A DNA stretch of 64,000 nucleotides, from assembly GCA_951804945.1 (NCBI GenBank), contig OX638160.1:27032001-27096000 (forward strand). The letters are read 5' to 3'. Shown here in pieces: positions 1 through 64,000 of the stretch. How positions within the stretch are numbered: position 1 is the first letter of the stretch; every line of letters begins with the position of its first letter. This DNA comes from Podarcis cretensis. Taxonomy: Eukaryota. The position numbers and the translations under genes are program-made. The notes below the pieces were generated by a model. That model was not told the origin of the DNA. It saw only the letters and a list, made by a program, of their open reading frames with translations, and made no database searches.

Positions 1-1029
1 ATGCCCCTAAGATGAACAGAGGAAAAGGGAAGAGATAAATGAGTTAGACAACAGTGGCAAAAATGGGGTCTGGAAATTAACATAGTAGCTGGCAAAGAAT
101 GCCTTTTAGTGGAACAGACATGTAAATGGTGAATGTTTGTCACTTCTACAGCCATAGATAATCCAAGATAAACAAAACTCAAATTTTGCACTACGGAATT
201 ATACATTCTTGATCGGAATAAATTATGTCTGCCTAAATTAGACCGAACTCCTCACCTCTTTTGAGCAGGGACACTAAAAATGGTTGATTAGAGATGGCTG
301 CAACTGAATTGGAAAGGAAGCAAAGGCCACTGATTCTTCCCATATAATCAGATCAGCTTTGGGATGGCTTCCTAATATGGTCCTGAATAATCTACTGCAA
401 TGATGCCCAAGGAATAAATAGCACTGGTCCTGGTTTCCCTCCTGCTTCCTTGCACATTTCCTCACCTAATATGGCTACTGCCAACCTTCACATTAAAAAT
501 AAACAGATCACAGGAAAATGAGGCTTTTAAAGCAACATTGATGAAACCATGTTTGGAATGCTTTGGTGTATAATACATATGAAAGCTAGCAGCTGAGTTC
601 GAAGTGAAATTCTACTTGTGTGGGTGTAAGATTGTACTGTAGTGTGGGAATTATTATTGGTAGTAATAACAAATTTATTACTTCTACTGGGTTGCCCCAG
701 CCACTCTGGGTGGTTTCTAACATATCCTTTCTCTTCTCTCTCCCCACCCCTGTCAAGTTGTATCAGAAACAGCCTGGGAGGGGGATTCTGACGGGAATAA
801 TAACCCCACATCCCCTTGAAGAACATGCTTAGCTGGTTATGTCGTGTTTTGGAATTTGGCTGATATTTTGCTGCTTCAGATTTGAGTTTCCAGGTCAGAC
901 TCAAGGTGGATAGTGATAGCCAGGTCTTAAAAGCTGCCTTCTCAAAATGCTGTAGCTGAGACTTTTTAAGAAAACACAGTTTTGAGATCAGGCATCCATT
1001 ATTATGCTTTAGGGGAAAGCTGGACACGC

Positions 1030-1460
1030 AATTCTTAAAAAGAGAGGCAGAGAATATATAGATTGCGCAGCAGCTGGCATATTCAAAAGGGTAAGAGAAA
1101 ACTGATAACCAAGAAGCCTCTGAAGAGATGCAGTGTCCTATTCCAGCATCAGTTCCTTTCCAGAAACGCGCGATGGAGCTGGAGAAAACAACTTGAAATA
1201 CAATCAGAAAGAGGGAGCACCCGGAACAATAGAGTAGGAAGAGCGATCCCTGGGAATTGTAGTCTTTAGAGAGGAAGGTGAAACGAAGAGCATTGCAGGC
1301 GGAGACTACAATCCCAGAAGCCTTTGGGCACACCTGGAAAAGGCAGCCGCTTCCTGAAAAGCCGAGAGTGGGAATCCTTAGCGTCAACAAGAGGGGGAAG
1401 AGAAATTGGATGCTTGAAAATTAAGTCCCTCGAGCGTGGGAAGGGGGTGAGTACGGTGGA
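1030..1460 (+). promoter_or_regulatory. Probable CLDN12 promoter region with two ZNF143/SBS-like motifs
   Basis: Local CpG enrichment; TGGGAATTGTAGTC at 1251-1264 and GACTACAATCCCAGAAGCC at 1304-1322 match the ACTACAnnTCCCA motif; ETS-like CCGGAA and CGCTTCCTG nearby; lies about 4 kb upstream of the CLDN12 coding exon. TSS not determined. Confidence 0.5.
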
Positions 1461-3501
1461 GATAATCTCTCCTTCTGCATTTATTTATATGTGAGCCATT
1501 GCTCCTTCCAGAGAGGCTGGATTTCATTAGAATCATACGTCACTACGGACCGATAAGGTGTAATTTCCATTGAAATAGATGGGATTTACTTCGGCGTAGA
1601 TGTATTTTAACAGCACAGTCCTATGCATATCTGCTCAGAAAGAAGTCTCAGTAAGTTCAATGGGACTTACTCCCAGATAAGTATTAGAATACACCCTAAA
1701 GATTGATGGCATGAACATATAAACACCTGGCGTGAAATATTGCCTTTAAAAATAAATGAATGAATTGGTCCTTCTCTGATACTCTGGTTTGGGGTGAACA
1801 CTCGAACATGGGGCGATCAATAGGAGATTCCGGGCAGCGCAAAGGAAGTGGTTCTTCAAACAACCCATAATTATTTTTTGGGATCTGCTGCAGCTTGCTT
1901 GATACGGCGGTGTCTTCTATCTCAGATTGTTTTAAAAGGGGACCAGAAATATTCATGGAAGAAAAAATTACCAGTGGCTGCTATTCATGATGGCTATATG
2001 CAGCCTTCAGGTTTTTGAGTCAGTACGCCTCACTGGTTGCTGGGAATCACAAAAGGGGAGAGTTCTCATGTCCTGCTTGTGCGATTCATGTGCTTGATCA
2101 CTGTGGACACTCAATTGAACAGACCTTTGTTCTGATCCAGGTCTTCTTACGTTCTTCTCTTTGTGTTTGTATTTCAAATGGTTTGATACTTATTATGCCC
2201 CGAGTCACAGTTTGGCCCACACACTGAGGCTTGCTTGTGAGTTGTTCCATCTCTTTAGTCATCAATAGTAACGCAAGCAAAGTGACTGTCTTTTTATAGT
2301 TTCTGTACAGTGTTTTTAAAGGTTTCAAAACGGTGATTACAATCGGCTTCTCACCTTCCTTGAGTGTGATAACCCATAATTGAAGGTGAAACAGTTCAGA
2401 TGCTGGCCACAGTATAACCAGTATAAACATCACGTTATGTTCAAATACACTTATCACAAGTGTTGACCCAGTTATTAGCACATAAATGAATCAATGCAAG
2501 TCATATGTGGTTCCCTCTACATTCTCAAATTGATCTTGCATCCTTCTAATTATGAACTATGGTGATTAAATCCAAGCTCAGCTTGTAAAGCCTTCCCCAG
2601 CTTTGAAGGGATGGAAAAAACTTAACCTGTTGAATTTCTTCTTGTGTAACTGTTAGAGATGCATGATCCTTGCCAGATAAAGATTGGCAACTGTACTATG
2701 TTTTTACAAGTTAATATTAAGCACTGACTTTTCATATTTAAGGTTAGATCTTACATGTAGAGGGTAGCAGGTGGTACCAAATGCACAATTAAGTGCACGT
2801 CTGCAGTGCATATATACAACACTCCACGCAGTCAGGAATGCTGAAGAAATATGGTTTCTGATCACCTGGAGTGTTGCCTACATGTGTATGAGAAGCACAA
2901 CATAGACGTGAATTTGAGCACCTCGGGTGAAGTCTGCAGCCTCCCTTTGTACATAAATGACTTGCACATGCAGAAGATCCGAGCCAGGCTTGTATCTCAT
3001 AAAAAAAGTATTACTCATCTGTACAACACTTTTGGGTGCAGAGTGTTCTGCAATACTGTCATGTGCCCTTAGGATAGGTATTGAGGAGCAAAGGTAGAAA
3101 AATAGCAAAACTTTTCTCTTTTGACGACTCCTAGGAAGAAATGTAACACTGTCATAGTTTGGGAAGAGTTGAGTATGAAGATGTGTTGATGGAACTCCTT
3201 CCTACAAGCTTAGCACTTTTGGAGGTCAACTATTACTGAATATTCCCCTGTGTAAAAAACTGGTATTGTGCATTAAGGGGAGCTTTTGATCTTGGGAAGC
3301 TGGCTCCAGCCAAGTTAACTCTGAGGAATTCATCTTGACCCCTGTTCCTTCTGTCCCATCTGTATAGCAGTGATTCACTCCTACAAGTTAATTGTGACGA
3401 TAATGAAGTGTTTTGAAGTGCTTTATATAAGTGAAGACTAGTTTGTTATATCTGTTGTAGTTGTATTTTCTCCAGAATTAATTTGTTGTTTCCCCCACTA
3501 G

Positions 3502-3568
3502 ATCTATTAGAATTGTTCTACTACTTGCAAGAGTTCTTCTGTTATTCTGGATTTGGTTAAATCTCTTG
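3502..3568 (+). other. CLDN12: Candidate 5'-UTR non-coding exon of CLDN12
   Basis: Pyrimidine-rich tttcccccactAG acceptor (AG 3500-3501) and TTG|GTAAGT donor (GT 3569-3570); 67 nt; mammalian CLDN12 has non-coding upstream exons. Confidence 0.4.
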
Positions 3569-3596
3569 GTAAGTTTGTTTTTCTAAGCCTTTAGAA

Positions 3597-4175
3597 CAGG
3601 GGTTCCCAAACTGGTCTGAGTTTATTAAAAAAAATTTTTTTTTTTTATTTTTCCAATACAAAATTAAAAAAATAAAAATCCAACTACATATCCATATACA
3701 GAGATTTCTCTGAATCTCAGGACTTCCCCCAACCCCTTCCCTGGAGCCCTGATTTAAATATTTAAAACTGCATCTTCTTCCAAACTCTAACTTTTATATC
3801 AATCCATATTGTCCATGGTAATTGTTACACCACAAGTGAAATCTGGTCTGAGTTTCAGTCATGTGGTCTGTGGCCGTCTCTGGATTTCTGACTGAAGATG
3901 GGAGATGACATATCAATCCCCTTAAATATTTGTGGTGATTTTTATTTGTATTGCTCCTTTTATGTTGTATGTATTGTATTTTATTTTTATTACAAGTTGA
4001 ATTCTGTGGAATGCAATAAAATACAAAATATAAAAAAGAAGCAGATACAAATACAATTAAAAATCATACAGCATCTAGCACAATGGCTACACCAGGCAGA
4101 AAAATAATCGTCACCCACCAATACCCTCAGCAAATTTCAAATGGTCCATGAGTGGGAAATGTTTGGGAAACGCTG
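3597..4175. mobile_element. hAT-type non-autonomous DNA transposon containing a nested retroelement fragment
   Basis: Imperfect TIRs CAGGGGTTCCCAAAC / GTTTGGGAAACGCTG; perfect 8-bp TSD CTTTAGAA at 3589-3596 and 4176-4183; a related copy lies at about 62989-63320. Confidence 0.8.
3624..3842 (-). mobile_element. 5'-truncated L1-like 3' end nested in the hAT MITE
   Basis: 13-bp TSD CTGGTCTGAGTTT at 3611-3623 and 3843-3855; poly-T run at the left end (antisense A-tail). Confidence 0.6.
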
Positions 4176-4310
4176 CTTTAGAAAAGAGCGTCTCCCAACA
4201 TGCAACTGAAGGCATATTAAAACATTAATCTCTGATCATACATAATAAGTGCTGGTGTCTGTAAAGACTTATTTTCAGCTTAGATCTTTATCAACTTAAT
4301 TTGATCCTTA

Positions 4311-4456
4311 AAGGTAAAGGTAAAGGTACCCCTGCCCGTACGGACCAGTCTTGACAGACTCTGGGGTTGTGCGCCCATCTCACTTAAGAGGCCAGGGGCC
4401 AGCGCTGTCCGGAGACACTTCCGGGTCACGTGGCCAGCGTGACATCGCTGCTCTGG

Positions 4457-4487
<31 letters not shown>

Positions 4488-4693
4488 CGCACACGGAAAC
4501 GCCGTTTACCTTCCCGCTGGTAAGCGGTCCCTATTTATCTACTTGCACCCGGAGGTGCTTTCGAACTGCTAGGTTGGCAGGCGCTGGGACCGAGCAGCGG
4601 GAGCGCACCCCGCCGCAGGGATTCGAACCGCCGACCTTTCGATCGGCAAGCCCTAGGCGCTGAGGCTTTAACCCACAGCGCCACCTGCGTCCC
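4311..4693 (-). mobile_element. Sauria SINE, young subfamily with internal (GGCTCT)n
   Basis: On the - strand: tRNA-like head GGGACGCAGGTGGCGCTGTGG with B-box GGTTCGAATCC, and (ACCTTT)n tail; 14-bp TSD TAATTTGATCCTTA at 4297-4310 and 4697-4710; near-identical to 27009-27380 and 34598-34960. Confidence 0.93.
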
Positions 4694-5266
4694 TGATAAT
4701 TTGATCCTTATCAGTATGCAAAAGACTCCGTATTATGGTTGCAGGGTCCGTCCCCTCTTCACACACATTATTAAATAAGCATGAAACCTAGCTATAACCT
4801 AACTATAGCTGGATAGTTTGGTGAGAGGCCCAGGGAATGACAAAGAAGGTACACCGGATCTCCTTTGCTATACCAGCTACGCCTGCTGTTTTTTAATTAC
4901 CCACAAGTAGCTGCTGATTCTGAAAAAAAGTATTATTTAATAAGAGTGGCCCATTGGAGCAGAGCCTCCTGCACAACCCAAACGCCAATGTGGATTCTTC
5001 AGAATTCAGTTTAATTTATATTTCAAGACTGTCAGTCATTTCTCCCTCATTATGGTTAAAAAAAGGGGTCGATCAGAATATTTCTTTATTATTTATCTCA
5101 TACAATTTATAGACTCATTTATTATGATTTTTTTAAAAAAACGATCACAGCAGTTTACAAACAGAGTAAAACAATAAAATGATCGTAAAAACAGCTATTC
5201 AGATAATAATTCTTGATGATTTTGTAAAGTTCCCCCCCCCCCCAGGAGGCATTTTTGTTGGCTAAG

Positions 5267-6004
5267 ATGGGTTGCCGTGATGTCCATGCTGCGACAGTCC
5301 TCGCCTTCCTTTCTGGTACAGCTGCCTTATCTGGACTTATTGCCGCGGCTCTGCTGCCTAACTGGAGACAGATGCGACTCTTCACCTATAACAAGAATGA
5401 GAAGAATGTCACCGTGTACACTGGGCTCTGGATTAAGTGTGTTCGCTTTGATGGCAGCAAAGACTGCGTCATCTACGACACCGAGTGGTACACAGCAGTT
5501 GACCAGCTGGATTTACGCGTCCTCCAGTTTGCTCTCCCCATCAGCATGTTAACCACTGTCTTGGCTCTGTTTCTCTGTTTGATCGGCATGTGTAATACCG
5601 CCTTCATAACCACCGTGCCCAACATCAAGCAGGCCAGATGTCTCATAAACAGTGCGGGCTGCCATCTTGTGGCCGGCCTCTTCTTTCTTCTTGCATGTGT
5701 CATTTGCCTGTCGCCATCTATCTGGGTCATCTTTCATAACCAAGAACTGAACAAGAAATACGAACCGGTTTTTTCCTTTGACATCTCCGTGTTTATTGCC
5801 ATTGCCAGTGCAGGAGGCTTATTGTTTACAGCCATCCTCCTATTCCTTTGGTATTGTGCATGCAAAACGCTTCCTTCCCCTTTCTGGCAGCCTCTGTATC
5901 CTCATGCGCCCAGTGTGCATAGTTACGCCTCCCAACCTTATTCTGCACGGTCACGCCACTCTGCCATTGAAATTGACATTCCGGTTGTCACACACGCTTC
6001 CTAA
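5267..6004 (+). CDS. CLDN12: Claudin-12 (245 aa, single coding exon)
   Basis: [12 protein letters not shown]...GLWIKC..FDGSKDC (claudin W-GLW-C-C signature), four hydrophobic segments, C-terminus [14 protein letters not shown] typical of CLDN12. ATG at 5267 in aagATGg context; the upstream TTG start in the ORF track is not used. Acceptor C12-AG at 5244-5245. Confidence 0.98.
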
Positions 6005-6502
6005 ATGATAAGCTGGAGAAGCCAAGCACCTGCTCGTTCTCTCCTTCGCCAAGGCACTGCAGGTGAAGTGTTTTCCCCATTCCCTCAGAGACATCTAAAA
6101 ATGTTTTACAAGGCTAGGTGGGAAAAATTTGCTATTATAACTTGATAGCTTTTCCGATTTCGCTATCTAGGAATACTGCGGAGATAGGAATGTAGTTAGG
6201 TAAGCGAGCCATAATATTAGAATTCTACTTGTTTTGATATTGAAGCTGTTCACAAGTTTCTAGTTCTCATGAAAACTGGTGGCGTGTGAATTCATAGGTA
6301 AATTAAAGACTGGGAACTTTTTGCTTTTTATATTTTGAACTAGTTTCTTCCATGAATTGTACTACTGGAAAAAAAACATGCCTGCTGGTGTTTATAACCC
6401 AGTGCATGAAACTTTCATTTTTAAGTACTTATTGTCAGTCCAAATTTTTACCTAATTCAAAAATGCCTGGGCTGTAACAATGTTTACCGATAGCCATTTT
6501 GT

Positions 6503-6707
6503 TGTTGTTGTTTTTTGCTTATTTAGAAACATTTGTTTTGTTTAATTATTAAAAGAATCACCTTTAAATAAAAAGAAATATGTATATAAGCAGCATTATT
6601 CAATATAATAAAAACTGAAAGCAAAAAGTGAACATCAGTGATATTTGTGACTTTCCACAAATTTACACCTAATCTAAAACAACCAGAATTTAATAAGATC
6701 ATTCAAA
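6503..6707 (-). mobile_element. Short retroposed (L1-like 3' end) insertion in the presumed CLDN12 3' UTR
   Basis: 14-bp direct repeat GATAGCCATTTTGT at 6489-6502 and 6708-6721; T-rich left end (antisense tail); GACTTCC-like motif shared with the L1-like ends at 3.7 kb and 26.3 kb. Confidence 0.6.
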
Positions 6708-9700
6708 GATAGCCATTTTGTATTTTTGAAAATGACAAACTTAGGGATTTTGATGATTCATTGTAATAATTCCCCCCATTGCAATAGCATAGCCTGCATT
6801 TGCTTTTAGGTTTAGGTGATATTTCTTAAAGGCTACATCTTTCTCTGGACCAGAATCCATTTACAATTAAATTTTACATAGTACAATACCGATAATTCAA
6901 ATAGTCTCGGAATTATCTAAAGCTCATCAAAACTAGAAATCTATATTAATAGGTCCCCTCTGCACTAGACATTTAAAGCAGGATCGGGGTCTCCTAACAA
7001 CTCTCAGCACACTTAACAAACGACAGTTCCCTTCAGGAGGAAGCCATGACTCTTTAAACTGGAGTGATACCTCTTTAAATGGGGCCATAGAATGCTATTA
7101 TATTTTGATATATAGTTATATTGGGCTTTCTGGGTTATTTATTTATAAGAAGGATTTTTGGATAACCAAAATTCCTGTTGCTGTAACTTAAAAAAAATAT
7201 CAGAATTATTTTAAACACTTTATAAGTTCGAATGAAATCTGCTGCACTGTATTCATTGTTTGCTTAGCAATGCCCTTTGAGCTTTAGACTGTGTTACTAA
7301 ATTAGGATTATTTTTATGGTTTGCTGTATTGAAAATGGGCCCCTGAATTAATAGTAACAATAGTGATTTCACAGTATTTTTATATAAATAATTTTGAAAA
7401 TGAGATTATTGTTAGAGGCAGTGTTTGACTTGACTTTTTTAAAGGACTTCTGGTGCTGTAGCTTTTCATGTAGGTCAGACTTCTCCATCTCTGACCTTGG
7501 TCTTTTCCCCTATTCATTAGGAATCAGGTATTTGGCTTGTATTCAGGTAATTTTTTCCCATTTGGTGGTATTTATGCCTTTTGAATAATGAAAAAAAATA
7601 CTAGCAGGTATCAGCTGTCAAGGTTTATTTTAAGTATTCAGAAATTATGGAGCATGTAGTTTGAGCTATTCCTTTTTTAAAAAATCCACAAATGGTTCTG
7701 AACATACTCTGGAAACCAAGACTTTACACATTTGTTTTAGCTGAAGGAAAACCTGGTTTTCTTAGTTTGTTAGGGCTATATATTCTTAAATAGTTAGGCA
7801 AGTCTAAAAATATGGTCAAAACAAAGCACTTATCAACATTCCATTTATAGAGAGAATTTTTCATCTTTCGAACTGGGTGCCTGCAAAAATTCTCTTTTTC
7901 TTTAAGTAGCAGAAGTGTAAGCTGAAGAAAACTCAGGATCTCGTTTTACAATTTGCATTCCTCTAAACCCGGTTTCTGCGATGTGTTCCATACTGATACT
8001 TACTGTGATTAAAATTTTAGGTAGATCAATCCCAAGTCACAGGAGAGTTTTTGTTTTGATTCAAAAAATTCACTGAAACACGGCTACTTTGAAGTCTATG
8101 GGGATTAGGAACAGCAGTGTCCTATTGATTTGTTTACAGGTGAAAATTGAAAGCTTTGATAAGTGCTTTGCAGTTGCACGATGTAAAAATTCACCACATG
8201 TGGTGAATTCAGTTTGCTTCAGACATTCACCGCTCATCTGATTGATGAATTCCCAAAGTATGAGGCAGGCCTTAACTTTTATGTATAGTTGTTGACAGAG
8301 GTATAATATCAATGATGCTAGAAAATGAAATAATTGCATTCCCTTTTCCTTCTCTTTTCAGAGGTTATATATCCACTTGCTTGTTTTGTTGAAGATCCTG
8401 TGATTCTTTCATAGGCATTTTGAAACTTAAAAATGTGCTGTGCAGCTTTCTTTGTTTTCCCTTCCTTCCGATGTACCAGTTCTTGATTTAACATTGATTT
8501 GTGTCCAATGATGTGCAAGTGGAAGGCAGCTTGAAGAACCAAACTTCCTTCCACTGAAGCCCCCTAGACTCTTAAAAAGCCTCTCCAGATGATCAGCATA
8601 GGTTGTGCCACCCAGAATGGCAGTATGAAGGGCAAATTACCTAAAATCAGACACAAGAATCTTGCTCCAGTAGAGCTCCACTGAGTGCAAGATTTCTCTG
8701 TCTGATTTCATATCATTCCTGCTTTCTGCTGCAGTTCTGTGAGATGCACCCCAAATCAACACCTTATGCTGTATCTGAAGTTTCAGTCAGCAAAGGAAGG
8801 GTGGCAGCCTGCACTGTGCATGAATGATGCTGAGAGCTTCAAACGATAGTACTACATGGTTCAGTCATAATTCTATAAGTGGTCCTTTTCTTTTAAAGCC
8901 ATCTGCTACAGGAACTTAGTCTAGATGTTTGTATTTTCAAACTGGTAACTTTTTTTTAGTTTTCTGTTATGTGCTTGCCTTAACATTTTCTTTTTGACTG
9001 GTACTATTGGTGCTACGAGCCAAATGTATTAGCTGTTGTACATCATCCTTTAAAGACAAGGTTACCCCAAAATGCATACCTATTAAAAATTCTGAACCTG
9101 CTTCTGTATGCAAAAGCCCGTGGATTTTATTTTAATTGTAAGCTGTTTCTTGAACTTTGATCTTGTTTAGCTTGTACCAAGAGAAAAATGTGAATTTCAA
9201 TATTTGTTACAGAAAACAATTTTTCCATTTCTGTTCTTGTGTTCTGCATGAATATGTATCCATTTTTTCAGGGTTGCCTAATATAGAATTCTCCTTTTGG
9301 CATTTAGTTATGCTTCGTTATGGTTTACATTTTTTTGTAAAAGAAAGTATGTATTTTTAATTATAAATGGTATTGTGCAACTGTGGCTTATTTCTATAGC
9401 TAGTTTTGAATATTGATCAGTTCAGAGAGCATAAAAGTTCAGAGTTCTCTAGTACAATGGCTGCTTGATTGCCCTCTAAGCAAACTTCAGTAACTTAACT
9501 GTAACCCTATAGACATCTACTGGGAAGTAAGCCTAAATAAGATGAAAGGGATACATGCAGTTAAATGAGTGTAGATTTGTACTACTAAGGAACATATTTA
9601 CAGTGAGGACAAACATTATAAATGAGGTGGCAGTATTCTGAATCCACATTTGCAGTCTTGAAGAGAGATCCCAGGAACTGAAATGTGTAGTCAAACTAAA

Positions 9701-10455
9701 TCCAGCATGTTTGTTGAGCTGTCTCCTTCCATTACTATGGGGGTAAAGATGGGTGGGAGTAGAAGGAATTTGTGGGAAATGATGTGTCTATGGGGGGAAA
9801 TGTTTGGTCTCAAATCTCTAAAGTACACATAGGAACTGGCATCTATGAACCAACAGGGCTATCTCTGCACACAAAGCATGTCCTACTCATTGGTCACTAG
9901 TGTCCAAATAATATACAGTAAGCCCACAACTTACGTGGGCATTCCATTCAGGGAATCGTGCCTAAAGCCAAAACTGTGTACTGTATAGACGAAACACATT
10001 GGGTGCAATGGTGGGTGGGATTTCCAAAGCCTTTCCCCCCTTGGACATCTACCTCCTTTCCACCCTTTATTATTTATGCCGAGCGCTGAATGTGCACAAG
10101 TGCACGTTAAGTTGCAACTTGGAAGTCATACAGTGTTCAGTGGCCTTCAAGTATGCAAGGGATTTCAGCCTTCAAAAAAACTAATAACACTCATGCCACA
10201 TGCATTTCATAAAATTGAAGGATTTATTGTCAATGCTGCAAAGCAGACAAGGGCTCACTGGAAAGGAAAGTGGGGATCCCATTACACGTTTGTACTATAC
10301 TGTAGCTTGAAAAGGGATGGAGAAACTTTCTGAGTCCAAGGACAAACCTTCCCATGTAGACTGACTTCAGAGGCTGCCAAGGCAAAAGAGGGTTGAACAA
10401 TGGATGGGATTCTTTGCTTTGTAGTGTAAGGTATAGTCCAGCCCCACAATGAGAC

Positions 10456-10673
10456 AGGGTGTGGTGTTAATGGTTAGAGCGCTGGATTATGGCCGGAGAG
10501 GCCAGGGTTCAAACCCCGACTCAGACATGATGGCTCACTAGGTGAGCGTGGGCCAGCCACTGACTCTCAGCCTAATCCACCTCACAGGGTTGCTGCGAGG
10601 ATAAAATTGGGAGACACCCACGTGCACCCCCTTGAGTTCCTTAGAGGAAAAGATGGCATATAGATATAATAAA
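10456..10673 (+). mobile_element. tRNA-derived MIR/CORE-like SINE
   Basis: A-box-like TGGTGTTAATGG, B-box GGTTCAAACCC, core-like CTCTCAGCCTAATCCACCTCACAGGGTTG..GAGGATAAAA and A-rich tail; older antisense relatives at about 36140-36290, 55390-55590 and 58620-58790. Confidence 0.7.
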
Positions 10674-11620
10674 CGAAATGCGTCACAGCATTCCGCACAC
10701 GCGCTCCATCGAGCAAGCAAAAAACATGGCAGCTGAAAGATACCGGCCCTGCAAAAAAAGCACTTGAGAAGAGCGCCGGGGAAGGGGCGTGGCCTATTCG
10801 TACTGAGGACCAGATGGACAGGACTTCACAGCCAACCACATTCGCCTGAGCCAGGGCTGGAGAAACTATTCGGCAGGTGCCCTCGGTTATCCAGGACTCG
10901 GAACCCTGTTTGGGAAAGCGGGCGCATGAGGAGGCGGGCAGAAAGGGGCGGGCCTCGGCTTCCGAGGGAGGAGCGCAAAAGCACGGAAGCGGGCGGGACT
11001 CCCAGCTTCACCCTCTCTATAGGTGCCTCAGAGGGAAGTGGGCGGAGCGAGGAAGTCGTGCCCGAGACTGTGCCGTTGCTCGCCCTGAGGCGGCCGGTGG
11101 GAGTGCGCTTGCGCAAGAGAAGGACCGATCTGTTCCTTAAATCACCTGAGGAGGGGAGTGGACGGGGCCGCGCAGGCCCGCCGTGAGGGGAGGAAGATGA
11201 TGGAGCGGGAGACGGCCGCGCGGTCTTGGCAACCGCGGCGGCGGCGGCTCTGGGCCTTCTGCCTGCCGTGCTGCTTCTTGCTGTGGTGCCGCCCAGTGAC
11301 AGGGATGGAGTCCACTGCGTCGCCTTCGCCATCTCCCGCTACGCGTAAGCGAGGAGGCCCTTCTGGGCTGCCCGGGACGGGTCGTGGCGGGTGAGGGGGG
11401 GGGCTCTGCTCTTCATTCCTCCCTGGTCCTGGTCTTGGTTGGAGGCAGGGGCCGGAGCGGCCTCTCCTTGGGCCCTTGGAGGGCCGGGCCGTTTCCCCCG
11501 CTTGTTTCCCCCTCCCCACCCTCACCCCCACGTAGGGCACCTTCAGGTACAAGCCGCGCGTCCCTCTTCCCCTCGCGAGGAAGCCCGACGCCAACTTCCC
11601 TTTCTCTGGCTCAAAGAAGG
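10660..11620 (+). promoter_or_regulatory. CpG-island promoter of the PTTG1IP-family gene
   Basis: Very high GC and CpG density; GC boxes GGGGCGTGGC (about 10784), GGGGCGGG (about 10945) and GGGCGG (about 10991, 11040); ETS-like CGGAAG/AGGAAG; overlaps coding exon 1. Confidence 0.85.
11197..11344 (+). CDS. PTTG1IP2: PTTG1IP/PBF-family protein, exon 1 of 7 (signal peptide; MMERET...SPSPAT)
   Basis: ATG 11197; basic then hydrophobic signal-like stretch; donor ACGC|GTAAGC, phase 1. The symbol rests on position between CLDN12 and CDK14; the sequence itself is canonical PTTG1IP-like. Confidence 0.85.
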
Positions 11621-12089
11621 AACTGTTAGAATGGGCAGGTGTATTATAGTGCCAGTTTCCGGGGACTGAAAGTTCCCCTTCTCGGTCTTGTTTGCACTCA
11701 TCCCAACCTAGATAGCCGTTTTGGACGTATCTGCCCTGTTAACTGCTGCCCCCTGGCCTCGATTCACTCCCCAACTGCCTCCTTTATCATGATGACATCT
11801 CCTCCGACATAACTGACCGCAGGACTTGGAAACCCATTCCCCTTTTTTCAGTGACAAATAAGGGATAATGGCTAATAGTTTAAATAACCCAGAATTGGAT
11901 TGTTGTGGGTGTATTTCCACTTAATTTTGTCTCCTGTTTCCTCCCTTCCTATCTTCCACCCCATGCCAGTACAGCTCAAACTGTGGCTGAAGCTAGCTGA
12001 TTACTTACAGACCACAAGTGAAAAACGAAAAGCTGTAAATCAGAAAGATTATCCTGGGGGCACCAAATAAGTCCTTCATGAGTACCATC

Positions 12090-12547
12090 CAGTGCCTTTT
12101 GTCTTTAAAAATGTTTAGGGGTACTCTCATTTTCCTACTCATATTGAAATAGGTAAAGGTAAAGGGACCCCTGACCATTAGGTCCAGCCGGGGCCAAGGG
12201 AGCCGGTGTACAGCCATGTGGCCAGCATGACTAAGCTGCTTCTGGCGAACCAGAGCAGCACTCGGAAACGCTGTTTACCTTCCCGCTGGAGCGGTACCTA
12301 TTTATTTACTTGCACTTTGATGTGCTTTCGAACTGCTAGGTTGGCAGGAGCAGGGACCGAGCAACGGGAGCTCACCCCGTCGCGGCCCGCCGACCTTCTG
12401 ATCAGCAAGTCCTAGACTCTGTGGTTTAACCCACAGCGCCACCCACGTCCCTCATATTGAAATACTGCTGCTCAATGTGGGCAAACTTAGATTTACAAAA
12501 TATTTAGGGGTGTGCGCCCCCTGCGTCCCCCCAGAAAAAAGGCACTG
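12090..12547. mobile_element. hAT-type MITE interrupted by a Sauria SINE
   Basis: TIRs CAGTGCCTTTT / AAAAGGCACTG; 8-bp TSD GTACCATC (12082-12089) / GTATCATC (12548-12555). Confidence 0.8.
12152..12450 (-). mobile_element. Sauria SINE, internally deleted
   Basis: GGTAAAGGTAAAGG antisense tail, CCACAGCGCCACCCACGTCCC antisense head; 14-bp TSD CTCATATTGAAATA at 12138-12151 and 12451-12464. Confidence 0.9.
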
Positions 12548-12889
12548 GTATCATCACATCCATGGGAGCTGAGTTGGCAGCCCCTGAAATATGCCAACCC
12601 TAGTTCTTGTCTAGATGAATGTAAGGCCAGACCTAAGATTCAGTATCCTGTTTCAAAATAGGGTGAAGTGTTTTGGGTGTGTTTGTGTGGTGCTGAATGT
12701 CTTGTTGACATCTCTAAGCAGAGTTTAGACTAGTACACAAATGGGTGGAAGTTGTTTTGGAGGATTTGCAGTTCTTTAATGCATTCTAAAGTGTTTTAGC
12801 ATAGTTCAGATTCAAATTTCATAGCTGTCAGAAAAATAATAGATTCAATTAAGTTCTTCATTTTTCATGCAAACTTTATTCCTTTCCAG

Positions 12890-12942
12890 CATGTGCTGCT
12901 TTTACTCAAAAGACATGTGAAGAATGTGTAAAAAATACCAAA
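12890..12942 (+). CDS. PTTG1IP2: PTTG1IP-family exon 2 (PCAAFTQKTCEECVKNTK; start of PSI domain)
   Basis: tttccAG acceptor, AAA|GTAAGT donor, 53 nt, phase 1 to 0; matches PBF CSQNTNKTCEECLKNVS. Confidence 0.92.
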
Positions 12943-13373
12943 GTAAGTTTAGTCACTTTTATATCCGGGGGGATTTTCTAGTGATAACATAAGTGGATAT
13001 TTCTTGCACAGGCAGAAGAAAATGTTTTGCAAGTATTTGTTGCTGCACTTCAGTAGAAAATGGAAGTCCTTATTCTCTAATGGAAATTTACTGGACAAAC
13101 TCTCACACAACTGACTCATTCACCATGGAAACTGGAACCAGTTGCTATTTTTTCAGGGAGCCTTGGAAAACTGTTCTTTATTTTATGTGCTTTTGCAAGA
13201 AACTATATGCTCAAAGTGATGTGCTCTAATACCAAGTTGCTTTACACAGTAGACTTGAAGGGGAGAGCACTGTTGCATTCAAGTTCTTCTTTTGGGCTTC
13301 TTGTGGATATCTGAGAACAGAGCTGCACTGATAGGCATTTGATCTGATCCACCAGTCTCTTGTGTACTTAAGG

Positions 13374-13870
13374 CAGGGGTCTGCAACCCGCGGCTCTGGA
13401 GCCGCGTGTGGCTCTTTTACACCTTTGCCGCAGCTCCGAGGCGGATACTAGCGAGGGGAGGAGGCACATTGTGCGCCCCGACACTCCCCACTGTGGCGGG
13501 CGCTGTACTGGCTGTGAAGTCGCATGGGGGCGGTGCGTACGTTAGTCACGCACCGTCCCGACGTCACCTTCCCGCCCGCCTGCCCGCTACATTGTAAGGG
13601 GCATGTACGCTGGTCACTGCATTGAAAGGGGGCATGTACGCTGGTCACTGTTTTGAAGGGGAGTGAAGAACACACACACAAAAAAAGGTAACTTGTTAAT
13701 TTAACGTTTATTTCTATGAGGAGGAGTAATTCTGAGGGGTCAAACAAAGAAATAATAAAAAAGTGACAAAAAAGTTATTTTTATAATGGCAAGTTTTGCG
13801 GCTCCCAGTTTTTTTTTCTTCGGAAATGGGTCCAAGTGGCTCTTTTTGTCTTAAAGGTTGCAGACCCCTG
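13374..13870. mobile_element. Young hAT (Charlie-like) non-autonomous transposon, 497 bp
   Basis: Perfect 15-bp TIR CAGGGGTCTGCAACC; perfect 8-bp TSD ACTTAAGG at 13366-13373 and 13871-13878; CpG-rich interior. Confidence 0.93.
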
Positions 13871-14299
13871 ACTTAAGGCATGACTTGACTTTTATAGGAT
13901 AAAACAGCTCCCCTTGATTTGATAATTACAACTCATAATTCTGTGCAGAGTTCAAATGTTTAAAAATCTGCTTTAAATTAGTATAGAATAGAGTTCTTTA
14001 AATTATAAACATCTGGTTTGAAAACAACATAAGCATACATTGCAGCAACTTCTCAAAGTGCATCAGTTTTAAAAAATATATATCAATGTTAACAACACAA
14101 AAGGATATCAAAACTTTCTCTAATACTGAGCAGTTTGCCAAAGTTTTTAACATAGTATGTACAAAATGGTCAGAACTGTTTGCCAAGGCTTTTAACAGAT
14201 ATTGTGAGCAGGGTTGTCAACAATGGTCTGTGTTTACTCAACTGCCCCAATTCGACAATAACTTCAAGCAGCACCAATGTAGATAGGAGCTGCTGTGTA

Positions 14300-15130
14300 T
14301 TGGATTTCAGTCTCTCACCAGGAAACCAGTCTCCCTGAACTCTAGCTGTGAGAGGTTGTATTTGCTGCTGGGGTAGAGAAAGTAAGTAGGGATTCTGTCA
14401 GTATAATGACCATTCCGCTGACCAACAATTTCCTTCCCTGAGCGGATAGATTTGATGTTGGGGCTAGTGTTTGAAAACCCCCCCGACTTTGGTTCTGGGG
14501 GATTTAAACATGCATGCTGAAACCATCTTAACAAGTCCAGCTATCACGACTGTTATGGAACTATCTCAGTATACATCATAGACCCAATGTATAGAGTAGC
14601 TCATACCTGCAATCTGGTTCTCACAAATGGAAGACTTATAGATGTGTCCGGAGAAAGTACAAATCACCCTGTTGTCATCAATCAACAATTTCCTTGTAGG
14701 ATTTAGGCTATTGATAGTGTTGCCACCCTGCAAGGATGGATGACCCCTTAGAATGTTCCGTAGCAAGACACTAATGGAATCTAAGGGATTCCTGAATGCT
14801 CTAGGGAAGTTTCCAGTTGGCATGGCTGATCGCATCTGAGGCCCTGATCTCACTGTGGAATGGTGAGATGGGAAGGGTCATAGATTGAGTCAGTCCTGAG
14901 CACTCTCCTAAGCTTGACTTCCTGGTTTTCAGATGAGCTCTGGTCAGTGAAATAGGCTGCATGACTGTTGGAGCATAAGTGGAACAAATAGTGTACCAAG
15001 TACAACTGACCACCACTGTTAAGAGTGCATGTTTGCACCTACTGAGTGGTAGTGGTGGCAGTGAAGAAGGTTTACCGTTGCATCCTCATGTGGCTATTCA
15101 GCAGAGCTTTTCCAGGCAGTGATGGTGCTA
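14300..15130 (+). mobile_element. Decayed L2-type LINE ORF2 fragment (endonuclease end and linker)
   Basis: Frameshifted + strand translation gives LVLGDLNMHA (APE GDxN motif, about 14488-14517), GFLNALGKFP, EALISLWNGEM.RVID and WFSDEL..VK...LLEHKW, resembling squamate L2 ORF2; many stops. Boundaries approximate. Confidence 0.75.
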
Positions 15131-16236
15131 AAGGGATCCTCCCATAAGGGAGAAGGCCTTGAACCTTCAGATGCTTGCTGTGACAGATCGGCCAGGTACT
15201 TTTAGAATAGCTTCTCCATTTGTGACATATCCTTGGGATTTATGTTTCCCCTTCTGGTTATACTTGTGGGCTCCAATATCTTCTTTCTTTGTTGAAATAT
15301 ATAAACCGGGTCTACTTTGTTTTGAACAAATTAAGGACTGATTGGTTTGGATATAAAGGGAGACTAGTATGATTTGTTTGAAAAAACCAAGGAGGAAGGT
15401 GGGGAGAGTAGGAATCAGAGGATTAGTCATAAGTGGCCAAACCATGGCTTGCTTTTGCATGCATTCCATTACCAAGTCATGAAAACTATTTTTATAAGAT
15501 GTCCATTTGTTTAAATAGTACATAATTCTTTAAAATAGTACATAATTCTTCTGTATTTAATAGCAATGAATGACTTTTGTGGTAACTGCAGATAGTTTGT
15601 TAGCACTGGCCTTGTGACTGTGAGACTGTTTACATTTTAATATCCGTTTTTGAAAGTTTTCTTCACTTTCCCTAATTTGGTTATGTACTCTTCAGAAGTA
15701 AAGACTGATTTAGTTGTATTGGTGTGGTACAATGGCCCCATATTTTTTTTAAGCTGTAGCTCAGATAGATAATATCCCTTTGTACTCAGTAGTTGTTTTG
15801 TCCGAAAGAATAGCCTTATTGTGTTAAACCAACATCTAACCCAGTATCTACTGTCCAACTGCTCTTGGACAGTTGGACAGTAACAATTTAGAGCAAGCAT
15901 CTTTGGAAACCTTTTGCTGCCCCTTTCACAGCTATAGGTTCAGCAACAGGGCAGAAAAAAGGAGCAGAGCCAGGAAGCAGTGGAAGAATAAAAGTGTAGG
16001 AGAAGTATTTAATGTTGAAAAGATAAAATGAAGTGGAGGCAAGGAATAAGATTGGGCAATAACTGCTGAACATCTTACCTCTTCTGTAAATTCCTGCTAG
16101 CACATTTACACCAACATTTCATTTAAAATCTTCTTGTACAGTTCTTACAATGTGAACAAAGTAACTTCTGAGCTATTGTGAAGTTACTAAAGCAACATAA
16201 ATAAATATATTGTAAACACTGACAAAGTTTAGAGTA

Positions 16237-16400
16237 AAAACAAAATAAAAAATTCCTTCCAGTAGGTATCTGAAGAAGTGTGCATGCACACGAAAGCTCA
16301 TACCAAGAACTAACTTAGTTGGTCTTTAAGGTGCTACTGGAAGGAATTTTTTTATTTTGTTTTGACTATGGCAGACCAACACAGCTACCTATCTGTAACT
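16237..16400 (+). mobile_element. Penelope-like element terminal (pLTR) fragment with inverted 5' piece
   Basis: 13-bp TSD AAAGTTTAGAGTA at 16224-16236 and 16401-16413; 16237-16265 is the reverse complement of about 16334-16363; contains a hammerhead core; near-identical to 25298-25432. Confidence 0.85.
16265..16304 (+). ncRNA. Minimal type I hammerhead ribozyme motif
   Basis: GGUAU (stem I) - CUGAAGA - A - GUGUG CAUG CACAC (stem II) - GAAA - GC - UC - AUACC (stem I'); predicted cleavage after C16299. Confidence 0.8.
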
Positions 16401-16928
16401 AAAGTTTAGAGTAGTTCTGGTAACAGAATGATGAATGACATTCACAATGCTGCAGTCTTAGTCTCATCCTTGAGGAAGCATAAGCCTGACCTTCATTTAC
16501 CTGGATCATATGTGATGCTAAGTCAAACCATTGCTTAATATAGGTGAATGTGAGGGTTCCCAGAGAGAAGATGGCAGCTGCTTCTGCACATATCTCCTAC
16601 TGCAACCCAATTCATGGTCTGGCTTATTGTGTCATTTGAACCCAGGAAACATTGCCATTGGGAGAGGGCACCAGGAGCAGAGGAAGAAAAGTGTTGTAGT
16701 TTCTACTAACTGTAAAACTGTCATTGGCTTCTTTTAATACCTCAAAAATTGACATAGAGGGTCTGCTTCAATCACTGCCTGCTCCCCACAGAAAATGTCA
16801 AGTTACAGCTCCATTTTAGTTTAATTTCAGACTATGTTAACTTCTCAAGAAGTGTACGATTGAGTGGTTGACTTGCATACTTCCTGATAAGACTACTTCT
16901 GTTTATTTTTCACTTTTGTTCTGCTTAG

Positions 16929-17037
16929 TGTCTTTGGTGCCATGTCAATTCCACTTGTATGGACTATCCTGTGAGGAAACTCATTCCACCATCTTCGCTG
17001 TGTAAACTTACAGACGCTTATTGGGCAATTTGTTGGG
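16929..17037 (+). CDS. PTTG1IP2: PTTG1IP-family exon 3 (CLWCHVNSTCMDYPVRKLIPPSSLCKLTDAYWAICW)
   Basis: cttAG acceptor, G|GTAGGT donor, 109 nt, phase 0 to 1; matches PBF CLWC....C.DYPV...PP.SLC.L..A.W..CW. Confidence 0.95.
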
Positions 17038-17558
17038 GTAGGTAATGACTGTGATTGTCTTTAATTTATTGTTACTTGTAATGGAAGCCATGAAATGATG
17101 ATCATAATTCTTCATGCAAAAGTACTTAACTGGAGTTCTCCTACTAGTCAATATTTCATATATGCACATTATCTTACATGGACTATTTATAAGCTTAAAA
17201 GTAGTCTTGCACACAGCACTAATCACCATTGGATTTCCTGAAGCTTCCATTTTAATGAGACTGTTTTTCTGGGAAGTTTGTTTCTGAATTGTTTACTGCT
17301 GATCTCTGATGCTGAACAGAAAAAACACAGTTCTGCTAAGTGGTAGGCTTAATAATAAAGTTGAGTTCTCTGGATAATGTTGTCCTCTTCTGAAGTTGTC
17401 TTCTCTGATTTGCGTTCAGTTAATCAACTCACTTAGCTTGCACAATTGTTGCATTCAGTTATAATACCGCATCATGGTATAATGTTATGACAAGGAACTT
17501 AGTTTCCCCTCAGATGGTCACAAGAAAGTGATAGGTTGTTGCTATGTTAATTTTAGAT

Positions 17559-18214
17559 CAGGGTGGATAAAAATCAATGTTTTTTTAAAAAAAAAATTAA
17601 AAATTGAATTTTTTAATTTAAATCGGATTTTATTAAATTTAAATTGGATTTTAAAATAAAATGCTTTTGGAGGAAAAATCTTTCTAGAGATAGTTTTCTA
17701 TTTAAGTTACATTGTAGTCCAAAGGGTATTCATCAGGAAATAAGGATTTCTTAAAAGTTTTTCATGTGTGCTAAGACTCAGTCTTAAGGGTTTTTTTAAA
17801 ACAACAACCATTTAACCACATCAGTTAACAAACATGGATACATATGCTATAATGTTATTGTTTTAGTTAAATAATCATTTCCTTAATAACAATTAAACAA
17901 TTTATTTTTCTCCTTCCAATAAAGTACAGCAGAAAAGTTGTCCAAATATAAACAGTTAACTTATTAACCCTCACAATAATTTCAGAATTATCTGTCTATG
18001 TATTTCTAATAGTAATTTTTGATATAACTGTAAAAACTACTCTGAAAATTTACAATTCCAAAAATGAAACCTTCATCTGGTTGTAAATATTAAGATTATA
18101 CCAGCAAGCATGGGTCTTTCTGTAAAAAAAAAAAAAAAGATTTAAATCAAGTCTTATTGACTAGTGATTTAAATCATGATTTAAATAGATTTGATTTAAA
18201 TCAAATCCGCCCTG
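17559..18214. mobile_element. AT-rich hAT non-autonomous transposon, 656 bp
   Basis: TIRs CAGGGTGGAT / ATCCGCCCTG; perfect 8-bp TSD TTTTAGAT at 17551-17558 and 18215-18222; subterminal GATTTAAATC repeats. Confidence 0.9.
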
Positions 18215-19220
18215 TTTTAGATTAAGTGTAGTTTAATGCACTGCAGTTTAACATATCATCTAAATTCTAAACAAGCCACTCCATAATCATGGTTGGAAGT
18301 TAACGTCTTTTCAAGCAAACCATAGTTAAGATTAACAACAGTTTGTTTGGTTCTGACAAAACAGCAAACCACAGTTAATCAAAATGGAAATGAAAGCTGA
18401 TTTCATGGGCTGGGCCGGGAGCAGTATGGGAGCCCAAAGCTTGCTGCAGCCTATTTCAATTGTTCTAAACTATGGATTAGCCTTGCATTCAATGTCTCTT
18501 TGTTTTAAATTGTTTATATGAGGGAAGAGTTCTTACAATACTTCAGATCCACTTGTTTATTGAGGGTTATCAAAAATAGATTTCACTGTTCACAAAGTTC
18601 TGTCGTAGTACATGAGTTCTCTTTATATGTTACACATGTAGAAGGAATGCAGATGGGTTTTTTGCCTAACCCCATGTGAAGTTTAAGTTGAAAATATCTG
18701 ATTTTGCTACCCATGTAATTCTAATTCTCTCATTTTGAAATGTGACATTTCCTTTAGTGGTTGTTTTCTATTTTCTTCCAGGATATCTGCCTAATATTGT
18801 AGAAGACATACTTGAGAATGGATAAAATTGAAATTTGGATTCCATAGCGTCACTTGCCCTTTTAAATAAACAGACCATGTGCTAATGTTCTGACTATCTT
18901 AATATGCTTAGTTTTAAGTTTAATTACCAGTTTTAAGATCTTTGATACAAGAACTAACCTATTAAAATGTGCAGGGCAGTACCTTGGACCCAGTTAGATG
19001 GAATCTCTAAACTAGAAGAACACATTTCACAATGACAGGCCCATCTACTTCATCACATAAGTGAATTCCAGTCATTCCATTAAGATATAATATGTAAGTT
19101 GCTGCAGGGTGGTCTTCTAATGGGCCTTAGTCGCTTCCCTGCATGGAGCTCTTCTCTGTTACTGTATTTCCTTCCTTTGCTAACCTTTGCATGTACTAAA
19201 ATTCTGCTTTTAATTTTCAG

Positions 19221-19326
19221 TCAACTTTGAGGCTATGATCATCAGCATTGCAGTTGTAGCAGGCTTCCTTCTCCTCCTTATAGGATGTTGTTGCTGTTAC
19301 TGCTGTCGCAGACGTCGTTCTAGAGG
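19221..19326 (+). CDS. PTTG1IP2: PTTG1IP-family exon 4 (VNFEAMII... transmembrane helix, Cys cluster, RRRRSR)
   Basis: ttttcAG acceptor, GG|GTAAAT donor, 106 nt, phase 1 to 2; WVNFEA motif, TM segment and CCCCYCC. Confidence 0.95.
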
Positions 19327-20206
19327 GTAAATGGTTTTTCTTAGTAACTTTGCTTGATTTTCCTCCTCCTGACTTCGTCACCATTAATCTATAATAAAGT
19401 TGTCCTTGAAATTAAGGGTTATACAAATGTGATTTTAAGCATCTGATTGAAAAACATATGGTCGTCTTTGTTTACAAAAATTACAGGGATCCCCAGTACA
19501 GAATGGGTCTGCTCTACATTGAATGTAAACTTCGTGTCAGAACTGGGTTTTTCTTTTAAATTTAATGTACAGTTTCCTGAAGAAGGTATTATACACTTGA
19601 AACACATTGGATATCTGAAACATAAATTCCATTAAAGGCACTTTCATGACATGTTGGGGCTCATTCTTTAATGTCCATTACACATTGTGTCCACTGGGTG
19701 TCAGTGTTTTTTCCTCAATATGCTCATATGAAGTAGCAGATTAAAGATCTGTCTTTTAACCTAAATCAGTTTTATATGTCTTGCTATGATGCTGGTGAGT
19801 TAAAAGCTAGAAAGAACCATGTTTTGGCCTCTGATTCCTATTTCACACTTCCTCAGGTGAATTCAAGAAGGGAATCAATAATCTACTGCTAGTGAGAGAA
19901 ATGGTTCCCAGTCAACGAATCCCATACTAGGATATCCAAGATCGTCATTTTTATATTGAATTACCAACACTCTTATTTATTCCACAAAATATATGACACA
20001 TAAGGTGCAGTCAATGAATCATGACTTTCAAGTGTGTGTTAATGTCAGCTTCAAATTCTTCAGTATAAGATACCACTTATGATTAACTTGTAGAGAAAAT
20101 GCTGCAAATTTGTGAATGTATGGGTAAACTAACAAACATAAATTCCTCATAAACTATATATCAGAAATTATAGTTTTTTTATTTAAAAAAGTGCTTTATT
20201 TCTTAG

Positions 20207-20275
20207 GCGACCATCTGAAGAAGAAGAAAGATTTATCAGAGATCGGGAAGAAAAAAGAATGCAGTCACTTCAGCG
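20207..20275 (+). CDS. PTTG1IP2: PTTG1IP-family exon 5 (GRPSEEEERFIRDREEKRMQSLQ)
   Basis: tttcttAG acceptor, CG|GTATGT donor, 69 nt, phase 2 to 2; charged helical segment as in PBF. Confidence 0.92.
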
Positions 20276-20962
20276 GTATGTTTCAAAGCTTTTCTTTTTT
20301 TAAAAAACACCTAAATACCGTACATAAGTTTTGCTCATAGATGTCATTTTAAAAAAGCCAGCTAGGGATATGTTCAGTATAGCCTTGCTATAAAGCTTTG
20401 TAAGCATTAATTGCAGTAGTTCACTCTTAGTATTTATTAGGCAATATGCTTGTAAGCTGGCTCCTAAGGGTTTCAATAAATGCAACTCATGATGCTAGCT
20501 AGAGGCTTTGAGACCCTAAAAATAATAATTTGATGCTTGAAGGCAGTCAGCTATCTTGTACAAGTAGATATACAGGTCTGCTTCCAGACAGTGGTGGAGG
20601 AAAGGCAGCATAATGGAATGAAGCAGTATTGGGTGAGTCATCAGACCTTCTGTTTACAGCTCCAGGATAGCAAGATGTTCTGCCCTGGTGCTGATCCATT
20701 TTGTTAGCTGTTCTCCTGAGGATCTTCAAAGCTGGAGTCTATTTGTGCTAAATGTGAATAGTAATAGTGGTAGTATTTTATATGAAATATAAAATGAATC
20801 ACACTGTTTGCCTGATAGCACCCATAGTGATGTACATTTTTTTAAAAAATCACTTTTTAACCCCTTGCTAGAACACAGAATGCAGGCTGACAGGAACAGC
20901 AATAATTTCCAGTAAGGATGTCTGATTTCTTAGTTTTCTAAGTCAAAGAGAAATTATACATA

Positions 20963-21126
20963 TATCTAGATTGCCACCATGTATAAGATGCCCCCTATTT
21001 TGGGGGACTCCAAATTAAGAAAACACCCCTCAGAACTACCTGTGTATAAGACGAGCCCCAATTTATAAACCTACTTTTTTGGTTAAAACAACAACAACCC
21101 TAGTCTTATACACACAAAATACGGCA
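20963..21126. mobile_element. Degenerate Tc1/mariner-type MITE
   Basis: Repeated TGTATAAGAT/C motif with its inverse GTCTTATACAC and terminal AAAATACGG; left end eroded. Confidence 0.45.
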
Positions 21127-22360
21127 TGTGCATGTTTCTTCAGAAGTATTGATTATATATTCATTTAAGAAAACGTATATCCCACTTTTTAGTGCTAAAG
21201 TACCACTCAGGGCAGTTTTCAAAACCTGAAAATTGCAGTTACATAAAAGTATATAAAATTGACCACAAAGAAATGTTCATCAGTTAAAACTAAAGCATTA
21301 AAATCATCTGCCACATACAGCAGAAGCCTGCAGGAATAAAACTGTCTTCAACAACTGGTGAAAATTAGCATTGCGTAAATCAGGCCACACTTCACAGCAG
21401 GGCTTTCTATAATCTTGATTGCAACCACCGAGAAGGCCCTTTCTCTGAAATATGCTTCCACCCTAGATAGGGCACAGAGAAGCTCAGATTCTTTGAAACG
21501 GAAATTAATATTTGCAGAATTCCTCTTGGGACACTTTGCTCAGGCTTGCTGATACTTGTTACTGCAGTGTTATACTGCAGTTTATCATTACATGTGAACC
21601 AGCATATAGTAAGTTGGTAGGACTGTGGTTCAGTAGTAGAAGCTAGTCTTGCTTCTTATATTTGTCCCAAATTTAGGGTGGGATGCAGTCCTAACTAAGT
21701 CCTAAGTCTTTTGCACTAAGTCAGTCCCAAGAACCCTGTAAGAATCATGCAAATGATACTGCAATGTTAGGAGTCAAAGGCATGAGTCTTTTGTAGTTTG
21801 GTTCATGTCCCTCATGTCATGTTAAATTTATTGTTGGCTTTGGACTATTGAGTAGCAGGAGATCTCCCAGCATTCCATTTAACTTCAGCTGCTAAGATGA
21901 TCAGTCCTGGATTTTTTTGTAGGCAACCTCTGGCTAGAAGAAAAGCTGTCTAAGCTAATATAGCATCTATCTGTCTACTGAAACCTCAACAAATCTCCTT
22001 GTGTATTGCTACAATTTATAAGTTAATTTTCTTGGCCATTAAAAAAACCTTTCATTTTACAAGCTGTTACGTATGTTAGAATAAGAATATGCTTATTCAG
22101 TATGCATACATCATTCATTGGAAACCCATACATTTGAACTGATGCCTTATTTAGATATTACACTGTGATGGACATTGCATCACAGTGCAACATAATATAT
22201 TGATGCAGTCCTCTATCTAGAGTTTATTTTGAGGCAAGATCTGTGTTCCACTTATCTTTGTGTTCTAATGTGTAAGCAGGAGTTAATTATATTGCTTTGT
22301 CGTATTTTGCTTAAAATTACGTCTTCAAGTATTTGTTTTTTATGCTCATAAACTTTTCAG

Positions 22361-22407
22361 AAAACATGAAAGAAAAGTGAAGCATGATGAGATACGGAAG
22401 AAATATG
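22361..22407 (+). CDS. PTTG1IP2: PTTG1IP-family exon 6 (RKHERKVKHDEIRKKY)
   Basis: ttttcAG acceptor, G|GTATGT donor, 47 nt, phase 2 to 1; HDEIRKKYG motif of PBF. Confidence 0.95.
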
Positions 22408-25238
22408 GTATGTATAATTCACATTTAAACACCCCACCCCCAATATTTAGCCCCAGTAACCTATTCTTACTTCATGAACTATCTGGAAAATACATCTTCA
22501 TACCTTCCCTGTCCCAAAAAAGAGTTTGGATGCTGCTGGAACCTATTTGTTATATGGTCTCCATATTATATGTGGTTTGCAGGGTAATTTATGATACAAA
22601 TATGATGTTAAAGCAGTTTCAGTGTCTTGCTGGTCCTTCTCCTTGTAAGATGGCAAGCCGGTCTTGCAGATGCCAGACCATGGTTCTGCAGTGAATTTGG
22701 GATCTTAACTCTCCTGCAATATACCTGCCCTTACCCTGAACATTTGCCTAAGGGACTACGTTTAATTCTTAGCTTGTCTATGGAGCTCCCAACACCAGAT
22801 TGTGAGTTTAATATTGCAATTTTGTTGAATTTTGAATGGTGGAGGCAAGAGAGAGTGAGTGAGGGAAGCAAAAGTTGCCTTCTTTAGCCCCTAATGGTTT
22901 ATAGTGTCTTGGAGGTGAGGGAAAATACAGGCAGTGGTGGGAAATACTTTTAAATTAATTTGTTAATTTTAACCCTGCCTCCAATAGAGCCAAGGATGGC
23001 ATGCACATAATCCATTCTAATAACAGAATAAAACATTAAAAACACTCCATTCAAAAATTACAGTCAACAGTACCAGTCAACTACAACACATTGGCTCTCT
23101 GCTGTTGCCTGCAGTTATGACACAAAGATCAAGTTTATTTGTATCATATCACAAGAGTGAGGTATATTAAAACATATATTAAAACACTCAATAGTCAAAC
23201 TCTCTTCGGCTATTAACCTGCAGTAACATGTTTTGTAGTATATTGCTTCACCCTCTCTAAATCAAAAGTTATAGCTGCTTGAGTGACTAGAGAGATCATG
23301 TAGATGGAAAGGTAGTGTGAAGTATAAGTCATCTGCAGGCTTTACTGCTGTAGAGTTTTCTTTTTAGTACTTTATTTTGCTCTTAAGTCTAGTAGCTTAT
23401 GGATATTTGAGTTACACGTTGAACTAAAGTGCTTGGGACACAATCCAGCCCAAATTTTATAGACAGCTGCTTCTATGATGTAGTCTTCTAATTATTGGCA
23501 AAAAGAATTTATGCCATGGTGTAAAAGAGGAGAAAGCGCCATATGTACAGTGTACTGGGATAAGTGAGGTGAATCCTGTGCCCAGGATTAGAAATCGGAA
23601 TTACTTACTGTGCATACAATTAAAAGCAATCTATTAATCTACAAAAAATCCTGCATATTTCTTATTCTGCACAATTCTGCTACACCCTAGCTAATATCTA
23701 TTAAAGTGTTACTTAGTCTCCCTGTCTTCTGAAAGTTCACTGGGCACTGCTCCTAAATCTGAAAATCTTCACTACTGTAAGGACTAGAAATATTGTATAC
23801 CCATACTCCTTTGCTTACGCAAATTCTGTGATCACAGAATACCCATCGCTTGAATTATTAATGTAAGCAGCTCCTTTCTATATCTTTGGACAGTAAGCAT
23901 TTAATTGGGATGCTTTCATCATTTTTTGAAAATTAAGCACTACTAATTGCCTAGTTCATATTGCTAGTTGGTATCCCTTCTCCGCAACAGTGCACCTCCT
24001 GTTTAATATAAATCTGGTCCATACATCATTGCAAACTTCACTCAACAAGGGCCTAATAAAGAATGTTGCAGAAAACTGTAAATGCACTAGATCTTCCCGT
24101 CTTCAGTGGTGTGCAGAGGAGTCTTCTCATTTAAATAGGCAAGAATGAATGGAGAGTAGCAAATGCTTTGCTAACCCATCACTAAATTAAGATAACATCT
24201 GAAATGTCAGCCTTGTTTGGCTTTGAGGGAATGTCTTTTTACCCCTATTTCACCCATCAGCTTTTCTTGCTCCATTTAAATGGTAATTATAAATTTATAA
24301 TGCATTGCAGGTGTTGCTCACTCTAGCCACAGTCCTTTGGGAGCACTGGAAGCAATAGAGCTTTAATAAGTGGGACTACTCGGTTTGAGTAGTTCCTTTG
24401 TTATGCGATTTGCCACTTTTTTATAAGAAACCCTGGTATGAATACAGTTTGATTGCTTAAATTATAGGTTCATGGCTAAATGAGTTTGAGCAGCATTTAA
24501 ATTATTTTTCACTGTGGTAACTTTCAAAGGAAATAGATGCAATTGTTGCATACATGCTACAATTCTGTTTGTTATGCAAGTAAAACATTACAACATTTTA
24601 TGCTATGCCTTTGTTTAGATTCTGAATACTGTTTCATATAGTAGGGGAATCAACAGAAGGTAGATCATGGTCCACTGGTTGACCAGTGGCCAGTTTCTGG
24701 TGGACTACCCGAGTATGTGTTTCTTTATCTGTCTATTGTGAAAACTGTTCATTTATTCCTACTCTGCTTTTTGTGCTTTAGCCAGTTACTGATCTGTAAG
24801 AGGACCTGCTATAAATTTGCTCAAGCAGCTTGGCCAAAAGCTTTTTAAAGCCCACAAGCTTATTAATGTTTCAAATAAAAAAAAATCTAAAAGGTTACTG
24901 GCACAGGATTTACCTTTGCATAATCCATGTTGAGTCTTCTTAAGCATTCCTGGATTTGCAGTGTGTTCCTGACACCTTCTACTTCTCCACTCTGACTAGC
25001 CACATGCTTCTCAGTCATCTGCTGCTTAGCCATATTGCCAAGGACCCAAGAAGTTCCCAAACTACATGTAGTCATGGTCAGAATGAGCCAATATAACTGG
25101 CTGGAAGTGAAACCATTTTACCAATTGTTGCTGGCTTAATGTCTGAAGGCAAAGAAAACTGAAGAATGTCCTTTAGATAAAACAAAATAAAAAAATTCCT
25201 TCCAGTAGCACCTTAAAGACCAACTAAGTTAGTTCTTG

Positions 25239-25276
25239 GTATGAGCTTTCGTGTGCATGCACACTTCTTCAGATAC
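25239..25276 (-). ncRNA. Minimal type I hammerhead ribozyme motif (antisense copy)
   Basis: Exact reverse complement of GTATCTGAAGAAGTGTGCATGCACACGAAAGCTCATAC. Confidence 0.75.
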
Positions 25277-25297
25277 ACACTTCTTCAGATACACAGT

Positions 25298-25335
25298 GTA
25301 TCTGAAGAAGTGTGCATGCACACGAAAGCTCATAC
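25298..25335 (+). ncRNA. Minimal type I hammerhead ribozyme motif (sense copy)
   Basis: GUAU - CUGAAGA - A - GUGUGCAUGCACAC - GAAA - GC - UC - AUAC; predicted cleavage after C25331. Confidence 0.78.
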
Positions 25336-26264
25336 CAAGAACTAACTTAGTTGGTCTTTAAGGTGCTACTGGAAGGATTTTTTTTATTTTGTTTTGACTA
25401 TGGCAGACCAACACGGCTACCTATCTGTAACTGGTCCTTTAGATACTTAGCTTCGGGCCATATTGATCTGTAGATTAGGGATGGGGAACTTATGGCCCTC
25501 CAGGTATTGTTGAACCCTAACTGCCATCTGCCCTATCCAGCATGTCCAGTTATCAGGGAATTAATTCCATTTTTCCCTGTTAGTGGATATAGTCTCAAAC
25601 AATAACTACTTTCTAGTAGGTGAAGACCTTTCCTGACTCTCTGGAATAATTTAAGGGCAGAGTCACCTTCATACATGCTACCTTCCCTTTAGATCTGCTG
25701 TAGTTCACAACCATTATTAAAAGAGAGAACCTGCCACATCAGGTGGGGCTAACCTGCGACTGGTGGGAGTTGTAGTGCAACACCATCTGAAGGGCCACAG
25801 GTTGGCCACCCAGGTGCTCCATGTGATAAGGCATGCTTATAAAGTGGATAGACACAGTTGGCACACATAGGTTGCATGATCTGCTTGCTGTTTGGTCATT
25901 TGGGTTGTTGCCATCAGGAAGTTATTTTAAAGCTTTTGTTTGAAGCCTGAACCATGTCTATGTTTGAATGTCGACAATTCTGTATGATATCTTTTACTGT
26001 GCCTATCAGTAGATTAGATTATAATTGCTTGTTATGTGATTTTGCTACTGTTGCCTACCTGTTTGTATGTGTCACTGTATGCATCTGATTGCTGGTCAAC
26101 AGATAGTCATTGAAGGGCTGGGACTCCTTTTCTCTGTGAATAATGTTCTTTATGTGTTGGCATATCAGCCTGTCTATACATTTTCACATTGTCTTGTGCA
26201 TCTGATCACTAAGCTCATATCTGTTGTCTGCTTTCTAATGTCTCTTATCTCTCCACCCCTAATT

Positions 26265-26677
26265 CTATTTTTAAAATATATTTTATTTATAATTTTTGGG
26301 TTTATACATTTCAATAATTTTACAGTCATTTTAACATTTCACAACTTGACTTCCTTCCCCTTCTTTCTGCAGTTCCTTAAATTTATTTTTTAATATTTTC
26401 TGCATATTAACTTGATTTGTTTATTTATTCATCTACTTAAAATATATACTCTTATGAAACTGCAGGTTATTACAATAATTCTGCCATTGTTCTTATCTGT
26501 TTACAATTTGTAAATACTCAATATATCATTTCTATTATTTTATTAAAAAGTTTGTTATCTTGATTTCTTACTTTTCTGGTAAGTTTCGCCATTTCTGCTT
26601 ATTCCATAAGTTTTTGTATCCATTCTTCTTTTGCTGGGACTTCTTTCCATTTTTGAGCAAGTTCCATTCTTGCCTCC
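26265..26677 (-). mobile_element. 5'-truncated L1-like LINE (ORF2 C-terminus and 3' UTR)
   Basis: - strand translation LAQKWKEVPAKEEWIQKLME..EMAKLT resembles a squamate L1 ORF2 end; 12-bp TSD CCACCCCTAATT at 26253-26264 and 26678-26689; T-rich left end. Confidence 0.75.
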
Positions 26678-27008
26678 CCACCCCTAATTTTAGATTCTGT
26701 TACTTGTCTTTGTACCAGAATGTCATACTTCATAACTCCAGTGTTAAGTACTCCCATAATGACACTTCCTGTGCTGTCCTTGTGCTATGAGTGTCTTTTG
26801 TTTATACCGGTACATATCAGTGTACTCTTAAAATAGATAATGTCATTGTGTGTGGACACTGCATGCCAGTTTTAATTGCTTCCTTAATTGGTGAGTAATC
26901 AGGTTAGACTAGACATGATGAAACTCCTTTGTGTCTGTGGGCACTAAGCCTTGATTAAAGTTCTTGATGGATGGTGAAGTATGATTTGAAGCCTTCTAAG
27001 TTTTAATT

Positions 27009-27380
27009 GGGGACGCAGGTGGCGCTGTGGGTTAAAGCCTCAGCGCCTAGGGCTTGCCGATCGAAAGGTCGGCGGTTCGAATCCCTGCGGCGGGGTGCGC
27101 TCCCGCTGCTCGGTCCCAGCGCCTGCCAACCTAGCAGTTCGAAAGCACCTCCGGGTACAAGTAGATAAATAGGGACCGCTTACCAGCGGGAAGGTAAACG
27201 GCGTTTCCGTGTGCGGCTCTGGCTCTGGCTCTGGCTCTGGCCAGAGCAGCGATGTCACGCTGGCCACGTGACCCGGAAGTGTCTCCGGACAGCGCTGGCC
27301 CCTGGCCTCTTAAGTGAGATGGGCGCACAACCCCAGAGTCTGTCAAGACTGGCCCGTACGGGCAGGGGTACCTTTACCTT
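27009..27380 (+). mobile_element. Sauria SINE, young subfamily
   Basis: Full head GGGACGCAGGTGGCGCTG, B-box, (ACCTTT) tail; 12-bp TSD TAAGTTTTAATT at 26997-27008 and 27381-27392. Confidence 0.94.
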
Positions 27381-28201
27381 TAAGTTTTAATTAACTATTT
27401 AGAATTTGCCTTCACTTTTTCTTTTAGCTCAGTAGCAAGTGTTTCTGGTTTCTTAGTCTGTGTGTTGAGCTGCTCTTCATAAGGTGTTGGAGTGTTGTCT
27501 ACTTTTTCTAGGTGCTGCTCATCATATTTTTCCAGTAGCACTATTATAAACTGAGATCATATAATCCTTACAATTGTACTTGTACTCCTTACCTTTTTTG
27601 TACTTGATGTTCATCCTGGCACCCAAGCGACAACCTAGTTTGTTGTGATGACATGATATTATTCTATTTGCAATTTGGAAGCAGAGTTCACTTCATCAGC
27701 TCTGCTATGAGAGGCCATCTCCATCAGGCCTTCTCTCCCCTCAGCTGCCATCTGCAGGCAGGCATTTGATCAGGCTGCCTCAATGGGGGAGGGATAAGAA
27801 GGGCTCATTTCATCAGCTTTGCTGGAAGCGCAGCTTCATCAGCCACCTCCTGCCTCTGAATTATGCCAGCTGGTCACTATAGGAATAACGGTTTAGAAAT
27901 TAGTTTCTGAGTTTTGATTTTCCTCTTCCATCTCTGTCCCTTTCCCCTTGTGGTTTGTGGGTAGGCTTGTTTTGCTTGTATGTAAGTGACTCTGGGATCC
28001 TTTTTGGCTGAAAAGCTGGGTACAGGTGCTCTAAATAAATAAATAAATTTTGACATGACAGAACAGGTTCAATGTACTGGTGCAGTAATTGGGCTGTACC
28101 ATCCTTGGCAACATAGCTAGCTGGTTTGCTATGTTTTAGCTACCTTGGTTGAACAATATTTTCTTAAATATGTTATTTTAATTGTCCTGCTTTCCCCCCA
28201 G

Positions 28202-28251
28202 GTCTCCTTCAGGATTCTGACCATCCATATAGCAGATATGAGAATGAATGA
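28202..28251 (+). CDS. PTTG1IP2: PTTG1IP-family exon 7, coding part (GLLQDSDHPYSRYENE*)
   Basis: tttccccccAG acceptor (28200-28201), TGA at 28249-28251; aligns with PBF GLFKEENPYARFENN. Total CDS 582 nt = 193 aa plus stop. Candidate AATAAA signals near 28577 and 29153. Confidence 0.93.
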
Positions 28252-28873
28252 AAATGGATGCTACTGTGTCTTCTTAAAGATGGCAAAAATGTGAAGTTAA
28301 TTTTCTGGTTCCAGTTTAAATCACCAAATATGTGCATAAATGCTTAATAGAAAATGGTCTTTCTCCCCCTTTGTAAGCAGCATTCTGTTTGTGTATGTAA
28401 TTTTTTTCTAATATAGAACACATCAGTGGTTCCTTTTCTCTCTTCCCCCATCCCTTGTTCCTTTTCTAGATCTCTTATTTAATGGAATGTGAGTTGAGTA
28501 CAGAAATAACAATCATGTCATTTCCCCTAACACTCCCCTAAAACAAAGATATCATCGTCTTTTCCACATAATGCTAAATAAAGACCTCCTTTAAATCTGT
28601 GTCAAGTAAGTGTTGGCAAGTATTTGACACTACAGACATGTGTGGTATCAAGTGATGACAAATAATTACAGCCTATGCCACTTCCAAGACTGTTAATAGA
28701 ATATGAGGGGTGTATGTGAGAGTATGCTGGTGTGAAATGGCCACCTTGGGCACAGCAACCAGACCTGGATAGCTCTTGGTGTTTCTAAGTCAATCAGTAC
28801 TTTCTTGCTCTGCCCCAGCTCCTTGAATGTGGGTACCTAATGGAAGCAAACATATCCTTGCCTCTGGCTTTTC

Positions 28874-28878
<5 letters not shown>

Positions 28879-28904
<26 letters not shown>
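28879..28904. repeat. (TC)n microsatellite downstream of the PTTG1IP-family stop codon
   Basis: Direct dinucleotide run. Confidence 0.85.
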
Positions 28905-28909
<5 letters not shown>

Positions 28910-31900
28910 CATAAACACACACACCAGTTGGACTTGCAGTGGCACACATCCTCTCCCAATATCTTGCTCCATTTGGGCCTTCACTGCAGTTTGAGCAGAC
29001 AACTCCATTGCCACTTAGGGAGATAAGTGCCCTGCTTAGGTGTTGGGAGAGGGTTCTGATTTGTGATCATTATAGACCAACATTTGAATGACAATGGATA
29101 TTCAACAATACCTGATAGCCTTGTTCCATTTTTCTACAACATGTAGAAAGCAAATAAATTTTTCTAATGTATAAAGAACGTCTGTATGTAGTGCTTTTTT
29201 CTATATATCTTCACTTCTAATAATGAACTCAAGTGGTGAATGCTGACAGGTTTGTGGCCACTGAAAACAGGGGAGGTATTAACATGCTTGGGAGAACCAA
29301 AGAAATTGCAGAAGTAGAACACGTTGCCAAAAGGTGGCATCTACCACAAAGCAGCCCAACGAGACCTGTGCATTCTCAGTAGCCAAAGAATATTGGGCAC
29401 ATTTGCAAACCAGAGAAACTACCATGAGCATCACACATACAAGTATGCATTGGCTACAATAGAATATTATTTTGAAGCATAGATTCATTGGGAAAATGGG
29501 CTCCTGAGGGTGCATGGGAAGGCCTCTAGATGCATGTGCATTCACAGGAGCCACATTGGCAGCCCCTGGGATAGGCTGTAGACCAAATATAGAAACAGAA
29601 ACTAGGAAAGTGAGGAGGTGAAGAGTCAAATGCCCTGCTTGGAGAGCACAGCTATCTGGAACTCTGAATAGGCACTATCCTTGGAGTGATTATATATTGC
29701 TCATTTTGTTGTAGATCCCACAAACTTTGTATTGTCCTGGTATTACACAATTAAAAATGTCTGTTGACAGTCACATAGGTGAACTTTTGTGAAAATCAGG
29801 TGCCATTTTCTGAATCCTTGATACTCGTCCTGCATTCAGTCAGAATTCTATACAAAGTTTTGTTTTTTGTTTCCTTTTAAGCAGCTACTCTCTCTAGGAC
29901 TATCAAATTATGCATGGATACTGTGGGATTTTTTTGTTCAGAATTTACTTTTGTAGATATCTTAAGCTAGATTTTTATGATTTCCCAGGGTGTGTGTTTG
30001 TTGCAGCAAAAATAATGAGTCTTTGGTATCTTAAAAACCTGCTATGGTCCATGAAAGCTTATACCGTAATAAATTCATTTTTATGGTGCCACAAGAGTTT
30101 GCTGTAGATTTGAACACTACTTGGAGCAATTTATTAGATTGTGACATGCAAATAATTTTGATATAATAAACTACATAGCATATACATTAATAATATACTT
30201 CCATGTCATTATGCAGCAGCCTGTTTAAGCAAAGCAAGACCTCATTGCTCTGGTTTGTCAGTGGCTTTTGAATTCAGATATGCTTGACAACCCACAACAT
30301 AGGCTGGTTTGCAAGCCACCCTCGAACCATTGATTTGGGCCCTTGTGACTCATGCTATGTGAGATCACATAGGTTTGGAATTGAAAACAAATGGATTTGG
30401 CTTGTCATCTGAATGGAGACATAAAGGCTGAGTAATGAGTTCTCATTGGAAATCCCTTGTGAAAGTAGGTTGAATGCAATGGAAAGTTTTCTTGCCCTTT
30501 TCCAATGGTGTCTGACATGACGGCTGATCCTCTTAACCATCACAACCATCCTGCAGAGTAAGAGGTTACAAAAGTGCAATGATCCAGTGACCAAGCAGGG
30601 ACTTCAGATTAGGTCTCCCTACTTAAAGCTGATGTTGTCCATTATCTCACACTTACTCTATTTTCCCTTGAGACATTCTCTTTCATAATAGAGTGTCTTT
30701 TATATTTGCTCCTTTGTAGTTCATACATTTTCCAATTCAGTGTTTATGAAATACGAAGGCTACAATCCTCAGTATACTTACCTGAAAACAGTGTGACTGG
30801 CTTCTTGGTAAACCAAATGGGGACACTGCACTGAAGTACTACTGTGATTATGCTCCCTTAGAAATACAAAATCATGTTGCTCATCCTTCCACCTCGGCAT
30901 TGTAAAAACATTTACTTCTAGGAAAGATCTTCATGTGAGCAATAAATTTTGTTTGTCCAACAGTAACTTCAGAAAAGCCAGCATAGAAGCATTTCAAGTC
31001 CTGCTATTAATATTCTGAAAAACAGTTAATATGGTGGAACAAGGGCGCAAGACAATTTTGAATCAGTGTTAATAGTGCCTGCAAGTAGATTGACCATGAA
31101 TGGTTCTCTCTGAAAAATAAGCCATATAATGAGGAGCTCATGTGTGTAAGCTGTGGTTGCATAAGCTGTTGTTGCCTGGGGAAAGAGGGGGACTTGGAAA
31201 ACCCAAAGTCAGACAAAAATAGCATGTGTAATTTTGGATATAGACACAGATTTGCCTCTTAATTTTGTCATCTACTGAGTTCTAGCAGCTAGATTTATTC
31301 TACATAGATGAATGAAGTGGGAAATATCAAAACATTGGTCATTTTTAAAAATGTTCCAAAAAACCCCTGTCAAATTTGCAAGTAACTCATTGAACATTAA
31401 CCATGTAGGGTAGTTTTACAGCCCAGTCACGATCCTAGAGAGATGTCTGCTGCTTGCATTAATGCAAACTGGGCTAAGATCTGATCCTTGCTCAGCATCA
31501 ACTTTGCATCATGCCTAACAGCTTAAAGAGACAGGTAGAGAGGATACCAACCACTTTAATAGATACCACTGTATCAGTTAAGTTGCCCACTAATCAATTC
31601 TAGCTCTCCTAGCAATTGCACAAAGAAAGCAATCTAGAGTTGCCTTTACTGCAGACTAACACAAGCAAATCCAATTGCATTATTTCCCTTCTGTTGATGC
31701 ATGCCAGACTGTAGGAGGAATTGCAAGCTAAGAGTTTAATGAGGCTCATGGTTTTGGTGGAGGGAGTAAGCCCAACCAGTTACTGCACAATACTGTTCTA
31801 TCCCTTAGCCCAGAAGTGGAAAACCTGTGGCCTTCCAGATACTGGATTCCAACTCCCATCAATCCCAGCTACCATAACAAATGGTCAGGGATAATCCAGT

Positions 31901-32617
31901 AATATCTGGAGGGCTGAAGGTTTCCAGGAGGGCAAATACCAATATTTACACTGAACAACTACATTTATCAGAAACTTACACTATATATGTGTTTTTGTTG
32001 TTGTTAGGTAGTAGTTGAAGTCACCAAGTTGGAATGTATTAAAAGGTCTACCTACCATCTACTGCTTGCTGTGACTGCAGACTATTCAGTGGCCTGCAGG
32101 CCTGTATACCCTTAACTACAGAGCACAGATCACGCCATATATATTAAGTGAAGCTTCATGTTGCAAGGCAAAGGTTGCTTGCTAGCCTTTCTTTCTAACT
32201 TGGAGGAAATAACATTGCTACCCCGAATAATGTACTAAAGTGCTGGAGTGGAAAGAGGCACAATTCTTGACATTTGATAACATCTATTTGTAGCAATCTC
32301 AGCAGCTCAAAGGAAGGGGAGAAACATTTTCAAGCTCCTACCAGAGTTTGGGTGGGGGAATACTATGTCCTCCTTGGTCCAGCGATCCCCAGCTGTGGGG
32401 CTAGAACAGAAACTACAATATGTTGTTGAGGGGAAGCCCTTGTGGAGTTTGCCCCCCATCACTGTGGGGGTGGCAGCAGGATGTTTTGCCTCAAGTGCTG
32501 AAACATCTTGGACAGCCCCTGATTTCAAGTTCCTCATTAAAGCTATTCTAATTTTTCTAGACTTCTTATTTGGAGCTTGTCGTCTGTCACATTTAGGTCC
32601 GAACGAATTTATTTGTA

Positions 32618-32843
32618 CAGTGATACCTCGGGTTAAGAACTTGATTCGTTCTGGAGGTCTGTTCTTAACCTGAAACTGTTCTTAACCTGAGGTACCACTT
32701 TAGCTAATGGAGCCTCTCACTGCCACCGCGCCACTGGCACGCGATTTCTTTTCTCATCCTGGGGTAAAATTCTTAACCTGAGGTACTATTTCTGGGTTAC
32801 TGGAGTCTGTAACCAGAAGCGTCTGTAACCTGAGGTATCACTG
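32618..32843. mobile_element. Tc1/mariner (Tigger-like) MITE
   Basis: 18-bp TIR CAGTGATACCTCGGGTTA / TAACCTGAGGTATCACTG with one mismatch; TA on both flanks; internal TTAACCTGA repeats. Confidence 0.88.
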
Positions 32844-34460
32844 TATGCCTTTTGTAGAATAAATCCTTTTTAAAATCCCATGTTTTGCCTGCCCAGAAAT
32901 GGAGTTATCAGTCTTTATTACTTTTTCATTCTCAACTTGACTGTGGGGGGATGCCTATAAATAGACAAGCAACTGGTCTTCCACGATCACTGCTTACAAC
33001 CGTGATCACAGTGACTGACAGTGCCTCATCTCCATCTGTTGCAGGGCAGGCCCAAGACATTTTGGCACCCGAGGCAAACCAAAAAATGATGCCCCCACCA
33101 CCAAGGAAGAAAGGGTGAAGATCTCCATCAGAAATAAGGGGGGGGGGATAAAGATCTGCATAAGGCTCTCTAGAGGGTCAGTAAAGCTCTCCATCAGGAA
33201 CAAGTGGGGGAATCAAATCAGCCTCACCCAATGGTTGAAATGGGAATCAAAGGTAATCATGGAGGGGAAAGGGGCCCACTCTGAATCATGTTGGCAGGTG
33301 CAGAGCCCAAGAAACCCTAAAGGGCAGCTTCTGTTGTTTCCTCCCTCGGGTGTGGGAAGAGACAAGCAGCACCTATTTACAGAGAGGTGGTTGCCTTACC
33401 TTGCCTCGTGTGGGTGAACCGTGATCTGTTGTATACACCTGATGCCTTTTTGTCCCATTTTTAGAACAGATCTAGACATCAGACACGCTTATGGGCATGA
33501 AAGTGCAAGTGAGTTCCACTTTCTTCCTCCACACTTGGTTTAAAATATCTGGAGCTAGGCCAAGTCATCTCTCTTTGTAGGGAGATGGGCTTGCACTCCA
33601 CTGTGGAGTTATCAAACCAATATTCCCACAAAGGAAGGGGTGTTGCCTTAATGCTGGACATTCAAAACAAAGGTAGGAATTGCAGTTTCCTCCTACCCCT
33701 TGTTTCATACACTTTTGCCCTACATGGAACATTAATTTTCTAAGCATCGAGTAATCAACAGATTGGTGTTGTATTCATCATATGAGTTGTTTTTTGTTTG
33801 TTTGTTTTAAATGATAATCTTCCCCTAAGATCAGGGCCGGCCCAATATATTATGTTCAGGATGCTGATACCCCTGCTCAGTTCTACATAACAAGCTGATT
33901 AGACTGCCAGTTGAACTTTGCTTCAGTGCTAGGGATGTGATTACATCCTCCGTGAACACCTGGGAGAGCATACCTGATTAAGGGCCCAGGAGGGGCCATA
34001 TGGCGACAGTGAAGCCTGGCTGGGGGCTCAGGAGGAACAGCCAGGAGTTGCTACAGCTGCCCAAGGTGGTTGCTGCACTGTCTAATGGTAGGGCTGGCCT
34101 AGCCTAAGAACAATAACAGTGAACCTGATTGAAAAACGTACCCAAGTGCTCTCGCTCTTTTCCTAGAACAAATCAAACTCTCTGCCGGTGACACAGATGG
34201 TCTGTGAGTTGTTGGGGAGGCAAACGTTGGCAGGCTGATAAGCTCAGAAAAATGTGCTGCAATCTGGAACAAATTGTCAATTAAAAAAACATCTAAGTTA
34301 AGGTCAGAGAAACTGCTTTTAAAAATGTTGTGATGGCAGCGTCTTACACCTATCACAATCCACCATATATTTTATCAATAAACTGCGAAAGGTGTTCTAA
34401 CAATATATCTCACATTATGCAGTTGCTTCTGTGGTCTCCTAGGAGGATCCCAAGCTCAAT

Positions 34461-35012
34461 GAGGAGCCAGAGCTCAGACCACATGTTTGGTATGCAGAAG
34501 GTCTCAGGTTCAATTTCCAGCATCCTCCAGGTAGGGCTTGAAAGAGGCCTGTCTGAAACCCTGAAGAGCCACTTTCAGCCATTGGTAATGCTGAGCAGGT
34601 GGCGCTGTGGGTTAAAGCCTCAGCGCCTAGGGCTTGCCGATCGAAAGGTCGGCGGTTCGAATCCCTGCGGCGGGGTGCGCTCCCGCTGCTCGGTCCCAGC
34701 GCCTGCCAACCTAGCAGTTCGAAAGCACCTCCGGGTGCAAGTAGATAAATAGGGACCGCTTACCAGCGGGAAGGTAAACGGCGTTTCCGTGTGCGGCTCT
34801 GGCTCTGGCTCTGGCCAGAGCAGCGATGTCACGCTGGCCACGTAACCCGGAAGTGTCTCTGGACAGCGCTGGCCCCTGGCCTCTTAAGTGAGATGGGCGC
34901 ACAACCCCAGAGTCTGTCAAGACTGGCCCGTACGGGCAGGGGTACCTTTACCTTTACCTTTAATGCTGAGCAAGATAGATTTGAGTTGGTATCAGGCATC
35001 TTCTGGTATGGT
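34461..35012 (+). mobile_element. Older tRNA-derived squamate SINE (Squam3-like) split by a Sauria SINE
   Basis: TGCAGAAGGTCTCAGGTTCAATTTCCAGCATC..CAGGTAGGGCT..CTGAAACCCTGAAGAGCC before the insertion and GCTGAGCAAGATAGA...GGCATCTTC after it; family assigned from a recalled consensus. Confidence 0.55.
34598..34960 (+). mobile_element. Sauria SINE, young subfamily
   Basis: 12-bp TSD TAATGCTGAGCA at 34586-34597 and 34961-34972; a few 5' bases missing; (ACCTTT)3 tail. Confidence 0.93.
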
Positions 35013-37454
35013 TCCAAGTCTTCTATGAAATTAAGTACCGTTAACAATAATTCCTGATGTGGTACTTCTGGGTATCATTCTTGATGAGCTCCAGCCAAGC
35101 AGCATATTTTGCATAAATATTTAGCTATGTGAGTCTTTGGCCGGTCAGTGCAGCTTGTTCAGGACTTGTGCAGCCCTGAAAAATAAACCCATGGCTGCTT
35201 GGTATTTACAAGCATGGGACTTTGTAACTCTGGAAAATTTGCTCATCAAGTTCAGCTTTCCAGACTGAAAGCATTCAGAGTCAAATGGCACCATTTTGTT
35301 TGTTTTCTTTTCAATAAATCTCACTTGGTGCTGCAAGTTAATTATACATATTTTTTAATTGATTTGTACTACTGCTCTGTCTTCTGAGATTTGTTTTTCT
35401 TCATTGTCTTAAATGAAAAAAGTTAACTGCTTGACATGTAGCTGTATGTATTTTGGAGTACACAGAATTTTTCTGTGTCTATTTTATAAGTATGTAAGAA
35501 ATAAGAATGTAAAATGGAATGCCAAACTAGACTCCCTTCTGAGCCTCTGTGATGTCTTGTTGCCACAGTAATAGAAATTACAGCTTTTAAAAACACAACA
35601 AAAAATTCTGACCTAGAGAGCTACAAATAGGTCCATAATTTTTGGATTGAATTTAGTAGTGATGATCATCAGTAAGACTTATGACCAGACTTACTGTTCT
35701 TCAGATTCACAGTCTTGGAAAGCTTCTAGATCCATCACAGTGCAAGGAATTGTAACTATCTTCCATGGTTGAGCTACCTCCTCACAGACCAAGGGTTATT
35801 GACTATTGTTATTTTCAGGTGGGATTCAATCACACATCAGTGAGTTCAAGCTGTGCAATTGTAGCTGAGTAGGAGGTCTTGCACAGGAAGCTCACTTCCC
35901 CCAAAGATTGGACTTTTGCGATAAGGAAAGTGACTGACAAATGCAGCAGGAAATGTTGGGTAACACTTGCTTTGATACAGTGTCATCTAACCTCCCTGCA
36001 AACAAATCAGGATAACTGCATGATAAACAGGTTGTCTGAAAGCACTCCTAGTCCAGGCAGTGTAAGCTATTATGTATTCCTTACATTTTCATCCTGCCAT
36101 TCCCCTAAATTGCTCAGTATGGCATAGGTTTCTGCCCCGTCACCACTCTTGTATCTTCACAAGCACACTGTGAGGTAGGTTGGGCTGAGAGAGTGTGACT
36201 GGTCCAAAGTCACCCAGTGAACTTCACACATGAATGGGGATTTCTAGCAGTGTCTCCCTAAGTCATAGCTCAACAGTATAGCCGTCAGGCCCCTGCAGAG
36301 GCGGGGCGGGGAGGCGGGCAGCTGGGTATACTTGCCCCAGGCCTCAGAGGGCAAAGCCTGCCAGATTTATGCTGTCATGCCAATAACAAGACTCCTGCCC
36401 CAGGCTTCAGATGACGTGATGTGTGTGTGTGTAGTTACACACATATCGGGCGCGCCTAAAACAGTCACTGCCTGTAGAACATTATTATTGTCCTTAGTTT
36501 CCAACATCCACACTGGTCCTGTTTAAAGGTGCCAAACCTGTCCTTTACAACTCTGCATCTCCATAGCGGTGGACACTTTTCTTGCATGCAGCGACAATCT
36601 TTAATAAAAAGCTGCTTGTTGTCCTCAATTTTACACCACCTGTGCACAAAATATAATAAACACAGCAGGCAGGGAGATAATTATAGTGGCTGCCTGATGC
36701 TTGCGGTCCTTGGTTTCCCTTGAGGTACATAAAACTCTGAACCTGATTATTTCCAAAAAGTGCTGTAAGTACTTTTGCAGGGTAGAGGGTGATAGACTGG
36801 GATTTAGTGATTAGTGGATTTTTAATTTGTTTTGGTACACTGTGTTATGTTTTGCCTTTACTCATTTTGTTGGGTGTTTTAAAAGTGCTCTGATCGTTCC
36901 TCAGCTCTCGGAATAGTCAAGCAAAGGTCATGTTTTCTTTTTATGGCACAAGAAGAGTCACTGGCTGCCTGGGATTTTTTGCAGAAACACTCATTTTATA
37001 GAATTTTTGCTTGTTGGAGACATAGTAGATGATACTGAAATTTAATTTAAGCTTTGATCTGCTGCAAATATATATACACTGTGCTTATTTACTTGGCACT
37101 GCCTTTGAGATTACATAGCCTTTGCAGAAAGACGTGATGTGAAAACCTTATAGGAGGGAATTAAAGAGTGTAATCCACATGGAGGATCTCCTGCCCTTAG
37201 AAGTTAACAGCCTGTATATTGTGCATTACAATGGGGCTTGCAAAAGAGAATGTCCTGGTGGATATGCTCAAAGTAATTGCATTTCTTTTATCTGTTTGAT
37301 TAAACTGTTTAAACAGGAGTGAGGAACCTCTGGTCCAGGACACATGTGGCTTCCCAGACCTCTCTACATGGCCTAAGGCCATACCCTGAGAACATTTGGC
37401 TTTCTCTTAGCACAGACCCAGGTCATTGGACCTGAGCTTCCACAGCCTCCAATC

Positions 37455-37783
37455 CATGGGTAGGCAAACTATGCCCAGGGGCCAGATCCGGCCCAATCAC
37501 CTTCTCAATCCAGCCCGTGGACGGTCCAGGAATCAGCGTGTTTTTACATGAGTAGAATGTGTCCTTTTATTTAAAATGCATCTCTGGGTTATTTGTGGGG
37601 CCTGCCTGGTGTTTTTACATGAGTGGAATGTGTGCTTTTATTTAAAATGCATCTCTGGGTTATTTGTGGGGCACAGGAATTCGTTCTTTTTTTCTTTTCT
37701 TTTGTTCAAAATATAGTCCGGCCCACCACAAGGTCTGAGGGACAGTGGACCGGCCCCCTGCTGAAAAAGTTTGCTGACCCCTG
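37455..37783. mobile_element. hAT-type MITE with internal duplication of about 70 bp
   Basis: Ends CATGGGTAGGCAAACT / AGTTTGCTGACCCCTG; GTGTTTTTACATGAGT...GGGTTATTTGTGGGG occurs twice; TSD not clear. Confidence 0.7.
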
Positions 37784-37875
37784 TTTTAATGTGTTGTAAA
37801 CTGCTTGGAATTTTTAAATTAAAAATATAAAGTGGTATAGAAATGCAAATGCAAATACAAATGCAAATGATGATG

Positions 37876-37876
<1 letters not shown>

Positions 37877-37913
<37 letters not shown>
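37877..37913. repeat. (AAT)n microsatellite
   Basis: Trinucleotide run; explains the poly-Ile in ORF 37638..38285. Confidence 0.9.
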
Positions 37914-37915
<2 letters not shown>

Positions 37916-38624
37916 CTCTCACTTGCTCTGCTCTGCACCCTCCTTGAGAGTTTGCCAGGCTGGAATGAGAACTTGAATTGGAACAACACCTCTTCTTTGC
38001 CTCAGTGGACAGATGTGAAAATCTGCAGGAGCCTCTGACTTTGTGTGACTGGAATGTAGCTTCCTGTACAGAGGTAAGAGATAAACTCGCTGCTCCACTC
38101 ACTTTTGCATCTGGACATGTGATGCCAGAGGGAAGGCCGCCCCATTGCTGCCTTAAACTAATACCAAGGCAGTGTACAATAGAACAATTCCAAATGAAAT
38201 AGTGATTCAGAAAGAATTGAATGTGGATCCAAATGAACAATTTCCAGAGAATGCATTCTAAATGCATAATATATACTGAGCACACACAATCAATGTCAAA
38301 TTATACACAATGTCATCCATGCAATAAACTCCACAACTCGACTCCTGTAAAGTACAGAGTCTTACAGCGTGTTATTATATAATTGGGTGCAACTATAAAA
38401 CATAAAACATATCTAACAACAACAGCCTCCTGAAAAGTTTGGAGGGTGGAGAATTACCTGAGCATTACCCATGTTTTATTTTGGCTAAGGTGCTAGTAGG
38501 AGCAGGCTCCAATGGACTGATCTGGCTGTCCTCCAATGGAACAGAGCACAGTCACATTGGGATGAGTTTTCCTGAGCACAGAGAAGTAGCATGTCCAGTG
38601 TAAGCATGGTGACAACCTTGTAAG

Positions 38625-38754
38625 CAGTGCTATTTTTCTTGAAAAAAGAGGTGCTAGAACTCATCATGAATGCCTCCTTTGTTCTCTTATAATGGCAATG
38701 TTGCCCACCTGAGAGGTGCTGCCAGAACTGAGTTCTGGCTGAAAAAAAGCCCTG
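38625..38754. mobile_element. Short hAT-like MITE
   Basis: Ends CAGTGCTATTTTTC / GAAAAAAAGCCCTG, similar to the termini of 12090-12547. Confidence 0.55.
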
Positions 38755-40821
38755 CTCATAAAGACAGATCAGCATTAATACTGTATCCCTATATTGCAGT
38801 TAATGGGTTGAAACTGAGTAGTGGCTGGTTTTAGGGCCACCTGTGAGTGCTTGGCTTATATTTTTAACTGAGTGCTTGTAACTGACTGTCCTTTCATAAA
38901 ATCACTTTCCAATGACTATACTTCTCTTTGTATAATCAAACAAACATGTTGCATTAAACGGTATAGGGCTTGGTGAGGGTGAGACTAATAGGGACTAGTA
39001 ACTTAGTTTTACACAAATCAGTCACTGGAGCATTCCTGAATATTCACTGCCTCCTGTGCTAGTGAAAGAGCTTCAGCCGCCGTCTAATTCTCAAGCCGAA
39101 CAGTCTGATCTTTTCAAGGTGAGCAAACTGGCATAAACATATTTTCCTTGGCTATGGGAGAGATTTATGAAGCGTTTACACTGAGCTGTCAGGTGGAGTC
39201 CTGACAAGGTTATGCCTTCCTGATCAGGTGCTATTCTTGGCAACTCTTCCCTTCTACAAAGGATATTTCAGGGAGCCCTCATTGAACAGTCACTCATCCT
39301 GAGTACAACTGCATTCCTAATGTAATATCTTTGAGCATTAGACTCAAAGCACTTGAATATGATGAATAAATATTTAATTCTATTTATGCTACTAACTTAT
39401 GCACAAGAGACACAGTCTATATATTTGAGCAGAATCAGAATGTAGCTTTAGTACATTGCTTTGAAAATAGCGAGACCTGCATCTTTTTATTGACTAAGGA
39501 AACAGAATATCTAGTTTCTTGCTTGGAAATGTTTTTCCAAAGAGGCCAGGAGTTAGGCCAATTTTTCTACTTTACAGGGGGTGGGGGTGGGGATCCTCTG
39601 TTTGCAGGAGTCCTCCATTCAAAGGGCTGTCTGATCCAAGACCCAAATAAGAGAGAGTAGAAGCCTTGAAGCTGCCCATCAACAGTTAGCTTCTGGAATG
39701 AGCACACAAGCCACTTGTGCAATCTTCCCCACTATGGTCACATGTGCTTTATTTCTATTTAAGCAATAGTAGTTGTTTCCAAATAAGCACCTGTATGCAC
39801 ATATTAGCATATGCTAATTTTATTTGAATTTGCACTCATTTTGTGGCGATGCGTTTCCTCTCTTAAGCCAGTGCCTAAGTGACCATCGTGAAGGCTGCCT
39901 TTGAATCTCACCACAACATGGGCAACAGGACAGTATTCTGCACCCTACCAGAGGTCTTGGCGCACAGTTTTGTCTTCCAACTCCTCATGCTTTTCCCACC
40001 CACCAGCATCTGCCACTTGAAACATCCACACCTCACTCTACCAAACAGCAGGGCTGTAACAGCAGTTGCTGTAACAATGCTGCATATATATGGAGCATTT
40101 AACTGTGTTTTTTATTGATGCATTTTCATTTGTTCTTGTATATTGATATATGCTTGTACGTATATTGTAAATCCCTTAGAGAAGATCAGTACGAGGTAGT
40201 TATTATTATTATTAATCTATTTGCATTTCATTGCCAACAGCTACACTGAATTGTTGTGCACCACGTGGTACCAAATAGCTTTTAAAAATCTCCCACCTCT
40301 GACCTTTTCCTAGGTCCAGTCAGGCCTCTCCTAGGAGTCTTAGTGTATTCTGAAGAGGGTCCTGTGTTCTTGCTATGCTTGATAGGCTCTTCATTTTCAG
40401 AATGAGTCAGCTTGACACAGTGGCAGGGCCTGACCTCAAGATTTGCGCCAGGAGAATTCTTCCCCGAAAGTCAGTCAAGGAGATGCTGATGTTAACAGAC
40501 AGGAGGATTTTTGCAATTCTCCTCTCTCTGCTCCTCAAGTATATACAGTACTTGGAAGTTGCACTGGGCATAGAGCTTGTAGCTAATTGTCTGTCCCTTG
40601 CTATAGTATAAAAAAACCCTTTCCTTGTGAACACATTGCTTTGGGGAATGCATGAATGCTGGTCTCTTTTAGCACAGTTTGAATGTACTGTATAGACACT
40701 GACGGATTTCCACATCTCATCAAATCTATAAGCGAGATGGATAAATTTTAAGATGCGCGGGTGGAGGGTTGATTGACATCAACCCTTGTGATGCCAATTT
40801 ATTGTAATATACAGATAAGAC

Positions 40822-40998
40822 CATAGGATCCAACTCCTAGGGGTTGAGGTCCCTTTGCCCGCCCAATAAAATCTGTGGGGGCTGCCCCCCCCAAGTTGAT
40901 GGTCATTGCCAAACGGTGTGTGTGCACCTTGACTTGTTTATGTGGGGCGGGGCTTACCTGCCCCCCCCCCCAATATTTTATTCAAGTTGGCACCCCTG
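40822..40998. mobile_element. hAT-like MITE
   Basis: Ends CATAGGATCCAACT / AGTTGGCACCCCTG; 8-bp TSD GATAAGAC / GATAAAAC. Confidence 0.7.
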
Positions 40999-43451
40999 GA
41001 TAAAACATTTAATAAATCTTAGATTGCTTATGAAGTTGCAATGCTGAAATTTTCAGAAAGTAGATAAAATGAAGACTTCTTGTCAAAGGAGGCTTTCCAG
41101 GTGTGTTGATTACATGACCCTGACAGTCACAAGCCAAAGTCAATCATGGGATGACAATTGTGCCCCCATGCTGATTCCTGCTGGTCTAACAGTCAAGTAG
41201 TAAGTGTCAGAATCAGTGTAGCTGATGCAGGCAAAAAACAAACAATTGCTATACAAAATCTGGGCATCCTCTTCTTGGGTATCTCCTACCTACCCCTGCC
41301 CGCAGCTCCCCAAAACATTTATGGTTTAGTGCTAAACCACAACTATGGCAAGAGAAGACTGGTCAGCAAGACCGTGCAAGCACAAAAAGTTAAATCACAA
41401 TAAACTAGGAAGCTACATTGTGAATCATTCATGTAGCCAACTTATTGCTCTATAAACTTATTCCCCTAACATTCAGACACATTTTGGGGTGATTTTGACA
41501 GGGCTGATCCAGGATATTTTGCTCATTGGGACAAAGGACAGCTCCTTCCTCCCACATCAACTAATTTGCATATAGAAGCCAACCAAGTTGGTAGTTTATT
41601 TCATTTATTTAGACAATCTCTTTACCACTTGCTAACTAAAAAATATTTCTAAGTGGTGTACAGCAAACTAAAACAATTTTACAAAAATACACAATAAAAA
41701 CATTAATTCAAATTACTAATAAACATCTATGTTGCTGTATCTTCCCCTTCCCTCTCCCACAGTAAAGGTAAAAAGTTCATAAAATGATAGCCTTAGTGGC
41801 CATACAGCTTTGGGTTTTGTTTTCTCTGCAGGTATTATCATAAAGCAAGATAAGGCTGCTCTGTTTCAGTGGCATTTGGCCATTCTGGGTTATATTAATA
41901 GCATACAATTCAATCACTCACTGTGAAACTTTAGAACAGGCTGGAGATATCAGTATATTGAGCATGTACTATGTGGACACCTATAAGACCTTGAAAGGCA
42001 GCTCCTTTTCTCAACGCTGTCCAACCTTGGGAGAGCTTGTGCTGCAAACCACACTATGAGGCAAAATGCTACAGTGTCCTCTTTTTGACCTGGTGTAGGA
42101 ATCTTAAGTCTTCATTATGGAGACACTCCTGACATTTACAGCATCTGTGCCAGCGCTATAGATAACGGAGGCAGTAAACCAGTTCTCTTCCATGTTACTG
42201 TTCCAGATGCAGCTTCTCAGTCCCACTGACCTTGCCTGTGATTCTGCTGTGTCGCCCAAGCCTGAATCTGGGAAAATAGGAAGCTAGGATAAAAAACATA
42301 CCCTCCAACATTTCTTTGATGAAAATAGGGACGTGCTAGTCAATAATAATAATAATATTTATACCCTACCCATCTGACTGGGTTGACTCAGTCTCTCTGT
42401 GTGGCTTCCAACATATATAAAAACACAACAAAACATTAAACATTAAAGCTTTTAAAAATTCCCTGTACAAAAAACAAGAAGGTAAATAAGAAGTGGGAAT
42501 TCCAAAGTATTTTCTCCAGAGCTGATGTTGGGGGCACATGGAAAGTTGCAGAGAGAAGAGAGGAAGGGAAAATCCCACCCCACAAATCTAATTCTGTGCT
42601 GTTCGGGCACAAACACTGTTGGATACAGCCTATAGCAATTTGAAAAACAAACTCATTTTATTGTTACTTTATATTGAAAATTGCTAGATAATATATGTGT
42701 GTGTGACCTATTCCACAGGGGGGGCGGGGAAAGAGGTGGGGGGAAGGAACCAGATGTAGTACCCTCATTGGAGGAAAGATGGTATAAAAATGTAATTAAT
42801 GACATCTCAGTCTGCAGGGTGGCCTGAGGTAAGCCACTATTTATTTAGCATTAGCCCCTCATATAAATATAGATACAAAATGGGAACTGCAACAAAATGT
42901 TGCAGTGAGGAATGGCCTGTTCCAGCCTGCCAGCCAGGCTCTCTCCAAATATATTCCATTCCCCTTCACCCAAGTTTTCCATTCCTCTGTCTTTCTCCCT
43001 GCTTTTGTACCCTGTGCTAGACAGATAGAACCAAATGGTTAAAATATAATTTGTACTGCCAGCTAAACACATGAAGCAAAGGTGAACACATTTCCCCTAG
43101 TGCAGGATACCTTCTAGATTAATTCACCTTGGCCAACTGATGTGTTAAAATTCAACACTACCTATGTACACTTTGCCTTTTATAAGTCTTTGTTAAGCTG
43201 TTATTGCAGAAACACTTGACCCAGTGTCATGTGGACACCATAAAGCAGAAGAGGAAGTCAACTACTTGTGCATTCATCTGTTCTGAAAAGCGAGGAGGAC
43301 TTTTTGCAGAGTGACATGCCAGTTTCGGCAGAAGTTGCTGGTGCAAAAGGCAAGCCCCCACAAACTGAACGCACTTGCTGGACCACCCATCTGCTTATAT
43401 ACTTCACCCTACTTTTCACCCCTGAAAGTACTATAAATCTGTTGGGTACTC

Positions 43452-43812
43452 GAGCATCCTTTCCCAACCTTGGGTCCTTAGCAATTGTTGGACTACAACT
43501 CCCATCATCCACAGCCAGCAGTGGTCAGGGATGATGGGAGTTGCAGTACCTCTGGGAACCCAAAGTTGGGAAAGGCTGCCCAAGAGAGCATCCTTTCCCA
43601 ACCTTGGGTCCTTAGCTGTTGTTGGACTACAACTCCCATCATCCATAGCCAGCAGTGGTCAGGGACGATGGGAATTGTAGTACCTCTGGGGACCCAAAGT
43701 TGGGAGAGCCTGTCCTAGAGAGCATCCTTTCCTAACCAACTCCCATCAGCCCCAGCTAGCACAGGCAGGGATGGTGGGAGTTGCCGTCGAAAACATCTGG
43801 AGGGGACCAAGT
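43452..43812. repeat. Tandem array of a 134-bp palindromic MITE-like unit (2 full units and 1 partial)
   Basis: Units start with GAGCATCCTTTCC at 43452, 43586 and 43720; each full unit is a hairpin ACTACAACTCCCATCATCC...GGGA(T/C)GATGGGA(G/A)TTG(C/T)AGT. Confidence 0.88.
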
Positions 43813-43839
43813 CAAAGAAGGCGGTACTGGAGAAGGAGA

Positions 43840-45300
43840 GTCCTCCTCTCGCCAAATTTGGCGGGGCTTCTCTTGAGAGTAAACTTGCTTAAGGCTTGCG
43901 CTGGTCGGGGGGGGGGGCGTTTTGACTGCCAAGAGGCCGCCAAGTTTTCCGCGCGCAGTTTCCTCGGGAGCAAAAGTTCCCGCCTTATATATCAAGTCAG
44001 CCTCGCGCGGGGAACGGGGCTGGTTCGGAGCCTGACGACAGAGAGAGAGAGAGAGAGAAAGAGAGAAAGAAAAGAAAAGGAGCCCAATTGCATTGTGAGA
44101 GAAAGAAAGAGAACTGAACGCTGGCGAGGGAGAGGAAGAAAACTCCCCGACGAGCCGGCGTCCCTCGCTCGGGCCAATGAGCGGCGCGCGGAGCGGGGAG
44201 CGTGGGCGGGGCGCGGGCGGCCTCCGCCTCCAGGGGAGAGAGCTAGGGCGGCCGGGAGGGAGAGAGTTGTTCTTCGGGCCGCGGCTGGAGGAGCAGCAGC
44301 TGCTTGGCTGAGGGGCGGCAGCAGTAACCTCCCTTTTTCTGGCCGCAGCTCCTGACAGGGCTTTGCTCCTCCTCGGCGCCTTCCCTCCCTCCTGCTTTTC
44401 TCTCTTACCCTCCCCATTCCTGGGGTCTCTTTCTTCCCCGCAGATATAACCCCCCCCCGCGCCCTCGCCTCCTTTCTCCACCCCTCATTGTCTCGGGGAG
44501 CGCGTCGCCCAATTCCTCGAAGGGGCGGGCGGGAGAAACTTGGCTATGGGTGAGGGCGGCGAAGTAGCGGCGGCCGCGGCGCTTTCTGCGTCTCGGGGCA
44601 CCTCCGCGTAAAAAGAGCGAGAGGGCGCAGCGCTTCCCCTTCTCAGCCCGACGGAGCGGGGCTTTCCCTGGGGCGTCTTGTGCGCGTGCAGAGCAGCACC
44701 GGCAAGCCGCCTCCTTTCGGGCTGAGGTTGCCTCTTCTTGCCCTGCTCCCGGGCGGGCGCTGGGTGACTTTCTCGCCGCCCCCTTCTGCTCCTTCTTCTT
44801 CTTCTCCTCCTCTTTCTGCGCTCTCCCAGCGGAGCCAGATGTGCGACCTGCTCGACTCGCAGCCGCCGCCCGCCGAGAAGAAGCTCAGCAGGATGAAAAA
44901 GTTGCGGCGAACTTTGTCGGAGAGTTTCGGCCGAATCGGTGGGTGAGAGCGAGCGAGTTAAGCCGGGGGATGTCGGTGGGTTAGGCTCGCTCAGCTGCGC
45001 GTAGGGCGTCTATCATCATTATTTTTGCCAGCCTTCGAGGCTGCGAGGGGCAGCATTGTTTACGTCAACGTTTTCCTTTTTTAAGGGAAATTCTCTTATT
45101 CCGAATAGGATTCCTCGCAAGAAAAGGGAAAAGTTAACAGCTATGCTTATGCCTCGCTTGCTCCTCCTTGGGTGCCCTTGCTCCGCGAGGAAGAGCTGGG
45201 GAGCGGGGGGGGAGACTAGAGCTCTTATTCTGTGTCGCTTTATGCGGATGAAGTCCTCTTTTTCTCTTTTGACGCCCCTCCCGCTTTCAGTTTTTTGTGC
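43840..45300 (+). promoter_or_regulatory. CpG-island promoter of CDK14
   Basis: High CpG density; CCAAT at about 44174; multiple GC boxes; GA-repeat 44041-44078; overlaps the CDK14 ATG exon. Confidence 0.88.
44839..44938 (+). CDS. CDK14: Cyclin-dependent kinase 14 (PFTAIRE1), first coding exon (MCDLLDSQPPPAEKKLSRMKKLRRTLSESFGRI)
   Basis: Matches the human N-terminus MCDLIEPQPAEKIGKMKKLRRTLSESFSRI; donor G|GTGGGT, phase 1. Confidence 0.95.
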
Positions 45301-47177
45301 AACATCTGGTCGAATACGCAAAAGTTGCTGCAAGGTCGGATTCATCACCCCCCACCCCCAAACCCAGATCACTGTCTCAATTAGAAGTGATTCCCAATTC
45401 AATGTATTTAGGCTAACAGCCCTAAAATTTATTTTTAAAAACGTCGAGTATTAATGCTCGACACGTAACAAAACTTTACTCTGTGTTGAGTATATTTTAC
45501 ATCATAGGTTCGATTTTCGTGTATTGGAGATAATTTAAGATTAGTTATTTCTTTGCAAACCTGAACTAAGTTCTCTTTCGTTTAGTCGAGTGGTTAAAAG
45601 GTGGCGCCCCTAACTCCTCCTCTTCACAAAAGTGTATTGAAAGTGGAGTAGTGATTTTTAATTCTATGCTAATTACTGACTGTGCTGGACTTGGGAGTAG
45701 AAGTTACCGTACTCTGTATTAACTGGCCCCATGCATTCAAATAGCCTTTAGTTATGGATTTGAGTGTTATGCTTTGGGAGGGGGGGGGGAATGAATAGCA
45801 TCTTGTAGGTGTGCCTGATGAACCACTTAATGCACTGCATCAGCTTTTGCCAACCTGGTGCCCTCCAGATGTTTTGGCCTGCCTAGCATGGCAGCTGAGC
45901 CTGATGGGAGTTGTAAATCCAAAACATTTGGAGGACTTCAGGTCTAGTGCAGGTTGCGTTACATATGCCTGAGGTTTGCACTGAAAAAAATGTGAATGAG
46001 ATGAATGTGTATCATAGTAGCTTGCATTCATTACTGCTTTGATTGACTGCAGCTGTCAAGTACATATATCATGGCAAACATGGATTTGATGCATGAGATG
46101 ACCCAGTTAGAACATGCCCATTATGTTGTAGAAAGAGTCAGAGTAATGTGGGTCCGAATGGTTTATAACTTGAAACTACTCATATTGCATGTAGCCTGGC
46201 TGGACCTTTCAGAGGCACCCTCCTCTCCTATTATAGAAGGAATGAGTCACAAAAGTAAGCTAATCATCCCCCAAAGATGATCATCCCCCAAAGGTAACAA
46301 AGTGTGCAATGAATGAGCAGCAGTATTTGGAAATTATTTTGAGGGGTAACCTCTTTTGTGGCGGGGGGGGGGGGCGGCTCCTACATATCCACTTTTAATA
46401 TTGTTGTTATAGCAAAAGGAACCTCTCTATTTTATTAGGCCCTGTTCTGTAATTAAAAACCAAAGTGGGACATGCAATGCCACTTAATTACATAGTTTCT
46501 GCTGGTGGAGTATAAATAAGTGGGAGCTTAGTTTTCCAGATGGCTTAGCTGTAAGGGAGGCCGTTGTTGGGATTGTGAATTAGCCGAACTGACAGGTTCT
46601 GGTCCAACTTACGGATGCAAAGTTATTTCCTTTTCCTTTAAACCTTTGCTTAATACTGTTATGAATCTACAGTGCTGCTGGCTTGCTGACTCACAAAGGA
46701 CTTGCAGGCTGACACACCATTGCGAGAGCCACACATATTTTAATTTCTGTTCTTGCATCTCCCAGCCAGATTGCCAATTGGAAGTGACATAGGAATAGAA
46801 AAACGATGCCCTGTCTTCTAAACTATTCCATTCGTTTCTGTTATCTTAAATCTTGTGACCACTGTTTTACTTCACTCAGCCCCGCCTGCCACTGAGTTCT
46901 TAGTCATTTTTTCGGCATTTCTTGCTTTGTCCTGAATATCCTTTCTAGAGTACAGAGTGTGATAGTGTGGACAAAGGGAGGGGGGTAAGGCTCTATGCTT
47001 GTGCAAGACACTTTACAGCCCTGTCTTGAACAATCCCAAGAACTCTCCCCAAGTGCGTTTACTTGGGGTGAAGTCCCATTAATTCTCAAAGTGTGTACTG
47101 TATAGGATCGCAGCACAAACCCTCAAATTCTGAGCACATTTCTCTGAGAAAATTCCCCTGAACTTGGTGGGTGCTTG

Positions 47178-47335
47178 CAGTGGCGTAGCGTGGGTTGTCA
47201 GCACCCGGGGCAAGGCAAGTAATTTGCGCCCCCTAACCCGTGGATTTGCGCCCCCTAACCCGTGGATTTGTCCTAACCCCAGATGTTGCGCCCGGTGCGG
47301 CCGGCCCCCCCTGCACCCCCCACGCTACGCCACTG
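47178..47335. mobile_element. Young hAT-type MITE, copy 1
   Basis: Perfect 17-bp TIR CAGTGGCGTAGCGTGGG; perfect 8-bp TSD GGTGCTTG at 47170-47177 and 47336-47343. Confidence 0.93.
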
Positions 47336-47985
47336 GGTGCTTGCTTCCAAGTCAGTTTAGGAGATGGGAGCCTCAGGCCTTAGGGAGCACCCTGTCTACA
47401 GTCATACATTCCTTAGCGGTCCTGCATTGTTCCCTTGTTGAGTGCTTTTGTCAGGGTGCAATGGGAGGTTGATACCGTAATGCCTCTTGCTTCCCTGGAT
47501 GTGGACGACAGAGACGAGAGAGTGTGTGTGTGTGTAAAAACCAGCCTGTTAGAATTTTCATTCATTGCCTCTGACCACTACTGCCCCATTGGCTGCCTAG
47601 AAAGGAATGCAGCCTGCAGGCTGAAAAAGGGTTCCCCATCTCTGTTTTGAACCCGCCGTCCTCATTACTTATGGCTTTACTTTATTGTTAAAAAAACCAA
47701 GCTGGATAACTTAACAGGTCGATCATCTGAGAAAGTTTGCTCTGAAAAACTCCCACTTCAGTGTGCTGTCAGTCTGATAGGGAAGCGTCTGGGATCATTC
47801 AGCAGTGTCAGAAATGAAATGTAATAAATGGGGAAGGGCTGTAGGCAGGGGTGGATTTAGGGCTGTGCAAGTGGTGTGCATGCAGTCTGTGCACTGGGCT
47901 TTGGGAAGGAGGTGTGAGGCTCTGATAGAGTCCCAGAGCCTATGTAGTACTTTCCAAGCTTTGAGAAGGAGGTAGGAAGGTTTTA

Positions 47986-48293
47986 AAGGTAAAGGGACCC
48001 CTGACCATTAGGTCCAGTCGTGACCGATTCTGGGGTTGCGGCGCTCATCTCGCTTTATTGGCCGAGGGAGCCGGCGTACAGCTTCTGAGTCATGTGGCCA
48101 GCATGACCAAGCTGCTTCTGGCGAACCAGAGCAGCGCACAGAAACGCCGTTTACCTTCCCGCCAGAGCGATGCCTATTTATCTACTTGCACTTTGACGTG
48201 CTTTCGAACTGCTAGGTTGGCAGGAGCAGGGACCGAGTAACAGGAGCTCACCCCGTCGTGGTGAGGTTTAACCCACAGCGCCACCCGCGTCCC
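47986..48293 (-). mobile_element. Sauria SINE
   Basis: Antisense tail AAGGTAAAGG and head; 11-bp TSD GGAAGGTTTTA at 47975-47985 and 48298-48308. Confidence 0.9.
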
Positions 48294-49427
48294 CCACGGA
48301 AGGTTTTAGGACCCTATTAAGAGCCTCACACCTCCTTCCCCAAATCAGAGAGGTCTAGAGGAAATGGAAACTGGTGCTTTAGTTGTTTTTGTTTTTGATG
48401 CACTTTAAAAAAATAAGTTGGGGTAAACAAACAGAAAGGGTGTTTCTTGGTTTCAGGTGAGATGACTACTGATAGCTTTTGAGAAATCCCAGTCTATCAT
48501 TTTCTACATGCTCCTCCTACTTATATTTATATTAAAGTATTTACTTGCTGCCCACATCCATATTTCTGATGTCACTAAATAGTTCTGGGGTTTTGTTTTG
48601 TTTTTTTGGCTGCCCGCCTTCTTGCCTGAAATGAAACCCTAGTTACAGCTTCTTTAGGCATAGGCTAACATTTTCCTGTTAAATTGTTTCCACTTTGCCC
48701 TATTGGCAAATGCTGAACTTAAAAAAAGTATGTCTTGACAGTATAAATGGTTTGCTAGTCATTGCAAGCAGGTGTGACTTAGAAAAGGGGTGTAAAAGGA
48801 TGTCTGATAGAAATATGCAATAAGCGGCTGTTGGGATTACTTGGTGTGTATGTAATTCCTTCGAATTAAGGTAAAATATAAGCCAAACTCATATTACCTG
48901 ACAACTCTGAATGCTTCAAATATTACCTTGTTTGGAATGGCACAAGGACTTGAGACCCCTTTGTTGAAGCTACAAAGTTAGATTAGCCATAGCAAGGAAG
49001 GATTTATTATTATTATTTTTTGGTAGAGGGTGAATAATGCAGTTTGAGATAACAAACATGTAATATACAAAACTTCATCTGAGGCTTTTTGCAGATCTGG
49101 CACAAAACAGATAATTTGGATCCTATTTTTCTCTCTGTGTGTTTGGCAAGTTAGCTTTCACACATTCCCAATATCCCTTGCTGTTCTGCGGCTTGCTATC
49201 CACACTCTTGGGAGACCTTGAAAAGATTGTGTCTAGGCTGCATTTTTCTGTTTCTCCCCAATCACTTCTCCCTCCTCCAGTGATGTCCATTCAGAATGGC
49301 AGGGCAGGAGGGCCAACAGAGCAAAGCCAAGCCCAGTGACAGGCAGAGCTAACTATTTCTGATTTTGCTTCTGTCCTCTTCTCCAAAGGCAACACAGGGG
49401 CTAGGGAAGAGGAAGCTGACAGCCAGT

Positions 49428-49574
49428 CAGTGGCGTAGCGTGGGTTGTCAGCACCCGGGGCAAGGCAAGTAATTTGTGCCCCCTAACCCATGGATTTGCG
49501 CCCCCTAACCCTAACCCCCAGATGTTGCGCCCAGTGCGGCCGACCCCCCCTGCACCCCCCACGCTACGCCACTG
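49428..49574. mobile_element. Young hAT-type MITE, copy 2
   Basis: Same 17-bp TIR as copy 1; perfect 8-bp TSD CAGCCAGT at 49420-49427 and 49575-49582. Confidence 0.93.
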
Positions 49575-50160
49575 CAGCCAGTTTAGTCACCTGAACTGGT
49601 TGTTAGTAAGAAGGCAGGAAAGGGGGGGGGATGGTTGAGACTTGTGGGGCAATGCTCTTTTTGCTCTAATGGACTGGACACCACTGCCTCTGCCCAGCTC
49701 TGCCTTTTTCCCATTCTGGACATGTGTTCAAATATTTCTGAACCTGAGTACATATACATATACATATATTTTCTGGGAAGAGTGCAGGAGAAAATATTTA
49801 TCAACCTTATCCAGCTATTTACTATGTTTCACAATAGGCAAGAAGGAAAAGCTTGTGGATTTTTGGGGACAGTTTAGAGAGCAATATCAATTTTCTTTTT
49901 TGGTGTTTTGCTTTTAATGAGGTCTTGTGTAAAGCTGCTGCTGCTGCTGACAACACACACACATATAAAAGCCAAATGTAAGTGCAGTGGTTATAGTCTC
50001 CCAGGTAATCCCCCATATTTGCTTCGTGGTGTCCTTGAGCGAATAACTTCTCCAAACTGGGCACGAGGCAGTCAGTGGTATTGCATTTATTTGGTTCGGT
50101 GCTACCCAGAAACAACAAGTTCAGGGTTGTGCTTGGGTGAGGAGATAGCGGAGATAGTTT

Positions 50161-50400
50161 GGTCCCTGCTCCTGCCAACCTAGCAGTTCGAAAGCAACTC
50201 AAAATGCAAGTAGATAAATTGGTACTACTCCGACGGGAAGGTAAACGGCGTTTCTGTGCGCTGCTCTGATTCGCCAGAAGCGGCTTAGTCATGCTGGCCA
50301 CATGTACACCGGCTCCCTCGGCCAATAAAGCGAGATGAGCGCCGCAACCCCAGAATCGGTCACGACTGGACCTAATGGTCAGGGGTCCCTTTACCTTTAC
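50161..50400 (+). mobile_element. 5'-truncated Sauria SINE
   Basis: GGTCCCTGCTCCTGCCAACCTAGCAGTTCGAAAGC ... GGGGTCCCTTTACCTTTAC. Confidence 0.88.
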
Positions 50401-53400
50401 TTTTAACCCACTGGAATGGTAGACTGTTGACCCCACAAAATGTGCTCATGTCTGCAGGATTGACTGGATATGTACAATGGCTATATTTACTTATCAGATT
50501 TTCCACGGTAAGAGGAAATCCCGATTAGGCCCATATGTGGATATGAGCAATGCTAGTTTCAGGATAAACTCCTGCCTAGATTCCAATATCTTGTGTTAGA
50601 ATCCCTGATTTGTAGCAGTTCCTTAATTCTGAAGGGGGCGGGTTTGAGGCTATTTCTTGAATGTATTTGGTGCACCTATCCAGATGGATGATTTCGTTAC
50701 ACCTGTCCTTAAATTTGTTTTAGGTGCTTTATTGCTAAGCATTTGAGAACCAGAAACCCTTGTGGATCTGCTGCAAATCATCTAGCAATCTGCTAGTAGG
50801 TTCTGATCTACCTTCTGCTCACCCCTTTCTGCAGTTCTTAATCGCTTGATTGCATGAGCGCACTGGAAATAAAAGTAGTCTGTGACTCTTAAGTTGTGAC
50901 CACTGCATTGTGTTTAGGAGTGAGGTCCATTCATTAATTATAAGAAGTTGAGAAGAGCACAGACCTTGTAGGTCAGTGCTGTATCCTGTTTCCCACATTG
51001 GCCCGGCCAGAGATCCCCAAGAAGCCACAGGCAAGACCTAAAGGCAATCGCCCTTTCGGGCTGTAGCTGGTATTTATTGCCTTTAATCCTGGAAATGCCA
51101 TTTATCTGTCATGGCTAATAGCCATAGATAGGCCTGTTCTGCCTTTCTAAAGCCAGTGACCGATGGCTATTGCCCTATCTTGTTCCAGTGACTTCCATAA
51201 ACGAATTGTGCATTGCGCCTGTCTGTCACCTGAATATTATTCCTGATTCATTTTCATTGGTGGCTAGCCTACAGTTCCAATATTACTGGATAATGAAAGA
51301 AAAAAAATCTTTAAAAAAGCAACACTATTCCCTCCCTCCCTCCCTAGTTATCTTTTTTTCCTCAAGTAGAGATAGGCAGCCTGTGGCTTTTGAGGCATAA
51401 GTGGCCTTGGGGGTAATTTCTTGCATTCCTTTGCTTAGTTTGCAAAGGTGGAAAATATATTGTTAGCAGGGAGGATATAAAAATGGGATTAGGAATGGGA
51501 GACAAAGGCAGAAAAATGCAGAGAGAACAAAACTCGCTTTTGACTCTGGTTCTTACCCTCTACTAGTATGATCCCTCCATATTCTGAGGAAATGCAGCTC
51601 ATGAAAGGTTGCCCCAGGCACACTATAGACACCAATGCTGCACTCCTAATTCCTGGGAGTAAGGTTAGGATCTCACTTTTAAAGGCACCCAACCACATCA
51701 CTGGTTGTTTTCAGAAGTGACTCTTCTGAAAGCTTGAACATCACTTTCTTGGGCTCCTAACAAAACCCATGGAAGCTGTTTTAAGAGCATTCTGAGTAAC
51801 TGCCCTATGTAAATTCTAAACATTTCAGAGACCAAATAGAATTAATTGCAGACTTCACATTCTGCTTGCACTGGGAAATTTAAGCATTTTAGGATTTGAT
51901 CCAACTTTTGTGCCAGTTTGTGTCACAATCTATTTAAATATAAGCCTGTCTTCAAGGAATTCGGAGCAGCTTGCACATAGTTCTCAGGTACGTAGTTTCC
52001 ACCCAGCAATTTACAAGGCTAAACCTGCTTGGTTTCGTTAGCAGAATTGCATCACATGTTATTGGACTGGAACCCTTTGCTAAGTTTGCAGGGAGGTCAC
52101 ATTTTAAGGATGATGATATTTGGCATGGTCTTGCCTGGGGTTTGAGGGCTGATGTTCAAAATCACCCAGTGATTAAAAATGCCACTTCGCCGGGTGGGTA
52201 GTGAACCCATGGTAGGTAGTGCGATTGCCCCTTTTGCATGGTTGTGCTAGGATGGAGATGTGCGGTCGTGCTTAGTAGCATTAATGCAGAAGGATAGACA
52301 GCTGCTAGAGATAGACAACAGAAGATCTGTTATCCCCTTATGAACTTGCTAATATTTTTTAGATCTTCTTCAGAGGCCCTGGTCTGGCTGCTGCCTCCTT
52401 CAGAGTTTAGGTGGGTGGCAATTGGGTGCAGGGCTCTTCTGTGGTAGCTCTGTCTCTCCAGAGGTGTCTGCCTGGGGCTTGCTCCTCTGCATTTTAGGAG
52501 CTGGTTGAAGCCCATCTAACTGCATTGCTGTTGCTGCTGTTTTTTAATGCAGCTTTTTGGTTTTGTTTACTTCTCTTAAGACTGCGAGTTGTCCTGGGTG
52601 CATATGTGGAGAGGCAACATGTAAATGTTTTGAATAAATGCACCCTAAAGGCTTAAGTGTGTACATAAAAATATTTGTGTTTAAGGAACTTTTTATCTTT
52701 TGTTATGTGTGTGTGTGTGTTAAAGATCATGTATTTTGGTAGGAAGCTGGGGTGAGGGGTGAGCCAAGAGTGCAGGAGTTAGTTTAAAACTCAAGAATTT
52801 GGCTAGAAGTTTAATCAACAAGGTGGTAACAGCTATCTTGTAAAAGCTGAGCATTTTTCTTTTGTATGCTAGTAACTTTGTTTGCTACCATCTAATTCAG
52901 CTGCTGGAAGTTAGATGCTGAGCTACAGCTGTTCTCAATTTCTCTCCTGTTTCACTCCCGTTGTCTGGGTGTTTAAACATAATGTGATTTTCTCACTCCT
53001 TGGTGATAAGAGTCTCTAAGCTGCCTTTCTGTGGAAAAAGCTATAACGTATAGCTTGAACTGCAGAAAAAAGATGCATTTTGATGATTTTATTGTTAAAC
53101 TGTGAGCAGAATTGTCCATTTGGTCTAATGTTTTAGCTACCTAGCTGCAAGTGCTAGTTATCATACTACTACTAAAATTTGTCAATGTTAAGTTTGTAAA
53201 TAATCAGATGCCTTTTTAGCTATACTTTTGACATGTTTTTTTACTAGAAAATTAAAAGTTAGGGTGGGCCATCCTTTACCTGCTGAGATGGAAGGAGCAA
53301 AGCAATGCAATGTGGTCATGCATGCATGACCCCCCCCCCCGGTTGCACCTCATACCTGGGACCTGGAAATGAATCCTCCATATGTAGTCATCTTCTGTGG

Positions 53401-53577
53401 AATGTTCCTTCAGCCACAACATAATCTAGGGATCTTCATCTGACAGCAGATGCATCTGGTGGCTTTCCATTTACAGGGCACTACCACAGAAAAGGCCTGG
53501 TCGCCTGAAGTCCAACATTCTATAATGCCTCAAAGTCCTTGTCCCTGATATAAGTTAATGGATATATTCATATAGAT

Positions 53578-53713
53578 CAGGCATGGCCAAACTTGGCCCT
53601 CTAGCTGTTTTGGGACTACAATTCCCATCATCCCTGACCACTGGTCCTGTTAGCTAGGGATGATGGGAGCTGTAGTCCCCAAACAGCTGGAGGGCCAAGT
53701 TTGGCCATGCCTG
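53578..53713. mobile_element. 136-bp palindromic MITE
   Basis: CAGGCATGGCCAAACTTGGCCCTC...GAGGGCCAAGTTTGGCCATGCCTG; near-perfect hairpin with inner ACTACAATTCCCATCATCCCT arm; same family as the 43452 array. Confidence 0.88.
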
Positions 53714-54590
53714 AAGATGAAGGCAGGCTTTCACCTATCCATTAGGCAGCTACCCATTCTTCTTCCCTGTTATTAATTTTGAACCATTTATGAGTGGGCC
53801 ATAAATATGGGTTTAGCTTAGACTTCACCATCTTGGTGTCCTCCATATGTTTTGGGCTTCAGCTCTCATCAGCCCTAGGCCATCTCCTCTGCATTTTAGT
53901 TGCCCAACTCCACGTGGATAGAAAGAGATGGAGATAAGTTATGGGGAAGTGTGGCAATACATTAAGCAAGGTATGTTATTGTGTAATTGTTGATTTCGTA
54001 CAGATGGAATACATTATAAGTAAACAATGGATGGCAAGGTGTTCACAATAGGCTTATTGAACAGTCAACTTCTGGCATTTCACTTGCAAGCTCCCATAGG
54101 TGTGCTTAAATGAAAGCAGAAACGTGCAGATTCAAGTCCTGCTGAGCTAGAGGAGACAACTGAATGTTGTATTATAACTTATTAAAGGATTTTTTCTTCA
54201 TGCTTGCTATGCAGTTCTACTAACCTATGAACATTTTGATTTTTTTGATTAAAGTATTAAGCAAATAAATACTCAATAAATACAACAGGGGCAGGCAGCC
54301 CTTTTTTTGTCAAGGGCTCCGTTCCTTTGGAGGTAATCTGTTGTGAGGTGCAAACAGGCAGTGGCAGGGGCTGGAGACAAAAGTGGGCAGAACCTTCTCT
54401 TTCTTTCTGTCCTTCTTTCTTCTATTTCCTATTATTCCTTGCACCCTATGTGAAACAGGGCCTGTAGATCAGAGGTTGCCTACTTGTGAAATGCAGATAA
54501 ATATTTCCTCTAATTTCGCCCCGTCCCTGGCTCTTTGCTACTGATTGAAATACAGTGCAGATAACCAGTTTTCTTTTCTTTTTTTTGTAG

Positions 54591-54622
54591 CCTTGAAGAA
54601 AGATGACAATGGCTTTGATGAG
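54591..54622 (+). CDS. CDK14: CDK14 coding exon 2 (ALKKDDNGFDE); the gene continues beyond the window
   Basis: Long poly-T tract with tgtAG acceptor, GAG|GTAGGT donor, 32 nt, phase 1 to 0; matches human ALKKDDTTFDE. Confidence 0.94.
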
Positions 54623-54969
54623 GTAGGTGAAATATTTCAGGCTGTTCCATTTTACTACTAAAAGTTGTAGTCGTTTACTTCACTATCTTTTATTTCCCTT
54701 CTCTTCAGATGTAGTTTTTGACAAAAGACACTGAGATGAGTACTGGATTCCATACAGGATGGAGCTTATGTTTATATATTTTGCCTTCAAATGAGAAAAG
54801 CCTAGTCCAGCCTTTGCCAACCTGCGTGGCCTCCAGGTGTGTTGGATTGCTGCTCACATCAACTGCAGCCAGCTGATGAGAGCTTCAGTCCAAAGTACCT
54901 GTACCTAGGGCTTACCTGTTTGGCCAAGGTTGGCCTAGTGGTTCTTGTTGAAAATTAACATGAGAGAGA

Positions 54970-54972
<3 letters not shown>

Positions 54973-55006
<34 letters not shown>
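54973..55006. repeat. (AT)n microsatellite
   Basis: Dinucleotide run. Confidence 0.9.
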
Positions 55007-55008
<2 letters not shown>

Positions 55009-56180
55009 ATCTCCAATTTCTCCATGTTTATTTATTTACAACATTTTCATGCTACCTATCAACGAAGTCCTCGGGTGGTTTACAAATGTTATGAATTGGT
55101 AAAATACAGAACCACAATCAAATAACATCAGGACAAATGTAATTTATATGCCAAACCTTGCTATTCCACTGCTAAACTTCCCGAGGAGAGATCTTTCGGA
55201 GTTTACCTCACTTGCCAGTACAAGTTTGGATCACCAAAAGATAGTTGCATATGAGTAGAGTGCCCCAAGTATTACCTTTCGATGCATTTGTTTGGATCAT
55301 CTGTTCATATGCATGGTCTTGTATCCTCTTTTTATGAAAACGAGCAGGGATTCTTAATTTACAAATCTATATGTTTTGCTGTGAGTTCCATTTTTGTTAC
55401 ATTTACATCCTGCCTTTCCTCTGAGGCAACACACATGGTTCCTTCCCCTCCATTTTATACTCACAACAACCCTGTGAGGCAGAGAGGAGAGCGAGAGAGA
55501 GAGACTGGCACAAGACCAACCTGTGACCTTTGTAGCCAGGTAGGGATTTGAACCCAGATCTTTCCAGCTATAGCCAAACTCTCTAACCCCACTAAAGAGA
55601 GAGAATACTATTAACAGGGAAAGACTTATGTGGTGAACCGCCCTGAGATCTACGGGTTTAGAGTGGTATACCAATTTAATAATTTATTTATTTTTTAAAT
55701 GCCAACACATACCTCTGGTGTTTAAAAGCTTACACAGCTGCCCATATATGACCTGGCCAGGCTCAATATTCATTTACAAGGCCCTTAATAACATAGGTCC
55801 AGTCTTGGATGCATAAATAGTAACAACTAGAAGCCATGCATAAAATGCTGTGAGCCCAAGACTGTGCGACTCCCTCTCAACTGAGATCAGACAGGGGCAG
55901 TTCTTGATGAACTTGAGGTGCCATGACACAGGCTTTAAAAATATATATTATTCCAGCAGGCATAGTAAGGTTGCATTCGTGTGTGTGTGTTTTTATGATT
56001 ATTTTGCTATTTTATACTGTACGGTTTGCTTTATGTACACTGTTTAGAAATGCTAACTATTAAGTGGTATAGGAATGCCCTAATTACTTAATTAAATAGA
56101 AAACCAGAAGTCCAGTCCAAAAGGAACAGATGAAACTTGTGCTGGTTGGCAAGGAGAACTTTCAGTTGACTGGTACTGTT

Positions 56181-56536
56181 GGTAAAGGTAAAGGTACCCT
56201 GACCATTAGGTCTAGTCACGGACGACTCTGGGGTTGCGCGATCAACTCGCTCTATAGGCCGAGGGAGCCGGCATTTGTCCGCAGACAGCTTCCGGGTCAT
56301 GTGGCCAGCATGTCTAAGCCGCTTCTGGCGAACCAGAGCAGCGCACGGAAACTCCGTTTACCTTCCTGCCAGAGCAGTACCTATTTATCTACTTGCACTT
56401 GATATGCTTTCGAACTGCTAGGTAGGCAGGAGCTGGTACCGAACAATGGGAGCTCACCCCGTTGTAGGGATTCGAACCGTCGACCTTCTGATCGGCAAAC
56501 CCTAGGCTCTGTGGTTTAGACCACAGCGCCACCCGC
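56181..56536 (-). mobile_element. Sauria SINE
   Basis: Antisense (ACCTTT)n tail at 56181, antisense B-box GGGATTCGAACC, head CCACAGCGCCACCCGC. Confidence 0.9.
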
Positions 56537-57458
56537 AAATGCCTCTATTTTTCAGTTGATATTTCTCCTCCAGAAGAAAATGCACAGCAAGAATCAATAT
56601 GGTGAATCTGAAAACTTGACCTCCTCAAAAACCTGGTCCTACAGGGCGTTGAACCCTTTCACTTTTCCTAATGTTGTTCCTGATGAAATGGTTGGTGACT
56701 AGTGGATAATGGGTCCCAAGACTAGGTTTGCAGAACTGTAAGAATCGTTTTAGGCAAGGCAATCTTGACTGTCTGATTTAGGACTTTAAAATTTGAGCAT
56801 CTGAGCTTTGAGAGTGATGGAAAGCGAAAGTATGTGGGCATGGGTGATGTGAATGTGAAATACAAAGAAATGGAATATGGTACTCTGGAAATGAAACTTA
56901 CTCAAAGATTAGGAAGTCAGTGAGTCTCTTGCTCGCTGAGCTTGTGGGTCTGGACATGTAGCTTCCCAGAAAGCACCAGAAATGGTATCTGAGCACGTGC
57001 ACTATAATTGTTTTGTTAAAAGCTTAGCTCATAAATCCTACAAATAAGCTTGTATCATACTGTTCTTTTTTTATTGTATTAAAACACTTTTTCTCTCTCC
57101 CTCCACTGTGTTCTTTGTTTCCCCTCTTTCGAGGAGACTAGATAATTTCAAACAAAACTGAAAGGATGTTAGAATTACTTAAAATTTCACAATGCAGGAA
57201 GAAAATATTAAAACACTTCATCAACTTCTTGTCTCAGACGGAATCTTATATTTTGAAATAAACAAAAGGTTTCAGAATCTTTTTGTGATTTTATTTTTTA
57301 TTTTTAAGAATGCACTTGACACATTTAGTAGATGCTTTCTTAGGCATGCGTTGCCAAAGTCTGTAATGCTAATTGTGTAAACAAGAGCTTCTAAAAGCTC
57401 TGTTGCTCCTACAAGTGAAGTGGAAGATAATGAGAGGAAGGAAGCGCTTTAGGTGATA

Positions 57459-57815
57459 CAGTGGTGCCCCGCAAGACGAACGCCTCGCAAGATGGAAAAC
57501 CTGCTAGACGAAAGGGTTTTCCATTTTGGAGGCGCTTCGCAAAACGAATTTCCCTATGGGCTTGCTTCGCAAGACGAAAATGTCTTGTGAGTTCCTGCGG
57601 GGTTTTTTCCCCTTTTTTCCCTCTTTTCCTAAGCCCTAAGCCGCTTATCAGCTGATCCGCTGATAAGCCGCTTATCAGCTGATCCGCTAAAAGCCGCTAA
57701 ACCGCTAATAGCGCTAATCCGCTAAGCTGTCAATGGTCTTGCTTCGCAAAACGAAAAAACCGCTATACGAAGAGCCTCACGGAACGGATTAATTTCGTCT
57801 TGCGAGGCACCACTG
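57459..57815. mobile_element. Tc1/mariner (Tigger-like) MITE
   Basis: 22-bp TIR CAGTGGTGCCCCGCAAGACGAA / TTCGTCTTGCGAGGCACCACTG with one mismatch; TA flanks. Confidence 0.92.
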
Positions 57816-58065
57816 TATTTAACCAATTCAGTCTCCCATAGTTCTCTGTTTGGCCCTTGGCATTCTCCCCAGGTCACCCCGTCACTCACCCTCCTCTGCA
57901 TCCTCCTCCAAGTTCTTTTGCATGTCTGGAACGTGTTCTTGGACTGTGATTGGGCCTTTCTACTTGCCTGGATGTAGATATATGTGCAGGGGCAGGGATG
58001 TAGACATCTCTGGTCTCTGCATGGTTGGAATACAGCCTATTGTCCAAGGGTAAGTTGCCCACTAT

Positions 58066-58426
58066 GGGACGTGGGTGGCGCTGTGGGTTAAACTACAGAG
58101 CCTAGGACTTGTCAATCAGAAGGTCGGCAGTTCGAATCCCATGACAGGGTGAGGTCCTGTTTTTCAGTCCCTGCTCCTGCCAACCTAGCAGTTCAAAAGC
58201 ACGTCAAAGTGCAAGTAGATAAATAGGTACCACTCCAGTGGGAAGGTAAACGGCGTATCCGTGTGCTGCTCTGGTTCGCCAGAAGCGGCTTAGTCATGCT
58301 GGCCGCATGACCCAGAAGCTGTCTGTGGACAAACGCCGGCTCCCTCGGCCAATAAAGCGAGATGAGCGCCGCAACCCCAGAGTCGGTCACGACTGGACCT
58401 AATGGTCAGGGGTCCCTTTACCTTTT
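58066..58426 (+). mobile_element. Sauria SINE
   Basis: Full head GGGACGTGGGTGGCGCTG; 13-bp TSD TAAGTTGCCCACT (58051-58063) / TAAATTGCCCACT (58427-58439). Confidence 0.92.
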
Positions 58427-59843
58427 TAAATTGCCCACTCACTTCTGCACCTGGACCCACCTACCCTGGCATACTGCCCCTGACAGGTTGCCCTCAAGGG
58501 AATGTAGCCCTTGGATTGAAAAAAGGCTTTCCCATCTCTGACATCTGGTATTCATTTAATGATAGTAGTAATTTGCCCCCCCCAAAGTGCTTTTGAGTGT
58601 TCAAAGGGCTTCGCATGGATTATTTTAGCAATCCTAATAAAGTGTGAGGTGGGGTTGGCCTTGTGCCCATTTTGTGGAATTTTGAGGAAGACCGAGGCTG
58701 AAAGAAACAGTCACTTGGTCAAGGTCACCTAGTAAGTTCATTGTTAAGGTGAGATTTGAACTGGCTCTTGCTGCTCCATTCACTTCTTGCGCCATCATGG
58801 TATTCTGCCAGTGCGTTGGCGTCTGTTTTTGTATTTCAATGGTGTGGGTTCAGGGCATACGGGTTATGTAAGATTGGCAGCCCTGTGCCCTGTGGAAGCT
58901 GTGTAGGGTTGCTGGATCGTGCGGCAGATGATTTCAATCTGCATAGCTGTGGGTTGTCTGAGAAACTGCTTAAGATAAGTGCCAGCTCTTGATAGATTAT
59001 TTGGCTAAAATGGAGTGGACTGTGTGTAGAGCATAATTACTTCTCTGCTTTCTTGACATCTTCCTTTCTTGCTAATGGGTTGCATTGGAGTGGAATCTCA
59101 AACAGCTGCTTTGAATGGGGAATGCATTACAGGCTAAGGGAGGGCAAATTATGTCCCCGTCTTCCCTGCCACCCATCAACAATAAAGCAGGCAAGGCACT
59201 AAATTAAAAGTTTTTATCTGCCAGAAAATTCTGGGAACTGTCTTTTACTTATTCTGTTCCATCTCAGGTTTATTTTGCTTTGTTTTCAGAGTGGGGTCAG
59301 GCGAACCAGTCTCAGAGACTGGCTGACCTTTGTGATGGGGGGCGGCAGCGAAATAGCTGATCTCTTAACCTCTTCATTGGAAGGCAAGATGGGCAGCAAT
59401 GAACTTTTTTGCTGTTTCTTTGCTTTATATAGTAAGCTATTGATTTTTACACACAAACAATGCTTCATCGGTGAAAAGGAGGTCGTTCTTCTGCCCCTGT
59501 GCACCAGGATGCCGATGTAGAGATTGAGTGTGTGGGGAGGGAATCAGTGAAGTGCAAAGGGATCTGATATGAATAGGAAGCACAGATTTTAGTGCAGTGT
59601 GTAGGAAATATAAAAAAGAATGATAAATGGGCCTGCAGGGGGTGAGGGACAGTGTTAAAAACACAGAGGAAAGTTCTGAGCAATTCAGCTGTCTAGGTTC
59701 TCTGGAAGTGATATGTTTGGATTGTATAGAATTTGTCTTCCATGCATGCAAGTTTGCTATCTTGAGGGCAGGAGTGGACTTAGTACACATGGTCTGCAGG
59801 AAGTAGTAAGTGCATAGCTTACAGGTTCCTGCAGGGCTTTAAA

Positions 59844-59880
<37 letters not shown>
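59844..59880. repeat. (ATT)n microsatellite
   Basis: Trinucleotide run. Confidence 0.9.
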
Positions 59881-59881
<1 letters not shown>

Positions 59882-60251
59882 AAAAGGATTTCTGAACTGG
59901 TAACCGGCTTCTAATGGTAACAGATTATATCACACTTCCTGGAAATAATGTATTGACAGAATGTATTGGGAGGTGATGTGCACTTTGAAGTAGTTGGTAG
60001 AAAGACAAGTTCATAGAAGTAACTTATTTTACAGTCAGTTAAATGACTTGAAGTTACTGTAATGACTTATTACTTGATTCTGAGAGGCTAGGTAGTATAG
60101 AAGCTTGAAAAATAAATGTCCACTTGTGCCATGAAAATACCCGTTTACTTTAATGGATGCTCCATTTATGAATAGTTTTTAAACAACCAACCAATGGGTG
60201 GGGTTTCTATAGACACAGATAAATCAGACCCCACATACTGGGAATGGTATA

Positions 60252-60492
60252 CAGTTGTACCTTGGTTGACAAACGCCTTGCGACTCAAACGTCTTGGCTC
60301 CCGAACGCCACAAACCCGCAAGTGAGTGTTCCGATTTGCGAATGTTCTTTGTAACCCAAACATCTGACATGGCTTCCGATTGAGTGCAGGAGCTTCCTGC
60401 AGCCAGTCAGAAGCTGTGCTATGGTTTTCGAACATTTTGGAGGTCAAACGGACTTCTGGAACAGATTCCATTCGTCAACCAAGGTATGATTG
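60252..60492. mobile_element. Tc1/mariner (Tigger-like) MITE
   Basis: TIR CAGTTGTACCTTGGTTGAC / GTCAACCAAGGTATGATTG; TA flanks. Confidence 0.82.
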
Positions 60493-61792
60493 TATAGTGG
60501 TTGACTTTTGTTCTGTCACTGTGGCCACACTCACCACTGGAATGCAGGCCCCTCCAGAAGGTTTCCCAAGAGTAAATGTGCTTCTCAGGCTGAAAAGCGT
60601 TAGCTATTCTGATTTACTTGGATTTACAAATGCTGCTCTCTGGTGTGGTTTGCTGTTCAGCTTAGAACTGTCTTACTAGGCTTCCCTATCTCTGATTGTT
60701 TCACTATCGCAACTACCTTTGTGGGCAGAAGTAATTGCTGTTCATGTTTTACAGGGTTGGAACGGAGACTGAAAGAGTGATTGCCCAAGACTGCTGAAAG
60801 GGATGTGGTGTAGCATTTGAATTTCTGAGCTCAGAAATGTGTGTCTGGCTCTCTTGATGTTGTTATATACTTACTGATCTTCAGCGTATGCCTTGACTGT
60901 TCACGTTCGCTGATAAATAATATATTCAGTTACGGAAAACAAGGGTAGGAGGTGGTAGAATACTGCAGTAAATTTAGCAGCTGTGATAGCACTGTTTGCT
61001 CTGCAGTTAACAGGTTTTTGCATGACTTGCTGGAATCCAGATTGCATTACAGTATTTGCATTGTCCTGGGATTGGATTCCAGTAGCTGCAGCATTCCATG
61101 GTATGGCAGCTAGGTTCTTGGTGTTGATGTCTGAAGTGCTTAGCATACATATTTGGAAGCAAATCCCACTGGAACGTTTGACAGAACCAGGTTCGAATTG
61201 TGCTCTAAAATGCAATCTCATTTGAACCTACTATTGAGTAAATGTTGGACTAAAACTACATTTAAATCAACCAGCCTTTCTTTCATATTAGTGTAAGGAT
61301 TGTCTTGAAATCTTGCTGTATACGCTTAGTCAGAAGAAATGCAATTCTTTTCTAATGAAGATTGAACGTTCTTCGGACAGAGTTGCCAGAGTTGAAGACT
61401 GGGAGATAAACTGGGACCCTCCTGACTTACCTTTGGAATGTCTTCACGCTGAGGTCAAGGTCTTTGCTAACCTGATGCCCTCTAGATGTTTTGGATTACA
61501 ACTCCCATCAGTTGTGCTGGTTGGGGCTGATGGAAGTTGTAAGCCAAAATATCTGGGTGATGGGGAGGCAGAACTAGCAGATACAAAGCCATTGTCTTGG
61601 AAGTGATATCTTATCAGTAGCTGCTAGTCATGATGGCTCTACAAACAAATGGATCTCAGAGGCAGTCTTGTATACCCCTCAGCACTTGTTGTGTTGCTTA
61701 GAAACTATGGGAGAGGGCCGTAGTCATCATGTCCTGCTGTACTGGGATCTTTCCAATAGGGCAGCTAGTGGTGGGTTGTCCTGTAGAGTGGA

Positions 61793-62168
61793 AGAATCAT
61801 AGAATCATAGAGTTGGAAGAGACCACAAGGGCCATCGAGTCCAACCCCCTGCCAAGCAGGAAACACCATCAGAGCACTCCTGACATATGGTTGTCAAGCC
61901 TTTGCTTAAAGACCTCCAAAGAAGGAGACTCCACCACACTCCTTGGCAGCCAATTCCACTGTCGAACAGCTCTTACTGTCAGGAAGTTCTTCCTAATGTT
62001 TAGGTGGAATCTTTTTTCTTGTAGTTTGGAACCATTGCTCCGTGTCCGCTTCTCTGGAGCAGCAGAAAACAACCTTTCTCCCTCCTCTATGTGACATCCT
62101 TTTATATATTTGAACATGGCTATCATATCACCCCTTAACCTCCTCTTCTCCAGGCTAAACATGCCCAG
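61793..62168 (-). mobile_element. 5'-truncated CR1 LINE (ORF2 C-terminus and 3' tail)
   Basis: ORF 61869..62162 FSLEKRRLRGDMI...RTRSNG.KL...F.L..RKNFLTVRAV..WN.LP..VV.SPSLEVFKQRLD is the characteristic CR1 ORF2 end; (ATTCTATG)n tail seen as AGAATCATAGAATCATAG. Confidence 0.95.
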
Positions 62169-64000
62169 AGATCTTTGCCTGAGCCGCCCTCTCTCCTCTT
62201 ATGTACTGTTGAAACAGTGAAGGGCCACTAAAGCCTGTTGACTCTGTCTCAACATGTTTTGTCATTCTCTTGGAATACAGGCAGACAGAGAAGAGGCATC
62301 CATGTTTTCCTGGTATGGTCAGATAAAGACTGTTCTATTTCTCCTTCCCCAACCTGGTGTGGTACTTTCCAGGAGCAGATAACAGAATGGATGTATTTTC
62401 TCCAAAATACTAAATGCGGTGAAACCTGACTCCCAATTGTTCCCAAGCAGACGTTTTATCAAAATAACGTGGATCTGTTTAGGCATAACATCACAAGGTT
62501 TTCTTCTGTCTTGTGTAAAGCAAAGGCAAGAACAGAATGAAATGTCAATAGAAGCCAACTCCATCATGGGAAAACACATGGCAGATGTTGAAATGGTTTC
62601 TAAAATTTTGTAAAGTTAACAAGATAGTGGAAAATCCTAAGGACTGTGGAAATGCGAGCAATATATAAGCTGCTTTCCTATTGGGATGAAGCATGGTGAC
62701 CTTTTCCTTGTTTGATCAGCTGGGTAGTGTGCGTATTTCTGCATGGGAAGCTAAAACAGTATCAGAGTTGCAGATGTGTCTCTGTCCCCACCCAGTGATT
62801 TAGTGACCTCTAATAGATTCACTTGAGAAAACTCTTGGGAGCCTTCAATAGGGACCTTTTATATGCTTTTTGAAAATTGAATTTAGTCACATTTCTTCCT
62901 GTTGCCTGTGCAGTCAGGGATGCATACCAAAGGGACCACAACTTTGCATAGGATTACTTTTCCCTGCAGTTTCTCTTAAGTCCCAGGACAGGGCTTCCCA
63001 AACTCTGCTCGGTCAGCCACCTCTGGTCGGCAAAGCTTCATTCAGATGGTCTGCGGTGCCTGGGGAGAACAGCGGGAGCCATGCATCAAATAGTCATATT
63101 TGTAATTGTATTTTTATTGCTTCTTTTTGTTTCTTATATTGTGTTTTAAGATGGAGATCTGTGGAATTCAGATTGCAATACAATAAAACACAATATAATA
63201 AATAAAGGAAGTGATAAAAATACAATTAAAAATGACAGCATCTTGCACAGCATAAGCTAACTTCAGACAGAAGTCTGAAGAGGTGAGACTTGTATAAAAC
63301 AAGTTCTGGGTGGGGGGAACCATTTTCAGCAGAACTCAATCAGCAGTCACTTTTTTTCAGTGAGGTCACTTGCCTCATGAAGAACAGCTTGGTTCCTGTG
63401 TGGTTTCCTGGCATCAACTGTAGGCAGGCAGCAGAGGCCTGTAGAAGCCGGCATCTGGTTGGAGGCTTGGAACTTCTTGATCTAACCACTAAATTAAGGG
63501 CAAAATCCTCTAGTGAAAACAGATGTGGATTGATATATTTTATTTTTTAATGGCTGAGTTCACACATGTTAAACCCTAGTTAATGTTTAACTATGGTTTA
63601 ATGCAACTAACATCTTGCAGTGCAGACTAGCAGTATGTATGCTAGTGTGCACTGTTTAATAGTCCCTGTTTTGCTTCTCCACTCTAGACTTTGCCAGGAG
63701 CAACACAGCCTTGGCTTGTCGTGTCATCTGTACCCAAGCTCATGCTTCCAAACAAACCATGAACAGTAGCCAGTATTTGTTCTTGGCTTGCTTCTAATGA
63801 TTTGTTTTAGGGAACGGCATTACAATAACGTGTACTAGCATGCTGCTCTTTTGCATTAAACTATAGTTAAACCATTTGCATTAAACCATCGTTTAACATT
63901 AAAGCATGCATTAAAGCGACATTCAAACACATCCACTGGATGCATTTAATATGGCGGTTTGGTACTCTGTATCTGGGTGCATAAAAAGCAAAGACAGCTG

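Follow-up and report, generated by a model that had tools for sequence, protein, structure and literature searches.

Two hammerhead ribozyme cores on the sense strand of one gene raise the question of whether they act on the host pre-mRNA or are passengers left there by a transposable element. The gene lies in a window of 64,000 nucleotides (the whole stretch of DNA analysed) from Podarcis cretensis (assembly GCA_951804945.1, contig OX638160.1, positions 27,032,001 to 27,096,000 of the forward strand), in which the earlier note had reported identical 38-nt cores at two sites. Both were found there (Table 1), each reading GTAT-CTGAAGA-A-GTGTG-CATG-CACAC-GAAA-GC-TC-ATAC on the + strand, and a motif descriptor agreed that the catalytic core, stem I, stem II and the self-complementary AGCU are intact. 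The anatomy comprises a helix I of 4 bp (5 bp in copy 1), CUGAAGA, an extra A, GAAA, GC and UC; helix II, with 5 bp closed by G10.1-C11.1, forms a perfect 14-nt palindrome together with its loop, and the palindromic AGCU stands in for helix III. The CUGAnGA ... GAAA ... UH core of minimal hammerheads (min-HHRs) is present, as are their short helix I, extra nucleotide after A9 and palindromic 15.2-16.2. The predicted 3′ products would begin at 16300 and 25332, as had been foreseen.

A 26-nt core pattern gave 0 matches in 100 shuffles, and the isolated core is predicted to form stem I with a probability of about 0.7 and stem II with one of about 0.98. The Rfam check suggested earlier was less helpful, with no hammerhead family among 29 covariance model matches at E ≤ 5, so that the hammerhead assignment rests on the motif descriptor and the element context. 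Rfam microRNA matches at 25218-25356 scored under the gathering scores and are due to an inverted repeat, which includes a third, complete and antisense copy of the core. Motif and context together bear out the Penelope-type minimal type I identity put forward before (PMC4209133; the papers cited here are used for the parts of their text available to us), and on this basis the cores are members of the min-HHR class of Penelope-like elements (PLEs), with putative activity. A generic hammerhead descriptor also gave a loose match with weak stems at 19571-19612 (+) in intron 4, which is probably due to chance.

The host gene has coding exons at 11197-11344, 12890-12942, 16929-17037, 19221-19326, 20207-20275, 22361-22407 and 28202-28251, separated by six introns that are all GT-AG, and the cores fall in intron 2 (12943-16928) and intron 6 (22408-28201). 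The intron placement claimed for the two copies thus stood, whereas the PTTG1IP-family name gained no support: Pfam analysis of exons 1, 3 and 4 gave no PTTG1IP-family match, and an Atlas search with exon 3 gave no usable match. We nevertheless take the gene to be of this family from its Cys-rich ectodomain, transmembrane segment, and CCCCYCC and HDEIRKKYG motifs. A claudin-like single-exon ORF with a weak PF13903 match lies at 5228-6001 (+); we assume it to be claudin-12-like, in which case its adjacency would suggest that the host gene is the PTTG1IP2 paralogue. A literature search on PTTG1IP2/CLDN12 yielded nothing useful for the gene name among the matches listed. The surrounding DNA also holds three near-identical copies of a SINE-like repeat, presumably Sauria-SINE-like and so in keeping with a squamate genome, at 4310-4693, 27010-27387 and 34595-34963 (100% identity over 221-232 nt), and the copy at 27010 is likewise inside intron 6.

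Table 1. Coordinates of the host gene, the two insertions (stubs) and their hammerhead cores in the window.
Feature	Position	Strand	Remarks
Host gene, presumed PTTG1IP-like	11197..28251	+	7 exons, 197 aa
Stub 1, left target-site duplication, 13 bp	16224..16236	+	repeated at 16401-16413
Stub 1, short inverted piece of element end	16237..16265	-	ribozyme core not covered
Stub 1, sense piece	16266..16400	+	hammerhead, 5′ UTR, first 11 ORF codons (ATG 16368)
Hammerhead core copy 1, minimal type I	16266..16303	+	intron 2, predicted cut after C16299
Stub 1, right target-site duplication	16401..16413	+	
Stub 2, left target-site duplication, 12 bp	25168..25179	+	repeated at 25434-25445
Stub 2, inverted piece	25180..25294	-	full antisense core (25239-25276) and short re-copied junction stretch
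Stub 2, sense piece	25295..25433	+	differs from stub 1 at 2 positions in 135 nt
Hammerhead core copy 2, minimal type I	25298..25335	+	intron 6, predicted cut after C25331
Stub 2, right target-site duplication	25434..25445	+	

Each stub is bounded by its own target-site duplication, indicating separate insertions, and segmental duplication of one insertion was ruled out by the unlike duplications and arm lengths. The ATG of the element ORF lies 68 nt past the cut site, and the last 33 nt of the stub are the first codons of this ORF, which goes on in the copies L031 and L035. Stub 1 was reached from both flanks in contigs of 4/4 runs (three labelled organisms), with 10 differences in about 1,200 nt between its locus and one relative's run (X5), and stub 2 was reached from the left flank in both runs of organism A, with no piece listed at that place for the two other runs (X5 and X6). 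The presence of stub 1 in three organisms, in a comparison of orthologous sites that covered close relatives only, implies that it predates their split and implies nothing about function; copy 1 is thus no private insertion, a point to be set against the explanation favoured below. At the junction at 25262-25296, and in the copies L066, L104, L113 and L134, the segment reaching from helix II to the 5′ start has been re-copied, as though the cDNA end had annealed again to the helix II GU repeat.

The same core is abundant and very homogeneous across the 1.51-Gb genome, as expected of a young family, with 6,322 exact 38-mers (3,134 on the + and 3,188 on the - strand) and 12,783 cores within 2 mismatches of a 30-nt core, evenly split between the strands. 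Longer copies extend upstream to a promoter-like region and to an ORF with reverse transcriptase (RT) and GIY-YIG domains. The RT domain (RVT_1, PF00078, E 8e-13) was detected above cut-off in copy L035 and the GIY-YIG domain (PF01541, E 8e-6) above cut-off in copy L038, the two matches coming from fragments of two different copies; only fragments and no intact full-length element were found. In L034, L035 and L038 a C-x4-C-x2-C linker, fitting the pattern CX2-5CxxC, precedes the nuclease, and the core lies about 190 nt past the ORF stop, the placement expected of a pseudo-LTR. The choice of Neptune over Nematis rests on the linker and on our assumption that Neptune is the vertebrate clade. 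Judged from these sequence features, the stubs are derived from a young Neptune-type Penelope-like retrotransposon.

An older, decayed minimal hammerhead family (L039-L063) shares the core and AGCU and differs in its stems; it is found among 25 pattern matches, against 3 for the control. Searching these 25 loci with pieces of the Neptune ORF by tblastn gave no match and hence no ORF link, and L040 and L057 resemble a third hammerhead family. A C2H2 zinc-finger gene array (L035, 1-926) adjoins a long rearranged copy of the element.

The earlier note had proposed that the sense copies could pair with each other in cis, by way of AGCU, and cleave the pre-mRNA during its transcription, altering splicing or output of the gene; such cutting would free a 9,032-nt piece with exons 3-6. 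Both cores are indeed intact and on the sense strand, dimer cleavage is the accepted mode for these ribozymes (PMC4209133; PMC6765202), and conserved intronic hammerheads are known in amniotes (PMC6155905). The statement that such hammerheads cleave efficiently as dimers was nevertheless too strong, since low activity is described for dimers and trimers in the available text of PMC4209133, and no cleavage without protein in that of PMC11167929. Copy 2 is moreover the 3′ arm of an inverted repeat with 105-nt arms that are 97% complementary. In its context the predicted probability of stems I and II is 0.0 and forcing both would cost 64.9 kcal/mol, so that copy 2 is predicted to be fully paired, and the antisense arm is transcribed ahead of it. 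For a pair of free 40-mers, the predicted energy of the active dimer, in which helix III is swapped, is +2.5 kcal/mol relative to two monomers, a value that still excludes the cost of closing a 9-kb loop, and the minimum-energy dimer would pair instead via the helix II palindrome (-17 kcal/mol). Chance alone should also give 120-489 pairs genome-wide with both cores on one strand and no more than 9,032 nt apart; among the first 100 exact matches listed, there were 4 same-strand pairs within 10 kb and 16 opposite-strand pairs. Cleavage of the host pre-mRNA by a cis dimer is not supported by these results; the motif is real and its origin ordinary, and regulation of this kind is very improbable.

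Somewhat less remote, and still unlikely, is slow cutting of copy 1 alone in trans, aided by element protein or RNA in cells that express the family, such as those of the germ line; this would mean a slight mutational load and not regulation. Copy 1 has a predicted opening cost of only 4.7 kcal/mol in its context, and the hammerhead of the anole Poseidon element cleaves once element protein is added (PMC11167929). Against this, free cores would favour the inactive helix II duplex over the active dimer by about 19.5 kcal/mol; to act on its RNA template the anole protein requires the first 172 nt of the ORF, of which the stub holds 33 nt (by analogy, as the anole element belongs to another clade); and anole RNA-seq has no ends at the cut site (PMC11167929). 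We consider it very probable that each motif came in by an independent, recent insertion of a PLE stub carrying the known minimal hammerhead of its element, and that both are likely inert passengers in the gene. In the host pre-mRNA, copy 2 would be bound up by its antisense arm, copy 1 would be without a partner, and both introns would accordingly splice normally. Some observations sit less easily with inert passengers. Two sense cores in any single 17-kb gene are uncommon (Poisson 0.0006 for exact and 0.0025 for near-exact copies), and for the putative element transcript and some genomic copies, folding predicts that stems I and II form with ease: among 60 sampled intact cores (all located in the opening 7.9 Mb of a single contig, with both arms of an insertion counted), the predicted opening cost was below 3 kcal/mol in 9. 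Burial is common, however, this cost being at least 25 kcal/mol in 29 of the 60. All these folding results are equilibrium predictions.

What the hammerhead may do for the element itself was approached through the positions where copies start. To map starts, pieces were located by a motif that lies 14 nt past the cut (position 0); 99 of the first 100 were used, a sample drawn from the opening 7.9 Mb of a single contig in which both arms of an insertion are counted. Over a third of them (36/99) begin at -40 to -30, with 13 at -36 and 6 at -34, and none (0/99) begins at the cut, although two pieces begin within 2 nt of it (at -1 and +2). Genome-wide counts, made with patterns that demand two non-reference letters upstream, were 1,003 for starts at -36, against 25 at the cut and 12 at the +4 control position. 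The excess at the cut over the control is small (25 vs 12, p = 0.047) and argues against a strict rule that copied RNA is never cut; in 15 of these 25 starts the upstream letters match stem I or its complement. By hand count, T precedes the -36 start in 83 and GT in 54 of the first 100 matches listed; an A added at the end of the template, or slippage there, may explain this. In the long copy L018, CCAAT stands at -121 and TATATA at -67, and the A of TCAGT falls at -37, giving 30 nt from TATA to the initiator-like A. This is the canonical spacing. No description of the 5′ start pile-up was found in the literature as far as searched.

A start at -36, about 30 nt past a TATA box and at an initiator-like motif, would place the hammerhead at the likely capped 5′ end of an RNA that is copied uncut. 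Element transcription would thus begin about 37 nt ahead of the cut, under the CCAAT, TATA and initiator-like TCAGT elements, and the hammerhead would occupy the first ~40 nt or so of the element RNA. By analogy with the anole element in vitro (PMC11167929), the element RT may prime inside the beginning of the ORF and run off the uncut 5′ end, yielding copies of about 135 nt, in front of which a second, inverted copy would often be joined. Tentatively, a hammerhead within the first 40 nt of a capped RNA, ahead of the start codon, might serve as a self-decapping switch: self-cut RNA would leave both translation and the template pool, only uncut RNA would be copied to its very 5′ end, and the telomerase-like RT would add an extra A or slip on the terminal GU repeat. 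We offer this combination as a possibility that falls well short of an even chance.

A less likely alternative reads the -36 pile-up as a 3′ splice site (TTCTGTTTCAG/T) or as a hot spot of template switching, in place of a capped RNA end. The letters at -36 fit an acceptor, and in Drosophila virilis Penelope the intron extends up to the 5′ start of helix I (PMC4209133; intron and promoter, PMC2377424). The 13 sampled copies that start at -36, however, have no common upstream exon and by eye mostly abut the inverted arm or flanking DNA, and the 30-nt distance from TATA to initiator also favours a promoter. For template switching, short homology to helix II explains some junctions (7 of the first 100 matches listed start with TC), but an RT blocked by the fold should halt on its 3′ side, before copying it. 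Plain stalling at the fold was rejected as the cause for the same reason, the pile-up being on the wrong side.

Comparison with described systems places the family among PLEs and sets it apart in several details. Metazoan PLEs carry min-HHRs in their pseudo-LTRs (Cervera and De la Pena 2014, PMC4209133); unlike those in the available text of that paper, the present family is very homogeneous, its 5-bp helix II and loop form a 14-nt palindrome, and its 5′ starts pile up just ahead of helix I, a feature not described there. An RT, a Cys-rich linker and, at the C terminus, a GIY-YIG domain are shared with the EN+ Neptune and Nematis elements (Craig et al. 2021, PMC8557442), for which the C-x4-C-x2-C-type linker is a mark and inverted 5′-truncated pieces are typical. 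The 5′-truncated copies with an adjacent inverted copy and the optional 30-40 bp tail recur here as well; in contrast to the elements of that study, ours is known from fragments and is placed with Neptune/Nematis by the linker. In Anolis carolinensis, the Poseidon element PAc (Frangieh et al. 2024, PMC11167929) likewise has a hammerhead near its ORF start, a tail matching internal RT start sites and uncut RNA as the main template, yet it belongs to another clade and its ORF begins inside the ribozyme, whereas the ATG here follows the cut. In the accessible part of that paper, the PAc hammerhead is described as uncleaved unless element protein is present and as lacking RNA-seq ends at the cut.

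The amniote hammerheads of RECK, CTCL and DTNB, proposed to affect mRNA biogenesis (PMC6155905), are also type I and in introns, but they are conserved across lineages and have tertiary contacts, in contrast to a young repeat of more than 12,000 copies with fresh target-site duplications. Such a domesticated hammerhead was ruled out by the 6,322 identical copies and the fresh duplications. Non-LTR retrozymes (bioRxiv 10.64898/2026.07.22.740005) are PLE-derived and have a type I hammerhead too, but form tandem arrays, whereas the copies here are dispersed single stubs with inverted arms; a retrozyme was rejected, as there are no tandem units and the first 100 exact matches listed include no two on the same strand within 5 kb of each other.

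For gene regulation the locus carries little weight, being repeat debris of a known kind, with a prediction that the supposed partner core is blocked. The family bears more directly on the role of the hammerhead in Penelope-like transposition: the 40-fold excess of starts before the ribozyme over starts at the cut agrees, on the side of the genome, with work in vitro in which uncut RNA served as template, and more than 12,000 near-identical cores would lend strong power to an intron strand-bias test of activity in vivo. The arms of stub 2 also form a near-perfect 105-bp intronic hairpin (25174-25400), with similar fold-backs in about half of the sampled copies, and this hairpin is a likely dsRNA substrate for editing or small-RNA processing.
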